Below are positions 1 to 64,000 of a DNA stretch of 64,000 nt, piece after piece. Position 1 is the first letter of the stretch, and the number at the start of each line of letters is the position of its first letter. This DNA comes from Puniceicoccaceae bacterium (lineage in GTDB: Bacteria; Verrucomicrobiota; Verrucomicrobiia; Opitutales; Oceanipulchritudinaceae): assembly GCA_040830765.1 (NCBI GenBank), contig JBFOMH010000003.1, positions 96,001-160,000 of the forward strand, written 5' to 3'. Below the pieces are notes generated by a model, which was not told the DNA's origin, made no database searches, and saw nothing but the letters and a program-made list of their open reading frames with translations. Both the position numbers and the translations under genes were made by a program.

Positions 1-202
1 CCTGTGAGGTCGAGGGAGTGTACCGATCCGCGAGCAGGTACCAGGCGAGGCTGAGGAGAATCAGCGCCAGAACCACCAGTCCACCCTTGCGGACCGTGGA
101 ACGGGCAGCCGCCTGCTCAGCGGGAGGTTCCACACTGGCAGCTGGTTGCTGTTTCTCGACCGGCTCCTTCTTTTCTATCACTTCCTGTTCCTTCTTACTC
201 AT
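1..202 (-). CDS. HlyD-family secretion/membrane fusion protein, N-terminal part (runs off window)
   Basis: Read by hand: MSKKEQEVIEKKEP...GGLVVLALILLSLAWYLLADRYTPSTSQ; one TM helix then DRxTPxT; the ATG overlaps the end of the outer-membrane factor gene. Confidence 0.75.
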   Translation of the reverse strand, partial: MSKKEQEVIEKKEPVEKQQPAASVEPPAEQAAARSTVRKGGLVVLALILLSLAWYLLADRYTPSTSQ

Positions 203-1751
203 TCGGGGATTCCTCAGTGCTTGCGGGTGAAAGGGTTCCATCCGGCATGGGCTTCCTCAACTGGTCGGCCCAGTCGGTCCGCTCCTCCATGGAGGTCCGG
301 ACCGATTCCGGAATCAACTGGTCGACCGGCATGTCCAGCCAGCCTCCTCCAATGGACTTGTAAAGACTGATCACCGCGCTGATGTGGCTGCTGTCATTGA
401 GCAACTCCCGTTCCGCCTGGGCGGCGACCGCGCGCTGGGCGTCGATAACCCGCTGAAAGTCCGCGAGTCCCTCCCGGTAGCGGGAATTGGCCAATTCCAG
501 AGAGCGACGGGCAGCGGCGGTGGAGGCCTTTTGCGGTTCCTTCTGTTCACGGGTCTTGACGACGCTGATGGCGGCATTGTCAATCTCCTGGGCAGCCAGC
601 AGGACGGCATTTTGAAATGAAACGATTGCCTGCTGCAGGCGGGCATCCTCAATGCGGATATTGTTCCGGATGAGTCCCCCATCAAAAATGTTCCACTGGA
701 TCGCCGGACCGATGCCCAAGGTAACCGTGCTGGCGCTCCCTGCCATTGAGTTGTCGGACCATCCAAGGCTGCCAAGAAGCGAAACCGACGGATAGAGGTC
801 CGTGCCAGCCAGGCCAACCTTCGCCGTCTGGGCAGCAACCAGCCAAACAGAGGCGCGTACATCCGGCCGGCGCAGGAGGTAATTGAGGGGGACATCCTGC
901 AGGGCCACCGGGTCCATCTCCGGGAGCAGGACGGTCTCCTCGTCGAGTTCGGGGAGTTGGCTGGGTGCCCGTCCGAGAAGGACGCAAAGGGCATTGCGCA
1001 ACTGGACCTTGCTGATTTCCAGGCCGGGAAGGGTCGAAAGAGTGGACATGTACTGCGTCTTGGCCTGCTGCAGGTCGAGCTCCGACTGCTCCCCACCCTC
1101 GAATAGCTTGCGGGTAATTTCAAAACTGCGGGCCTGGATGCTCGCGTTGCTCTCAGCGATGGCAATGCGCAACAACGTTGTCCGATAGGCAAAGTATAGA
1201 TCCGCAACCTGGGCGGCGAGGAGTACCTGGGCATTCTGCTGGTTGGCAATGGATGCCATGAATGCCGCGTCGGCGGCCTCCACTCCCCGTTGGTACTTTC
1301 CCCAGAAATCCAGTTCCCAGCCTGCATTCAAGCCAGCCTGGGCGCTGACAAAATCGGTATCCGGAGCACCCGAACGGAGGGAATTAACATAGGTAATGGC
1401 TCCCGTGGCCTGCCGGACTTGTGGACTGCGTGCGGAATCGGCAAGGCCCAGGGAGGCCCGGCTCTCGAGGATCCGCAAGCCAGCCAGCTGCAGGGTCGGA
1501 CTCTCCCTTCTCGCCAGCTCAATCAGTTCCTCCAAAACGGGATCATTGAACACTCTCCACCAGAATTGGAGATCGATGCTCTCCCCGCCCGCCGGACGGC
1601 CAAACTGGCCGTAAAGGTCACCCTCCCATGCTTGCAGGCCCGCAATATCCGGCTCCTGAAAATCCGGCCCAACGACCGTGCATCCGGCAAGGCCCAACAC
1701 GGCGAGGACAAGGGCAGCGACAATCCGCCTGATTGGTTTGGAGAAGGCCAT
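195..1751 (-). CDS. Efflux outer-membrane factor lipoprotein (NodT/TolC family)
   Basis: Lipobox LAGC, WWRVFNDP, WELDFWG, LLRRPDVR, LYKSIGGGW. Confidence 0.92.
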   Translation of the reverse strand: MAFSKPIRRIVAALVLAVLGLAGCTVVGPDFQEPDIAGLQAWEGDLYGQFGRPAGGESIDLQFWWRVFNDPVLEELIELARRESPTLQLAGLRILESRASLGLADSARSPQVRQATGAITYVNSLRSGAPDTDFVSAQAGLNAGWELDFWGKYQRGVEAADAAFMASIANQQNAQVLLAAQVADLYFAYRTTLLRIAIAESNASIQARSFEITRKLFEGGEQSELDLQQAKTQYMSTLSTLPGLEISKVQLRNALCVLLGRAPSQLPELDEETVLLPEMDPVALQDVPLNYLLRRPDVRASVWLVAAQTAKVGLAGTDLYPSVSLLGSLGWSDNSMAGSASTVTLGIGPAIQWNIFDGGLIRNNIRIEDARLQQAIVSFQNAVLLAAQEIDNAAISVVKTREQKEPQKASTAAARRSLELANSRYREGLADFQRVIDAQRAVAAQAERELLNDSSHISAVISLYKSIGGGWLDMPVDQLIPESVRTSMEERTDWADQLRKPMPDGTLSPASTEESPNE

Positions 1752-1754
1752 CAA

Positions 1755-2873
1755 TTACTGGCCAGCCTCGTCCGACTGGAGCTTTGCCGGCTCATCAACA
1801 TCCACCTCATCAACCCAGGCCATGAAGACAACATAACCGATGGCCAGAACCACCGCCCCAATGAAAAGCCCGATGAAGCCGGAAACAATCATGCCGCCGA
1901 GGGCCCCGAGAAGGATCACTGGCATCGGCGCTTCCACGCCGCGGCCAAGCAGCATTGGCTTGAGAATGTTGTCGGCGAGACTGGCGGCGATAAAGTATAC
2001 CGTCAGGACGGCGTTGAGCACGGGCGAGGCATCGCCAACTGCCCAGAGGTAGGCGATGGCCGGAAGGCCAACCAGCAAGGCCGGTATCTGGACAATCCCG
2101 AGGAAAAGCGCAATCAGGGCAAGGATCCCGGCGGCGGGAATGCCGCCGATGATGAAGCCAACCCCGAACAGCAATGCCTGGATAAAGGCCACCCCAAGTA
2201 CCCCCACCGCAACTGAGCGGATGGTCGCCGTGCACAACTTCTGCAGTTTCAGGCCGCGTTCCATCCCAGCCATTCGCTTGAATATCCGGCCCAGGGCGGC
2301 TGACCCGGATGCCCCATAGGCCATCATGACAGCGGCAATGATGAAGGAAACCAGCATTTGCAGGACCGCACCAAGGGCACTGGCGGCTGCTGAAAAGAGC
2401 CACTTCGAAAGGTCGCGAATCTGCGTATTGTAGTCCTGAAGAAACTCAGACATGCTCTCCGCTGCAGCCGACCAGACAGCATAGACCTTTTCCCCGATGA
2501 GCGGCCACTGCTCGACTTCCGGCTCCGGCGGCTCAACCTCGATGGTATTGTTCTCGAATGCAGCCTGGAGAGCTCCCGCCTGCCCGATGAAGGCCGTCGA
2601 AAGGAAAAAAAGCGGAGCACCAACACCAAGAACAGCGACGATGGCCATCAGGGTTGAAGTACGGCCTTGCCGGTTACCGAGACGGGCGGCGATCTTCTGG
2701 TGTACCGGGTAGAGCGCGACTGCGAGTATCAGGGCCCAGAGCATGATGCCGCTGAAAGGAGAAAAGACCCTCACGCAGTAGAAGGCCATGAGGAAGATAA
2801 TCGTAAAGATGATCAGTGCGTCGACGACGGCCCGGGAAAGCAGGCGCGGAGTCATGGATTTTTCCGAATTCAT
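1755..2873 (-). CDS. AI-2E family transporter
   Basis: Multi-TM protein; WALILAVALYP, DNILKPMLLGRG, GALGG...GFIGLFIG; start set at MNSEKS. Confidence 0.88.
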   Translation of the reverse strand: MNSEKSMTPRLLSRAVVDALIIFTIIFLMAFYCVRVFSPFSGIMLWALILAVALYPVHQKIAARLGNRQGRTSTLMAIVAVLGVGAPLFFLSTAFIGQAGALQAAFENNTIEVEPPEPEVEQWPLIGEKVYAVWSAAAESMSEFLQDYNTQIRDLSKWLFSAAASALGAVLQMLVSFIIAAVMMAYGASGSAALGRIFKRMAGMERGLKLQKLCTATIRSVAVGVLGVAFIQALLFGVGFIIGGIPAAGILALIALFLGIVQIPALLVGLPAIAYLWAVGDASPVLNAVLTVYFIAASLADNILKPMLLGRGVEAPMPVILLGALGGMIVSGFIGLFIGAVVLAIGYVVFMAWVDEVDVDEPAKLQSDEAGQ

Positions 2874-3028
2874 AGTATACCTGGATTGAGTAGTGAGAAG
2901 GAGGATCGACCGACAGCAGCCGGACATTGTCAAGGTAAACATACTGCCGCGGTGTTTCTGCCAAATCCTTGGGAATTGGGGACGGAAATGGGTTGAGATG
3001 CTGGAAGACAGTCCTAACATCCATTCTC

Positions 3029-3286
3029 ATGAATAAGAAGGACTGGGTGGAAGGCCTGCTGTTTGCCGGGTTCCGGCTGATGGCGGCAGGATGTGTCCTG
3101 CTGGGCGGCTTGAGTGCCGTTTTTCAGCTCATCGGGGCATGGTACCGGTTTGATCCGAATTACCTCGGTGCCTTCATAGCGGGGACCCTGCTGCGGCCGC
3201 TGGTGCTGGTCGCTGCCGGCATTGTCCTCCATCTCATCTCCGGCAAGCTGGCCCACCGAATGGCCGCCCGTTTCAACCGTTCCTGA
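3029..3286 (+). CDS. Small hypothetical membrane protein
   Basis: 85-aa ORF with two hydrophobic helices, ending 2 nt before the next gene. Confidence 0.55.
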   Translation: MNKKDWVEGLLFAGFRLMAAGCVLLGGLSAVFQLIGAWYRFDPNYLGAFIAGTLLRPLVLVAAGIVLHLISGKLAHRMAARFNRS

Positions 3287-3288
3287 GT

Positions 3289-5115
3289 ATGAACAGGGTC
3301 CGACTGGTCAGCATCTGGCTGGTGGTGCTTGTCGGCACGGCCTATGCCCTGACCGGCGACATTCTGGAACAACCCGCTATTCCGGCCAACTTCCGGGAAC
3401 AGGCGGAGGAGGCTCTTCAGGATCGCTTCTTCCTTCTGGGAACATGGGAATCCGTGCCCAGAACTCCGGACGGTGGGCTCAACTGGGAACACCGAGGGGA
3501 GCGAGGGGACAAGGAACGGGCATGGATGCTCAACCGGCATGAATTCATTCTCTATCTGGCCCTGGCCTGGCAGGAATCAGGCGATGAACGCTACCGTGAC
3601 AAGGGGAATGCACTGCTCACCGACTGGATCCAAGCCAACCCCTACCCCAACCGCCTCACCTTCTCCCCGTCATGGCGGGCCCTTGAGGTGGCCCGGCGAA
3701 TCAACAACGCCTGGCTCCATGTGGCGGCAATACCCGGGTTCCTCGATCCGGAAACGCACTCGCTGATGCTCTCATCGTTGCCTGACCATGCCGACAGCCT
3801 CATGGAGCATGCTTCCTTCTGGGGCGGCAATCACCTGATCACCGAAAAGCTGGCCCTCCTCACCCTTGCCGTGACCTTTCCGGATCTAGAAGACGCCGGC
3901 CAATGGCAGGAACATGCCATCGAGGTCCTGACGGAGCAGTTCATGGAGCAGACCTATCCGGATGGCAGCTACAAGGAACTGAGTAATCATTACCAGCGCG
4001 TTGTTCTCTTCAACGCACGACAGTTCCTAAAGCTGCTCGCGGAGGTTGATCCAGAATTCCGCCAGCGGGAGGTGTACCATCGCATCGAAAAGATGTGGGA
4101 CTTTTTTGCCGGGGTCACCAAACCGGATGGTTATGGCCCCTTGAGCAACGCCTCTGACCGGGAGTTGAATGCCCTCCACCTTGAGGAGGTGTGGAACTTC
4201 CACGATCGGCCGGACTGGCTGGCCATTGCCACCCAAGGGGCCCGTGGGACCATCCCTGAGGGCTCCCCGTCACGCCACTTTCCCTGGGCCGGCCAGGTCA
4301 TCCTGCGCAGCAACTGGGGACCGCGTGCAGACTGGATCTACTTCGATGCCGGTCCCTATGGAACGGCTCACCAGCACATCGACCGCTTCCATGTCAGTGC
4401 GTCCATCAAGGGTCGGCAGGTGCTGACCGACGGCGGCCGCTACACCTACCAGCCAGGGATGTGGCGGGACTATTTCAAGGGCCCGGCTTCCCATAATCTC
4501 ATCCTCCTCGATGGCGAACCAGCCAGACAGGAGACGCGGGAAGTCCCGGAGCCGCTGCCGGTCACTTTTCAGGAAACGGACATAGCTTCTTTCACAGGAG
4601 CCCGCACTCAATTTTCTGATGAGGGGGCCTTCCCCAACTTGCAGGCACCGGCCACCTGGACCCGTTCCATTCTTTATGACCAGCGAGGGTTCGCCCTGAT
4701 CTTGGATCACCTGGTGACCTTCCGCAAACATCAGCTCACCGCCAACTGGCATTTCCATCCGGAAATTACCAATACAGAAGCTCCTCGCTACCTGCGACTG
4801 GTCCATCCGGTGGAAGGGCTTGAGTCAGTGCAGCAAAGAGGCAGCGAGTCTCCTCCGCTGGGCAGTTTTCACAGTACCGACTACAACAGCAGGGAACCAG
4901 CCGTCCTGCTCCGTTTCAGCGGCAAAGTGGATCGCCCCTCCACCTTGGTCTGGTGCCTGCAGGATCCTGAGTCACCCGTAGTGACTATTCAACTACCAGA
5001 TGAGACAGAGGGTCCGGTCGTCAGGCTGGAGATCCTGCTCGACAGACAACCGGCAGCTGAGGCTGTCATCCGGCTATATCCGGAACCGGAACTGTTGGAA
5101 TACACGGCATTCTGA
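3289..5115 (+). CDS. Heparinase II/III-family polysaccharide lyase-like protein
   Basis: Signal peptide; LNRH, WRALEVARR, NH, DG..KELS.HY, H.H.D, DGGRYTY, SHN motifs. Confidence 0.82.
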   Translation: MNRVRLVSIWLVVLVGTAYALTGDILEQPAIPANFREQAEEALQDRFFLLGTWESVPRTPDGGLNWEHRGERGDKERAWMLNRHEFILYLALAWQESGDERYRDKGNALLTDWIQANPYPNRLTFSPSWRALEVARRINNAWLHVAAIPGFLDPETHSLMLSSLPDHADSLMEHASFWGGNHLITEKLALLTLAVTFPDLEDAGQWQEHAIEVLTEQFMEQTYPDGSYKELSNHYQRVVLFNARQFLKLLAEVDPEFRQREVYHRIEKMWDFFAGVTKPDGYGPLSNASDRELNALHLEEVWNFHDRPDWLAIATQGARGTIPEGSPSRHFPWAGQVILRSNWGPRADWIYFDAGPYGTAHQHIDRFHVSASIKGRQVLTDGGRYTYQPGMWRDYFKGPASHNLILLDGEPARQETREVPEPLPVTFQETDIASFTGARTQFSDEGAFPNLQAPATWTRSILYDQRGFALILDHLVTFRKHQLTANWHFHPEITNTEAPRYLRLVHPVEGLESVQQRGSESPPLGSFHSTDYNSREPAVLLRFSGKVDRPSTLVWCLQDPESPVVTIQLPDETEGPVVRLEILLDRQPAAEAVIRLYPEPELLEYTAF

Positions 5116-5192
5116 ATTACCCGGAAGGTTAAAGTTCTTATTGACCCCGGAGGCGCGCTCATCCATGCCCTAATCCTTTTACCGGAATAATC

Positions 5193-6299
5193 ATGCAGGC
5201 AGGAATCGTCGGACTACCCAACGTGGGCAAAAGCACCCTCTTCAACGCGGTCACCCGCACCCGCAAGGCGGAGGCGGCCAACTACCCGTTTTGCACCATC
5301 GAACCGAATGTCGGTATCGTCCAGGTGCCGGACAGTCGTCTGGAGCCACTGGCCAAAATCGCCAAGACGGAGACGATCATCCCGGCGGCGATTGAGTTTG
5401 TCGACATTGCTGGCCTGGTTGCAGGCGCCTCCGAGGGCGAAGGCCTGGGGAACAAGTTTCTGGCCAACATCCGCGAGGTCGATGCCATCATCCAGGTTGT
5501 CCGCTGCTTCGAGGACGAGGACATCATCCACAACATGGGCAGCGTCGACCCGGTGCGGGACATCGAGGTCATCACCACCGAGCTGGTGCTGGCGGACCTG
5601 CAGTCCGTGGATAATCAAATTGAGCGCCAGTCCCGCAAGGCCAAGGGGCAGGACAAGGAAGCTGCGGCTAATGTTGTCCTGCTGGAAAAGGTCCGCGTTC
5701 ACCTCAATGAAGGCAAGCCGGTCAACACCATGGAAGTGGCTGAGGAGGAGCGCCCACGGCTGAAGCAGTTTTTTCTCCTCACTACCAAACCAGTCATTTT
5801 CGCCTGCAACGTGCGGGAAGACGATTTAGCGGACCCGTCAGCCAATCCGTTCGTCAAGGCGGTGGAGGACTATGTCAAGGTGCACCACGACGCCGCCTCC
5901 TGCGTCATCTGTTCCAAGCTGGAAGAGGAACTGAGCGAGATGTCCCAGGAGGAAGCGGACGAATTCTTGAAGGAGATGGGGGTCGAGGACTCCGGGGTGA
6001 GCCAGCTCATCCACGCCACCTACGACCTCCTCGGCCTGGCCAGTTTCCTCACCGCGGGGGAGAAGGAAGTCCGCGCCTGGACCTTCCACAAGGGCATGAA
6101 GGCACCGGAGTGCGCCGGGGTCATCCATACCGATTTCCAGGACGGCTTTATCAAGGCGGAAGTAGTCGCCTATGACGACCTTCTGGCCGCCGGCTCCAAG
6201 GCCCACGCCCGTGAGGCCGGCAAGCTCCGCATCGAGGGCAAGGAATACGTCTTCAAGGACGGGGACGTCGTCGAATTCCGCTTCAACAAGACCAGCTAA
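5193..6299 (+). CDS. ychF: Redox-regulated ribosome-binding ATPase YchF
   Basis: [50 protein letters not shown]. Confidence 0.98.
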
Positions 6300-7312
6300 A
6301 GATTCAATTTCCGGTGCACGGCATCGGTGAATTCCATGTAGCGGACACCATCGGCAAAGTTGGTCAGGCGCACGGGCGTACCATTGCGGATGCTGTCGAT
6401 GAAGTCTTCTTCCACCCGCCAGCCGCGACGCTCCTCATCGGGAATCTCAACGGGCTGGCAATTGTCCCCATTTCGGCAGAAAAGGACCTCGTTAGCCTCG
6501 ATCTCCACCCGGATTGTCCCATTGGAACCCACCAGTTTGACAGCATTGGTCCCCGGTCCCGGTTCGATCCCGGAAAAATGGTAGTTGAGGGATGCCCCGC
6601 CACTGAAGCGGCCATAGATATGGAGGCTGTCCGGTAAATCGACGTCCACCGTCTCCCCGCTTTCCCAATGCTTCCGTTGGCGGGTGAAGATTTCCCCGGC
6701 GACGCGCTCGACTTCACAGTCCTCGGTTATCCAACGCTGCACCGCCTCGTGGTAAATCCCGAGGGTCAGCATGTTGATGCCGCTGTATCGGGGGTCCTGC
6801 CGCCACGTCAGCGGCGCCTCCGGGTCGACAAAGGCGGATGTGCAATGGTCGATAAAGACCTCCCGCAATTCCCCGACCTCGCCTGAATCCACCAGCCGCC
6901 GGACGGCCGCATCCAGATCGAGGGTAAACGGGGATGGCACGATCTGGGCCACCAGATGCGGGTTTGCCTCCGATGCTTCGAGCATGCAACGGGCCTCCTC
7001 TAGTGAGCTGGCCATGCGGGCCTCCGTCAGGACGTGCTTGCCGGCGTCGAGCGCGGCAAGGGTCATTTCCGCATGCATGTAGGGCCACGTCCCAATGCAG
7101 ACCGCATCCACAGCGGGATCCGCGATCACGGCCCGCCAGTCAGGAGCAACGCGACCGACGCCAAAAGCGTCCGCCACGGCCCAGGAACTGGCCTCGCTGC
7201 GGTTGGCCACTGAAACCAGCTCCACGCCGTCAATCGCCGCAAAGCCCGGCAAGTGCCGCAGGCGGGTGTTGGCGCCTGCCCCGATGAATCCGATGCCAAT
7301 CCGTTTCTGCAT
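6296..7312 (-). CDS. Gfo/Idh/MocA family oxidoreductase
   Basis: IGFIGAG Rossmann motif, DAVCIGTWPYMH, AGKHVLTE. Confidence 0.9.
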   Translation of the reverse strand: MQKRIGIGFIGAGANTRLRHLPGFAAIDGVELVSVANRSEASSWAVADAFGVGRVAPDWRAVIADPAVDAVCIGTWPYMHAEMTLAALDAGKHVLTEARMASSLEEARCMLEASEANPHLVAQIVPSPFTLDLDAAVRRLVDSGEVGELREVFIDHCTSAFVDPEAPLTWRQDPRYSGINMLTLGIYHEAVQRWITEDCEVERVAGEIFTRQRKHWESGETVDVDLPDSLHIYGRFSGGASLNYHFSGIEPGPGTNAVKLVGSNGTIRVEIEANEVLFCRNGDNCQPVEIPDEERRGWRVEEDFIDSIRNGTPVRLTNFADGVRYMEFTDAVHRKLNL

Positions 7313-7412
7313 CCGGACAGCATCCCCCTTATAGGGGTGGATGACAAGTGTGAGTTGTTCCCATGATTGATTTGACAAGCGACCCCGCAGGACCACCTTA
7401 AATCACCTTCCC

Positions 7413-7967
7413 ATGATTGAGGACCTGGAATCCATTATCGTCACCGAGCAGGAAATTCGCGAACGCGTTGAGGTGCTGGGGAACGAAATCTCCGAGGCTT
7501 ATGCCGATGTCGATGAGCTGACCATCATCGCCGTCATCAATGGGGCTGTCCTGTTCACGGCCGACCTTATCCGGCATATCAGCATCCCCATCCGGATAGA
7601 CTGCATGCGCGTCTCCAGTTACCGCAATGACACCAGTCCGGTCCAGGAACCCGAGATCATCGACATGCTGCGCCTCGATCTCGAGGACGCCCATGTCCTT
7701 ATCATCGACGATATCCTCGATACCGGCCACACCTGCGCCCGGGTCATCAAGGAAATCAAGAAACTCAAGCCGGCCTCCGTCCGCTTCGGGGCTCTCCTCG
7801 AAAAGGAAGGCCGTCGTGAGACCAAGGTGGGGGCCGACTTCGTCGGATTCCAGATCCCGGATGAATTTGTTGTCGGGTATGGGCTCGATTTCGCCGAGCA
7901 ATACCGCCAGCTCCCCTGCATCGGCGTCCTCAAGCCGGAATTGCAGAACCCGCCGACCTATATCTGA
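7413..7967 (+). CDS. hpt: Hypoxanthine phosphoribosyltransferase
   Basis: VLIIDDILDTGHT PRPP loop, VSSY, FVVGYGLD. Confidence 0.95.
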   Translation: MIEDLESIIVTEQEIRERVEVLGNEISEAYADVDELTIIAVINGAVLFTADLIRHISIPIRIDCMRVSSYRNDTSPVQEPEIIDMLRLDLEDAHVLIIDDILDTGHTCARVIKEIKKLKPASVRFGALLEKEGRRETKVGADFVGFQIPDEFVVGYGLDFAEQYRQLPCIGVLKPELQNPPTYI

Positions 7968-7983
7968 GGCCGCCGGGCTTGAT

Positions 7984-8238
7984 TCAGTAATGATATCTCA
8001 GTTGGGCGATAAAGATTGAGTCCGTTTCAACCTTGTAGACCAGCCGATGCTCGGCATTGATCCGCCGGGACCAGTATCCCGATGGCCCATGCCTCAATGG
8101 TTCCGGCTTCCCGATCCCCTGATAGGGGTCACGCTCAATGGCTTTCAGGAGCTTGTTGACTTTGACGAGCGTTTTCCGGTCATTTCGTTGCCAGTAAAGA
8201 TAATCTTCCCACGCATTGTCGGAGAATATCTTCTTCAT
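7984..8238 (-). CDS. yoeB: Txe/YoeB family toxin
   Basis: AWEDYLYWQ, GIGKPEPL, WSRRINAEHRLVY, C-terminal RYHY. Confidence 0.95.
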   Translation of the reverse strand: MKKIFSDNAWEDYLYWQRNDRKTLVKVNKLLKAIERDPYQGIGKPEPLRHGPSGYWSRRINAEHRLVYKVETDSIFIAQLRYHY

Positions 8239-8489
8239 TCTTCAACCAATTCCCTTTCCTGTCCCTTGCCGCGTTCCAGCTGCTCGATCGATTCCAGCAG
8301 GCGCTTCGCGTTTTTTGGACTTCTCAGCAAGTAGGTGGTCTCTTCCATTGCTTCATAGTCCTCCAGGGATATCATCACCACTGCCTTCGTCCCCTTCTTG
8401 GTGATAATCACAGGGGCATGATCTTCGCAAACTTGGGTGATCGTTCCGGCCAGGTTTTCCCGCGCCTGGGAATAGGTTATGGATTTCAT
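8235..8489 (-). CDS. yefM: Phd/YefM family antitoxin
   Basis: ITYSQARENL, PVIITKK, SLEDYEAMEETTYLLRSPKNAKRL; 4-nt overlap with yoeB. Confidence 0.95.
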   Translation of the reverse strand: MKSITYSQARENLAGTITQVCEDHAPVIITKKGTKAVVMISLEDYEAMEETTYLLRSPKNAKRLLESIEQLERGKGQERELVEE

Positions 8490-8509
8490 GTTGTACAACA
8501 TCTTGTACA
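8488..8509. promoter_or_regulatory. YefM-YoeB operator: two TGTACA cores
   Basis: 14-bp palindrome ATGTTGTACAACAT (8488-8501) plus a second TGTACA at 8504-8509, cores 12 bp apart, abutting the yefM start. Confidence 0.8.
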
Positions 8510-8547
8510 TTAAGAATGGGGTCAATTGGTTTTCTTCAAACAGCACT

Positions 8548-8877
8548 TTATGGTACCAGGGACTCCAAGGTCTCGGAAATCGTCATTCCGCGCTTCCTGG
8601 CATGACGCTTAAGCCGCTCATGTATCTCTGGTTTCATCCGAAACTGGTAGGACTTGCGCCCGGACGGCTTGCGTCCGCTGCCCTCCCGTCGGCCCCCATG
8701 GGTAGTCGTCTTGCTCCAGTCGATGAAGGCATCGATCTCATCCGATCCTTCATCAAAGAGCTTCTCGAACGCTTGCCATGAAATTGTCCGCTTCCCGTCA
8801 AGGCTAGTGATGCTGTTGCCAGAGGTGGATTTCCGCCGCTCGGCTGCGACGTATTGAGATGATGCGGATTTTTTCAT
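8548..8877 (-). CDS. BrnA-like antitoxin (start uncertain)
   Basis: Downstream of and overlapping brnT; FEKLFDEG..IDAFIDWSK acidic segment, GGRREGSGRKP, RHH-like C-terminus. Confidence 0.65.
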   Translation of the reverse strand: MKKSASSQYVAAERRKSTSGNSITSLDGKRTISWQAFEKLFDEGSDEIDAFIDWSKTTTHGGRREGSGRKPSGRKSYQFRMKPEIHERLKRHARKRGMTISETLESLVP

Positions 8878-9073
8878 GTCGATAGGTTATGATTGCGCTC
8901 CAGAATTTTCCTCGAATTTGACCCACGGTGAGATACCTCTGTTCTTCAGGAAATTCGAGATGGGTCTCTGTTGTTCGCCCTTCCCACAAGCTCCGGGCTT
9001 CTTCAAAGTCAATCCCGTGCTTTTCCCGATTTCGCAGGCTCTTTTCCGGATCATATTCAAACGAATAGTTCAA
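8804..9073 (-). CDS. brnT: BrnT family toxin
   Basis: FEYDPEKSLRNREKHGIDFEEA, EQRY..VG, IRIISIRR. Confidence 0.9.
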   Translation of the reverse strand: MNYSFEYDPEKSLRNREKHGIDFEEARSLWEGRTTETHLEFPEEQRYLTVGQIRGKFWSAIITYRHEKIRIISIRRSRAAEIHLWQQHH

Positions 9074-9279
9074 TTATCAAGAGAGTTCAAGTTGAAATAT
9101 TGTGTGCCTCTTTCAAGTTGCCTGTAAACGTGCCGCACCTCTGACTCACCTCAACCCAGCCTGAGCATCCCCGCCGGAAACGGAAGTCAACTATCCACCC
9201 ATATTCAGGCAGTCCGGGTCCCTTTCTTTTTTCTTGCCATCCCCCGCTGGCGGAATTGCCTTTTCCCTTTCCTTTTGGC

Positions 9280-9355
9280 GGACGGTTAGCTCAGTTGGTA
9301 GAGCAGGAGACTTTTAATCTCTTGGTCCGGGGTTCGAGTCCCCGACCGTCTACCA
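9280..9355 (+). tRNA. tRNA-Lys (anticodon TTT), 76 nt with encoded CCA
   Basis: Acceptor GGACGGT/ACCGTCT, D-arm GCTC-AGTTGGTA-GAGC, anticodon arm GGAGA-CTTTTAA-TCTCT, T-arm CGGGG-TTCGAGT-CCCCG. Confidence 0.97.
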
Positions 9356-9444
9356 ATCGACGCGCTACGCTTGCTCATGGCAGGCCAATTGTTCGGGGTT
9401 CGACCCAACGGATTTACTCGTAAAAGATTAATTCAACCTTGACT

Positions 9445-9468
9445 ATTCGTTATTCGCGAATAACGAAT
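9445..9468. promoter_or_regulatory. Perfect 24-bp palindrome, probable autoregulatory operator
   Basis: ATTCGTTATTCG|CGAATAACGAAT, between TTGACT (9439-9444) and the ATG at 9475. Confidence 0.75.
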
Positions 9469-9474
9469 TATGGT

Positions 9475-9987
9475 ATGGCATTAAAATCACAAGATCTGGT
9501 TGTGGCCCTGAAGTTGTGCCTTGGCGGGTCGGCATTGCCATATGCGGACCTGTCAAGGCAACTGTTGATAAGCGCTTCAGAGGTGCATGCGGCAGTAAAG
9601 CGCTTGGAGGAAGGGGGACTGATTCGGCCCGGCAGCAAGGAGGTCCTGAAACAGCCGCTTCTAAACTTAATCCAATACGGGATAGCGGCTGTATTCCCGG
9701 CCAAGCCGGGAGAGCCGACAAGAGGCATCCCCACGGCGTGGGCTTCGCCCGCTCTTTCAGGAAGCTTCCAGTCATCTGAAAAGGAGCAACCCGTCTGGCC
9801 GGATCCGGAGGGATCGGTGCGTGGGAATGCGGTCGTGCCCCTTCATCCATCCGTGCCAAAGGTGGCCAAGGCAGATTCTCAATTGTATGCGCTTCTGGCG
9901 ATGTTGGATGCTGTTCGCATAGGCCGTGCGAGGGAGCGGAATCTTGCCAATGAGCTGCTAAAAAAGGAGTTGCTGCAAAATGGTTGA
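9475..9987 (+). CDS. HTH-containing putative antitoxin/regulator (AbiEi-like)
   Basis: N-terminal wHTH-like YADLSRQLLISASEVHAAVKRL; C-terminal VFPA.PG..RGIPTA, VWP, DAVRIGRARER; overlaps the downstream nucleotidyltransferase gene. Confidence 0.6.
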   Translation: MALKSQDLVVALKLCLGGSALPYADLSRQLLISASEVHAAVKRLEEGGLIRPGSKEVLKQPLLNLIQYGIAAVFPAKPGEPTRGIPTAWASPALSGSFQSSEKEQPVWPDPEGSVRGNAVVPLHPSVPKVAKADSQLYALLAMLDAVRIGRARERNLANELLKKELLQNG

Positions 9988-10678
9988 AATTCCGCGGGCC
10001 AGCCTGAAGGCAATAGCCAGGCAATTGAATGAACTTGGCGCGTCCTGGGCATTCACTGGTGGCGCAATCATCGGATTACTCATGGACAAACCTGCACTGG
10101 GCTCCACCCGACCAACCGATGATGTGGATGTCATTATTGAAATTCTTGCGCAAAAGGATTACGCGAAGATTGAAGCCCGCCTGCGTGAATTGGGGTTCCA
10201 GAATGACGACCGTGAAGGCGCACCGATGTGCCGCTGGCTTTTCCGAGACCACCTGACTGTGGACATCATGCCGACTGCCGGAAGTTTTCTGGGACTCTCA
10301 ACCAAGCTATTCAGAGAAGCGCTGGAGAGTTCAATGACACACCATCTGGATGATGTGGAAATAAAGGTTGTGTCGCCTCCCTGCTTTCTGGCAATGAAAC
10401 ATGAGGCTTTTCGCGATCGCGGCGAGGGCGAGTATTTTGCGAGCCATGACCTGGAAGACTTCATCACGATATTGGACGGGCGGGAAGCGATCGTGGAGGA
10501 GGTCCAAGCCGCCCAACCAACGGTCTCCGCATACCTTCAATCAGCGGCAAGGAACCTGTTGGAATCAGAAACATTTCTCGAGGCATTGCCTGGACACCTT
10601 ACTCCCGACTCGGCAAGTCAACGGCGGCTCCCACTTATCCTGAAAAAGCTCAAATACCTCGCAGCTGAAAAGGTATAG
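9980..10678 (+). CDS. Nucleotidyltransferase-fold protein (AbiEii/MenT-like putative toxin)
   Basis: FTGGA...RPTDDVD Pol-beta-type motif, VDIMP, LAMKHEAF.DR, SHDLED. Confidence 0.7.
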   Translation: MVEIPRASLKAIARQLNELGASWAFTGGAIIGLLMDKPALGSTRPTDDVDVIIEILAQKDYAKIEARLRELGFQNDDREGAPMCRWLFRDHLTVDIMPTAGSFLGLSTKLFREALESSMTHHLDDVEIKVVSPPCFLAMKHEAFRDRGEGEYFASHDLEDFITILDGREAIVEEVQAAQPTVSAYLQSAARNLLESETFLEALPGHLTPDSASQRRLPLILKKLKYLAAEKV

Positions 10679-10713
10679 ATTGAGTCCTGTTTATTGAGAC
10701 TCATTTAGAGAAA

Positions 10714-10821
10714 TTAATCTCCTGCAAGTCCCGCGAAACGAAGTGAAGCGGGATTGGCCCGGGGTTCGCCGTGACCGGCGTAGCGCACAGTGCGAAGACG
10801 GGAATCCCCGACCGTCTACCA
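10714..10821 (+). repeat. Direct repeat of the tRNA-Lys 3' half (att-like), interrupted by two hairpin inserts
   Basis: TTAATCTC (10714-21 = 9314-21), 32-bp insert, TTGGCCCGGGGTTCG (10754-68 vs 9322-36), 34-bp insert, AATCCCCGACCGTCTACCA (10803-21 vs 9337-55). Confidence 0.85.
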
Positions 10822-10839
10822 TATGAGGCTATAGCTCCC

Positions 10840-11808
10840 CTACCAGGCGTAACTTTCCGGAGCAGTTCCCTTTGGCGTAGGAAAGATGCTCTCTACCTCG
10901 GCCAGTTGCTCGGGAGTGAGCTGAACATCCAATGCGGCGATGGCATCATTCATCTGCTGCATCGTGCGCGGTCCGGATATCATGGCGGTGACATGCGGAT
11001 TATGAAGCACCCAGGACTGCCCGACAATTGCCGGATCGAGTCCGATCTTTGCACAGAAATCCTCATACTGCCGCATGCTGTCGATGAATCCCTTGCTATG
11101 GTTTTTCATCCAGTCGAGGGAACGCCGTCCCTCCTTGGCCTTGGCCAGTTTCCCTGCCAGCATTACCCCTGAAAGGGGGCCGTAGGGAGTGAAGGCAAGA
11201 CCGTAATCCTCGCATGCCGGGATGACTTCGAGCTCCGCGAACCGGCTGGTCAGGTTGTAACTGTGCTGCTCGGAGACCAGCCCAAGGAAGCCCCTCGCCT
11301 TTTGCCGCTCCATCGCCTGCGCGATGCTCCAGCCAGGAAAATTGGAGGATCCCGCATAAAGGATCTTCCCCTCGCGAACCAGCTGCTCCATCGCCTGCAT
11401 CCACTCCTCTGGCTGTACCAGACGGTCGATATGGTGCATGATGTAGAGGTCTATGTAATCCGTTTTGAGGCGCTTCAAACTGGCCTCGCAGGAGCGGCAG
11501 ATATTCAAGGCGTTGACACCTCCAAAACCGATCTGGTCGCCCATGTCACCATTGCACTTGGTGGCAAGGACCAGCTTGCTCCGCTTGCCACTCGCCTGAA
11601 ACCAGTTCCCGACAATCTCCTCGGTCGCTCCGGCACCCAGATGTGCGCCATAGACGTTTGCCGTGTCGAAATGATTGATCCCCTTGTCGAGCGCAGCATC
11701 CATGATGCTGAATGAGTCCAGCTCCGATGTGTAGGGACCGAAATTCATCGTTCCCAGAATGACTTTACTCGATTGAGAACCTGCCCGGCCGAACTTTACG
11801 TATTCCAT
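10840..11808 (-). CDS. Aldo/keto reductase
   Basis: LGTMNFG, GINHFDTANVYG, LATK, SLKRLKTDYIDLY, GSSN. Confidence 0.93.
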   Translation of the reverse strand: MEYVKFGRAGSQSSKVILGTMNFGPYTSELDSFSIMDAALDKGINHFDTANVYGAHLGAGATEEIVGNWFQASGKRSKLVLATKCNGDMGDQIGFGGVNALNICRSCEASLKRLKTDYIDLYIMHHIDRLVQPEEWMQAMEQLVREGKILYAGSSNFPGWSIAQAMERQKARGFLGLVSEQHSYNLTSRFAELEVIPACEDYGLAFTPYGPLSGVMLAGKLAKAKEGRRSLDWMKNHSKGFIDSMRQYEDFCAKIGLDPAIVGQSWVLHNPHVTAMISGPRTMQQMNDAIAALDVQLTPEQLAEVESIFPTPKGTAPESYAW

Positions 11809-11950
11809 ATGGGTTGCCTTGAATTAGGGGAGGAAGAAGTTTCATTGATCGCCAAGGATTGAGCAAGCCCTTCTTTGCCGGTTAGAATCCGCCTCGGACT
11901 GTTGTCTCCAAGGGAATATAATTAGTTTTGCGGTGTGAATCACAAAATCG

Positions 11951-12014
11951 GTCAAGATTCAACATACAACTGTCAATAATTGACATTAGCAAAGTCGAAC
12001 CCTGCTTGTATACT
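11951..12014 (+). promoter_or_regulatory. Locus regulon site 1: tandem 15-bp repeats plus -10 box
   Basis: GTCAAGATTCAACAT (11951-65), GTCAATAATTGACAT (11972-86), TATACT (12009-14). Confidence 0.7.
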
Positions 12015-12042
12015 CAATGAATCATTGATTAATTCAACCAGC

Positions 12043-13551
12043 ATGAAATCCTACCCCACCCCCGTACTTCTCCCGATCGTTACGCTCATTTTACTAACCT
12101 GCAGTCTGGTTCCAAAGTCGCCAGCGGCAGAGTTGTCCGGAAGCAGACCGAATATCATCCTTGTGATGACAGACGACCAGGGCTACGGCGACCTGAGTTG
12201 CCATGGGCATCCATTCTTGAATACCTATAATTTGGATAAGCTCCACAAGCAAAGCACCCGCTTTACTGACTTTCATGCGAGTCCGACCTGTGCACCCACC
12301 CGCGCTGCCCTGATGACGGGTCGTGCACCATTTAAAAACGGCATCACCCATACAATCCTTGAGCGGGAAAGGATGACCTTGAGCACAACAACCATTGCTG
12401 AAGTATTGCGAGATTCCGGTTATACCACGGGTATATTTGGCAAATGGCATCTTGGGGATGATGATCCCTATCAGCCGGAAAACCGGGGATTCGATGAAGT
12501 GTTCATCCACGGAGCAGGTGGGATCGGCCAGAATTATCCTGGAACCCAGGGAGCCGTTCCTGGCACCGGTTATTTCAATCCGATCATCAAGCACAATGGG
12601 GTGTTTGAACAGACAAGTGGATTTTGTACGGATGTTTTCTTTAGGCAGGCACTCGGATGGATCAAGGAAGCCTCGAGTTCCACAAAACCATTTTTCGCCT
12701 ACATACCGACGAATGCTCCTCATGGGCCATTCATAGCTCCGGAAGAATACAAGGTCTTGTATCGGGATTATACCGGCGGAGATGAGCAGCATGCCGCCTT
12801 TTTTGGCATGATCCACAACATTGACGACAACATGGGCTTGCTCATGCGGAAACTGGCGGAATGGGACCTGGAGGACAATACGCTCCTTATTTTCATGACC
12901 GACAATGGAACAGCAAGGGGTGGCAAGTATTTCAATGCGGGAATGAAAGGGAACAAGGGGTCCGTCAACGAGGGGGGTTCCCGTGTACCCCTGTTCATGA
13001 ACTGGAAGGGAAAAATCAAACCGGGAACAGATTTGGAGTGGATGACGCGCCACTATGACCTGTTTCCGACATTGGCAGAACTGGCGGGAGCCATTTTGCC
13101 GGAGGGCCAGGAAATCGACGGCCGGAGTTTGTTGCCGCTACTCCAATATCCCAAGGATTCATGGAAGGATCCTTGGATGGACCGCTTTACTTTTTTCCAC
13201 CTGGGACGCTGGAGTAAAGAAGGTGCAGATGGCCGCTGGGGAGAAGGCAATACCGATCCGGATAAAGCTAAATATAAAAGCTTTGCAGTGCGCAGCGAAA
13301 GATGGCGACTTGTCGGGAAGGGTACACTCTACGATATCATCAAGGATCCTGGTGAAAAAAACAATGTCATCAGTCAACATCCCGAAGTAGCGCGAACCAT
13401 GCTGGAGGCATATGATGAGTGGTGGGATGAAGTACGACCGTTGATGATCAACGAGAATGCCCCGCTGGACACGGGAAAGCCTCTCATTGAGCAATTTAAA
13501 AGGCAGAACAGTACTACCGGAATCCCAGACTGGGTGCCCCCCGATCTGTAA
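12043..13551 (+). CDS. Arylsulfatase (S1 family, Cys-type)
   Basis: Signal peptide; PNIILVMTDDQG, CAPTR, GKWHLG, TDNG, EGGSRVP. Confidence 0.93.
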   Translation: MKSYPTPVLLPIVTLILLTCSLVPKSPAAELSGSRPNIILVMTDDQGYGDLSCHGHPFLNTYNLDKLHKQSTRFTDFHASPTCAPTRAALMTGRAPFKNGITHTILERERMTLSTTTIAEVLRDSGYTTGIFGKWHLGDDDPYQPENRGFDEVFIHGAGGIGQNYPGTQGAVPGTGYFNPIIKHNGVFEQTSGFCTDVFFRQALGWIKEASSSTKPFFAYIPTNAPHGPFIAPEEYKVLYRDYTGGDEQHAAFFGMIHNIDDNMGLLMRKLAEWDLEDNTLLIFMTDNGTARGGKYFNAGMKGNKGSVNEGGSRVPLFMNWKGKIKPGTDLEWMTRHYDLFPTLAELAGAILPEGQEIDGRSLLPLLQYPKDSWKDPWMDRFTFFHLGRWSKEGADGRWGEGNTDPDKAKYKSFAVRSERWRLVGKGTLYDIIKDPGEKNNVISQHPEVARTMLEAYDEWWDEVRPLMINENAPLDTGKPLIEQFKRQNSTTGIPDWVPPDL

Positions 13552-13564
13552 GAATTGGGAACAA

Positions 13565-14917
13565 ATGAAATCAATTGTCACGAAATATTCACTACTTCTC
13601 CTATTTATTGGCCTCACGGTTCTGTCTGCAAAGCAACAGAACGTCCTCATTATCATGGTGGATGACCTTGGCTATGCCGACCTGTCCTGCTATGGCTCAA
13701 AGGACATGCGCACGCCTGCACTCGACAAGCTGGTCTCCGAGGGCATGCGATTCAACGAATTCTATTCAAACAGCTGCGTCTGCTCCCCTACCCGGGCGGC
13801 CCTCCTGACCGGCCGTTACCCGGAACTGGTTGGCATGCCGGGGGTCAATCGTTTGCATAATGATGACAGCTGGGGATTCCTCACGAAGGATACCATTATG
13901 CTTCCCGAACTTTTTCAAAAGGCAGGATACACAACCAGCTTGATCGGGAAATGGCATCTGGGAATTGTTGAAGGAAACCGTCCCAACCAACGTGGCTTCG
14001 GCGAATTCAAGGGATTCCTTCTGGGAATGATGGACGATTTCTGGGAGCACTCCCGACAGGGAATGCATCAAATGCGGCGGAACGAGACACCAATCTATCC
14101 CAAGGGCCATGCCACGGATCTCATTACCGAGTGGTCCATCGAGGCCTTACAACGCGATGCAGCCAGTGAAAAACCCTTCTTCCAGTTTCTCGCCTACAAC
14201 GCACCGCACTTTCCGGTACAGCCTCCAATCGAATGGCTTTATCGCGTCAAGAAACGCGAGCCGGGCATTGAGGAAACAAGGGCCCGGATGGTGGCCTTTG
14301 TGGAGCACCTTGACTATGGGATTGGCCAGGTTCTGGACGCCTTGGATGATCTGAATTTGCGTGATGAGACGATCGTTGTGTTCACCTCGGATAATGGTGG
14401 ATTGCTCAGCGTGGGGTCCAATAACGGATCCCTCCGCGAAGGCAAAACGCACGTCTATGAAGGTGGCATCAAGGTCCCGACCTGCATCAGATGGCCCGGA
14501 CGAATCAAAGCCGGCCAGAGCACGGAGTTTTCCGCGCTGACTATGGACATTATTCCTACCCTTGCAGAGTTGTGCGACATTCCTGTGGAGCACGAGATCG
14601 AAGGCCGTTCATTTTCAAAACTCCTTTTAACCGGTGAACAGGAAGCATTCCAGCGCCCTGTATTTCACATGTGGCTACAGAAGTATAAAACGAAGGAATC
14701 CATCCGTGCCGGAGATTGGAAGCTGTTGAACGATCAATGGCATCCACTCGGGGAGCGTGATGGAGTGACTTACGAGTTATACAACATTGCATGTGATCCC
14801 GGTGAACAAAAAAACCTCGCGGATTCATTGCCGGAAAGAACTGAAGAAATGGCCAGCAGCCTGGAAGCCCACATGCAGAACACACAAAAGATCGAGTGGC
14901 GAAGGCCTGAAGAATAG
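13565..14917 (+). CDS. Sulfatase (S1 family)
   Basis: DDLGY, CSPTRAALLTG, GKWHLG, SDNG. Confidence 0.93.
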   Translation: MKSIVTKYSLLLLFIGLTVLSAKQQNVLIIMVDDLGYADLSCYGSKDMRTPALDKLVSEGMRFNEFYSNSCVCSPTRAALLTGRYPELVGMPGVNRLHNDDSWGFLTKDTIMLPELFQKAGYTTSLIGKWHLGIVEGNRPNQRGFGEFKGFLLGMMDDFWEHSRQGMHQMRRNETPIYPKGHATDLITEWSIEALQRDAASEKPFFQFLAYNAPHFPVQPPIEWLYRVKKREPGIEETRARMVAFVEHLDYGIGQVLDALDDLNLRDETIVVFTSDNGGLLSVGSNNGSLREGKTHVYEGGIKVPTCIRWPGRIKAGQSTEFSALTMDIIPTLAELCDIPVEHEIEGRSFSKLLLTGEQEAFQRPVFHMWLQKYKTKESIRAGDWKLLNDQWHPLGERDGVTYELYNIACDPGEQKNLADSLPERTEEMASSLEAHMQNTQKIEWRRPEE

Positions 14918-14986
14918 AGTCAGTTATCCAATTCCTAATTAAACCTAAAATTGTCTGGGCGAGACATTTTAAAATGCTCTTCTGAG

Positions 14987-15050
14987 ACCAATTATCGACA
15001 TAACCAAGTCGTAAATCGACATTCCTGCTGATCGAATTGCTTGTTATTAT
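14987..15050 (+). promoter_or_regulatory. Locus regulon site 2
   Basis: ACCAATTATCGACAT (14987-15001), GTCGTAAATCGACAT (15008-22), TATTAT (15045-50). Confidence 0.7.
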
Positions 15051-15075
15051 GTGGGCCTAATCTACCCCGATTCCA

Positions 15076-16737
15076 ATGAACATACCCTTTGCAAGGCTAC
15101 TCCTGATATTGGCCCTGGCTGGCATCACCTTGTTGAATGCTGCCAAGCAGCCCGAGCGTCCCAATTTAATCCTGATCCTGACGGACGACCAAAGGCAGGA
15201 TACACTGGGATGCACCGGAAATGAGATTGTCAAAACTCCCTATATAGACCGGTTGGCTTCCGAGGGGACCCTCTTCACACAAGCAACGGTCACCAGCGCC
15301 ATCTGCACACCGAGCCGGGCCAGTTTCTTCTCTGGGATGCATGAGCGTAACCACGGCATAAATTTCAATTCGGGTACATCCATGTCATCCGCTGCCTGGG
15401 AGCAGTGCTATCCCATGTTATTGAAGCACGCGGGTTACTTTACCGGATATATCGGGAAGAACCACGTTCCGGTGGGCGGCAGCGGTCACTCAAGTGGTGT
15501 CATGGAAGCCACCTTCGACTACTGGTACGCCGGTCATGGGCACTTGGGCTTTTATCCCAAGGAGCGTGGCGAGGCGAATTTCTTCATCAAGGGGATGGAT
15601 GAGACCATGTTCAGCAACGCCCGGGAAGACACCCAGACCGAGATATTGGAGGAAGGCATGGTTAACTTCCTGACTCCCAATGAGGATTTCTATGATAAGG
15701 CTGCCCGTTTCTTGCGGACCCGTCCGGATGACCGCCCATTCTGCCTGAGCATTTCCTTCAACCTGCCCCATGATGCAGGGACCCAGTCCATGCAGATGCG
15801 GGACAGTGACCGGGAGCTGTATAAATCCGCCTACCGGGACAAGTACCGGGAGATCCTTGCCGGTTTGCCGGAAACCTATGTAGCCAAGGAGGACATTGAA
15901 GATCCTAAGCTTCCCGGGGATGTCCTCCTTGCGGAGCTGCGACAGCACGGGTACGACTACGTTGATGAACCGGAAACCCTTGTTGAGCGCATCACCCGGC
16001 GCTACCAGGCTATAGAGGGCATTGACCGGCTGGTCGGCACGCTGCGGGACCAACTCGAAAAGGAGGGACTGGCGGAAAACACGATCATCATTTTTTCCTC
16101 CGACCACGGCATCTTCCGGGGTGAGTTCGGGCTGGGCGGAAAATCGATGAACTATGATCCCTGCCTGCGCGTCCCGATGATTGTCTATGATCCTGCGTCC
16201 CCTGCGAGGGGCCAGGTCCGCGATGAAGCCGTTCAATCCATCGACGTGACCGCGACCCTGCTGGACTATGCCGGTCTGGAGGTTCCCGAGCACATGACCG
16301 GCAAGTCGATGAAGCCAATGGTCAATGGTATCGATACAAGCTGGCGCACTTATGCCTTTTCGGAGGCACTCTGGTGTACCGCTTTCGGGATGCCGCGTGT
16401 GGAAAGCGTTCGGGGGGACGGATGGAAATACATCCGCTACTTTAAAGTCGACCGGAGCCTGTTTGATCCGGAAGCCAAGGGTATCGAGCTTTACCAGGTC
16501 AGCAATGAGCAGGCGACCGCCTATCAGAATTGGCTGACGGCCAGCATCGATGGTCAGCCTCCGGATTATGAAGAGCTGTTTTATCTCAGAACGGATCCGG
16601 ACGAAAGGACCAACCTGGCGGCAAATCCGGAATACAGGCTAAAGCTGGAGGAACTGAGAGCAGTGTGTCAGCAAATGGTCACCGAAGCGCGCGGAGAACC
16701 ATTTCCGGTTGTCGACCTTACATCATTCAACCAATGA
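15076..16737 (+). CDS. Sulfatase (S1 family)
   Basis: TDDQR, CTPSR, GKNH, SDHG, LRVPMIV. Confidence 0.92.
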   Translation: MNIPFARLLLILALAGITLLNAAKQPERPNLILILTDDQRQDTLGCTGNEIVKTPYIDRLASEGTLFTQATVTSAICTPSRASFFSGMHERNHGINFNSGTSMSSAAWEQCYPMLLKHAGYFTGYIGKNHVPVGGSGHSSGVMEATFDYWYAGHGHLGFYPKERGEANFFIKGMDETMFSNAREDTQTEILEEGMVNFLTPNEDFYDKAARFLRTRPDDRPFCLSISFNLPHDAGTQSMQMRDSDRELYKSAYRDKYREILAGLPETYVAKEDIEDPKLPGDVLLAELRQHGYDYVDEPETLVERITRRYQAIEGIDRLVGTLRDQLEKEGLAENTIIIFSSDHGIFRGEFGLGGKSMNYDPCLRVPMIVYDPASPARGQVRDEAVQSIDVTATLLDYAGLEVPEHMTGKSMKPMVNGIDTSWRTYAFSEALWCTAFGMPRVESVRGDGWKYIRYFKVDRSLFDPEAKGIELYQVSNEQATAYQNWLTASIDGQPPDYEELFYLRTDPDERTNLAANPEYRLKLEELRAVCQQMVTEARGEPFPVVDLTSFNQ

Positions 16738-19019
16738 AATGGGCAACCATTCTCGCTGTTCTTTGCTGCAACGTCGTTGCTTCAATAGCAATTGCTAAGG
16801 ACTATTACGTATCCCCGGCTGGCAGCAACAAGAACCCCGGGACACTGCGCAAGCCGTTTGCGTCCATTAATTTTGCCGTCAAGAAGCTCAAACCGGGGGA
16901 TACCCTGTACATCCGTCAGGGAGTCTACCAGGAAACCGTAACGCTGACGGCATCCGGCACACCGGACAAGCCGATCACCATTCAAGCCTATGGTTTGGAA
17001 TATGTTGAACTGAGCGGCGTGCAAAGCCTGGAAAGACAGTGGCAGCTCCACGACAAGGACAAGGGGATTTACGTCGCGAAATTGAATCCAAAGAGCCTGG
17101 CCGCGGAAATCGTCGGTAACAACTTCCAGCTATTCGTGGACAAGGAATCCCTGCTGGATGCCAGGTGGCCGAATTGTGATTTTGACGAACTGCTATCAAG
17201 AAAAGGCTGGCAAGCCGTTGGTAAGAATTCCAGCTATGGCCGCATCGATGCCCCATTTCTGAAAGACAGCAATTTGAATATTGAGGGTGCCGACATCTAC
17301 CTGAACATGATTCACCAGTTCTTCACATGGGGCCGGAAAGTCACCCGTTTCGACCCGAATAAAGGCATCATCGAGTACCCTGCCAATTTCAATCTGGGTT
17401 CGATGTTTTTCCAAGGTTGGTGGGCAACAAACGGATGGAAGGATGATTACTTTTACCTGCAGGGGAAGTACGACTTCCTGGATCATCCCGGTGAGTTTTA
17501 TTACGATACTGAAAAGGGAAAACTCTATGCAATACCCCCAGCCGGAAAAACCCTTGATGGCTCACTTATAGAAATCAAGAAGCGGCTTTTCGGCCTGAAG
17601 GGCAAAGGCATCAGGCATGTGACCTTGAAGGGGATTCACTTCTTTGGAGCAGCCATCCAGTTGCGCGAAAGTGAAAACCTTACCCTCGACGGGTTAACGT
17701 TCCGGTTTCCTGTCAATACCAAGGAGCTCCAGGAATCGACGTTCAAGGAAAACGGTGTGCCAAACAAATACTGGAGGATTACCAACACTGTAAGCGGCCA
17801 GCATAACACGCTCAGGAATATCTATGCCGCCTACGCATCAGGCAGCCTGCTCAATATCAGTGGGAGTCACAACCTGATCGAGAACTCGATTCTTCATGAT
17901 GCCTGCCATTCCGGCTCGCTTTACTATAAGTGCCTATCCTTTGGAGGTAACAACGCGGGCACCATTAAACGCTGCACAATCTTCAATGCGGGCAACGTGG
18001 GCATTCATTTCGGCGGACCGGGTGCCCTGGTAGAGCTTAATCACGTATTTAACACCGGCATGGTCAGCCACGATGTCTCGGCAATCTACACCTCCGGGGA
18101 CCGTGCCAGGAACTGCAGGATCACCCGCAACTGGGTACACGATAACCCGGCACACACTGGAGGAATCGGTATCCGCGGGGACGACCTTACCCGTGAGCTG
18201 ACCATTGACCACAATGTCGTGTGGAATATCGCCCAGAAAGGCATTGTAGCCAAAGGTGACACCAATTCAGTTTTTAATAACACGGTCTTTGCCGTCAGGA
18301 AGTTGGGCATGCTCCTACCCGACCGGGCAGAGCCCCGGAAGGACTGGCAGATCCGGGAAGGCAAAACCTTCCTGGATATTCAGAATTCCAATACCCTTTA
18401 CTTCAATAACATGGTCGAGCATGAGACTTCCGACAAAACGAATCCTTCCGAACCCGTCGCTGTGGGGCAACAAGGTGGCAATTACCGGATCATCGACACC
18501 CCGCCCCTGAACGATATTGCACGCTATGATTTCCGGCCGCTGGAATCCTATAAGAGCGAGCTTTCCGGGCAACCTCTTCCCGATAAAGCGGTCATCCCGG
18601 TGAATCTTGATCCGGACTCAGAACATCCCTACGTGGGTGCCTATGGATTTAATGGATCCGACTGGAAACCGGGTGCCATCAACGGCATGCAGTACCTTGT
18701 TGATAACAAGGAAGACAGGACAATTCTCCGGTTCAAATACACCCTGCCCCTTATTGAAGATGATGCCCTGACCATCCTAATTAACGGTCAGGAAGTTAAA
18801 AGCGGGATGATCCCGAAGCAGAAGTCTTTCAAGTCAATGGCCTTCTTTATCGACGGCAAATTCCTGCAAAAGGGCGACAATATCGTTGAATTTATATCCT
18901 CAAGTTTCGGAACAATCACAGACAACTTCAACAGCCTCAAGAAAAGGCTAGTCCATTCAACCAACTTTCCCGAATCTGGATTATTCAAGAGCGCAAAACC
19001 AGTAGAATTAATATATTAA
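16734..19019 (+). CDS. Secreted right-handed beta-helix protein (DUF1565-type N-terminus), putative polysaccharide-active enzyme
   Basis: YYVSPAGSNKNPGT..PF.SI, PGDTLYIRQGVYQE, ARWPN, parallel beta-helix-like repeats; ATGA overlap with the upstream sulfatase. Confidence 0.75.
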   Translation: MKWATILAVLCCNVVASIAIAKDYYVSPAGSNKNPGTLRKPFASINFAVKKLKPGDTLYIRQGVYQETVTLTASGTPDKPITIQAYGLEYVELSGVQSLERQWQLHDKDKGIYVAKLNPKSLAAEIVGNNFQLFVDKESLLDARWPNCDFDELLSRKGWQAVGKNSSYGRIDAPFLKDSNLNIEGADIYLNMIHQFFTWGRKVTRFDPNKGIIEYPANFNLGSMFFQGWWATNGWKDDYFYLQGKYDFLDHPGEFYYDTEKGKLYAIPPAGKTLDGSLIEIKKRLFGLKGKGIRHVTLKGIHFFGAAIQLRESENLTLDGLTFRFPVNTKELQESTFKENGVPNKYWRITNTVSGQHNTLRNIYAAYASGSLLNISGSHNLIENSILHDACHSGSLYYKCLSFGGNNAGTIKRCTIFNAGNVGIHFGGPGALVELNHVFNTGMVSHDVSAIYTSGDRARNCRITRNWVHDNPAHTGGIGIRGDDLTRELTIDHNVVWNIAQKGIVAKGDTNSVFNNTVFAVRKLGMLLPDRAEPRKDWQIREGKTFLDIQNSNTLYFNNMVEHETSDKTNPSEPVAVGQQGGNYRIIDTPPLNDIARYDFRPLESYKSELSGQPLPDKAVIPVNLDPDSEHPYVGAYGFNGSDWKPGAINGMQYLVDNKEDRTILRFKYTLPLIEDDALTILINGQEVKSGMIPKQKSFKSMAFFIDGKFLQKGDNIVEFISSSFGTITDNFNSLKKRLVHSTNFPESGLFKSAKPVELIY

Positions 19020-19029
19020 ACATTAAACC

Positions 19030-20187
19030 ATGAAAAGTGATAACCTCCTCCCCTTAGCCCTGATCCTTGTCACTGGAATCCTTGTTAGCGGTTGCAGTGA
19101 AAAAGCTCCCATACCTGCTTACCTGGCCGACTACGGGCAACAGTTTTTGGAAAATCCCCGTGCTGCGAATCTGGAATGGTTCAAGAATGCCGAATACGGC
19201 CTTTTTATCCATTATGGCCTCTACGCCCTGATGGAGGAAGGGGAATGGGTGCAGCTGACCCATAAGCCCGAGCCAGTACCGGTCGCTGAATATGCGAAAT
19301 TGGCGGATGTGTTTACAGCGGACAAATTTGATGCGGAATTCATCACCGACTTCGTCCTCGAAGCGGGGATGAAGTACATAACCATTACTGCCAAGCATCA
19401 CGATGGTTACAGTTTGTTTAAAACGGCATTGTCTGATTTCCAGTCGATGAACTCCCCCTGCGGGCGCGACCTGATCGGGGAACTCTACGCAGAATGCGAG
19501 CGAAAGGGCATCGCCTTGTTCCTTTACTACAGTTATGGCGCCGACTGGAAACACCCTTACTTCATGTCCCGCGAGGTTGGCTGGAAGCATGCACGACCGG
19601 CTTATAGTGAACCACAACCCGAGTACCTTTTTGAAAAAGATGAGGATTTCCAGAAATACATTGAGTTTGCGGATGGCCAGGTAAAGGAACTACTTACCCA
19701 ATATCCAAATATCGCAGGGATCTGGTTTGATCCGATCATGGGATACTATGCTCGCCCAGATTTGTTCGATATGGATAAAACCTATGCCATGATTCGCGAA
19801 ATGAGTCCGCATGCGCTCATCTCATTCAAACAGGGGGCAACCGGAACCGAGGACTTCATCGCACCCGAGCGCCACATGGTGAACATGGTTGAGCGTGTGA
19901 CAAACGAACTTGGCGCAGAATCAGCCGCTGTAGCCAAGGCCGCCTGGGACAAGAACCAGGGTAAGCCAAGGGAAATCTGCGACACCATGCAACCGCGCGC
20001 ATGGGGCTACAATAAATCCAAGGACGGGCAGCACCTGAGCGCCGAACAGGTCGTGGAAAAGTTGGATGCCGCCAGGGAGCTCGGGGCAAACCTGCTTCTG
20101 AATATTGGCCCGAAACCAGATGGCTCATTCCCTCAGGAGGACGTGGATGCCCTACTCGAGGCAGGAAAGACCATCAAAGGCAATTAA
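19030..20187 (+). CDS. Alpha-L-fucosidase (GH29), lipoprotein
   Basis: Lipobox VSGC; YGLFIHYG, AGMKY...AKHHDG, IWFD, NLLLNIGP. Confidence 0.92.
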   Translation: MKSDNLLPLALILVTGILVSGCSEKAPIPAYLADYGQQFLENPRAANLEWFKNAEYGLFIHYGLYALMEEGEWVQLTHKPEPVPVAEYAKLADVFTADKFDAEFITDFVLEAGMKYITITAKHHDGYSLFKTALSDFQSMNSPCGRDLIGELYAECERKGIALFLYYSYGADWKHPYFMSREVGWKHARPAYSEPQPEYLFEKDEDFQKYIEFADGQVKELLTQYPNIAGIWFDPIMGYYARPDLFDMDKTYAMIREMSPHALISFKQGATGTEDFIAPERHMVNMVERVTNELGAESAAVAKAAWDKNQGKPREICDTMQPRAWGYNKSKDGQHLSAEQVVEKLDAARELGANLLLNIGPKPDGSFPQEDVDALLEAGKTIKGN

Positions 20188-20207
20188 CCGAAAAAACGCC
20201 TGCCTCA

Positions 20208-20462
20208 ATGAATAAACTAAGCTCGATCCTATTGAGCTGCGCTTTCTCCCTATCCCTTAGCGCTGAGGTATACTATGTTGCTCCAAACGGAAGCAACGAG
20301 AATCAGGGCACTCAGGAAGCTCTTTTTCGATCTATTGTGTTCTCAATCACGCAATTGAAACCCGGCGATACCCTCAATATATACGAAGGAACTTATCTCA
20401 TGGCCCCGGCTCCAAGAACCCTCCGGGTTCTCTCCGCCTGGGCCAGCCAACCACAAAACTGA
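20208..20462 (+). pseudogene. Truncated N-terminus of a DUF1565-type beta-helix gene
   Basis: Signal peptide plus YYVAPNGSN...PGDTLNIYEGTY, then homology stops at 20397; 20283-20397 is repeated at 26811-26925. Confidence 0.8.
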
Positions 20463-20567
20463 AACCACAAAGAAAATCGGAAATTACCTCACTAAGGATG
20501 GATTAAAATGAGGGGGCCAACCATTAGCAAATCCCAATCAGTTTCCTTAGATCTATTCAAATTAATT

Positions 20568-22112
20568 ATGTATTACCATAGTTTTTCGAAATACAAACTC
20601 TTCTTTTTAATCATTCTGCCAATAGCATCCCTACAAGCTAAGGATATCGGTTCAAGCCCATTACCTAACATCGTCATCATCTACGCGGACGACATGGGAG
20701 TAGCGGATGTATCGTATGGCAATCCTTTGTCAAAAATACAGACCCCGAACATCGATAGCCTTGCCGCTCAAGGTATGACCTTTACTGATGGCCACAGCTC
20801 TTCCGGTGTATGCACACCTAGTCGGTTTGCGCTGCTTACAGGTCAATACCACTGGAGACGTTTTCACGCAATCGTGCACGCATTTGGAAACAGCGTGTTC
20901 GAAGCAAATGATTTCACCCTACCCAAAATGCTAAAAGACAGGGGATATAACACTGCAGCTATTGGCAAATGGCACCTCGGTTGGGACTGGGAATCGATCA
21001 AAAAGCCTGGAGCCGTCCCGGTCAAAGAGAACGAAAAAAGGCAAGAGTGGGACTCTAATGCCTTTGACTGGTCCAAGCGATTTCGAGGCGGCCCAGTCGA
21101 CCAAGGCTTCGACTACTATTTTGGCGACGGGACGATAAACTTCCCTCCCTACACATGGATCGAGAATGACCGGTTCCTATACACTCCGACACAACAAGTG
21201 ATTCGCTCCAAGCCCCTAGCAGGAGGAGGAACTTTCCGACCTGGCCCAATGGCACAGGAATGGGATCCCTTTGAAGTCCTCCCGACCACAACCGCTAAAG
21301 CGGTAGAATGGATATCCAAACAAACCAGCGAAGTGCCCTTTTTTATCTACCTTGCCTTAAATTCTCCCCACTACCCGATCGTTCCGAACAAAGAGTTTCA
21401 TGGAGCATCAGACGCGGGCTATTACGGCGACTTCGTCGTAGAAACTGACGCTATGGTAGGAAAAGTAATGGAAGCCCTCCAGCTCCAAGAATTTGACGAC
21501 AATACTCTCGTCATTTTCACCGCAGACAATGGCGCCGAGACACATGCCTTCCAAAGACTAGAAGAATTCAACCAATGGAGCTCGGGAGAACACAGAGGCG
21601 TAAAGCGCGACCTCTACGAAGGAGGCCATCGCGTGCCCTTCATTTTCCGCTGGCCCGGCAGAATACCTCCCGGAACCGTTTCTGATGAAACCGTCAACCA
21701 AGTAGATTTCGCAGCCACTTTCGCCAAAATCGTGGGCTACTCATTGAGCGAAAAAGAGGCGATTGACAGCCACAGTCTTTTGCCCGTCATCATAGGCGAC
21801 GAATATACAAGACCGCTGAGATCGGCCACTGTTCATAACACATTCGAAGACGAATACGCTCTACGTAAGGGAAATTGGGTCTATATAAATACGACCCGTG
21901 CAGCTGTGTATAAGGAGTCAGAAGAATACTTGGAAAAGAGAGGACTCACCTCCTTTCGCAATTCAGATACCGGCGGCCTCTTGTTCAATCTCGCAGACGA
22001 CCCTGGCCAGTCAAAAAACCTTTACCTCGAATACCCCGAGAGAGTCGTACAAATGTCCGAGCTCCTTCAGCAATATTTAGCCGGCAAACGTGGAGCTCCG
22101 TACATACCATAG
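20568..22112 (+). CDS. Arylsulfatase (S1 family)
   Basis: [31 protein letters not shown]. Confidence 0.93.
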
Positions 22113-22264
22113 TAGGCTAGACATCTTCAGTTCGTTTCGACCATCGGAAAGATAGAACCAGCTGCTTTTGCCACTATCCCTTTTTTCAAGAACAACCGAC
22201 GATTGTGGGTTTCTTGAGCAAAAGCGCTCATATCTTCAACTGATATATTTCCTTTGGGAGGGGT

Positions 22265-22532
22265 TTAGTTGTGCGTATCCATTCGATCCGACTCCGGATG
22301 TCCGTGGTTCCTTACAAGCTCTAAGGCTTTTTTAAGCTCGGCTACTTTTTCTGGATATTCTTTGGCTAGATTGAAGCGCTGCCCTATATCTTCTCTGAGA
22401 TTGTAGAGTTCGACCGGTTGACCGTCGTCCGCTAGGAAGCCGTAGCGCTCCTCCCACCCATGAGCCGGCTTACGAGCATATCCGGTAGCGGCGTCGATGA
22501 GCACCCAGTCCCCCTCCCGGTAGGCGAAGCCC
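22265..22532 (-). pseudogene. 3'-end remnant of the sulfatase at 27776-29329
   Basis: 22275-22532 closely matches 27786-28043 (LIDAATGYARKP...VRNHGHPE). Confidence 0.88.
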
Positions 22533-22544
22533 GGTTGTGGAATG

Positions 22545-23432
22545 TCACGTTGTGTTCTGTTTCCGATATGTAGCGGGTGCCACGCCGAAATATCTCTTGA
22601 ATGCTCTGCTAAGAGAGAATCCGTCGGAGTATCCGAGAGCCCAAGCTATTTCCTGCAGGGTCTTGTCTGATTGTCTCAACAAGTAGGCAGTGTGTTCGAC
22701 TTTTCTCCGCGAGAGTCTGTGTCTTGCGCTTTCATTTCCGAACTGACTGAAAAGACGCGCCATGGAATTTGGGTGGATATTGCAGCGTTGCGCTATTTCG
22801 GCGACGGATGAAAAGGTAAGGAACTTTGTGTCGATAATCTCACAAATGTTTAGGTAACGCTGCCTGCTTTGTGAATCGCTGCCTCCTGGGAATCGTAATT
22901 TTTCGGCAGCAGTGATGATAATTAGACGGAACCAAGAGTTGGAAAGATCCATCCAATTCAGGCTTTGTTTGCGCAGGCATGCGGAGCAGGCTTGGAAATA
23001 ACTCAGGATTGGGCCCGCTAGTTCATCGATGTTCATCACTTGGGTTGCCTTTCCTAGGTACTGAGCGATCTGCAAATCGTACCATTCGTGACTTAATGAT
23101 AGTCGCCACAATTCCATTGTGCCCTCGGTTATCTCGATAGAGAATGGAATCGATTTTTGGCGGATGATAAACGAGCCACTCTTAAGGGGGTAGCTCTTCT
23201 CCTCCGATGTCAGCACCCCTTCGCCAGAAACGACTAGAGCAATCACTGTGTTATCGATTATTCTCATGGCTCGGAAACCGGGAGGGGTGCGCCTCTCGTG
23301 AGTTATGCTGCGAATGTTCCGCAGCGGCGATCCATCCGCTGCGTACGCTGGCAGGTAGGCGCAGTCTTGCGGGAAGAAGTCGGCGGCGTAGCAAACGTCT
23401 TCGTCAAATTCTGTGTCACTAGGTTCGTGCAT
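22545..23432 (-). CDS. AraC-family transcriptional regulator (start uncertain)
   Basis: Cupin-like N-terminus; C-terminal LQEIAWALGYSDGFSLSRAFKRYFGVAP. Confidence 0.88.
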   Translation of the reverse strand: MHEPSDTEFDEDVCYAADFFPQDCAYLPAYAADGSPLRNIRSITHERRTPPGFRAMRIIDNTVIALVVSGEGVLTSEEKSYPLKSGSFIIRQKSIPFSIEITEGTMELWRLSLSHEWYDLQIAQYLGKATQVMNIDELAGPILSYFQACSACLRKQSLNWMDLSNSWFRLIIITAAEKLRFPGGSDSQSRQRYLNICEIIDTKFLTFSSVAEIAQRCNIHPNSMARLFSQFGNESARHRLSRRKVEHTAYLLRQSDKTLQEIAWALGYSDGFSLSRAFKRYFGVAPATYRKQNTT

Positions 23433-23625
23433 GGGTGATCGACCCGGGAGGTCGGCCGCAGGTCTTTGAAAGCGGACCGCTATCTCGTCCAAGAAAAGGG
23501 GCTTCCCTGTCAAACTCAAGCGTCAAGTGGCGGGCCCTGACGCGGATTTAGGCGTGAAAATGACATGCCTGCCCCACATGTGGCTATTCTGCTCGATGCG
23601 ATTTACGGTTATGATTGCCCGCTGA

Positions 23626-24999
23626 ATGAAGGAGAACGCTAGGCCGAACATTGTTTTGATCAATTGTGATGATTTGGGGTATGGCGACCTCGGTTGCTAC
23701 GGGTCTAGCGTAAACAAGACTCCCAATATCGACGAGCTGGCGACCGAAGGCCGCCGCTTTTCGAGCTTCTACATGGCGTCGCCGGTGTGTTCTCCCTCCC
23801 GTGGGGCCATGCTGACGGGATGCTACCCGAGGCGAGTTGGGTTCGGCAGCTTCGATGGTCAGTGGGTACTCTTCCCGGGCATGCCCATCGGGCTCGATCC
23901 AAGCGAGGTCACGATTTCAAGCATGCTGAAGAAGAACGGGTATTCGACTGCGATCGTCGGGAAGTGGCACTGCGGGGACCAGAAGGAATTCCTTCCGGAT
24001 CAGCATGGCTTCGACGACTATTTCGGTCTGCCGTACAGCAACGACATGGGGAGGCAGCGCAAGGCGGATCCTTCCTTTCCGCCGTTGCCTTTGATGCATG
24101 GTAGCGAGGTGCTAGAGGAGCAACCAGATCAGTGCACCCTGACAGAGCGCTACACCGAGTTTGCACTTCGTTTCATCCGGAGAAATCGGGACATTCCTTT
24201 CTTTCTGTACTTCGCGCACATGCATGTGCATCTGCCGCACTATGTCCCGGACCGATTGCTAACGAATTCGAAGAACGGACGATACGGGGCTGCGGTCGCC
24301 AATATTGATTGGTCGACGGGCGTGTTGATGAACGAGCTCAAGGCGCTTGGGCTGGAAGAGAACACCATCGTCATCTTTACGAGCGACAATGGATCGCGCG
24401 CCAGCGGAGAGGGTGGCAGCAACGGTGGCCTGAGCGGAATCAAGGGTTCGACCTGGGAGGGCGGCCAGCGCGTTCCCTGTATCGTGCGGTGGCCCGGACA
24501 TATCCAGCCGAACTCCGAATGCGATGAGCTGACGACGGCGATGGACTTTCTTCCGACCATTGCCTCGCTGATAGGCGATTCGCTGCCCGAAGATCGAATC
24601 ATTGATGGCTACGATGTATCGTCGCTGTGGATTGAGGGCGAGGATTTGAAGAGTCCCTACGAAGCGTTCTACTACTACTTCATGGATGACCTCGAAGCGG
24701 TTCGGGCGGGATGTTGGAAGCGGCACATTCGACGAAATGGAGAGGATGTGAACCTATTATTTGATCTTGATGCAGACCCTGCGGAGCAATTGAATCTGTA
24801 CTATGACAGGCCGGAGGTGGTGGCCATGACGGACCAGTTGATCGAGAACGCTCGTCAGGAATTGGGCGATGCGGCGACCGGGTATGCAGGCAAGGATTTG
24901 CGTCCGGCTGGAAGGGTTAGCGATGGGAAAACGCTGACGGAGTACTCGGAAAATCATCCATATATGGTCGCCATGTATGACTTGGAAGAGCGAGGCTAA
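23626..24999 (+). CDS. Sulfatase (S1 family), no signal peptide
   Basis: MKENARPNIVLINCDDLGYGD, CSPSR, GKWH, WEGGQRVP. Confidence 0.93.
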   Translation: MKENARPNIVLINCDDLGYGDLGCYGSSVNKTPNIDELATEGRRFSSFYMASPVCSPSRGAMLTGCYPRRVGFGSFDGQWVLFPGMPIGLDPSEVTISSMLKKNGYSTAIVGKWHCGDQKEFLPDQHGFDDYFGLPYSNDMGRQRKADPSFPPLPLMHGSEVLEEQPDQCTLTERYTEFALRFIRRNRDIPFFLYFAHMHVHLPHYVPDRLLTNSKNGRYGAAVANIDWSTGVLMNELKALGLEENTIVIFTSDNGSRASGEGGSNGGLSGIKGSTWEGGQRVPCIVRWPGHIQPNSECDELTTAMDFLPTIASLIGDSLPEDRIIDGYDVSSLWIEGEDLKSPYEAFYYYFMDDLEAVRAGCWKRHIRRNGEDVNLLFDLDADPAEQLNLYYDRPEVVAMTDQLIENARQELGDAATGYAGKDLRPAGRVSDGKTLTEYSENHPYMVAMYDLEERG

Positions 25000-25002
25000 C
25001 CT

Positions 25003-26754
25003 ATGCTGACTATTCTTTCTTGTGCGGCATTTATGGGGTTCGTGGCTTGGTACTCGTGGAGGAAAACACGGGGCCAGGTTTCCACAGCGAACGGGTACTT
25101 TCTGGCGGGCAACGGGCTAACGGGGCTGTTCATAGGCGGCTCGCTCTTGCTGACGAACATTTCCACCGAACAACTCATTGGGCAAAACGGCATGACCTAC
25201 GCAGGAAACATGACCGCCCTGGCGTGGGAAATATGGGCAGTCCGAGGTATCATCCTGCTTGCTGCTCTGTTCCTGCCCATGTACCTGGGAGGCGCTTTTT
25301 CGACGATGCCCTCATTCCTGAGATCGCGCTACGGCGAGTGGACTCGCCGCCTCGTAGTTGGCTTGCTGCTCTTTGGATATATTTTTATCTGGTCCCCATC
25401 GGTGCTCTACGGCGGATCGCTGGCCTTGGTCAAAATCCTGGATGTCCCGCAACATACGGGGCTCTCCGAATTTCAGGCCCTTTGGGTGGTGGTCTGGATA
25501 ATCGGAATCATTGGAGCGGTGTACGCGATTTGCGGTGGATTGCGGGCGGTGGCCATTTCAGATACGCTGAATGGCTTCGGCCTGCTGATCATAGGGTGCC
25601 TGATACCGGTCTTCGGTCTGATCGCCTTGGGGGAAAAGCATGGGGGCGGGGTATCCACGGCGCTTCGTCACATCGCTACGAACAGTGCGGAAAAATTGAA
25701 TGCTATCGGAACTGGAAGCGAGCTCGACTCCATTCCCATATCCGCCGTGTTCACGGGGCTGATGGTCATGGCTGTCTTCTATTGGGGAACCAATCAGTTC
25801 ATCATCCAGCGCGCCTTGGGAGCGGCTAGTTTAAAGGAAGGACAGAAGGGGTTGTTGCTTGCGGGCTACTTCAAGATGCTAATCCCTTTTGTAGCGATGG
25901 CGCCCGGCCTGATCGCATTTCACCTGTACGGACCGGAGCTGTCGCCGACCGATATGGCGTATCCCGCTTTGGTGGCGGGCGTTTTGCCAGACTTTCTCCT
26001 AGGCTTCTTTATTGCCGTGCTTCTAGGCGCGGTCTTCTCGACCTACAATTCCCTGCTGAATTCCGCGGCCACGATGTTCGCGTTGGATATCTACAAGCCC
26101 CTTTTCAATCCAAACGCGGACGACAGAAAATTGATTCGGGTGTCCAAGTATTTTTCGGTGGTATGCGCGGTCATGACCCTGTTCACGGCGCCCAACCTGA
26201 TACATGCCGCGGATGGACTGTTCGTTTTCATCGCAAAATTCGCTGGCTTCATTGCCGTGCCCGTCTCGAGCCTCGTGGTTCTGGGGCTCTTCGCCCGGAG
26301 CCTAAGGATTCCGCCGAGAGCATCGCAATTTGTCATCCTCTTCCATGTAGTCGTCTACTACCTGTTGGTTTGGGGGCTGCCCGCGCTCGGGATCGATATT
26401 CCCATCCATTTTATGCATGTGTTTTCGATACTCTTCCTTGCGGAGTCCTCCATTCTCGTTGTCTGGGCCCTGGTCAAGCCGCATCATGAAGCATACGAAT
26501 ACGCTCATGACCCGAAGGTTGAGATGGTCCCATGGCGATGGGCCATGCTGACCAGCGCGGTGCTCCTGTCCTGCGCAATCCTCGTTTACGTCGTGTTTTC
26601 CAAGGTAGGGTTGGCATACGAAGAGGGCATTGTTGGGCCCGCATTTGGGTGGGCCTTCGCGATGGCTCTTTCCGTTTGCGTGGCCTTCTGCTGGTGGGCC
26701 CATCGGTGGCTGCAGCCTCGCTACGATCGCTACATCGCAAAGCGCTACGTTTGA
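25003..26754 (+). CDS. Sodium:solute symporter (YidK-like)
   Basis: GYFLAG, SLLLTNISTEQLIG, GGLRAVAISD, FYWGTNQFIIQRALGA, STYNSLLNSAAT. Confidence 0.92.
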   Translation: MLTILSCAAFMGFVAWYSWRKTRGQVSTANGYFLAGNGLTGLFIGGSLLLTNISTEQLIGQNGMTYAGNMTALAWEIWAVRGIILLAALFLPMYLGGAFSTMPSFLRSRYGEWTRRLVVGLLLFGYIFIWSPSVLYGGSLALVKILDVPQHTGLSEFQALWVVVWIIGIIGAVYAICGGLRAVAISDTLNGFGLLIIGCLIPVFGLIALGEKHGGGVSTALRHIATNSAEKLNAIGTGSELDSIPISAVFTGLMVMAVFYWGTNQFIIQRALGAASLKEGQKGLLLAGYFKMLIPFVAMAPGLIAFHLYGPELSPTDMAYPALVAGVLPDFLLGFFIAVLLGAVFSTYNSLLNSAATMFALDIYKPLFNPNADDRKLIRVSKYFSVVCAVMTLFTAPNLIHAADGLFVFIAKFAGFIAVPVSSLVVLGLFARSLRIPPRASQFVILFHVVVYYLLVWGLPALGIDIPIHFMHVFSILFLAESSILVVWALVKPHHEAYEYAHDPKVEMVPWRWAMLTSAVLLSCAILVYVVFSKVGLAYEEGIVGPAFGWAFAMALSVCVAFCWWAHRWLQPRYDRYIAKRYV

Positions 26755-26810
26755 CCGGGATCGACTTTCTCTCGGGGCTTTCTGAGAAAAAGGGACAGGC
26801 TATTTATCTC

Positions 26811-27488
26811 CCAAACGGAAGCAACAAGAATCCGGGCACTCAGGAAGCTCTTTTTCGATCTATTGTGTTCTCAATCACGCAATTGAAACCCGGCGATACC
26901 CTCAATATATACGAAGGAACTTATCGCGAGGTCTTCGTGCCCGAACACTCCGGAAACAAGAAAAGCAATATCACCATTCAGGCAGCAGAAGATCAAAGGG
27001 TTATAATCAGCGGCACCGAACCGATTACCAATTGGAAAAGGTACCGTGGTAATATCTATTCCGCAAAGATGGATTGGGATCTGGGAAAGAACAATCAGGT
27101 ATTCTTCGATGATAAACCTCTCACTGAAGCCCGCTGGCCAAATGATTTGGATGGGGATTCAATGACACCCAATGGAGCCATGAATGCAGGTGGTGGATCG
27201 GCCACTGTTCATAATACATTCGAAGACGAATACGCTCTACGCCAGGGAAATTGGGCCAATATGAATACGACCCGTGCAGCTGTGTATAAGGAGTCAGAAG
27301 AATACTTGGAAAAGAGAGGACTCACCTCCTTTCGCAATTCAGATGCCAGCGGGCTCTTATTTAATCTCGCAGAGGACCCTGGCCAGTCAAAAAACCTTTA
27401 CCTCGAATACCCCGAGCGAGTCGAACAATTGTCCGAGCTTCTTCAAAAATATTTAGACGGAAAACGCGGAGCGCCATACATACCCTAG
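26811..27488 (+). pseudogene. Chimeric remnant: internal beta-helix gene fragment fused in frame to the 3' end of a copy of sulfatase 20568-22112
   Basis: 26811-26925 matches 20283-20397 (2 mismatches), continues to ...TEARWPN; from 27196 it matches 21820-22112. Confidence 0.85.
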
Positions 27489-27775
27489 GCTAGAGCATCT
27501 TCCACTTGTTTCGTCGACTGCCTTCACTCCAAAGTTTGTATCGATCTAGAACAATAGATATGTGACCCAGGAATTGAGCCATGGTCCATTCGCGTTTTCT
27601 TTTTCGACTTAGCTACGGCAGCTTACTATGCTAAGTTAGGCAGGTAGGATTCTTTTCACTTTCATTAAGGTTTTTAGCTAAAATCCGTAAGTTTCACTGT
27701 AGCGGAATTCTACACAAACACCCTCGCCGGACTCACCCACCAAGGCAGTCGTCAATTCAGTTCGGGCGATGGTAG

Positions 27776-29329
27776 TCATCTGGCTGTATCCATCCGATCC
27801 AACTCCGGATGTCCGTGGTTCCTGACAAGCTCTAAGGCTTTTTTAAGCTCGACTACTTTTTCTGGATATTCTTTGGCTAGATTGAAGCGTTGCCCTATAT
27901 CTTCTCTGAGATTGTAGAGTTCGACCGGTTGATCGTCGTCCGCTAGGAAGCCGTAGCGCTCCTCCCACCCATGAGTCGGCTTACGAGCATATCCGGTAGC
28001 GGCGTCGATGAGCACCCAGTCACCCTCTCGGTAACCAAAGCCCATTCGCTCCCACGTGCTGTGAACAACTGCCCGACGGGGGGAATCTCCAAGCTCCTTC
28101 AAAAGAGGTGTCAAATCGTGAGAATCCTCTGCTTGACCTTTGGGCAAACCATAATCGAGGTATGAAGCCAAGGTGGCTATTAAGTCGATTTGCGAAACGA
28201 TTCCACGACCGACGGCTCCCTCACGGACCATCCCTGGCCAACGTATGATGAAGGGTACACGGTGCCCTCCCTCGTAAAGATCTTGCTTGAGCCCTCTCAA
28301 AGGTTGTGAAGACCAATGGTCGAAATTCTTGTCGCGGGCGTAAGCGTAAGCCTCCGCACCATTATCTGCTGAAAAGAAAATGATCGTATTCTCGTATTGC
28401 CCAGATTCTTTGAGCGCTTTGATCAATTGACCGCACGAGTCATCGGTCTCCACAACAAAGTCACCATAAGGCCCCGCATCACTACTACCGTCGAAGCGAT
28501 CATTTGGGATGATCGGGGCGTGAGGTGAAGGGAAAGCGAAATAGAGAAAGAATGGTTTATCGTGTTTGGCCTGCTGATGAATGTATTCAACCCCCCTTCG
28601 CGTCGTCTCCGGGATGTTTTCGTAAGGATCCCATCCTTCAACCATGGGACCCTGGCGGCACTCCCAGCGACCTTCTTTGATAGGCTTAAAAGCGCTCGTA
28701 TCAAGCATGCGATCCGGGATCTGCAAAACCCGGTCGTTTTGGATCCATGCGTAGGGAGGAAAATTGATCACGGTGTCGCCAAAATAGGTATCGAACCCAT
28801 GAGCTAGGGGACCGTCGGGTATGGGCTTAGACCAGTCGAAAGCATCTGGAGCGTACGTCTTCCTCCCTCGCCCATCAGCACTTATTATCAGTTCCGCGCC
28901 CGGTTTGAGGTACTCCTTCCATCCCCAACCCAAATGCCATTTACCAATCGCAGCCGTCGAATAACCCGACTCTTGGAGCATCTCGGGTAAGGTCAGGCGT
29001 TCGGCATCAAACACCGATTCCTCAAACGTTTTTACTATCCCATAAAACTTTCTCCAATGATACCGACCAGTAAGGAGAGCGTAGCGGCTTGGCGTGCAAA
29101 CACCCGAAGAGGAATGCCCGTCCGTAAATCGCATACCCTCAGCAGCCAGGCGATCGAGGTTTGGTGTCGGAATTTTGGATTCCGGATTATAGCACCTCAA
29201 GTCTCCATATCCAAGATCGTCCGCGTAGAGAAAAAGTATATTCAACTTTTCTTGATCGGGTCTCTCGGCATTGATCGACGCGATCGGAAGAAGGGCAAAA
29301 AACATTAAATAAAGAGATCGTAGTTTCAT
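27776..29329 (-). CDS. Arylsulfatase (S1 family)
   Basis: [27 protein letters not shown]; start at MKLRSL. Confidence 0.93.
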   Translation of the reverse strand: MKLRSLYLMFFALLPIASINAERPDQEKLNILFLYADDLGYGDLRCYNPESKIPTPNLDRLAAEGMRFTDGHSSSGVCTPSRYALLTGRYHWRKFYGIVKTFEESVFDAERLTLPEMLQESGYSTAAIGKWHLGWGWKEYLKPGAELIISADGRGRKTYAPDAFDWSKPIPDGPLAHGFDTYFGDTVINFPPYAWIQNDRVLQIPDRMLDTSAFKPIKEGRWECRQGPMVEGWDPYENIPETTRRGVEYIHQQAKHDKPFFLYFAFPSPHAPIIPNDRFDGSSDAGPYGDFVVETDDSCGQLIKALKESGQYENTIIFFSADNGAEAYAYARDKNFDHWSSQPLRGLKQDLYEGGHRVPFIIRWPGMVREGAVGRGIVSQIDLIATLASYLDYGLPKGQAEDSHDLTPLLKELGDSPRRAVVHSTWERMGFGYREGDWVLIDAATGYARKPTHGWEERYGFLADDDQPVELYNLREDIGQRFNLAKEYPEKVVELKKALELVRNHGHPELDRMDTAR

Positions 29330-29391
29330 AGTGCGGTTAATGGTTATTGTAGGGCCTAGCAGTATACGACGGACATAAAAACGGGAGAGCA

Positions 29392-30930
29392 TTATTCAAA
29401 ACTAAGTATTAGAGAGTCCAATACAGGTCTAACTTGTTCACCAACCGTTCCACTCACGCGAACCTCGGAACAAAATCCGTAGCCGGGTGAAATCCCAGTC
29501 GTATCCATATTTGCCGGAAACCGCTCCACCTGCTTGGCATAGCCTTCGATCGCTACATACCGCTCCTCCACTTCCTGCCAATCACTCCAGCTATCTAGCT
29601 GACCATCGCCATCCGTATCCACTCCGACCCGTACCTCCACCCCAGGAACCCAAGGGCCTGGGCTTACATAGTCAGTATCCATCTGGGTAATCAGATAAAA
29701 CTGTCCCTCTGCAAAAATAACATCCGGGTCCGGATGCCCCTCGCCAATGTGATCGCAGAACTCAAAGGGTTGATAAAGACTCGACGATGTGAACCAGGCT
29801 ACACTCATTTCATGTCCGCTCTTTCCAGCCGGATGAAAGTCGCCAAAAAGATAATACTGACCACCGATACCGATCGCAGCCCAGTCGCCGTAGGCATTCT
29901 GCTCGGGCTCATGCATCTCGTAACGGGCCGCTGCAAATTTTCGATCAGCCGGCGCCCACTTCCAACCCGGGTTGATCATTTTCGCTGGATATTTTTCCGG
30001 CAATGTCTGATGCCAATGTGGATGAGGATACTCGGCGAACGTCCCAGTTGGCGTAGTTCGCTCATCCACGGCGGGAGGAAGAATTTCGAATTCACCATAA
30101 CCCTGCGGACTCACGGCATGACCTGCCAGCGGAGAATCCCATGAGTGCTTGCCCGCATTGATTGGAATCCAGTCCTCATAGATCAGATGGAATCTTCCAT
30201 CCAATCCCCGGATAATGGCACAGTCAGATCCATCCGATGGATCCTTGAAAGCGAGTCCCATGTCCTTTCCCGGAACTCCGTCTGTTAAGTCATCGTCAAT
30301 ATACAGGTGTGGGTCCTGATCGTTTGGAAAATCGTAATAAATATATGCTTTACCATCGAAATACTCAGCCGTCGTGACCCAGCGCGAGAAGTTCTCTGTA
30401 ACGGGTCCGTAGTGAACCCAGCGAACCATATCAACACTCTTCCATGCATGATAGCCCCCAAGACTTTTCTCTAATCCTCCGGGCGCATCATACTGATTCT
30501 CAAATGGTGTTGTCTTCAGGGGAGTATCAAATCCATCAAGCTCGACCTCCGCTGAAGCGAATTCATTCCTTGCTTTCTCGTTACCATATCGACCGAAGAT
30601 CCAGTAATTACCTTCCCCTAAATTAAGAAATACTGGAGCATCTTCCAGATTGGAGGGGCCTATATTTGATATCGGATTCCAATCGAGCCAATCCGGTTTC
30701 TGCTTCAGCACAAAACTCTCAAGGGATACTTTACGATCAAATCGACGAACAACACTGGTGTATGACGCCCTGTCTGCATCAGGGGTAGCATATCCTTCAC
30801 CAAAATGAAGTCCTTCACTTTGTTCCATGGCCGACTTCCACTGTTCTTCAGAATCTATTTTCCAAACGATATCGGCGTTCACCGTAGCAGTGGATAGAAA
30901 TAACAATAGTATTTTCCCGTTCATTTTCAT
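29392..30930 (-). CDS. Secreted hypothetical protein, possible five-bladed beta-propeller glycoside hydrolase
   Basis: Signal peptide; DAPV, WKSVDMVRW, WVTTAEY, DCAIIRGLDGRFHLIY, HPDPD resemble GH43-clan blades. Confidence 0.5.
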   Translation of the reverse strand: MKMNGKILLLFLSTATVNADIVWKIDSEEQWKSAMEQSEGLHFGEGYATPDADRASYTSVVRRFDRKVSLESFVLKQKPDWLDWNPISNIGPSNLEDAPVFLNLGEGNYWIFGRYGNEKARNEFASAEVELDGFDTPLKTTPFENQYDAPGGLEKSLGGYHAWKSVDMVRWVHYGPVTENFSRWVTTAEYFDGKAYIYYDFPNDQDPHLYIDDDLTDGVPGKDMGLAFKDPSDGSDCAIIRGLDGRFHLIYEDWIPINAGKHSWDSPLAGHAVSPQGYGEFEILPPAVDERTTPTGTFAEYPHPHWHQTLPEKYPAKMINPGWKWAPADRKFAAARYEMHEPEQNAYGDWAAIGIGGQYYLFGDFHPAGKSGHEMSVAWFTSSSLYQPFEFCDHIGEGHPDPDVIFAEGQFYLITQMDTDYVSPGPWVPGVEVRVGVDTDGDGQLDSWSDWQEVEERYVAIEGYAKQVERFPANMDTTGISPGYGFCSEVRVSGTVGEQVRPVLDSLILSFE

Positions 30931-31013
30931 CTTTAAATCGCAATTTCATACCAAATTAGGCCGCGCAGACTAAGGGCACTCGGTTTGGACTATTCACATC
31001 TTATCATTCTGAT

Positions 31014-32786
31014 TTATTCCGGACGGTATAGATAAAGGTCGGCGATGACGGGCCTTCGGTTCTCACAGGAAACATGCAGCCTAACGTGATCCGTTTTAAC
31101 CGGCTCGACAACGGCTTCGTAGCCGTGTCCATGCGTTGATTTCTCCATAATGGTTTTCCAGCCGTTAGTCGTTTTCACTTCCATACGGATATCCTGGTGG
31201 TATCGCGGCCAGAGGTCCGGCTCATCCAGTGAATAGGCGTGGATCACAGTGGATTCTTCCAAATGATAGTCTAATTTGATTGGGCCATTCACTACTCCCG
31301 CTTCCCAGTGAGTTTTACTATTCCGATCCGCGGCCAGCACCGCCGGCTGTTTTTCCAGAGAGCTGTTTGCTTCCACAGATGCAACCGGCACCAGAATCGG
31401 CGCCGTAACTGGCTCGCCGACCAGCTGGAGTTCAATAACAGAGGAATGCTGGTTCGGGGCTGTTTTGGGGACTTCGATAATCAGGCGATCTACCGTAGAG
31501 CGGGTTTTGAGCGGATGAGCGGAATTGCCGAGCAGCGAAGCCTGCCGAATCGGACTGGTGAGCGGTACACGCAGCTCGCCGTTTTGCGGCCAGTCATTAA
31601 CAAAGAGGTAAATGCGATCGTTTTTGCGAGTGGCAGCACCCCATGAAAGATAATCGAACGGGCTTTTGGTCGTGGCATATACAGCATCACCGTAAAGATC
31701 AAGCCAGGCACCGACCGCTTTCAGTCGATCGACACTGGGAGCTGGAATAATGCCGTCGGCCGTCGGGCCGACGTTAAGCAAGAGGTTGCCGCCTTTGGAG
31801 GTGATTTCAATCAGCTTATGAATGAGCGTCGTTGTGGATTTCCATTGGTCATCTGCTGCGCAGTATCCCCAGTGGTTGTTCATGGTCATGCAGGTTTCCC
31901 AATCGCCGGGGAATCCCGATGCAGGCACAAACTGTTCGGCTGTATAGATATCCCCGCCCAATTTCACGCCGCCGATTCGATTATTTGTAATTATGTCAGG
32001 ACGCACCTCTAGCACAGCGGCGCCCAGTTTAAGTCCCCGCTTCTGGTTCATCAAAACCGGACTATCCCACCACATAATATCGATAGGATAGTTCTCCAAA
32101 ATCTCGCGAATTTGGGGCTCAGCAACTTCCTCCAGATAGGAATCGAAGCTACCGATATGAGCAGGATCCCAGCCCTCACTCTCTTTGAGCCGGCTTTTGC
32201 CCCCTCCCACGTGATACCAGTCCTGAGCTTGCGAGTAGTAGAAACCTATCTTAAGCCCGGCTCCATGCGCTGCTTTGACCAAAGGTTCCAATAAGTCCTT
32301 CCCGTACGGTGTGGAATCCACAACATTCCAATCGCTCGCTCCGGAAGGGAAAAGCGCAAAGCCATCGTGATGCTTAGCGGTAATCACGATGTATTTCATT
32401 CCTGCATTCTTCGCATAGCGAACCCATGCTTCCGGATCATAGCTCTTGGGATTAAATTGCGTGGCGTAACCCTCATACTCATTCAGGGATATCTTTTCTC
32501 GATACATGATCCATGCACCGTGGTCATTACGATTCCCATACACGCCTGCAGGAACTGCATAGATTCCCCAATGAATAAACATCCCGAACTTGGCTTCGCG
32601 CCACCACCGCATGCGATCATCCAACTGCTCTTTCGTTTCCTGCCTTAGAGAGCTTTTGCCATCCACATCGAGAACGGTGACACCGTCGATAGCTAGATTG
32701 GCGGCCTTTTCCGCTTTGGCTGCTAAGTAGCCGCAGGCAAGAATTGAAGAGAGGATTAAACAGACATTTTTTCTAAGAACTTTCAT
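31014..32786 (-). CDS. Alpha-L-fucosidase (GH29) with C-terminal F5/8-like domain
   Basis: WWREAKFGMFIHWG, AKHHDG, WWD, WETCMT, GGNLLLNVGP; C-terminal AADRNSKTHW. Confidence 0.93.
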   Translation of the reverse strand: MKVLRKNVCLILSSILACGYLAAKAEKAANLAIDGVTVLDVDGKSSLRQETKEQLDDRMRWWREAKFGMFIHWGIYAVPAGVYGNRNDHGAWIMYREKISLNEYEGYATQFNPKSYDPEAWVRYAKNAGMKYIVITAKHHDGFALFPSGASDWNVVDSTPYGKDLLEPLVKAAHGAGLKIGFYYSQAQDWYHVGGGKSRLKESEGWDPAHIGSFDSYLEEVAEPQIREILENYPIDIMWWDSPVLMNQKRGLKLGAAVLEVRPDIITNNRIGGVKLGGDIYTAEQFVPASGFPGDWETCMTMNNHWGYCAADDQWKSTTTLIHKLIEITSKGGNLLLNVGPTADGIIPAPSVDRLKAVGAWLDLYGDAVYATTKSPFDYLSWGAATRKNDRIYLFVNDWPQNGELRVPLTSPIRQASLLGNSAHPLKTRSTVDRLIIEVPKTAPNQHSSVIELQLVGEPVTAPILVPVASVEANSSLEKQPAVLAADRNSKTHWEAGVVNGPIKLDYHLEESTVIHAYSLDEPDLWPRYHQDIRMEVKTTNGWKTIMEKSTHGHGYEAVVEPVKTDHVRLHVSCENRRPVIADLYLYRPE

Positions 32787-32960
32787 TAGGTCGCATGGAC
32801 AAAATGCTTATCATTGTTAATGATATTGGGTTACAACGCCATACAGGTTTTTTTGACAGTATTCGATGTCAGAATACAAAGTCGACGAGATACCCTCGGA
32901 TATCCGCGAGGAGCTAAATAATTAAACTGTATCATCCGTTTTTTGAATACATTTTACGGT

Positions 32961-34334
32961 TTATGACTCCGCTTCCAATTTAATTACCGCTGCAATTTCG
33001 CCGGGAATCTCTCCGCTCAACAGGACCTCAGTAACTCCATTTTTTTGCCGAACTTCCAACGCCTGCTCGCCTCCGGTTCTGAGAAGACTGGCCTTTTCGA
33101 CCTGGCCGATTCCGTCAATTTCTAGAATACCGTCTTCCGGCCATTCGAAGACGTGAGCGTAAACAACCTTGCCCTTTGTGGTGTAGCGGCCCCAATCCGG
33201 TTTCTCAACAGGACTGGCTCCGGCGCCGTAAATGGCCTCACCGTTGACATCCAGCCAATCCCCCATGGCACAAAGCCGGTCGACGCTCTCACCCGGGATG
33301 AGACCGGATGCCGTGGGACCCACATTGAGGAGGAAATTGCCGCCCTTGGATACAATATCAATCAGGTTGTGGATTAGGACTGTTTCTGACTTCCAGTTCT
33401 TGTCGTCTGAACGGAATCCCCAGGTGTTGTTCATGGTCATACAAGACTCCCAATCCTCCCCCGGGATACCGGTATCGGGGATTTCCTGCTCTGGCGTTCC
33501 AAAATCCCCGGCAAAATTGCCCTCTGCATTCATACCAGCCATTCCCTGGCGGCCTTTGTCGACACGATTGTTGATGATGATATCCGGCTGGAGTGAGCGG
33601 ACAAAATCGTAAACATCCTTACCCATTTCGGTCGTGTAATCCGGTATCCATTCGCCATCAAACCAGAGGACCCCGATATCGCCGTAATTGGTTAGCAGTT
33701 CCCTAAGCTGAGGCTTCATGTATTCCTCAACATATCTTCGAAAGTTGGGATTGGTAGCGGTGTCATTCCTTCCCCGGTTGTAATAGGGCTCCCAGATCGC
33801 CTGTGCATCGGGATGGTGCCAGTCCATGATGGAATGATAGAAGCAGAGCTTAATCCCCTCTTCTCGGCAGGCATCTGCCAGTTCCTTTAGCAGGTCCTTT
33901 TCGTAGGGGGTTGCATCAACAATATCCCAATCCGTCAGCTTTGAATCCCAGAGGCAGAATCCATCATGGTGCTTGCTGGTGATGACGATGTATTTCATTC
34001 CGGCATCCTTGGCAATTTTCACCCACTGGCGGGCATTATATTGGACCGGGTTGAAGTGATTCGCAAATTTCTCGTACTCAGCAATGGGAATGTTTAAAGT
34101 ATCCATGATCCATTCGCCAATGTGCCGCTCTTGTTGGACCCCCCGGTATTGGCCAGCAGGAACGGCATACAGGCCCCAATGGATGAACATGCCAAAGCGA
34201 GCTTCCTTCCACCACTGCATGCGGGCAGCGCGTTCATCAGTTGATTCCGCCGAAGCCTCTGGTCCCAAACTAAATTGACCGCCTAAAAGCATAGCACACA
34301 CTATAATTCGAATAATATTTTTGCAGTGTTTCAT
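32961..34334 (-). CDS. Alpha-L-fucosidase (GH29)
   Basis: WWKEARFGMFIHWG, SKHHDGF, LWFDGEW, WESCMTMN, GGNFLLNVGP. Confidence 0.95.
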   Translation of the reverse strand: MKHCKNIIRIIVCAMLLGGQFSLGPEASAESTDERAARMQWWKEARFGMFIHWGLYAVPAGQYRGVQQERHIGEWIMDTLNIPIAEYEKFANHFNPVQYNARQWVKIAKDAGMKYIVITSKHHDGFCLWDSKLTDWDIVDATPYEKDLLKELADACREEGIKLCFYHSIMDWHHPDAQAIWEPYYNRGRNDTATNPNFRRYVEEYMKPQLRELLTNYGDIGVLWFDGEWIPDYTTEMGKDVYDFVRSLQPDIIINNRVDKGRQGMAGMNAEGNFAGDFGTPEQEIPDTGIPGEDWESCMTMNNTWGFRSDDKNWKSETVLIHNLIDIVSKGGNFLLNVGPTASGLIPGESVDRLCAMGDWLDVNGEAIYGAGASPVEKPDWGRYTTKGKVVYAHVFEWPEDGILEIDGIGQVEKASLLRTGGEQALEVRQKNGVTEVLLSGEIPGEIAAVIKLEAES

Positions 34335-34350
34335 TTTAGATATTAATTAT

Positions 34351-36108
34351 TTATTGTAGTCGTTTTAAAGATACAGCTCTCAGTTCCATGACCTGATTCC
34401 CAGGCATTTCGAGGGCTTTCACCGTTAAATTCGTTTTTCCTGAATTCAGTTTTAACAATCCGGCGGACAAGCTTGCCCAGTCCTTCTCGTGAACTTCCGA
34501 TTCACGGGGAAAGCGGTCCCGGTCCGGGTAGAGCGGTGGATCAAATGCCTCCGCTATGGCTACTTCGAGGGAATCGTCCCCCGCTCTTATTTCAATCCGG
34601 CTGCCGACATCTTTTTCGGGACAGGTATAGTTAAGGGTCACCGCGTATCGGCCCGCCGTTTCCACCTCAATATCCCATCTGACATAGGCCTGCGTGGAGG
34701 TCCAGTTGGTGATCCAGTCATTGGCCCATCCCCAGCGGGTCACGTAGCTGATCCCGGAATCGAAACGCTCCGCGCCAAAGGGGAATTCCGGATAGAGATG
34801 CGATTCATGGGCAGGCAGTTCAGTGACGGGACGCCCGGGATAGCCCACCGGGATGGCGAATGCCGTCTCATTCGCCGGCACATGTTTCTGGAGCCATTGC
34901 TGCAATTCCCTTTCCATTGACGCTTTCACATCCGGCAACGCCTGCCCAAGCGGCTGGGTTTGATTGGGATCTTCGAGCAAATCATAAAGTTCTCCCTCGG
35001 CCAACGCATAGCGTTCATTCCAGATACGGGTCCGATAGCCCCAATTCATGTAAAGGGTGCGGTCGGGCCAGCCAGCAGCGGGATTTTCCAAAAGCGGTCT
35101 CAAGCTCTTGCCATCGATATCACAGGGAATCAAATCGGGACGTCCGATCATATCCATAAGGCTCGGCAACAGGTCGACATGCGCAGTCACCTTTGGTATT
35201 CCTGTCCGTGGAGCGATTGCTTTTGGCCAGGAAACGAAGCAGGGCACTTTCATACCACCTTCATGGACGTCGCCCTTTTTACCTTTCAGACCACCATTGA
35301 AGCGATAAGTGTCGGGCCCGTTGTCAGAAAAGAATATAACGATGGTGTTCTCGCGCAGACCGGATTCCTCCAGCTTCTGCATCACCCGGCCCACATTATC
35401 GTCGATGTTCTCACACATCCCGTACACGCAGGCCGTGCGATCATCCAGGCCCATCTGTTTGTACTTATCAAAGTACTTATCCGGAACCTGGAGTGGACTA
35501 TGGGGTGTGTTGTAAGGGATGTAACAGAAAAAGGGTTGGTTCTTTGAGGCATCAATAAACTCGATCGCCCGGTCCGTCAGGTAATCGACGATAAAGCCTG
35601 AGGATTTGATTGAGCGTCCGTTTTCCTCCAATTTGGCGTCAAAGTAATCGCTCAAGTGGCCCGCGGAGAAACCGACAAACTGATCGAATCCACGTCCGTT
35701 GGGATGGTAGGGATAGTGTGCCCCGTTATGCCACTTGCCGAAGATACCGGTCCGGTAGCCTGCCTCTTTGAACAAGTCCGCCAGCGTGACCTCTTTCAAA
35801 TCCATGTTTTCCTGACCCCTTGTTACTCCATGCACGCCCGTGCGCGAGTGGAACTTTCCCGTCAGCAGACTGGCCCGGGTCGGTGCGCACACGGGACTGA
35901 CATAGAAGCGCTCTAATTGGGCTCCGCTTTCTGCAAGCCGATCGAGATACGGTGTTTGCAAATGGGGATTGTTATGCAGGCTCAAATCCCCCCACCCCTG
36001 GTCGTCCGTGAGAAAAACAACGACATTCGGAGGCTTGGCCCAGCAAAGCAGGGCCAGGTTCACTAACACTAAGTAGAGTATCGTCAGTTTATAGTTCAAC
36101 TTCCTCAT
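34351..36108 (-). CDS. Arylsulfatase (S1 family) with C-terminal beta-sandwich extension
   Basis: TDDQGWGD, CAPTR, GKWHNG, SDNG. Confidence 0.93.
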   Translation of the reverse strand: MRKLNYKLTILYLVLVNLALLCWAKPPNVVVFLTDDQGWGDLSLHNNPHLQTPYLDRLAESGAQLERFYVSPVCAPTRASLLTGKFHSRTGVHGVTRGQENMDLKEVTLADLFKEAGYRTGIFGKWHNGAHYPYHPNGRGFDQFVGFSAGHLSDYFDAKLEENGRSIKSSGFIVDYLTDRAIEFIDASKNQPFFCYIPYNTPHSPLQVPDKYFDKYKQMGLDDRTACVYGMCENIDDNVGRVMQKLEESGLRENTIVIFFSDNGPDTYRFNGGLKGKKGDVHEGGMKVPCFVSWPKAIAPRTGIPKVTAHVDLLPSLMDMIGRPDLIPCDIDGKSLRPLLENPAAGWPDRTLYMNWGYRTRIWNERYALAEGELYDLLEDPNQTQPLGQALPDVKASMERELQQWLQKHVPANETAFAIPVGYPGRPVTELPAHESHLYPEFPFGAERFDSGISYVTRWGWANDWITNWTSTQAYVRWDIEVETAGRYAVTLNYTCPEKDVGSRIEIRAGDDSLEVAIAEAFDPPLYPDRDRFPRESEVHEKDWASLSAGLLKLNSGKTNLTVKALEMPGNQVMELRAVSLKRLQ

Positions 36109-36130
36109 CTATCAGGAACTCATGCCTTAT

Positions 36131-36169
36131 TAAAAATGGCTCCCAGGGATAATCACCCCGGGAGCCATT
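36131..36169 (-). terminator. Intrinsic terminator after the TonB-dependent receptor
   Basis: Minus strand AATGGCTCCCGGGG-TGATTAT-CCCTGGGAGCCATT followed by TTTA. Confidence 0.72.
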
Positions 36170-36208
36170 CATACTAATACCCTACCCTACTAATACAAAT
36201 CCAAAACC

Positions 36209-39200
36209 CTAAAAGCTGAAGGTGTTTACAATTTCGAATACCCTTGGCTCACCGATGCGCACGCCTGTGACCTGCCCATCCGGATTGGCCTGGATCGGAA
36301 TTAAATCCCTGTCATTAAGCAAGTTGCGGATATTCAGACGGATTGACCAGTCAACGGTAGTGTCAAAGAGCCTCAGGTTCTTTTTCCTGTAGCCAAGCCA
36401 CAATTGCACACGCGTGTAGTCCTCTCCGTAAATGACCTTGTTGAAATCCGATTCCGTTTCACTTCCATCTTTTAGGCCGTATCCAATAGCTGCCGCATCA
36501 CGGTATTGAATGCTGCCCCCAATGTTGAAGCCCTTCAGCCTGCCCTCGGTGAAATTGTAATTCGTAATCAGATTCCAAGTCCACTCGGCTACTTCCGGGG
36601 AAGGCTGTCCGTTGGTGACCACCACCCTGGAATTCCACGGGTCGATCCAGTTATTGAAAATGAATGGTAAGAATGATGTTCCGGCAGCATTCCGCGGAAC
36701 TTGAGCGTAAGGTCCGAAAATTCCATCTCTGAGGGACAGATCCGGAGTGCCGTCCAGGTCCGAATCAAAGAATGGTGCATTATCCAACCAATCAATGAAT
36801 GCTTCGCCCGCTCCGGTCTGCACAGCCTCCTGCTTGGTGGCATTGAAGGCAATACGCCAGTTGGGCGTGGGATTGTAGACCATTTCCAGTTCCAATCCCT
36901 TGGCCTCCACATCCTGGGTATGAGTGGATCCTCCGGGATTCGTGAAGGTGTATCCATTGTTGCGGCTGGGATCGTATTGAATGTTGTACCAGTCCATCCA
37001 GTATTGAGGGGGCTGGGGAAGAACCAAGTCTTCAACACCGTCAAAATCGATATCCTTCCGAATATGCTGGGTTCCTTCCACATAACCCAAATTACCCTTG
37101 TAGCCCTTTTTGCTGGGATCGGTGCGCCCGTTTTTGATATCGGCAGCAGCTGACCGGTAGATGTTGCCAAGCAAAGTCTGGGATGCAAACCAGATAGTCC
37201 AGTTATTCACCGTTCCACTGACGTTGAGCTGAGTGGTTTCATACCGGGTCGCCTTGAGGGTCAGTTTGTCATTAAACATGCGAACGCGTACCCCATAGTC
37301 CTTGGTCTCACCGCTTGGCGGGTCAAGGGGTTCCCAGACCGCGTTAAAGCGCTGGGCACTTGGCTGGAAGTTCTCGGACTCGTTATAGAATCCGTGAACC
37401 GCCGTGATGAAACCGCCCGTCCAGTCCAGGAGAAAGTCAGGTAACTTGCCAACCACGCCATAAGTCGTCGTTTCTTTCTCGGAAATCAGGGCATCATCAT
37501 CCGTAATCCCGTCCACATTGAAAGTCTCGCGGTCGACGATGGCAGCGGAATCATCCGGTAACTGAGGTGCAGAACCCAATTGCCTGACATCGACCTGATC
37601 CTTCCGCCACGAGAACGTGCCCACGATATGATCCTTCAGCAGATAACTCTGCAAAACGACCGCTTGGGCGTCATATATGCTCCGCGAAACAGCACCATCG
37701 AATGGCACATTGAGGATAGCTGGTGCCGCCAGATCACGCCACCCGTCCGGAATCGGATTATCATCACCGCCATAGATTCGATGCACCCGGGCCAAGCTGC
37801 TGCCCTCCAGTAGATGGTTGGCGGGGACTTGATTTGCCTGGATACCTTGTATATTAGCACCCGCAGGAGAACTCAGGTCGGCGAGGGAATCCCCCAAATA
37901 GTGGACGCCGACCACGGTTGCTTGACCCCAGCGATCCGGTTCCAATCCAATCCCGAGGTTGTCATTAATGAAATCGGGTGACCATCCATTCGCATAATTC
38001 GCCCTGTAGGCATTTTCTTCAAACTTGGACGTCAGTCCGGTGACGACATGGCGGCCAAGCCACTTGAATAAATCATCGCGATCCCTCAAATCAATGTCGA
38101 TGAAGCCGGTCAACTGCTCAGTCTCGCGCTCTACATGGTTATAGACATCGCTGACGGCGCCACTGAAAACCATCGGCCTGCCGAAATTCGGGTTCGGGGT
38201 ACCGTCAACCAGGATCTTGTTGATGTCGATGGTCAGGCTGGACCGCGTGCCAATGGGCCCGCTCCACCAGTTTTCCCAGTTCTCATCAGCATAGGCGAAT
38301 TCAACACCGGCCTTGCCGTTGAAGAAGAGCTGCTGCAGGGAAAGGTTTTTAACATCGAAGTCATACCCTTCACGCTTCATGAACGGCCCCTCGATCATCT
38401 CCTTGCGATAGTCGAAGATCGAACGGTCCGTGACAACGGGGCTTCGCCAGAGGACGGTACCCCCGACACTGTCGGCAACACCGTCAACGCCCGTCCATTC
38501 ATCCAGTGCGTCCCCCAGGGTAGGGACAACCCCGTTGAACGGGTATTCAGCTGTTCCCGTTTGAGTCTGGTTATCCCAGGTACCGGTGGGCCAGACACCC
38601 AGCCGACCGGGTGCTGCGACAATGCCTCCTCCTGCCGGATGCCCCGGAGTGGAGGAAGTCGGGTCGGGAAACATGAGCGCCAGTGCGTTGTGCCAGTTGT
38701 TACTTACGCCAATTTGCAGGGCGGGGTTTTCTGCCGTCACATTACCCGAGTTTACCGGACCGGATGGCTGATGGTATCCAAGGTCACTTGATCCATACAG
38801 CCGCGCCAGCTGGGCATCCCAGGCGGGCTTCGGCGTCATGTTGACGGATCCCAGCACGTTCTGGGTATAAGGGTGGAACCACGGGGTAATCAGATCCTGT
38901 GGAGGCGTTGTCCGGGGATTGTTGGAACGTTGTTTACCATCTTCATAGCTGGCATCGATAATCGTCCTTCCCCAGAAGCCGTCGTTTTTGCCAATCAAGT
39001 CTTTCTGGAACGTTCCCGCCAGATAAATTCTGTCCATATCGCGGAAGGCATCATCCTGCTCGAATTTCCGGTTATCTTTAACTGCAGCAAGACGGACCGC
39101 CAGGACATCCTCGACGACTTCACGGTTAAAGTTCAGTTCGCCGCGCAAGCGGCCAAAGCTGTCCACCGCAAGGCGGATCCGATTCAAGTCCTTAAAGACA

Positions 39201-39772
39201 GCCTTCTGGGTAGCATTGTTGATAATCCCGGCAGGACTGCCCAGCCCGAAAAGCACCGCATTGGAACCACGATTGATTTCAACGCGATCGGTATTGTAGC
39301 TGTCGAAAGGAACCCTCGTCTGGAAGTAATTCCGGGAAGTGTCGGCTGCAGCCAGTCCCCGCACCCGGTTACCCTGCCCTCCGTTGCGGACATTGGTGAT
39401 GTCGTTAGGAACGCCCTGGGAGGCAATGTCACCGTTGGTGAAATTGCCCCGTGTACCGGAAACTTCCGTACCGGCCGTGTAGGTCAGGAGATCCCCGGCG
39501 TCGGTGGCTCCCACGTCTTCCATGAACTCCTTGGTGACGACGGTCACCGTCGAGGCAACGTCCTCCAGTTTGGTGTTCAGGCGGGATCCGGCAAGGGTGG
39601 CAGATGCCAGGTAGCCGATGTCCTCATCGGCTGACACTTCGAAAGGACTTAATTCAAAGACTTCATCGTCATCTTCTGAATCCTGTGAGAGAACGGGTGC
39701 TGTAGTGAAGCACAAGGCAAGAGCATAGGTAAACAATAAGCCTCTACGCTTAATGACATGTAGTTTGTTCAT
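36209..39772 (-). CDS. TonB-dependent receptor (Opitutales type)
   Basis: VFELSPFEV, GYLASATLAGSRL, VVTKEFMED, VEINRGSNAVLFGLGSPAG, C-terminal NTFSF. Confidence 0.93.
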   Translation of the reverse strand: MNKLHVIKRRGLLFTYALALCFTTAPVLSQDSEDDDEVFELSPFEVSADEDIGYLASATLAGSRLNTKLEDVASTVTVVTKEFMEDVGATDAGDLLTYTAGTEVSGTRGNFTNGDIASQGVPNDITNVRNGGQGNRVRGLAAADTSRNYFQTRVPFDSYNTDRVEINRGSNAVLFGLGSPAGIINNATQKAVFKDLNRIRLAVDSFGRLRGELNFNREVVEDVLAVRLAAVKDNRKFEQDDAFRDMDRIYLAGTFQKDLIGKNDGFWGRTIIDASYEDGKQRSNNPRTTPPQDLITPWFHPYTQNVLGSVNMTPKPAWDAQLARLYGSSDLGYHQPSGPVNSGNVTAENPALQIGVSNNWHNALALMFPDPTSSTPGHPAGGGIVAAPGRLGVWPTGTWDNQTQTGTAEYPFNGVVPTLGDALDEWTGVDGVADSVGGTVLWRSPVVTDRSIFDYRKEMIEGPFMKREGYDFDVKNLSLQQLFFNGKAGVEFAYADENWENWWSGPIGTRSSLTIDINKILVDGTPNPNFGRPMVFSGAVSDVYNHVERETEQLTGFIDIDLRDRDDLFKWLGRHVVTGLTSKFEENAYRANYANGWSPDFINDNLGIGLEPDRWGQATVVGVHYLGDSLADLSSPAGANIQGIQANQVPANHLLEGSSLARVHRIYGGDDNPIPDGWRDLAAPAILNVPFDGAVSRSIYDAQAVVLQSYLLKDHIVGTFSWRKDQVDVRQLGSAPQLPDDSAAIVDRETFNVDGITDDDALISEKETTTYGVVGKLPDFLLDWTGGFITAVHGFYNESENFQPSAQRFNAVWEPLDPPSGETKDYGVRVRMFNDKLTLKATRYETTQLNVSGTVNNWTIWFASQTLLGNIYRSAAADIKNGRTDPSKKGYKGNLGYVEGTQHIRKDIDFDGVEDLVLPQPPQYWMDWYNIQYDPSRNNGYTFTNPGGSTHTQDVEAKGLELEMVYNPTPNWRIAFNATKQEAVQTGAGEAFIDWLDNAPFFDSDLDGTPDLSLRDGIFGPYAQVPRNAAGTSFLPFIFNNWIDPWNSRVVVTNGQPSPEVAEWTWNLITNYNFTEGRLKGFNIGGSIQYRDAAAIGYGLKDGSETESDFNKVIYGEDYTRVQLWLGYRKKNLRLFDTTVDWSIRLNIRNLLNDRDLIPIQANPDGQVTGVRIGEPRVFEIVNTFSF

Positions 39773-39834
39773 GGTTTGTTTGGGTTTGAGTGAAATTTGG
39801 TTCAGTGTCTAGGCTGACCGTAGAAATGACCCGT

Positions 39835-39898
39835 ATACTAATCCATTATTGCCCGATCCGGAATGTCGATAATCGGCTATGTTATGTCAAAAATTGAC
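39835..39898 (-). promoter_or_regulatory. Locus regulon site 3
   Basis: Minus strand GTCAATTTTTGACAT (39898-84), GCCGATTATCGACAT (39877-63), TAGTAT (39840-35). Confidence 0.7.
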
Positions 39899-40078
39899 CT
39901 GTTCATTTTTATCACAAATCAAATTGTTTAAGTGCCGCATTATGAATAGCATCTGGCCATGAAGGCTTTACAGGTGCAGTGCTTCCGAGTAACAATGACG
40001 CCTTTGCATCAGGATGTTGTGCCTTTATAGTGTGGTGGGAAAGCTCCATGTGGGCGCAATGATTGTCATTCTATCAAG

Positions 40079-40110
40079 TGGGATTTAATTGCCGGGACAA
40101 TCAAATCCCA
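40079..40110 (-). terminator. Stem-loop just 3' of the 51807-40132 gene run
   Basis: Minus strand TGGGATTTGATTG-TCCCGG-CAATTAAATCCCA, 13-bp stem with one G-U pair; weak U tract. Confidence 0.5.
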
Positions 40111-40131
40111 ACCCATTGAAGGGGAATTCTT

Positions 40132-41733
40132 CTAATATACCGTTCCCGGTGCTCCGTGCCCAGTTGCATGCTTGTCAAACCGTGGAAGAATCTTCTCTAG
40201 CAATTCCCGCTCCTTAATGTGGGCATCCGGTAATGATTCCCAGTCCGTGATCTTTGGATAGCTGTCCAGGTCAGCCGGTTCATTCGAAACATCCCACCAG
40301 TCGCCGTTGAGATCCCTGAGCACATGGTGTCCACGAATCATCTGCCTTTCAAAAAGGAATGAATAAATCCAATCGCGGTGAGTAGTCTGATTCGCCGTAA
40401 GATACGGGATAAGGCTTTTGCCATTGATTTCGTAATCATCCGGCAAGTCGACTCCTGCTGCGTCAGCAATCGTCGGCAGGATGTCGGCAACGTCCACCAG
40501 GATATCCTGCATACCGTGCTTGATCATTCCGGGGACATAAATGTAAAAGGGAACCCGCGGTCCCCGCTGGCGCCCTTTCTGCATTTTTCCATATCCCAGG
40601 GTACCGTTGTCGGCAGTGAATATGAAAATCGTGTTCTCACGGATTCCCAATTCATCCAGCTTTTGCATATACTGCCAGACTTGATAGTCCAAATAATTGA
40701 TGTGATGGTGAATGCCCGGACCAGTAACGGTGTCATGCGTATCGTAATCACCTTCGTCGCCTGTGATCAGCGATTCGGTACGGCTATATTCATTCCCATC
40801 CCATTCGATTTTGGGCGTGCCGGGATACCAGAGGCTTGCCGGATCCTGAGCCAGCCAGTTGCGTGCTGCGTGGCCAAGATGGGGTGTATGGTAAATAAAA
40901 AACGGTTTTCCTTCATCGCGCGCATGCTCCATAAAAGCAAAGATGAATTCCATTTCCAAGTCAGGGCCATAAGTGTTTATTCCAAATTTCTTCCTGTCCC
41001 GGCGCGTTACCGGCCACCATTTGGATTCAGCTGACCCAATTGGCCAATTCCACGTCCCAACACTTGGTTGCCAGAAAAAGCTTTGTTCCGGCCAGACGGA
41101 ATTTATTGAAAGTCCGGTGTCATCACTAAAGTACTCGTCCTTCGGGAGACCGGGTTTCCTGATCAACTTGAAGTCTGTATTCGGATTGCCGGCCCCTAAT
41201 CCCAAATCGTTTCCGGGAGTGGTCATGACGGCATCAAATCCAAACTCACTTAATCGGGAATTCTTCATCTGGGTCTTGCCCGCCCAGAAAGTGGCGTACC
41301 CTCCCAGCTTCGCAATATGGCCTATCATCAAAGGGGAGCTTTTATAGAGCGGCCATACTTCTAGCTTACCCTTTTCATTAATGTATTTTCCCAGATCATT
41401 GTTTTGCCACCACTTATGAAGATGGCCATATCGGCCTGTCATCAGGGTCGCCCGGCTCGGCGAACAAACGGCATTTGCCCATGCCGTACGTATAACAGCG
41501 CCTTCCCTCGCAATTGCATCAAGCACCGGAGTCCGGGCCCGGTATGCGGGATTGCTATTTTCCTTGTTGAAATGACTCTTCGGAGCACTCCATTCGGTTC
41601 CCCCATAGGCAGGAAACTCGCGTGCGCTGATGTCATCTGCGAAAATGACGATAATGTTGGGCTTTTTCTCGCTAGCTGCAAAAATCCATTGGGTAAGAAC
41701 AAATAGAATGAATGCAGTTATGGTGATTTTCAT
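40132..41733 (-). CDS. Sulfatase-like hydrolase (divergent S1)
   Basis: PNIIVIFADDISAR, CSPSRATLMTG, GKTQ in place of GKWH, ADNG. Confidence 0.85.
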   Translation of the reverse strand: MKITITAFILFVLTQWIFAASEKKPNIIVIFADDISAREFPAYGGTEWSAPKSHFNKENSNPAYRARTPVLDAIAREGAVIRTAWANAVCSPSRATLMTGRYGHLHKWWQNNDLGKYINEKGKLEVWPLYKSSPLMIGHIAKLGGYATFWAGKTQMKNSRLSEFGFDAVMTTPGNDLGLGAGNPNTDFKLIRKPGLPKDEYFSDDTGLSINSVWPEQSFFWQPSVGTWNWPIGSAESKWWPVTRRDRKKFGINTYGPDLEMEFIFAFMEHARDEGKPFFIYHTPHLGHAARNWLAQDPASLWYPGTPKIEWDGNEYSRTESLITGDEGDYDTHDTVTGPGIHHHINYLDYQVWQYMQKLDELGIRENTIFIFTADNGTLGYGKMQKGRQRGPRVPFYIYVPGMIKHGMQDILVDVADILPTIADAAGVDLPDDYEINGKSLIPYLTANQTTHRDWIYSFLFERQMIRGHHVLRDLNGDWWDVSNEPADLDSYPKITDWESLPDAHIKERELLEKILPRFDKHATGHGAPGTVY

Positions 41734-41755
41734 GGCAACTGGCTTTTATTGATAT

Positions 41756-43351
41756 TCAACTTCCGTTGCTTTCGATCAGTTGTCTCTCTGTCGAATAGTA
41801 ATAATGTGGATTATTGACATTTCTCTGCTCGGGAATTCCGGCAGGCACCCGGTAGCAGCTTTTTAATTCTTCGAGGGCAGATTTCATCCGGTCGACGACC
41901 TTATTGTATTCGGGATTAAAAAATTGATTTTTCAGCTCATGTGGATCGGTCTCCATATCAATGAGCTCCCACTCACCCAGGTCATAGAAGTGAATGAGCT
42001 TGTAACGGCCATCGTAAACGCCCTCATGCCGCTGAACCATATGCCAGCCAGGATATTCGTAGTAGTGATAATAGTGGTACTTTCGCCAGGCATCCGGTTG
42101 TTGTCCCTTGAGTAACGGCAGCAGACTCATGCCCTGCATTTCGGGATCCGCTTTCGCATCGGCAATATCCAGAAAAGTCTGGGCAAAATCCAGATTGGAA
42201 ACGATCTCTTTATTGACGCTCCCCGGCTCCACTACCCCTGGCCACTTCACAAGCAACGGAGTACGGTAAGATTCATCATACATGAAGCGTTTATCGAACC
42301 ATCCATGTTCACCGAGGTAAAATCCCTGATCGGAAGCGTAAACAAGGACGGTGTTTTCATCCAGTCCATTGGCCTTGAGGTACTGCTGAAGCCGGCCGAT
42401 ATTGTCATCAAGCGACCGGATACAAGCGAGATAGTCTCGCATATAGCTCTGATACTTCCACTTTAACAGCGCCACGCCCTTCAAACCGGGATTATTGTAT
42501 TCCTTCAGGCGTTTATCCAAATTGCTATCCCATGCCTTGCGTTGATTATTGTCCAATCGGGAGTAAACCCGTTGGTAAAAAGTGCTATCCTGTCTGCGGA
42601 CATTGACCTTCAGGTCCTTATCCTTTTCGAATGTGATATCCAGCGACATATCCTGATCATGGGCAGCCGTGGTTCTTCCACGGTAGTCGTCAAAGAGTGT
42701 CTCCGGCTCGGGGAATTCAACCCCCTCGAACAAATCCAGGTAGTGTACCGGCGGCGACCACTCCCGGTGAGGAGCCTTGTGCTGCACCATCAACATGAAG
42801 GGGCGATTCGAGTCACGATTATTATCCAGCCAGTCAATTGCCTTGTCGGTTATTACGTCGGTCACGTAACCATTTTCCGTTGACTTACCGTCAGCTGTTC
42901 TGAATTCCGGTTTATAATAGAGCCCCTGTCCGGGAAGCACTTCCCAGTGGTCAAATCCTGTGGGCTCTGATGCCAAATGCCATTTTCCGATCAAGGCGGT
43001 CTGGTAGCCGGCTTTCTGGAGAAGCTTCGGGAAAGTCACCTGACTACCGTTGAATTTGGTGGCTTCATTTACATAGAAGCCGTTCAGGTGACTGTACTTG
43101 CCAGTGAGAATCGTTGCACGACTTGGCCCACAAATGGAGTTGGTAACCATGCAGCGGTCAAAACGCATGCCCTGTTCAGCTATCCTGTCAAGATTTGGAG
43201 TAGGTGCGAATTTTCCGATTTCAAATCCATACGCGCTGATCGCCTGGGTTGCATGGTCATCGCTAAATATAAAGACAATGTTTGGCTGATTGCCCGCACT
43301 GACTGAAAGAGCAAACGCTATTAGCGATAAAATTAGAATTATTCTTCTCAT
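41756..43351 (-). CDS. Sulfatase (S1; hexosamine-6-sulfatase-like)
   Basis: [51 protein letters not shown]. Confidence 0.92.
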
Positions 43352-43367
43352 CAAATCCAGGAGGCTA

Positions 43368-46300
43368 TCAATCTTTTGAAATCAGCCCGGCCTTGGATCC
43401 CATAACCGGCTTGATGCCCATCTTCAGCGCAGGTGAATCATCTTCAAATAAAATATCGTCGCCATCGATGATGATTCCTGCATCTGCAATCTGGTTTTCT
43501 CCCGTCAATTTCATTGGCACCGGATCTTCCCGCTTGTGCATAATGAGTTTCTGATCCATGACCACCGGTGCCTGAAACAGGTTACTATTCAGCTCCACTA
43601 CCCCCGGATGCGTAAATGTAACGGACTCGTCTGAAATGAACACGTTTCGTTCGTAAGTATGAAGTTCACAGCGGGGCAACGTTATATTCATCGCACCGCG
43701 ACTGATGAAAATGTTGTTCCTAAGCAGGTTGTTTTTCGCCATGTGGTTATGCTGTGCAGCGTTAACATTAATGGAGATGTTGTTCTCCACCAGCACACCA
43801 TCGCTTAGCTCATCAAGATAGTAAGCATGATTTTGACCGGAAGGACCAGGCGGGATGTCGCGCACCAGATTATTGCGCATGATCAAGTCGCCACAGAAGG
43901 TGGCATAGATACCGGATCCATCTTCCAATTCCTGCATGACACGGTGGATCTTGTTGAACTCGATAATGTGGTGGCTGCCGCCAATCCCGATGCCAACGTA
44001 GGGTCCATCGTGAATCTCGTTGTGGCGCAGGGTGGCATGGGTCTCGTCCTTTCCGAATTCCCATTCATCCTTCATGTTCGGATCCGTAACGCCCACATAA
44101 AGGACGATGGAACTGGGATATGTTTTACCAACGTCATGCAGATAATTGTTTTCGATCAGGGCATGCGAGCCGATCAGTCGAATCGCACCTGCACCCACGC
44201 TGTGTATATGCGAATCCTTTACCGTAAGGTAATCCCCGAACAACTTCATTCCCCAGCCGGTCACGCCGCTGATTTTCAGATTCTCGAATTTGCAATGGCT
44301 TGCATTGCTGGCGGAAACCGCTCCATCAAACATTTTCGCACCAAAGTCTCCCACAATAAGCGGTGTGCTAGCTGCTTGGATAGTTAAGCCCTTAAGTACC
44401 ACATTCTCCGTGTTTTCCATGCGGATGACATTCTCAGTAATCGGGGCAATGACCTCCAGCGAAGCCATGTCCTCACCCGGCAGTGGCCAGTAAACCACCC
44501 TTTCACGAATCCGGTCCAGGTACCATTGCCCGGGCCGGGTCATGCCTTTTTCAATATTCCAGACAACATAATCCTTAACACCAAAGGCCCCCAAGGGGTG
44601 CCCCACCCGATTTGAGAAGACGACCGTGTTTTCCTCAGGAATGATCTCCTTAACACCCACCAGTGTCTCATCCCATTTATGAAAGATGGTCAGCTCCGCA
44701 TTCTCCAGGTTGAGCCATTCACCAAGATCCCTGTCCTTGTAGACCATCCTGGTCAATTCCTCCATCGATGGTCTACGCTCCCATCCTCCCTCTGCTGTGC
44801 TCATCCATCGCACATTCCAGCTGTTGGTGTTTTGCAGGCGACCGGTTTCCGGGTAGCGTGCACGATCAGCAACTCTGCCATTAACGAGCAGGGTGCGGAA
44901 ATTCCAGCTGCCATCTCTTGTCCCGGGTGCCGGCGCGGTCCAGAAATCCCCGTCACCCTTTTCCCAGCCTGTCAGTCTGCGACCACCAGTCAGCACAGGT
45001 TCTTCACCCTCCTTTGCCTTGATGACCAAACCATTATCCCGCTCATCCAGGTAAAGTGTCTGATCAAGATCGTAACTGCCATCACCCAACAGGATTGTTT
45101 TTCCACTGTTAATGTCGTAATTCCTAGATGCCTCGATTGCCTCAGTAATGGATGCAAACTCTTTTGACTGCTTATCAGCGCGTAGTTCGACCGGATTAGT
45201 TTTTTCCTCTGAAGGCTTCATTTTCACTATATCAACAAAATATGCACCGGAAACTTTGCCATCTGAGCGCTGGCCATCGAACCAGCACTCAACAAATTGC
45301 ATGCCAGGTACATTTATTTTCACGAGCACCTCAACTGCCTGGGTGTCGTTGGCGATCTCTAAATCGATCTGCTGGTCGCCTACGCGCACATGAGCAAAAC
45401 CTGGCTTGACTACAGTCAGCGATTCAGGAGTAGATGCAGTTCCTTTTCTCAGGGTAAATTTGTAACTTCCCGTGGACAGGAAATCCACTTTCCATGAACC
45501 GAGAAGTGGTGTCTTTTCGGGAAAATCTGATAGCTCATCCTTGAGCAGGCTTTTCAAGCCATATTGCTGATAAAATTGTGCTTCAAACCACTTCTGGGCA
45601 TCGGGATACACGCGCGAATCATAATAATGAAGCGAACACATCGTAACTGTATTTCCCGATCCATCTCCAACTGGGTACGGATTGTAAACCCGAAGATCTT
45701 CGAGCTTTCCACTCATTGACTGCCACCATTTGTCGTAAGCCAATTTCAACTCTGCGGCTTTTTCCGGATTCTCCAAAATAATGTTAATTTTCTCCCCCGG
45801 ATCCTTGGTCAAATCATACAGTTCATCGCCGTTGGCCAGCCGGTAATCCTGGGAACGTATGGAAGTGTTCTCATACTTCCGCAATGGCGCATCCGGTGGC
45901 CAGAATCCCTGGTAGGTAACGTGGTAGCGTTCCTGTGATTCGGACTTTGCTCCGAACAGAAAAGGTTTCAGGCTAATACCATCGAGCTCTGCCAAGTCAT
46001 CATCTTGTGCTAATGGAATTTCGCATATATCGGCCAAGGTTGGCAGAAGATCATAATGCATCGCCAGCTGGTCAATCTCGTGACCGGCCTTCAGGGTACC
46101 CGGCCAATTGAAGAAGGCAGCTGCCCGGCTACCCCCTTCATAAATGGAAGCCTTGTTGCCCCGCAGACCTGCGTTGAATAAACCGGTTTTTTCACCGGCC
46201 ATTGTGGATCCATTATCCGTGAGAAAAATCAGAAGCGTGTTCTCCGCAATGCCCAGTTGATCAAGGTGCTTTCTCAAACGGCCAAGATTATCATCCAGGT

Positions 46301-46991
46301 TGGCAATCATTCCGTAAAACGAGGCGGCGTTATCCGCCAATCCCCTGTCCAGAAAAGGCTTCTTGTGTTCATCCGGTGCCACAAAAGGACTGTGGGCGGC
46401 ATTTGTTGATAAATAGCAGAAAAAGGGTTTGTCCTCCTGCTTCTCAATCCACTGCATTGCTTCATTGAACAAAATGTCTGTGCAGTATCCTTTGTATTGT
46501 CGCCATGTTTCTCCATTGTTGAGCCAGGTATCGAAGCTGGAATTTCCCCAATAATCCTGCACCTGCGCTAACGCTCCTGCACCTATCAGCAACTGTTCGT
46601 CAAAGCCTTTGTCAATCGGGCGAAATGGATAATATTCCCCAAGGTGCCACTTGCCGAAAATTGCAGTCGAGTAGCCACCCCGTTTGAACATTGCAGGCAA
46701 TGTCTGCTCGTTCGGCTCGATCCTGCGGCCAATCACTTTGTTCCTTCCGGTCATCAGGGAGCTGCGTGTTGGCTGACACAGAGGACTCACCAGAAACTGC
46801 GTGAAGCGGGTGCTTTCACGGTGCAGGCGGTCGATTTCGAGGGTTTCAACAATCGGATTACCGTGACAGGACATATCGCCGTACCCCTGATCATCGGTCA
46901 GGAGGATGATGACGTTGGGCGAGCTATTGCTGCCCGATAGTAGCGGCATACCAACTACAAGGAATAGTAGATTTAGAATTAACGCTCTCAT
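43368..46991 (-). CDS. Fusion of an S1 sulfatase and a GH141-like right-handed beta-helix domain
   Basis: N-terminal half: [19 protein letters not shown]. After the linker near 45220: [44 protein letters not shown]. Confidence 0.85.
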
Positions 46992-47032
46992 TATCTAGAT
47001 TTTCAGTGGTAACTTTAAGGTATCAGATAATC

Positions 47033-47383
47033 CTAGTCAAAATGCATTACCTCCTCCATGTCACTCCACCACTCTTCCGGAAGGCTGTCATGCATCGGTT
47101 GTTGGCAAGGTACACAAAGGGCCTCCCATTTAGCTTTGATTTCACTGTTTGCATCACGGTCAATATCAGCCTCCAGGTCATGCCCGTGATATTCATAATA
47201 TTGGATCAAGAGATCACCCCTCACAAAAAGCGAGTAGTTCCGGATATTCGCTTTTCGAATATTCTCCCGTACCTCGGGCCAGATGTTGCGGTGGAGCTCG
47301 AGGTACTCTTCCCGTTTCTCAGGCTTAATGCCAATGACTTTGCAGAACCGCTTGATCTTCTTTGCTTCGCTGACAGCACTCAT
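47033..47383 (-). CDS. L-rhamnose/L-fucose mutarotase (RhaM/DUF718 family)
   Basis: EYLELHRNIWPEV, IRNYSLF, YYEY, W..MEEVMHFD. Confidence 0.88.
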   Translation of the reverse strand: MSAVSEAKKIKRFCKVIGIKPEKREEYLELHRNIWPEVRENIRKANIRNYSLFVRGDLLIQYYEYHGHDLEADIDRDANSEIKAKWEALCVPCQQPMHDSLPEEWWSDMEEVMHFD

Positions 47384-48690
47384 AGTTCCCCTTCCTTACT
47401 TTTGCTGTGGTTGATATTGAACGGTGCCATCCAGGTGATGATGAATGACGGGACGGTCGCCACACAGACGATGATGAAATAGGCCTTGTAGCCAACCGCT
47501 TCCTGAATGGCCCCGCAAACCATGCCGCTCACCATCATGGTCAGGGCCATGAAGCCAGTGGAGATCGCGTAATGGGCGGTTTTGTAATTACCGGGGGCGA
47601 TCTGCTGCATCATATAGAGCATCAGGGAAACGGAGCCGACACCATAGCCGAACATTTCGACGGTAATCACCGTAGTGATCCATGGAACATTGGTTGGCAG
47701 GGCATAACTTAAGTAGACAAATGCCAGATTCGGTACATTGAGCATGACACAGAGGAACATCAGCGACTTCTTGAGCCCGAACCGGGCGCAAATGGCGCCT
47801 CCAAGGAGGGCACCCAACATGAAGGCCACGGAGCCGAAAGTACCGATGATATTGCCCACCGCGATGTTATCGAGACCAAGCCCGCCCACTGCCCGCTCGT
47901 CTATCAGGAACAGCGGGCCGATCTTTTCCAACAGGCCCTCAGCAAGCCGGTAAAGGACAACGAAAAGCAGCATCAGCCAGATGTCCTTCTTTTTAAAATA
48001 GGAAGCAAAGACATCTGAGAACTCGTGGAGTACATGCTGGATACCAGTTTTGTTGTCATCCAGCACTACTGCCCTGCCACCTGTAGGCAGCATCAGGCGG
48101 TGCCATCCTGCCAGGAGGAACATGGTAAGGCCAAGCAACCCCATTACGACCATCCACGACTGCACCCAGTCGAGCCCCAGGCCGTTTTCTTCAGAGTGCA
48201 GATAGCCGGTGAACGAAACCAGCAAGCCCGTGGCGAGAATCTTGCCCGCATACCAGCAAATGCCCTGCGCACCGATGTACTGTGCCTGCTGGTGCGGTGT
48301 CATGGCGTTGATGTAAACCCCGTCCGCAGCAATGTCCTGGGTCGCTGAAAGAAAGGCGATTATCCAGAACAACCCGACTGTCAGCGGCAGCCAGCCATCA
48401 AGGGGAAGGGACAGGGCCATTCCTCCAAGGCCCACGGCAATGGCGATTTCCGTGAACAGAACAAAGAATTTTTTAGTCCGGAACAGGTCCACGAAAGGCG
48501 ACCAGAGGGGCTTGACCACCCAGGCGATGTACATGGAACCGGTGTAAAGGGCGATCTCGGTATTCGACAGCCCCAGGTTCTTGTACATGATCGCCGCAAC
48601 GACAGCCACCACATTCAGCGGAACCCCCATCGCGAAGTAAAGCGTGGGCATCCACAGGAGCGGGTGGCGGGATTTCTTGTTGTTCGACAT
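47380..48690 (-). CDS. MFS transporter (AmpG-like)
   Basis: WMPTLYFAMGVP, WVVKPLWSPFVD, SATQDIAADG, KTAHYAISTG. Confidence 0.88.
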   Translation of the reverse strand: MSNNKKSRHPLLWMPTLYFAMGVPLNVVAVVAAIMYKNLGLSNTEIALYTGSMYIAWVVKPLWSPFVDLFRTKKFFVLFTEIAIAVGLGGMALSLPLDGWLPLTVGLFWIIAFLSATQDIAADGVYINAMTPHQQAQYIGAQGICWYAGKILATGLLVSFTGYLHSEENGLGLDWVQSWMVVMGLLGLTMFLLAGWHRLMLPTGGRAVVLDDNKTGIQHVLHEFSDVFASYFKKKDIWLMLLFVVLYRLAEGLLEKIGPLFLIDERAVGGLGLDNIAVGNIIGTFGSVAFMLGALLGGAICARFGLKKSLMFLCVMLNVPNLAFVYLSYALPTNVPWITTVITVEMFGYGVGSVSLMLYMMQQIAPGNYKTAHYAISTGFMALTMMVSGMVCGAIQEAVGYKAYFIIVCVATVPSFIITWMAPFNINHSKSKEGEL

Positions 48691-48709
48691 CACTGGGGGC
48701 AGGGGCCGA

Positions 48710-49759
48710 TCATTTCACGCTTTCCAGAATTCCGTCCAGACTGATCTCGGCATAACAGATCACTTCGTCGGCTGCCCCATAGTAGATTTTTACAACATCA
48801 TCCTCAAAAAGGACTCCGCAGTTGAAGATTACATTGCCGAAGAATCCATTAAGTTCATAATCGGTCTCCGGTTCCATCAGCGGGACTTCCGAGCGTGCCA
48901 GCACCCAGGACGGATCATCCTTGTCATGAATGGAGATCCCCAGGCAATAACGGTTGTCCTTGCTGCTTCCATGATAGACCTCGATCCAGCCCGCATCGGT
49001 CAGGAATGGCACGGCGCTGCAGCCGATTCGACCGTTGTCCCAGTAATCCGGGCGCGTCTGAATGATGCTACGGTGTTTTCCCCAGTGAATAAGGTCACTG
49101 GATTCAGCAATCCAGATGTCCCTGAACTCGTACTCGGCGGATGCCGGCCTGTGCAGAGCATAATACTTTCCGTTTATCTTCCCGGGGAAGATAGCGATGT
49201 CCTTGTTGTCCGGAGTGAAGATGATACCGTGCCTTTCAAAGGTCTTAAAATCTTTCGTGGAAGCAAGGCAGGTCGTGACTCCGGTAACCGGTGAGATGGC
49301 ACTGTAATTAATGTAGTATGTCCCCGCGATCTCGGTGATCCGCGGATCCTCGATTCCATACATTTCCACCATGTTGTCGGCCGTCATGCAGGGGCTGTCA
49401 GCTATATCGAAGTTGATCCCATCCTTGCTACGGGCGATCCGGAAGTGGGAAATCGAGGAAAGGTAACGCCGGTTTGTCGTCAAAACATAGCGACTGTCCG
49501 TCTCCGTATCCACATCGGGATCGTTCTTATTAAAGTCCTTGATGATGATCTCGCCGAACTCCTCGTCATACAACGGGACACGGGCAACGTTTTCATCATC
49601 GGACTTGGCGATCTCGGCCACCCGCATGAGCAAAAGGACGTCTCCTTCGAAGCGAATGACCCCACAGTTGAATACACAAACCACCTCAAAGTCCTCACGC
49701 GACGGCTTAACGCCGGCAGGTGTTATGATTGGATTCCTTTCGTAGCGTTTTACTTTCAT
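48710..49759 (-). CDS. GH130 beta-mannoside phosphorylase-like protein
   Basis: NPIITP, FNCG, RIARSKDG, GIEDPR, NKD, YALHRP, YHG, GFFGNVIF, YYGAAD. Confidence 0.9.
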   Translation of the reverse strand: MKVKRYERNPIITPAGVKPSREDFEVVCVFNCGVIRFEGDVLLLMRVAEIAKSDDENVARVPLYDEEFGEIIIKDFNKNDPDVDTETDSRYVLTTNRRYLSSISHFRIARSKDGINFDIADSPCMTADNMVEMYGIEDPRITEIAGTYYINYSAISPVTGVTTCLASTKDFKTFERHGIIFTPDNKDIAIFPGKINGKYYALHRPASAEYEFRDIWIAESSDLIHWGKHRSIIQTRPDYWDNGRIGCSAVPFLTDAGWIEVYHGSSKDNRYCLGISIHDKDDPSWVLARSEVPLMEPETDYELNGFFGNVIFNCGVLFEDDVVKIYYGAADEVICYAEISLDGILESVK

Positions 49760-49767
49760 TATAAATA

Positions 49768-51807
49768 TCAATTCCTATTGATTAAAGTGTATGACTCCTG
49801 CCAATCGGCCCCTGCCACCCATGCCTCCTTGTCCGATTCATATGCTCCCAGGTCCGGAGCAATCCCCGCGAATCCATCCGTGTATCCGGGAAGGACGACA
49901 CCTTGATCGATGATCCCGGACCCGGGCAGTGGCATGAAATCAAAACCATCAAGGTCCTTAATCCCTGGCTTCTTAATCCCGGTCAGGTTGTTGCGGATAT
50001 TATCATTCTCCTCGAGGATATCATCTGGGCCGCGCCAGTATTTGATGTTGAAGCTGATATTATTGATAATCTGGGTTTGCTGGTTCTGCTTTTCCAATTG
50101 CGGCCACTGAACCGCCCATTGTTTAAAGGGTTCCTTGCGAGTGGGAACGAAGATATAATCCATCCTGTTTCCGTGACCTCCAATATTAATGATGGTGTTG
50201 TTGAATATCAGGTTATCATCGCCTTTCGCGATAATACCGGCACCGCCACAATTCCAGACTACGTTGTGATGAAAGATATTGTTGCGTGATTGGTCGTCGG
50301 CTCGAATACCGATACCTCCGTGATCCGGATAGCAATCGTGGACCCAGTTATAGCGGATGATGCTTCCACGCGAGAATGGCCAGCAACCATAAATCAGGGA
50401 AACGTCCTTGCAGGCTAGTCCCCCATTGTAAACGTGGTTGTATTCAACGATGCTTTCAGCCGCGTGGTAAACAAGGAGCGCATTGCCTCCATTGAACAAG
50501 GTGTTCCGGCTCGCCCGGTTGCCAAATGAGGTAACCTCGCTGTTCTCCTCGGTCCGGACAGTTGGCGGATACTGGATGGTGTCAAACCAGTTCACCCCAA
50601 GGTGTGGACTCGCCGACAGCTGCAGGGCTGGATAAATAAGCGTGCCGAACCAGTTGACGTCATGGATGATGCAATTTTCCACGGAATTATAGCCGCCCAT
50701 GACCATCAGGCCCATGTTGTTGGCATAGGCCATGGAACACCTCCGAACAGTGTTGTGGTTCCCGACGATTTTTGTAATGACAGATTCCTTACGGTCCTCG
50801 TCATATTCGGTGATCGTTCTGGAGTAGCTCGGATAAAGCAGTTCACAATCCTCGATCAGGCAATGATCACAGTCTTCCAGTCGAAATGTGGTACCGAAAA
50901 AGTTGATACCGGAAATTTCGATATACTTCTGATCGGCTGCAAACAGCGCATAATCACGTGATTTATACTTAACCTCGAGATTCGTGGGATCAACGTCCCC
51001 CGGTGCATGGAAATAGAGGTATCCGGATTTCTTCTCATAGAACCACTCGGTCTCCACATCAAGGGCTTCCAGTTTTCCGAACAAGTATAAATAATCATCT
51101 TTCCAAACATTCTTAGACCAGTTATCCGGTCCCTCATAAGCCGGATCATAGTTACAGAGCCCGACAAGATTCGCAGGATATTCCAACATCTCAGAACCTG
51201 CTTCATGGGAAGTTATCGGCCGGTTCCATGTCCACCATTGATGTGCGACGTTCAGGCATGCCATGGCTCCGGTCCAGTCAATCCCGGATTCCGCCACTTC
51301 CTTACTGAACACCTTGCCGTGGGTGCTTTCTGCATCCACCTTGGCCCATCTGCTGCGATCATAGCGCTGCTCAAACGTCATGTTCGGCCAGCGCGCCTCG
51401 ATCATCATCCGCTTACCAACAAACAACTGCTCAACCGGGGTATCCAGCTTCGTCTTGAAAATGGACCCGTCGTGACGCGTCCACTCGCCATGGATCACCT
51501 CTGTTCCATCAAGGATGACCAATTCTCCAGAATAGGCTTCCAAGCGGATGGGTTTTCCCGCTGATCCTGACTTGGCTACAGTAATTTCCTCCCGGTAGGT
51601 TCCAGCACGGATATAGCAGACATCGCCCGGTTCCATCAGGTCCACTGCCTTCTGGATGCTAGCAAGGGGGTTTTCAATGGTACCAGCAGCCCCCGGCAGC
51701 CCATCCGGTGCCACGAAATACGCCCGACTGGCGCTCAAGGTGGTCACCGATAGCAGCAAAGCGGCAATAGACCACACTATGCCATAAACTAATGATTTAA
51801 ACGACAC
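49768..51807 (-). CDS. Secreted right-handed beta-helix protein, paralog of 16734-19019
   Basis: YFVAPDG, PGDVCYIRAGTYRE, EARWPN, HQWWTW, WKDDY, NWVHD, GGIGIRADD; GTG start. Confidence 0.75.
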   Translation of the reverse strand: MSFKSLVYGIVWSIAALLLSVTTLSASRAYFVAPDGLPGAAGTIENPLASIQKAVDLMEPGDVCYIRAGTYREEITVAKSGSAGKPIRLEAYSGELVILDGTEVIHGEWTRHDGSIFKTKLDTPVEQLFVGKRMMIEARWPNMTFEQRYDRSRWAKVDAESTHGKVFSKEVAESGIDWTGAMACLNVAHQWWTWNRPITSHEAGSEMLEYPANLVGLCNYDPAYEGPDNWSKNVWKDDYLYLFGKLEALDVETEWFYEKKSGYLYFHAPGDVDPTNLEVKYKSRDYALFAADQKYIEISGINFFGTTFRLEDCDHCLIEDCELLYPSYSRTITEYDEDRKESVITKIVGNHNTVRRCSMAYANNMGLMVMGGYNSVENCIIHDVNWFGTLIYPALQLSASPHLGVNWFDTIQYPPTVRTEENSEVTSFGNRASRNTLFNGGNALLVYHAAESIVEYNHVYNGGLACKDVSLIYGCWPFSRGSIIRYNWVHDCYPDHGGIGIRADDQSRNNIFHHNVVWNCGGAGIIAKGDDNLIFNNTIINIGGHGNRMDYIFVPTRKEPFKQWAVQWPQLEKQNQQTQIINNISFNIKYWRGPDDILEENDNIRNNLTGIKKPGIKDLDGFDFMPLPGSGIIDQGVVLPGYTDGFAGIAPDLGAYESDKEAWVAGADWQESYTLINRN

Positions 51808-51834
51808 GGAGTAAATGGGGATTCCTTACGGTCA

Positions 51835-51898
51835 AATTTATCCCATTTTTCATCAGTGAAGAATGTTTAAAACTGCCCAGAATATGTTTAAAATTGAC
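51835..51898 (-). promoter_or_regulatory. Locus regulon site 4, in the region shared with the divergent AraC gene
   Basis: Minus strand GTCAATTTTAAACAT (51898-84), GGCAGTTTTAAACAT (51877-63), TAAATT (51840-35). Confidence 0.7.
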
Positions 51899-51943
51899 TT
51901 CACTATTTGATTGATCCCTCAATCCTGCCTAAATTGCCTGAAC

Positions 51944-52825
51944 ATGAAGTATGACATCAGTCTGGACAGCGAAGAGACCGGCAAGCGCATCCGGGACACA
52001 AAGATCTTCTTTTTTGACCTGAATCCGCCTGAAGATTCGGCGTTGAGCATCATCACTGCCGGTTGGGAACTCACCCGGCAGAATTATGATTTGCGCCGCG
52101 ACCATTATCCCTATCACACCATCGAGTTTATCGAATCCGGCTCCGGGACCTTCACTCTTGATGGAACAGATTATCCACTGGAACCGCACTCCATCCTGAC
52201 CTATCGCCCGAATCAGCAATACCAGATTACGACCGCACCGAAGTCACGAATGTCCAAGTACTGGATTTCAATTTCCGGGAGCGAGGTTGAATCCTTCTTC
52301 TCAGGCATCGAGGCAGTTGAATCCCCGGTCATTACCCTTAGGGATGCCCGATATGTACAGGATCTATTCCGGCAACTTGTTGATTATGCTGCCCGCTACA
52401 ACTTTGACACGGGATATGAGACCTGTCTGCTGGTTCTGAGGCTGGTTTTAAAGAGAATCCTGAACGACTGTGAAACAGCCCACCAGAAGCTGTCCGCTTC
52501 CTATAAGAAATACACCGAGTGCCTTGAATTCATGGAAAATAACGTGGCCAGGTTGGGCTCAGTCAATGAATTGGCTGCGGAGGTCAAAATCGACACTTCC
52601 TACCTGATCCGGCTCTTCAAGCGCTTCGATTCGGAATCCCCTTACAAGCGCCTCATCCGCCTCAAAGCCCGTGAGGCAGCTGAAATCCTCCTCTATTCAA
52701 GCAAATCCATACGGGAGGTTTCAGAGGAAATGGGCTTTGAAGACCAATTCATTTTTTCCAAATGCTTTAAACGTGTCTACGGGGTCTCCCCAAAGCATTT
52801 CCGAGACAACTTTGAGCGCGGATAA
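51944..52825 (+). CDS. AraC-family transcriptional regulator
   Basis: Cupin N-terminus (IEFIESGSG); C-terminal IREVSEEMGFEDQFIFSKCFKRVYGVSP. Confidence 0.92.
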   Translation: MKYDISLDSEETGKRIRDTKIFFFDLNPPEDSALSIITAGWELTRQNYDLRRDHYPYHTIEFIESGSGTFTLDGTDYPLEPHSILTYRPNQQYQITTAPKSRMSKYWISISGSEVESFFSGIEAVESPVITLRDARYVQDLFRQLVDYAARYNFDTGYETCLLVLRLVLKRILNDCETAHQKLSASYKKYTECLEFMENNVARLGSVNELAAEVKIDTSYLIRLFKRFDSESPYKRLIRLKAREAAEILLYSSKSIREVSEEMGFEDQFIFSKCFKRVYGVSPKHFRDNFERG

Positions 52826-53044
52826 GCAACGTACTCAAGCCAGTAAGTGCCCGGCATTTGCAAGCAAACCTGCGAGAGATTGCTGTGCCCGTTCGATCAT
52901 TAATGAACACACTTCAACGGAAGACAGGGTAACAGTCCATCGCCTGCGGACGACTCTTCCGCTCCATACCTGAAATCTATCATAAGCCGCTGTTGCCTGA
53001 AGCAAGCCAATGGGCCATTGTCCGAAGGCGAAGGATTTGACAAA

Positions 53045-53070
53045 GTATTACTTTTTAAACTTAGTAATAC
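53045..53070. promoter_or_regulatory. Inverted repeat, probable vapBC operator
   Basis: GTATTACT-N10-AGTAATAC between TTGACA (53037-42) and the ATG at 53072. Confidence 0.65.
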
Positions 53071-53071
53071 C

Positions 53072-53302
53072 ATGAAGTTGACGATCAAGGGACAGGTGAC
53101 GATTCCGAAGAAGTACCGCCAGCGGTATGGCTTGGCCCCGCACACGGAAGTTGTCTTCGAGGAGGCGCCGGGCGGGGTGCTGATCCGGCCGGCCGGCCCG
53201 GTACGGCAGCAGAAGCTGCGACGGGCGCTGAAGCAGGTCCGCGGCATGGCGGACGCAGGAATGGGGACGGATGAGGTTATGAGGATGACGCGGGAGGATT
53301 GA
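53072..53302 (+). CDS. AbrB/MazE-fold antitoxin (VapB)
   Basis: MKLTIKGQVTIPKKYR..YGL. Confidence 0.9.
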   Translation: MKLTIKGQVTIPKKYRQRYGLAPHTEVVFEEAPGGVLIRPAGPVRQQKLRRALKQVRGMADAGMGTDEVMRMTRED

Positions 53303-53713
53303 GTGAAGAGGGTCCTCATCGATGCCAATGTCCTGATTGACGTCTTCACGGATGATCCCGATTGGGCGGACTGGTCGGTTCAAGCATTGGAGGAGGTGGC
53401 AACCGGGGGGCAGGTCCTGATCAATCCGATCATCTACGCGGAAGTTTCAATTGCCTTCAAGAGCGTAAAGCGCCTGGACACGGCCTTGGACAAGCTGGGC
53501 ATCGAACGGGCCGAGCTCCCCTACCCGGCTGCCTTCCTGGCTGGAAAAGCCTTTCTCAAATACCGCCAGCGCGGCGGCCTGAAACGTTCACCGCTGCCCG
53601 ACTTTTATATCGGGGCTCACGCGCAACAGGCCGGTTTTGCGATACTGACGAGGGATGCAAACCGATACCGGACCTACTTCCCGAAAGTGAAGCTGATCTG
53701 TCCAAAGGGCTGA
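53303..53713 (+). CDS. PIN-domain toxin (VapC)
   Basis: LIDANVLID, NPIIYAEV, PLPDFYIGAHA, LTRD. Confidence 0.92.
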   Translation: MKRVLIDANVLIDVFTDDPDWADWSVQALEEVATGGQVLINPIIYAEVSIAFKSVKRLDTALDKLGIERAELPYPAAFLAGKAFLKYRQRGGLKRSPLPDFYIGAHAQQAGFAILTRDANRYRTYFPKVKLICPKG

Positions 53714-53818
53714 AGAGGCGGATGCAACTACCGCCATCGCAGTTGCGGAGATTACCTACCCGGCTTCCCCGGCAAAAATTTCGCCAAATCAAACGAACCG
53801 GCCCTACGCGCCACCCTT

Positions 53819-55444
53819 CTAGTCCGTCCTGATATCCACGCTCCGGAACAGGAAAGGATTGTCACTCACCCGGAGCGGTTTGCCGCTGTCGATGGTTACC
53901 TCCTTGAGGACGACTTCTTTGGTCGTCACATAGGGAAACTTTTCAATGTATGAGGCATCGGTATTTTCCGGATTAAACTCCGCGAAGATGGCCGGGCCCG
54001 GATACTCCTCCGGGTGCACGGAATCCTGGATGTGCAGGTTTTCGATAATGATACGTTCCGGCATGTAACAAGTATACCCGAAGTCATGCTGCCCGGAATA
54101 GGTTCCGTTGATAAGGACCCCACTGCTATTTTGGCCAAACGTGGGAACGAACACGCAATTGCGGATGATGACATCCCCTTGCCAGGTGCTGCCATAATCG
54201 GCCCGCAGGTTGAAGAAATGGCTGCAGTGGATGGTGGTGTTTTCAATGATGAAGGTTCCCGTGCCGATGGCATTGATGCCCATGTGGCCCAGGGTCGAGT
54301 TGCGGATAGTTGCATTGGCAACGCCCCTGTGGGCATCAAACCGGGACAAGGCGCAGCGGTCATAGACCAGGTTCTTGCAGTAGTTGGATCCCATGATCCC
54401 CCAATAGCGATCGTCCTTGATATCGTTGGTCTGACGGCAATTCACGAACGACACGTTGAGTGCCCGGGCAACCAGGATATCGTAGGTGCCCATGGAAACC
54501 GGTAGACCCGCCCTGCCGATGGTCCGGTAGGTCTTGTGTCCCGTCAAGACCGTGTTTTGCACGGTCACAAACGCACAGTCACTGATACTGATAAAACCTC
54601 CGTAGGGAGCTCCATGGTCGCCCTCGCCGGTGATGCGATGCTCAAAGCCATCCACCACTACATTGGAGCGCTGGATACCAATCCCCCGCTTGTAATAGGT
54701 GTACTTGGATTCCGCCTGGTTGGCGATAGTCGTGAAATGACCTCCGCTGATCGTCAGGACCTCGTCATCGATTGGACGTGCTGAAATTTCCGTTATCTGT
54801 TCGAAGTCCCAAATGATCGGGGTCCTTGGATCAACGGCACCATCCCGGCCAACAATAAATACGTCCAATTGCGAGGACCCCTTGTTCGGGTTGAGGCCGA
54901 AACGGATGTAATGCTTCCGGTTGTCGTTGGTGACGGTGACCAGACAGGACTGGGGCAGAGTGATGCCCAGGTCGGCCTGGTTTTTCTCCAGGCTTGAAAG
55001 TCCCGTGACTTCGAATGGCTCAAGGCTCGAGTCGACCATAAAGACGAAAGCCGAGCGGTTTTCCACTTTCCTATCGTCGATAATAAAGGCAGCCGAACCG
55101 AAGTCGGTATCGGTGCGTATCACTGCGGTCCGCTCCTTTCCGCCGATATAATAGGTTGCCCCGGAGTCAGCCTTAACTTTCAGGCCGTGCAGGTTGGCTA
55201 ACGCATGGGTGGCCGCGATGGCATCGATATCATCGGTCTTGCCATCCCCGACAGCACCGAGGTCGCTGTAGCGGACAAATCCCCGCGCCCTGAACTTATC
55301 GATATCATCATCGGAATGTTTGGTTGTGGATCTGTCTTCTGCATGGAGGCCGGAGTCAGCCTTTTCAATGACCGTCCCGGCCCTGCCAAGGGCCGCAAAG
55401 AGAAATCCTGAAACAAGAAGAAGGGGTAAGATCCGTGACTTCAT
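53819..55444 (-). CDS. Secreted beta-helix (pectin-lyase-like fold) protein
   Basis: Signal peptide; YSDLGAVGDGKTDD cap motif, LSRFDAH, beta-helix-like repeats. Confidence 0.65.
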   Translation of the reverse strand: MKSRILPLLLVSGFLFAALGRAGTVIEKADSGLHAEDRSTTKHSDDDIDKFRARGFVRYSDLGAVGDGKTDDIDAIAATHALANLHGLKVKADSGATYYIGGKERTAVIRTDTDFGSAAFIIDDRKVENRSAFVFMVDSSLEPFEVTGLSSLEKNQADLGITLPQSCLVTVTNDNRKHYIRFGLNPNKGSSQLDVFIVGRDGAVDPRTPIIWDFEQITEISARPIDDEVLTISGGHFTTIANQAESKYTYYKRGIGIQRSNVVVDGFEHRITGEGDHGAPYGGFISISDCAFVTVQNTVLTGHKTYRTIGRAGLPVSMGTYDILVARALNVSFVNCRQTNDIKDDRYWGIMGSNYCKNLVYDRCALSRFDAHRGVANATIRNSTLGHMGINAIGTGTFIIENTTIHCSHFFNLRADYGSTWQGDVIIRNCVFVPTFGQNSSGVLINGTYSGQHDFGYTCYMPERIIIENLHIQDSVHPEEYPGPAIFAEFNPENTDASYIEKFPYVTTKEVVLKEVTIDSGKPLRVSDNPFLFRSVDIRTD

Positions 55445-55513
55445 TATACTACCTGTCGGTAATATTGATTGAGATACGGAAAGCGAGTGGGAAGTGTCCG
55501 AGGCCCCAGCCGC

Positions 55514-56782
55514 TTAATCCTCATGCTTGAGCAGGCGCGGCTTCTTGACGGATTCCAGGAGGTGTTCAAAGTCGCCATCAAACGTCTTGGTGACGGGATT
55601 TCCGTTACGGCCCAGTCCCTCAAAGAGTCCGAGGTCAACGAGGTGCCAGATAACCGCCTTGGCCTGACCCTCATTGTTAAAAAGCCCAAAGTGGCTTTCC
55701 GAGCCGTCCACGGAACTGCTTTTCCATGGCTCGTCGAATGCCTGGAAATAGAAGCAGCTCATGCCGGCCGACTCCGTCCAGGCCCGCACTTCGTTATGAA
55801 ACAACATGGAGGTGTACTCATCCGCGGCATGGGTCCCTTCCGGCCCATAATGGGAATCGTCCCGGGTGGCCCAGCCGGTCTCGCCGATGTGGATGGCTTT
55901 CTCGACTCCATTGGCCAACATGTAGGCCCTCGCTGCTTCCAGTTGCGACTGCTGGTGGGCAACCGCCCGCTCGACCGCTCTCATCCGCTGTTCCTTCAAG
56001 GGGAGCTCTGCGTCCGTAGAGACCGCCCACTCGAATTCACGATTGTAGTAGGTATCATGAAAGGCATAGGTGTGCAGGGAAATGAAATCCAGCGTCCCCA
56101 GCAGCTCCACCAGGTCCGCATTGTGATATTGCTCCTCCCCGCCAAGGGCAGCCCAGTTGTCCGAAGTCGTGATCCACAAATCCCTATCCAGTTGCCCTTC
56201 CGCTCGGGCTGCCTTCAACACGCGAACCCACTTGAGGATAACCCCGGGAGCAACATGATGCGGTTGCCAGTGGACCATCGCCTCGTTCCCCACCGCGATG
56301 ATCTTCACGATGTCCGGGTAGGTCGCGGCCATTTCAATCGCCCGCTCGATTTCCAGGTTGTTGAATTCAACATCGCCCCGACTATGATCCACTTCCGGCG
56401 TATCTTCACCGAAACAGCGAATCCACGCCCCCAGCATGACGTACATTTCGAAGTCCGGATCCGCATCCTTCAATTCCCGGATCGCCGCCAACATGCGCTC
56501 CGTCTGCACGAATTCCTGCGTGTTGTAGGTCCGGATCAACCGGACCCCCATCGCCGCTATCAGCTGCATGTCCTCCTTCAACTCCTCCACCGTCGGCGCA
56601 ATCGCATTGTCCCGCTCTGTCACCCGCCAGCCGGAATAACTCATCGCCGGATAGGCGGGATTGCCAAGGATCGCCTCCGCCGTCGGCTCATCGGAGGTCA
56701 ATTTGCAACCGGATGTCAGTAGCAGCACGACGCCAGCTGCCAGAAGTTGCAGGGTAGCTTTGCGGATTCTTCGGGTCTTCAT
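55514..56782 (-). CDS. GH17-family beta-1,3-glucanase, lipoprotein
   Basis: Lipobox TSGC; LIRTY, IIAVGNE, IHIGETGW, YFQAFDEPWK, ESHFGLF. Confidence 0.85.
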   Translation of the reverse strand: MKTRRIRKATLQLLAAGVVLLLTSGCKLTSDEPTAEAILGNPAYPAMSYSGWRVTERDNAIAPTVEELKEDMQLIAAMGVRLIRTYNTQEFVQTERMLAAIRELKDADPDFEMYVMLGAWIRCFGEDTPEVDHSRGDVEFNNLEIERAIEMAATYPDIVKIIAVGNEAMVHWQPHHVAPGVILKWVRVLKAARAEGQLDRDLWITTSDNWAALGGEEQYHNADLVELLGTLDFISLHTYAFHDTYYNREFEWAVSTDAELPLKEQRMRAVERAVAHQQSQLEAARAYMLANGVEKAIHIGETGWATRDDSHYGPEGTHAADEYTSMLFHNEVRAWTESAGMSCFYFQAFDEPWKSSSVDGSESHFGLFNNEGQAKAVIWHLVDLGLFEGLGRNGNPVTKTFDGDFEHLLESVKKPRLLKHED

Positions 56783-56940
56783 CGGTATTCAGGAGTGTAA
56801 TCATTCCTATCCATTGTGGGCCGCGCAGTCTTGTCAATAGCAATCCTGCATAATAATGCATAATATGGGTGGGCCGGGAGATTCTACAGTAAATCGGGGG
56901 GAGGCTTTGCCACCGGACGGTGCGAACTAGGCTTAAACAG

Positions 56941-58326
56941 GTGAAGAAGCAATTTCCGGAAGATTTCGCATGGGGAACGGCCACGGCCAGTTACCAGATT
57001 GAGGGCGGCTGGCTGGAAGGCGGTAAAGGACTGTCGATCTGGGACGCCTTCGCCCACCTGCCGGGCAAAATCAAGCAGGGACACACCGGGGACGTCACCT
57101 GCGACCACTTCCACCGCTTTCGGGAAGACGTGAAACTTATGGCGGAACAGGGCTTGAAGGCCTATCGGTTCTCCATCGCCTGGTCGCGGATATACCCGCA
57201 GGGCCGGGGAGCAGTGAGCGAGGACGGTATCCGGTTCTATTCGGACCTGATTGATGAGCTTCTCAAACACGGCATTGTTCCCTGGGTCACGCTGTACCAC
57301 TGGGACCTTCCCCTGGCCCTTGAACTGGAGGAGGACGGCTGGCGCAACCCGGACATCGCGGACCACTTTGCTGACTATGCCAGGACCTGCTTTGCGGCTT
57401 TTGGCGATCGGGTAAAGCACTGGATCACCCTCAACGAGCCGTGGGTGGTCGCCATCTTCGGCCATGGCAACGGAATCATGGCCCCGGGCCGGAGCTCCAA
57501 TGACGAACCCTATTTGGCGGCGCACAACCTGCTCCGCTCCCATGCCCGGGCAGTGGACGTCTACCGCAAAGAGTTCCAGGCATCCCAAGGCGGAAAAATC
57601 GGCATCACCAACAACTGCGACTGGCGCGAGCCACTGACCGATTCCCCTGAGGACAAGGCAGCAGCCCTGCGGGCACTGGAGTTCTTCCTCGGCTGGTTTG
57701 CCGACCCGGTCTATTTTGGGGACTATCCGGAGGTGATGAAAGAGCGCGTCGGTGACCGTCTGCCGGAATTCAGCGAAGCGGACAAGGCGTTGTTGAAAGG
57801 TTCAAGTGACTTTTTTGGACTGAATCACTACACAACCTTGTATGCGTCGGAAATGACCGAGGCCAACCGCGGAGAATCGGATCCCTACGGGAATGGGGGC
57901 ATCTCGGAAGACCAGGATGTCATTCTGACCAGTGATCCGACTTGGGAAAGGACCATCATGGGCTGGAACATCGTTCCCTGGGGCTGCCGCAAGCTGCTCC
58001 ACTGGATCGACCAGCGGTACGGATCGCCTGATATTGTTATTACCGAGAATGGATGTTCGCTGGAGGATGAATGTGTGGATGGGGTCGTCGATGACCCGGC
58101 CCGAATTGCCTTCCTGCAAGGATATCTGGAGGAATGCCACAAAGCCATCGAGGAAGGCATCCGCCTGAAGGGCTACTTCATTTGGAGCTTCATGGACAAC
58201 TTCGAATGGGCCCATGGATTCACCCAGCGTTTTGGTATCAACTACGTCGATTACAGCACCGGGGAACGAATCCCCAAGGCCTCGGCGAAGTGGTACGCCT
58301 CGGTCATTGAAAGGAACGGATTATGA
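56941..58326 (+). CDS. Beta-glucosidase (GH1)
   Basis: FPEDFAWGTATASYQIEG, YRFSIAWSR, TLYHWDLP, TLNEP, ITENG, DNFEW. Confidence 0.96.
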   Translation: MKKQFPEDFAWGTATASYQIEGGWLEGGKGLSIWDAFAHLPGKIKQGHTGDVTCDHFHRFREDVKLMAEQGLKAYRFSIAWSRIYPQGRGAVSEDGIRFYSDLIDELLKHGIVPWVTLYHWDLPLALELEEDGWRNPDIADHFADYARTCFAAFGDRVKHWITLNEPWVVAIFGHGNGIMAPGRSSNDEPYLAAHNLLRSHARAVDVYRKEFQASQGGKIGITNNCDWREPLTDSPEDKAAALRALEFFLGWFADPVYFGDYPEVMKERVGDRLPEFSEADKALLKGSSDFFGLNHYTTLYASEMTEANRGESDPYGNGGISEDQDVILTSDPTWERTIMGWNIVPWGCRKLLHWIDQRYGSPDIVITENGCSLEDECVDGVVDDPARIAFLQGYLEECHKAIEEGIRLKGYFIWSFMDNFEWAHGFTQRFGINYVDYSTGERIPKASAKWYASVIERNGL

Positions 58327-59684
58327 TGGAGAACCAACACCAGAAACTGCCTGTCAGGGAGAAAATCGCCTATGGTCTTGGCGATACCGCCGCCAACCTT
58401 GTCTGGCGCACCCTGATGGTCTTTCTCCCCATCTTTTACACGGACGTCTTCGGGCTCTCCGCAGCCGCTGTGGGCACCCTCCTGCTGGTCAGTCGCTACG
58501 GTGATGGCATCTCCGATTTCCTGGTAGGGATACTGGCGGATCGCAGCAATTCCCGCTGGGGCAAGTTCCGTCCATGGATTCTCTTCACCGCCGTCCCCTT
58601 TGGTGTCCTGACAGTCATGACCTTCACGACCCCGGAACTTGGGCCGACCGGTAAGCTCATTTATGCCTATGTCACTTACAACGCCCTCCTGATTGTCTTT
58701 ACGGCCAACAATGTCCCCTACTCCGCCCTCACGGGCGTCATTTCCAGCAGCCCGCAGGAACGGACCATCCTCACTTCCTACCGGTTCTTTTTCGCCTTTT
58801 TCGGAGCCATCCTCATTCAGGGATTCAATAACAAACTGGTCGCCTACTTCGGCCAAGGGGATGATGTGGCAGGCTACCGTGCCACCATGATGCTTTTCGC
58901 CGTCATTGCGGTCATCCTCTTTGTCATCACTTTCCTCGGAACCAAGGAACGGGTCGTCGCCCCGAAGCATGACAAGCTAGAATTGAAGGCGGACCTGAAG
59001 GATCTGATGAAGAACAAGCCCTGGATGATCCTCTTTTGCGTCGGGCTGTCCTTCGTCACGCTGACAACCCTCAAGCAGGGCATTACGATGTATTATTTCA
59101 GTTACTACATCGGCAATGTTTCCATGGCAGCCATCTTCATGGTTGTCAGTACCTTTGCGGCGTTGATTGGAGCGGTCCTTGCCGGTCCCCTGTCTGTCCG
59201 GCTAGGCAAACAAAAGCTGATGCGCTACAGCTTCACGCTCGCTGCCATCTCCAGTGCCGCCCTGTATGTTGCCCGCCCAACCGACATCGGTCTCATCTTC
59301 GGGTTAAGCATGCTGACAGAGCTGGCCACCGGTCCCATTGTGGTCCTCTTCTTCGCCATGCTGGCGGACGCCGCTGACTTCTCCGAATGGAAGAACCATC
59401 GCCGTGCCACCGGGCTGGTCTACTCGGCCGGCACTCTCTCGATAAAGTTCGGCACCGGTGTGGGCGGCGCACTGACCGGATGGACCCTGGCCATCGTCGG
59501 CTACACTGCCAATGTTGCCCAGACCGAGGAGTCACTCATGGGCATCCGCCTATTGATCAGCGTTTTCCCAGCGGCAGCAGCCCTGCTCGGGCTCGTCGCC
59601 TTCCATTTCTATCCGATTGATGAAGGTCTCCTTAAGGAAATTAAGGATAAGCTCACGGAACGCCACCAAGCGAGTGTGTCCTGA
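58323..59684 (+). CDS. GPH-family (MFS) glycoside:cation symporter
   Basis: EKIAYGLGD, FYTDVFGL, SRWGKFRPW, NVPYSAL, RRATGL. Confidence 0.92.
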   Translation: MMENQHQKLPVREKIAYGLGDTAANLVWRTLMVFLPIFYTDVFGLSAAAVGTLLLVSRYGDGISDFLVGILADRSNSRWGKFRPWILFTAVPFGVLTVMTFTTPELGPTGKLIYAYVTYNALLIVFTANNVPYSALTGVISSSPQERTILTSYRFFFAFFGAILIQGFNNKLVAYFGQGDDVAGYRATMMLFAVIAVILFVITFLGTKERVVAPKHDKLELKADLKDLMKNKPWMILFCVGLSFVTLTTLKQGITMYYFSYYIGNVSMAAIFMVVSTFAALIGAVLAGPLSVRLGKQKLMRYSFTLAAISSAALYVARPTDIGLIFGLSMLTELATGPIVVLFFAMLADAADFSEWKNHRRATGLVYSAGTLSIKFGTGVGGALTGWTLAIVGYTANVAQTEESLMGIRLLISVFPAAAALLGLVAFHFYPIDEGLLKEIKDKLTERHQASVS

Positions 59685-59756
59685 TTCCACTCCGTCTGGA
59701 AAAGCCTTGCAGGCAGGCAGTTGGGTGATAATCAAGAGATTGATCCCATTGCTGAA

Positions 59757-60386
59757 ATGAACCCAAGCCTGAAATCAACATTCCTTAAGATCACGATCCA
59801 CTACGCCATCCTGATCTTGCTGGCTTCCATCGTGTTCAACCTATTCCCTGGCTTTGTCGAATACTTGCCCGTGGGGACGGCGGAACGGCTCTTCTCCTAT
59901 CCCGGGGAGCTCGAACTGGAGTCATCCGCCTTTAGCGGTCGCTTACCGGACGGATCCTCAGCGGACTACGCCCTGTTCTTTTCGATTTGCTTTCTTATGT
60001 CGTTGATCCTGGCCATCCCTCTCGGCACGACCTTCCTCGCCACCCGGAGACAAAGCAAGAAAAGCACCTCCCTTGCCAAGATGATTGTCATCCTGCCACT
60101 CGTCGTCACGGGGTTGGTCCTCATTGTGCAAAACAGCCTTGCCCTTGCCTTCAGCCTGGCCGGCGTGGTGGCCGGATCGGGCATCCGGTTCCGCACCAAC
60201 ATGCAGGAGTTTACCGACACCCTATTTTTTCTGGTCAGCATCGGCATAGGGCTCTCGGCCGGCGTCGGGGCCCTTGGGGTGTCGTTCCAGATGTCCCTGT
60301 TTTTCTGCTATGCATTCCTCATCGCACATGCCATCGGGTATGGAGAAGTCGATCCGGATCCGCAGCCGGAACCGGAGGATTCCTGA
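59757..60386 (+). CDS. DUF4956-family membrane protein
   Basis: LIVQNSLALAFSLAGVVAG..IRFR, FFLVSIGIGLSAG. Confidence 0.75.
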   Translation: MNPSLKSTFLKITIHYAILILLASIVFNLFPGFVEYLPVGTAERLFSYPGELELESSAFSGRLPDGSSADYALFFSICFLMSLILAIPLGTTFLATRRQSKKSTSLAKMIVILPLVVTGLVLIVQNSLALAFSLAGVVAGSGIRFRTNMQEFTDTLFFLVSIGIGLSAGVGALGVSFQMSLFFCYAFLIAHAIGYGEVDPDPQPEPEDS

Positions 60387-60417
60387 CCAACAGGACCGGA
60401 TTACAGCCACTGGTTTC

Positions 60418-61629
60418 ATGAACATTGTTTACCATACCCGTTTGACGGCCCTGATCTTCATCCTTTTGGGCTTGTTGGCCTTGACGGAGGCCCGGGCCGC
60501 TCCCGAGCCGACCACTTCACGGGAACCTTTCAACCGGCGGATTGTGGTCATTGGCGACATCCACGGAAACCATGACGGCCTGCTGGAATTGCTCCAGCTC
60601 GCCGGGGTGACCGACGAACGGGGCCGCTGGACCGGGGGCAAGACGCATTTCGTCCAACTGGGAGACATCCCGGATCGCGGCGACGACACCCTCGAGGCAA
60701 TCAAGTTCCTGCGCAGACTGGAGCGCAATGCCCGCCGCAATGGCGGGCGGGTGCACATCCTCATTGGCAACCACGACGCCATGAACGTGTATGGGGATCT
60801 CCGCTACGTCACTGATGGGGAATTCCGGGCCTTCGCCGAAAAGCAGTCCAAAAAGCGCCTCGAGACCTTGTTCAAGGATGAGACAGCCTGGATCCGGGCG
60901 AACGTGCCGGAAGAAGAGTGGCCCGAATTTGATGAAACATACAGGGAGAAGTGGTTTGCTGCCCGGCCACCCGGATTCCTTGAGCATCGATGGAACTGGC
61001 TCCCGGACGGGGAGATCGGCGAGTGGGTGCGTTCGCGTCCGATCGTCCTTAAACTGGGCAACACTCTCTTTGTCCACGGCGGCCTGAGCCCGCGTTATGC
61101 AGACTGGTCCGTCAAGGACCTGAACAAGGCCGCCAGCGAGGCGCTGTCCGACGTGACCAAGGTAAAAGGCACCCTTCTCCGCGATCCCGAAGGTCCGTTA
61201 TGGTACCGGGGCCTGGCACAGCATCGGGAGGAAACGGAATGGCCCCATGTCGAACGACTTTTGGAAAACTTCGATGTCGACCGGATTGTTATTGGGCATA
61301 CGCCTACCGGCGGTGTCATCCTGCCCCGTTTTGGCGGTCGGGTGATCCTCGCCGACACCGGCCTCAGCACCTATTACGGCGAATACCTGGCCTGCCTCGT
61401 GATCGAGGGCAACCAACTCTATGCCTTGCACCGGGATGGACAGGTGCCGATTCCTGCAAGCGCGGGAACAAAGGAGTTGAAAACCTACCTGCAGGCGGTC
61501 CTCGACCTGGAAGACGAGAATCCACACATCAAGAGGCGGTTGCGGTTATTGGACATCCAAGAAGATCCTGGGGAGGATACCCATATCCCCGATACTGCCA
61601 TCGAGCCCGTCGAAACGGAAAGCCCCTAG
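60418..61629 (+). CDS. Secreted metallophosphoesterase (Shewanella-like PPP phosphatase)
   Basis: Signal peptide; GDIHG, GDIPDRG, GNHD, HGG, GPLWYRG, GHT, DTG. Confidence 0.88.
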   Translation: MNIVYHTRLTALIFILLGLLALTEARAAPEPTTSREPFNRRIVVIGDIHGNHDGLLELLQLAGVTDERGRWTGGKTHFVQLGDIPDRGDDTLEAIKFLRRLERNARRNGGRVHILIGNHDAMNVYGDLRYVTDGEFRAFAEKQSKKRLETLFKDETAWIRANVPEEEWPEFDETYREKWFAARPPGFLEHRWNWLPDGEIGEWVRSRPIVLKLGNTLFVHGGLSPRYADWSVKDLNKAASEALSDVTKVKGTLLRDPEGPLWYRGLAQHREETEWPHVERLLENFDVDRIVIGHTPTGGVILPRFGGRVILADTGLSTYYGEYLACLVIEGNQLYALHRDGQVPIPASAGTKELKTYLQAVLDLEDENPHIKRRLRLLDIQEDPGEDTHIPDTAIEPVETESP

Positions 61630-62714
61630 TCTCCCGCTTCCTCCATCAGCGTGAGGATTTTTTCGGTCATATTCTCCCGGTTTCGCATGCGCTTGTGGAT
61701 GCGTTTTTCGCGCAAGTCGGGGTCCTCTATGATGGCGTAAAACTCCTCAATGTAGGCAATGGCATTCGTCTTATCCTTACCCTCAAGGTACGGGGTGTTT
61801 TCCCATAACTCCATGATGGCCTCCTTTTTGGCCATGAAGCTCTCCAGCACCTTATCAAAAATATCCGGATCTGTCGTCAGGCCGCGGTAGAAGCGGTCCC
61901 GCACCGACTTGGTTTTTAAGGTCGGGTTGACCCTCGCATAGGGCACGTCGACCAGGCCGGTTACGTCAAAGTCATAAGGGACCGGCAAGTATCCTTCTGG
62001 CGTTTCGTAGGCCTTGGCATTGTGGCAACAACTCCCGTCGCTGGCCAGAAAACTGAAGTCGGTGTTGCCGATCATGAACTGGAACATCTCGGCCAGACTA
62101 AGCAGGTAGGGATCATAGAGATCGGGAAGGATGTAGCGTTCCTTGACCTGCTTGGCCTTGTGGCGCTTGGCGAAGATACCCACAGGCTCAATAAAGAAGG
62201 CCACCTCCGTCCGGGGGCTGATTCGACCTCGCTCGTCGACGTATTCAACCTCCGCCAGCCTGACCCGGAAGCTCTTGTCCGTTAGGAGATTGTAGGTCTT
62301 ATAGGCCAGGTACTCCCGGTAGATAAACGGTGCGAAGGACCGGCGTCCCTCCCGGCAATGGGCGACAACCTTTACCTTATTGAGGCCGTCAAAGACCGTG
62401 CCCCGGACCTGCTTTTTCCGGAAATTCATCCAGTAGGATGGAAAGCCGCAGCTGCTGCGCTTTCTACGGAAGTTTCCCCGTGCATGGATCTTCGCATCCA
62501 GGGTTATTTCAGCTCCATTGCCGTCAGTGGTCATGACCAGGGCTTCCAACCAATCCGGGTTTTCGCCGCGCTGCCGCTTCAGTTGGGCCAAGGGAGCGGT
62601 CAACTGGAATTGTACTGGCTCATCCTCATCGAAGAAGGCCACGGCGACTCCATCAACCGGGAAGCCGACGAGGAGGACGAAAAGGGCCAGGATGAGGATA
62701 TTCGTTAATTTCAT
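61626..62714 (-). CDS. Secreted CotH-kinase-like protein
   Basis: Signal peptide; RGNFR, REYLAY, FFIE, IGNTD, HN, PVPYDFD in CotH motif order. Confidence 0.6.
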   Translation of the reverse strand: MKLTNILILALFVLLVGFPVDGVAVAFFDEDEPVQFQLTAPLAQLKRQRGENPDWLEALVMTTDGNGAEITLDAKIHARGNFRRKRSSCGFPSYWMNFRKKQVRGTVFDGLNKVKVVAHCREGRRSFAPFIYREYLAYKTYNLLTDKSFRVRLAEVEYVDERGRISPRTEVAFFIEPVGIFAKRHKAKQVKERYILPDLYDPYLLSLAEMFQFMIGNTDFSFLASDGSCCHNAKAYETPEGYLPVPYDFDVTGLVDVPYARVNPTLKTKSVRDRFYRGLTTDPDIFDKVLESFMAKKEAIMELWENTPYLEGKDKTNAIAYIEEFYAIIEDPDLREKRIHKRMRNRENMTEKILTLMEEAGD

Positions 62715-62901
62715 GCGAACTGATTCTAGGAAATTTCGGTCAACCGTAGCGGGAATCCACTGCTTTGGCAATGCCCGGATGCTCTACAGTAAATAGGATG
62801 CATGCTTTGATCCGGTATCGAACTTAGTCAGCCTAAGGAATCAATTCCTGCCCTTTCGGGATGTTATTAGTCTAATCCAACCCCTTGCCTGATTCTCCAT
62901 A

Positions 62902-64000
62902 ATGAAATGCCGATACATGAAAAGTGCCGCCCTGTTCACGATGATTCCACTCGTCCTGCCCGCCGCCGATGTCGTTATCGAAAAACACATCAGCATCTAT
63001 GAAAAGCGCGATGCCTACTGTGCCTGGCCGGCCATTGCCCGCGCGGCCAACGGGGATATCGTCGTCCTCTACACCCGCACCGAGGAGCACCTCGGCCCCA
63101 ACGGGGAAATTCTCCTTTCCCGCTCCACCGACAACGGGGAAACCTGGTTACCGCCAGCCATCATTTACGACACTCCTCTCGACGATCGCGAATCGGGAAT
63201 CACCGTTCTCCGGGACGGACGCTTCCTGACACACTACCGGTCTGTCCTCTGGACACCGGATGCCTATCTCGGCCTTCCCGACAATGCCTACGAGACCGAT
63301 CTCCTGGGGCGCTGGATCTATTACGTGCAGGGTGAAGCCTACACCTCCGCTGCCCACCATAACGGCACCTGGCATGCGATCTCCGAGGACAACGGGATCA
63401 GCTGGTCCGCTACCGTGCCCGGAAAAGACTCCATCCACGGTGGACTCGAACTGCAGGACGGCTCCTTTCTTGTTGCCGCCTATCGTGACGACGGTGGCCA
63501 TATCGGTGTTTATGCATCCGGGGAACCGCTCGGAAAGTATGAAAAAGTCGCTACCGTGACCTGCCCGCAGAGGGATATCATCCGCTTCGGGGAACCACAT
63601 ATCCTGCAACTGGAAAGCGGCCGCATCATCATGATGATCCGGGCCACCGCCATTCCCTACGATGACAAGGCTGATCGCTGTTTCCTCTGGGGAACCTACT
63701 CAGACGACAACGGACGCACCTGGGCCGAACCTTACCAGACGCCCCTGTGGGGATTTCCACCACACCTGTTGCAGCTATCCGACGGTCGTATCCTCTGCTC
63801 CTATGGACACCGCAGGCCACCCTTCGGACAGCGGGCCGCCATCAGCGAGGACGGGATTACCTGGAAGAAGGAAGACGAAATCATCCTCCGCGATGATGCC
63901 CCCAACAAAGACCTCGGATATACCGTTTCGATCGAACTTGAGCCCGGCCGTATCCTCACCGTCTACTACCAGCCGAACGTCGAGCCAGGGACCCGTCCCC
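62902..64000 (+). CDS. BNR/Asp-box repeat (sialidase-fold) protein, runs off window
   Basis: Read by hand: YCAWP, STDNGETW, SEDNGISW, SDDNGRTW, SEDGITW, DLGY; no stop codon before the window end. Confidence 0.85.
   Translation, partial: MKCRYMKSAALFTMIPLVLPAADVVIEKHISIYEKRDAYCAWPAIARAANGDIVVLYTRTEEHLGPNGEILLSRSTDNGETWLPPAIIYDTPLDDRESGITVLRDGRFLTHYRSVLWTPDAYLGLPDNAYETDLLGRWIYYVQGEAYTSAAHHNGTWHAISEDNGISWSATVPGKDSIHGGLELQDGSFLVAAYRDDGGHIGVYASGEPLGKYEKVATVTCPQRDIIRFGEPHILQLESGRIIMMIRATAIPYDDKADRCFLWGTYSDDNGRTWAEPYQTPLWGFPPHLLQLSDGRILCSYGHRRPPFGQRAAISEDGITWKKEDEIILRDDAPNKDLGYTVSIELEPGRILTVYYQPNVEPGTRP

Follow-up and report, generated by a model that had tools for sequence, protein, structure and literature searches.

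Di Nocera et al. (2013, PMC3733652) described GTAG-tagged REPs that are inserted in genes, lie nested in 'target palindromes' and reach high numbers in several bacteria, including Opitutus terrae. The hairpins reported here, from a genome of the same order, resemble the REP and BIME sequences of that description in being short (20–40 bp) GC-rich repeated palindromes with covarying stems and varied loop formats, and resemble the GTAG REPs in particular in that they are found inside 'target palindromes' and that many members carry GTAG before the distal stem. They differ from GTAG REPs as described there in having the GTAG or GNA inside the hairpin, between the stems and not at its end, and in that one of the two inserts that we have studied (insert 1) has GAAA instead. 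They also differ from the REPs of the same description in their number (about 23 copies, not hundreds), in being located nearly exclusively in tRNA trailers and attC tips and in that no REPtron was found for them (PMC3733652). The REPIN-RAYT system (Bertels and Rainey, 2011, PMC3116915) is similar to what we have found insofar as it consists of non-autonomous hairpin DNA for which a single-copy Y1 transposase is presumed to provide mobility in trans; in our case the doublet (REPIN) organisation is not the rule and the RAYT genes are flanked by unrelated repeats. The REP/BIME family is the closest kind of element to which the hairpins can be compared, with no link to a REPtron found and the tag in a different position.

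IS1397 and ISKpn1 insert in the loops of REPs. Insertion directed to hairpin DNA is also known for group IIC-attC introns (PMC3001079) and for the IS110-family ISPpu9 in REPs (PMC12288879). In those cases as in ours the target is DNA that forms stem-loops, of which attC sites and the loops of REPs are examples; but those are kilobase-sized elements that encode their enzymes (PMC3001079, PMC12288879), whereas ours are 30–34 nt long and encode nothing. The tRNA-linked repeats (TLRs) of Escherichia coli are located in tRNA operons, and their last 18–19 bp reproduce the 3' end of the upstream tRNA (PMC8144298). In the same way, positions 10803–10821 of our sequence reproduce the 3' end of a tRNA-Lys at 18 of 19 nt, but the whole copy has 42 nt, is interrupted by hairpins and lies 1.36 kb away behind two protein genes, unlike the TLRs, which are described directly in the operon (PMC8144298). 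Finally, there is a mini-hairpin DNA motif, GCGNAGC / GCGNNAGC, in which two G-C pairs close a GNA loop with a sheared G.A pair, and these mini-hairpins are unusually stable DNA structures (PMC13037366). In the literature searched (subscription journals lay outside its scope) we found no published description of the hairpin family, and no match for the 13-nt loop sequence or for REP or REPIN elements downstream of tRNA genes.

The tRNA-Lys islet and the displaced tRNA copy

The window, that is, the whole stretch of 64,000 nucleotides that was analyzed, contains one tRNA gene, a tRNA-Lys(UUU), according to both ARAGORN and Rfam. The features of this gene and of the islet that follows it are:

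9280–9355, + strand: intact tRNA-Lys(UUU) gene (ARAGORN; Rfam tRNA, 71.4 bits)
9356–9387, + strand: tRNA trailer unit of 32 nt, which starts directly after the CCA, contains GCGCTACGC and ends in ...GGCAGGCCA (sequence)
9389–9409, + strand: degenerate piece at the left islet border, TTGTTCGGGGTTCGACCCAAC, similar to the tRNA-Lys variable loop and T-arm (sequence)
9445–9468, no strand: perfect 24-bp palindrome before the first islet gene, a likely operator (sequence)
9475–9987, + strand: winged-helix (HTH_24/MarR-like) protein, candidate AbiEi-like antitoxin (Pfam)
9980–10678, + strand: AbiEii-like nucleotidyltransferase toxin (Pfam PF08843, 26.8 bits, cut-off 22.5)
10714–10721, + strand: segment 1 of the tRNA-Lys 3' copy, anticodon loop and 3' stem, TTAATCTC (8/8 identical)
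10722–10753, + strand: insert 1, 32 nt, canonical family member, 7-nt lead plus hairpin TCCCGC-GAAACGAAGTGAA-GCGGGA (exact copies, models R2 and R3)
10754–10768, + strand: segment 2 of the copy, variable loop, 5' T-stem and first half of the T-loop, TTGGCCCGGGGTTCG (14/15 identical)
10769–10802, + strand: insert 2, 34 nt, divergent family member, stem CCGGC/GACGG with a G.A mismatch and GTA...GAA flanks (model R3)
10803–10821, + strand: segment 3 of the copy, remainder of the T-loop, 3' T-stem, acceptor strand and CCA, AATCCCCGACCGTCTACCA (18/19 identical)

When the two blocks are excised, the 42 nt left behind are identical to tRNA positions 9314–9355 at 40 of 42 positions with no change of length, the mismatches being a T>C in the variable loop and a G>A in the T-loop. 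Insert 1 sits between the final two bases of the 3' strand of the anticodon stem and insert 2 within the T-loop (TTCG^AGT). The earlier note, made from the letters of the sequence, had both blocks at the correct coordinates and insertion points. The stretch 10714–10821 repeats the final 42 nt of tRNA-Lys at a displaced position, the far end of a 1.4-kb islet. Rfam gave no match at E ≤10 in positions 10700–10825.

The only genes between the tRNA and its copy are those of the winged-helix protein and the AbiEii-like toxin. Upstream of the tRNA there are YoeB/YefM and BrnT/BrnA pairs, and downstream an aldo-keto reductase. As in an att pair, a direct repeat of the 3' part of a tRNA (40/42 nt) bounds foreign DNA. 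No integrase was found among the 12 ORFs scanned between 3289 and 13551, and the islet itself has none, so that the idea of the inserts locking the islet in by breaking its att site became moot. The islet DNA had no match in 40 relatives, and of 150 other genomes of the order, 7 encode a homologue of the toxin (47–52% identity). What follows tRNA-Lys was different in all 11 relatives examined, and reconstruction of the empty site from relatives failed because synteny downstream of tRNA-Lys was not conserved in these 11 loci. One relative, G004, carries a broken copy of tRNA-Lys before the intact one, with its anticodon arm replaced by a 16-nt hairpin.

The trailer unit at 9356–9387 also follows tRNA-Lys in G004. 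This native unit is still attached to the intact tRNA, and therefore a simple history of the islet as a crossover at an att site in the anticodon loop fits poorly; its history is more complex than a single event of that kind. In a strain 95–97% identical to ours, assembled from run X7 of another study, the islet is also present and the degenerate piece at 9389–9409 reads TTGGTCCGGGGTTCGACC, with a hairpin 3' end (...AGCGAAGCGGGA) before it and a loose end at 9404. The trailer unit also contains the inverted 9-mer to which attention had been drawn: GCGCTACGC at 9362–9370 is the reverse complement of GCGTAGCGC in insert 2. The match is real but weak evidence by itself, since the 9-mer carries the widespread GCGNAGC motif, of which the form GCGTAGC alone has 237 occurrences in the genome.

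The toxins of the AbiEii/MenT type modify tRNA 3' ends. The copy begins 36 nt past the stop codon of the toxin gene, on the same strand, and ends in ACCA, and a predicted fold allows pairing of AGACGG, at the 3' end of insert 2, with CCGTCT of the acceptor strand. The tRNA half with its hairpins might accordingly be imagined as a functional mimic of a tRNA 3' end, acting as a decoy or as an RNA antitoxin. We regard such a role as highly improbable. None of the seven homologous toxin loci has a tRNA gene within about 1.5 kb (one of the seven has a T-arm-like motif), nothing beyond a direct repeat of the neighbouring tRNA is needed to explain the piece, and a complementarity of 6 bp is within chance.

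Membership of the two inserts in a hairpin family

The pattern that had been noticed as common to both inserts is visible in alignment A1. Folded as DNA, insert 1 forms a stem of 6–7 bp that closes a loop of 13 nt (−6.1 kcal/mol, z −2.3; 5 of 200 shuffles did as well). The proposal that both blocks are hairpins held for insert 1, but insert 2 alone folds like its shuffles (z −0.58, with 45 of 200 as good), in a nearest-neighbour calculation that does not model sheared G.A pairs. The distal part of insert 2 has a 4-bp stem and a 3-nt loop.

The core of insert 1 is found as exact copies of 25, 23 and 21 nt on contigs C17, C28 and C21, and as a variant with a compensatory change in the stem on contig C2, all of them directly behind tRNA genes. 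Besides, a 28-mer of insert 1 has three copies in the relative genome G010, two exact and one at 96%. A covariance model, R2, built from 14 trailer and attC hairpins of this genome with the inserts left out, recovered insert 1 as the sole significant match in the window (39 bits, E 4.2e-6), and insert 2 was undetected at E ≤10. Another covariance model, R3, built solely from 13 hairpins of other genomes in the genus, placed insert 1 first in the window (32.2 bits, E 2.9e-5) and insert 2 second (21.9 bits, E 0.0056), with the next match at E 0.14; searched genome-wide, insert 2 reached only E 0.35. With both at the top of the window in a model from relatives, the inserts are not single-copy sequences, in agreement with the family that the earlier note had supposed. 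The closest relative of insert 2 is a hairpin of G004 (G004:C33:145886), which has in common with it CCGGCGTAGCGCA, GTG and AAGACGG, with two 2-nt indels between them that lengthen the distal stem. Since R2 misses insert 2, its membership rests on R3 and on this close relative, and we take it as a divergent member, supported less firmly than insert 1.

These matches also bear on a different origin of the blocks, namely as remains of nested integration events (old att arms) that would belong to no repeat family. The tRNA-Lys gene is an integration hot spot, with a different downstream flank in 11 of 11 relatives; there is a third, degenerate T-arm piece at 9389–9409, and the junctions fall in the anticodon arm and the T-loop, which are classic places for integrase crossover. 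However, both blocks are recognised by a model made from hairpins of other genomes and insert 1 has exact copies at three tRNA trailers, so that this origin, largely refuted by these copies together with R2 and R3, has very little probability left.

Contigs of the same strain were available from three runs, covering 9502–11200 (X2), 9806–11200 (X3) and 9445–10435 plus 10830–11091 (X4). The covered parts were unchanged in all three and no insertion polymorphism of the two inserts was caught in these contigs, which cannot exclude variants. A contig of the X7 strain reads through insert 1, with one gap of 1 nt, and stops precisely at 10768; insert 1 therefore predates the split from that strain. 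Neither the end of cover at 10768 in X7 nor a joint 9306>10748, with 23 letters on its short side, was used as evidence.

The family in this genome and in its relatives

The family unit consists of a GC-rich stem of 6–8 bp, a GNA / GNA internal loop, a distal stem of 2–4 bp and a 3-nt loop (alignments A1, A5 and A6). The stems are of the type TGCCCYGC/GCRGGGCA or TCCCGC/GCGGGA, in some cases with a bulge, and the core is made of GCGNAGC-like motifs phased at 5 nt. The mini-hairpin motif appears as GCGTAGC in insert 2 and as overlapping GCGTAGC, GCGCAGC and GCGAAGC in trailer members, with a variant, ACGAAGT, in insert 1. The family connects the physics of GNA mini-hairpins with repeats that occur in nature. 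GTAG is found between the proximal and distal stems in insert 2 and several other members, and GAAA in insert 1 and its exact copies. In an alignment of 58 hairpins of the genus, fitted to the model and thus favouring the structure, 95.7% of the cells were paired versus 78.8% in shuffles, and the covariation score was 0.512 versus at most 0.09 when the partners were slid. At the distal pair, 26 sequences have G-C and 22 have A-U, and 5 of the 8 pairs show double-sided changes. G-U pairs were so rare (7 of 398 cells) that there is no RNA-specific signal. These are multi-copy short palindromes with covariation, as REPs are, although the copy number is low for a REP family.

We identified 23 distinct members in the 3.99-Mb genome with R3 and a further covariance model, R1. 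Seventeen are located at most 200 nt 3' of tRNA or tmRNA genes (47 genes, a space that makes up 0.24% of the genome); the other six are the two inserts, three attC tips and one weak match elsewhere. A search for the 17-mer grammar that was blind to location gave 20 matches, ten of them in a hairpin context, and of these ten, nine were 12–122 nt behind tRNA or tmRNA genes and the tenth was insert 1. Among the trailer copies found with R1, 12 of 15 have the orientation of the tRNA. Model R1 at E ≤0.01 also found copies in 8 of 12 other genomes of the genus and in none of 24 genomes from 14 other genera of the family, although the model is tuned to the stems of this genus. In the relatives, 18 of the 26 copies are at most 130 nt 3' of a tRNA, one is in an attC and another one is 526 nt downstream of a tRNA; the remaining six have no tRNA called downstream in their loci, and at least three of them are inside other palindromes.

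In this marine bacterium and its close relatives, nearly all of the hairpins follow tRNA genes or occupy the tips of other DNA hairpins. The earlier note had spoken of small mobile hairpins that target tRNA-like DNA; the family exists and its association with tRNA is clear (17/23 here, 18/26 in relatives), but the target is better described as hairpin-forming DNA, including trailer palindromes, the T-arm, attC tips and other palindromes. There are observations that speak against a selfish hairpin, one being the low copy number (about 23 per genome) and another that the trailer and orientation bias could reflect a function of the RNA and not a targeting preference.

The tRNA trailers are themselves built of palindromes stacked one after another. 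In at least six of them the series opens with a rod hairpin of 64 nt, which takes the CA of the tRNA's CCA as the start of its stem; a family hairpin comes next, at +61. Seven pairs of the rod are compensatory among six paralogous trailers. The family units are not adapted to the particular tRNA; of the tRNA, the first palindrome incorporates just the universal CCA. Many of the trailer copies are located beside palindromes and not within their loops. Rfam searches of eight tRNA trailers gave no family at gathering score besides the tRNAs themselves. Reading the trailer sequence TGGCACAGCCATGCA as a sigma-54 promoter was considered and dropped, as the motif is one arm of a palindrome and its GG-GC spacing is one base short; the sigma-54 consensus has a spacing one base longer.

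A role as RNA in the tRNA trailers is possible, and would leave the copies in attC and in the tRNA remnant unexplained. In its full form, the hairpins would be functional RNA modules of the tRNA 3' trailers (3'-end protection, processing or termination) that spread by recombination, the remnant and attC copies being incidental. The 17 of 23 copies in tRNA or tmRNA trailers, 12 of 15 in sense orientation, would fit, and so would the rod hairpin with the CA of CCA in its stem and its seven compensatory pairs in six trailers, as well as the covariation within the family hairpin. We consider this explanation unlikely nonetheless. The hairpins are found behind only a subset of the 47 tRNA/tmRNA genes, and the orthologous tRNA-Lys trailers are wholly different among 11 relatives; they also occur in both orientations, in attC tips and inside other palindromes. 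The scarcity of G-U pairs (7/398) and the lack of an Rfam family at gathering score on the trailers point in the same direction.

attC sites and the possible modes of spread

One end of contig C7 carries an array of 16 attC-like units with a spacing of about 200–1350 bp, and a genuine integron integrase is found at the start of contig C18 (TIGR02249, 379.6 bits, cut-off 265). Thirteen of the 16 units have 53–65 nt; the other three have 95–96 nt and carry a family hairpin of 33–34 nt at their apex (alignment A2). The insertion point is after GAGC in two of the units and after GAGCG in the third, a difference of 1 nt that indicates independent events, and two of the junctions have an ambiguity of 2 nt (GC). 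One of these inserts has a 29-nt core that recurs unchanged in the hairpin behind tRNA-Pro on contig C27. Another attC with a family hairpin was found in the relative genome G012. The comparison of filled and empty attC sites shows clean insertion of a whole unit, which is the mobility expected of a REP. Tiny hairpin repeats can therefore enter structured DNA cleanly, both in a T-loop and in an attC tip. Their insertion is a concrete source of length variation in the variable tip of attC sites, and it breaks att repeats and tRNA remnants, which are then missed by island finders based on exact repeats and by tRNA finders. A paralogous attC array of this kind is a natural assay, with filled and empty sites, for the mechanism of spread.

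Regarding the enzyme, the genome encodes a TnpA of the IS200/IS605 type (70.9 bits, cut-off 55), a RAYT that exceeds the NCBIfam cut-off (96.5 bits against 80) and two RAYT-like proteins that fall just short of it. Each of these four Y1 genes is flanked by its own, different repeats, and not by the hairpin family, so there is no RAYT flanked by the same repeats as in a REPtron. Across 31 RAYT/IS200-like loci (91,958 bases) from 13 genomes of the genus, a single weak match of R1 (22.3 bits) was found, 1.1 kb from the gene. The proposed link of the hairpins to a RAYT gene fails with these results.

We consider it probable, if far from certain, that the inserts are selfish, non-autonomous REP-like hairpins that enter or adjoin pre-existing DNA hairpins and are tolerated in neutral places. 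Near-identical family units are found at unrelated loci. An activity acting in trans would copy them, in the form of folded single strands, into the loops of existing DNA hairpins or next to these loops; the IS200/RAYT-type Y1 transposases of the genome are candidates for it, none of them linked to the family. They would persist only where an extra hairpin is harmless: the tRNA trailers, the variable tip of attC and the dead tRNA half. If so, the two inserts would have arrived after the duplication of the tRNA half and would have no function at this place.

Transposition by a Y1 enzyme acting in trans cannot yet be distinguished from template switching between hairpins. In the latter case the hairpins would be copied by template switching or microhomology-mediated gene conversion at stalls of replication or repair, and the family would be a set of mutually converting sequences. 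We give this origin a minor share of the probability. It would agree with the lack of a linked transposase, with the 2-nt (GC) ambiguity at two attC junctions and with the unusual stability of GCGNAGC mini-hairpins as DNA (PMC13037366). Partial tandem re-copies of the 3' halves of hairpins are found behind tRNA-Pro (C13) and tRNA-Thr (C28). At its junctions, insert 2 has short stretches of homology to the conserved family flanks (CG to the left and A-A/G-x-CC to the right), its own flanks (CG...; ...GGGAATCC) resembling the consensus ones (CGACUUG...; ...GGAAGCC), which fits template switching as well as transposition. On the other hand, complete hairpins of unit length are found at targets with no extended homology (T-loop, attC apex and foot of the anticodon arm), the attC insertion points are 1 nt apart between events, and for insert 1 we found no donor whose flanks match. 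The orientation bias (12/15) is also more typical of strand-specific transposition.

A broader version would see the inserts as gene-less, structure-seeking DNA of about 30 nt, made of phased GCGNAGC motifs, that invades hairpin tips (T-arms, trailer palindromes, attC, REP loops) and is spread by hairpin-primed or template-switch synthesis of the host, with no dedicated transposase, in which case the class may be pan-bacterial. We regard it as rather doubtful. In a species-level genome collection, the exact 19-nt core of insert 1 had 77 matches in 72 stretches from many phyla, whereas by our own estimate about 4 would be expected for a random 19-mer. Ten of the 72 stretches have a tRNA gene within 200 nt, and the core is often part of a longer hairpin specific to the lineage. 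The flanks of the 19-mer gave at least three contiguous pairs in 15 of 77 matches versus 5 of 77 in a shifted control, which is weak, and with a constrained fold at least 11 spanning pairs in 33 of 77 versus 56 of 385 with shuffled flanks. With 33 of 77 in extended hairpins, we do not claim that this core is always the loop of a hairpin. The GNA grammar permits only about 128 cores, and the presence of the 19-mer across phyla probably reflects a shared grammar and not shared descent.

The core of insert 1 in other phyla, and an integron with family hairpins

Insert 1, the first of the two hairpins that interrupt the 3' copy of tRNA-Lys at the end of the islet, has a 19-mer core of which exact matches were found in 72 stretches from many phyla (loci L017-L088). 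Carriers of this core include Xanthobacteraceae, Hyphomonadaceae/Henriciella, Anaerolineales, Thermoanaerobaculia, Acidobacteriota, Bacteroidales and actinomycetes, among others, and in these stretches it often forms the tip of longer palindromic repeats that are specific to each lineage.

The genome under study also has a chromosomal integron, found in two parts (loci L151 and L109/L152):

C7:91772-101861 (L151), attC-like array of 16 units with a consensus of about 62 nt, reaching the end of contig C7
C18:819-1748 (L109/L152), integron integrase (TIGR02249, 379.6 bits) at the start of contig C18, adjoining tRNA-Gly(GCC)

Hairpins of the family to which the inserts belong are located at the tips of three of the 16 attC units of the array.

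A broken tRNA-Lys copy and hairpin joints in relatives

The genus relative G004 carries a broken copy of tRNA-Lys (L007, G004:C11, approximately 1604-1705, minus strand), located between the intact tRNA-Lys and the promoter-like region of that gene. Here the hairpin CCCCGACTTGTCGGGG takes the place of the anticodon arm, and the copy is cut within the T-loop, with a trailer-like piece plus a T-run attached. In the related strain represented in sequencing run X7, the left edge of the islet (window 9404) shows a hairpin end joined to TTGGTCCGGGGTTCGACC. In another contig of the same run (joint 9306/10748), a 5' part resembling tRNA-Lys is followed by the hairpin TCCCGC-GCCT-GCGGGA, with a stem identical to that of insert 1 and a loop of 4 nt, and then by TTGG...; we treat this joint as a lead only, because its short side has just 23 letters.

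Repeats behind the tRNA genes of the genome

Immediately 3' of at least six tRNA genes of the genome under study there is a rod-like palindrome of 64 nt (e.g., L091:83-146, L096, L102-L105), absent from Rfam, whose stem begins at the CA of each gene's own CCA and whose 13-bp terminal inverted repeats covary across the paralogues. The trailer of the tmRNA starts with a similar CCA-anchored palindrome without the distal arm.

A second type of trailer, of the form (T/C)TCGACAAGCTCATGGCAGGCCA, was present in four tandem copies behind tRNA-Arg(CCG) (C38:1334-1430). Trailers of this type also follow tRNA-Ser, Val, Leu and Tyr, and one lies at window 9356-9387. Elsewhere in the order, other genera and families have related units (matches to query positions 227-288). 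At C17:88158-88215 a type-B trailer unit comes after a sequence whose terminus resembles the 3' end of tRNA-Ser (..CCCTCTCCGCCA); ARAGORN called no tRNA at this site, which may be another tRNA remnant.

The commonest 14-mers, with up to 33 copies in the genome, come from an AT-rich CTTAGCCTTAATCT-type repeat, found genome-wide and, for example, behind tRNA-Val(CAC) (C28, near 67400-67507). The genome also contains a palindrome with a GTAG tag, CTACAGGCG-TCC-CGCCTGTAG, in about 24 copies.

Toxin-antitoxin genes around tRNA-Lys

Two further toxin-antitoxin pairs are located immediately upstream of tRNA-Lys (window 7984-9073), and this tRNA lies within a cluster of three such systems:

7984-8546, YoeB/YefM pair
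8548-9073, BrnT with a ribbon-helix-helix partner
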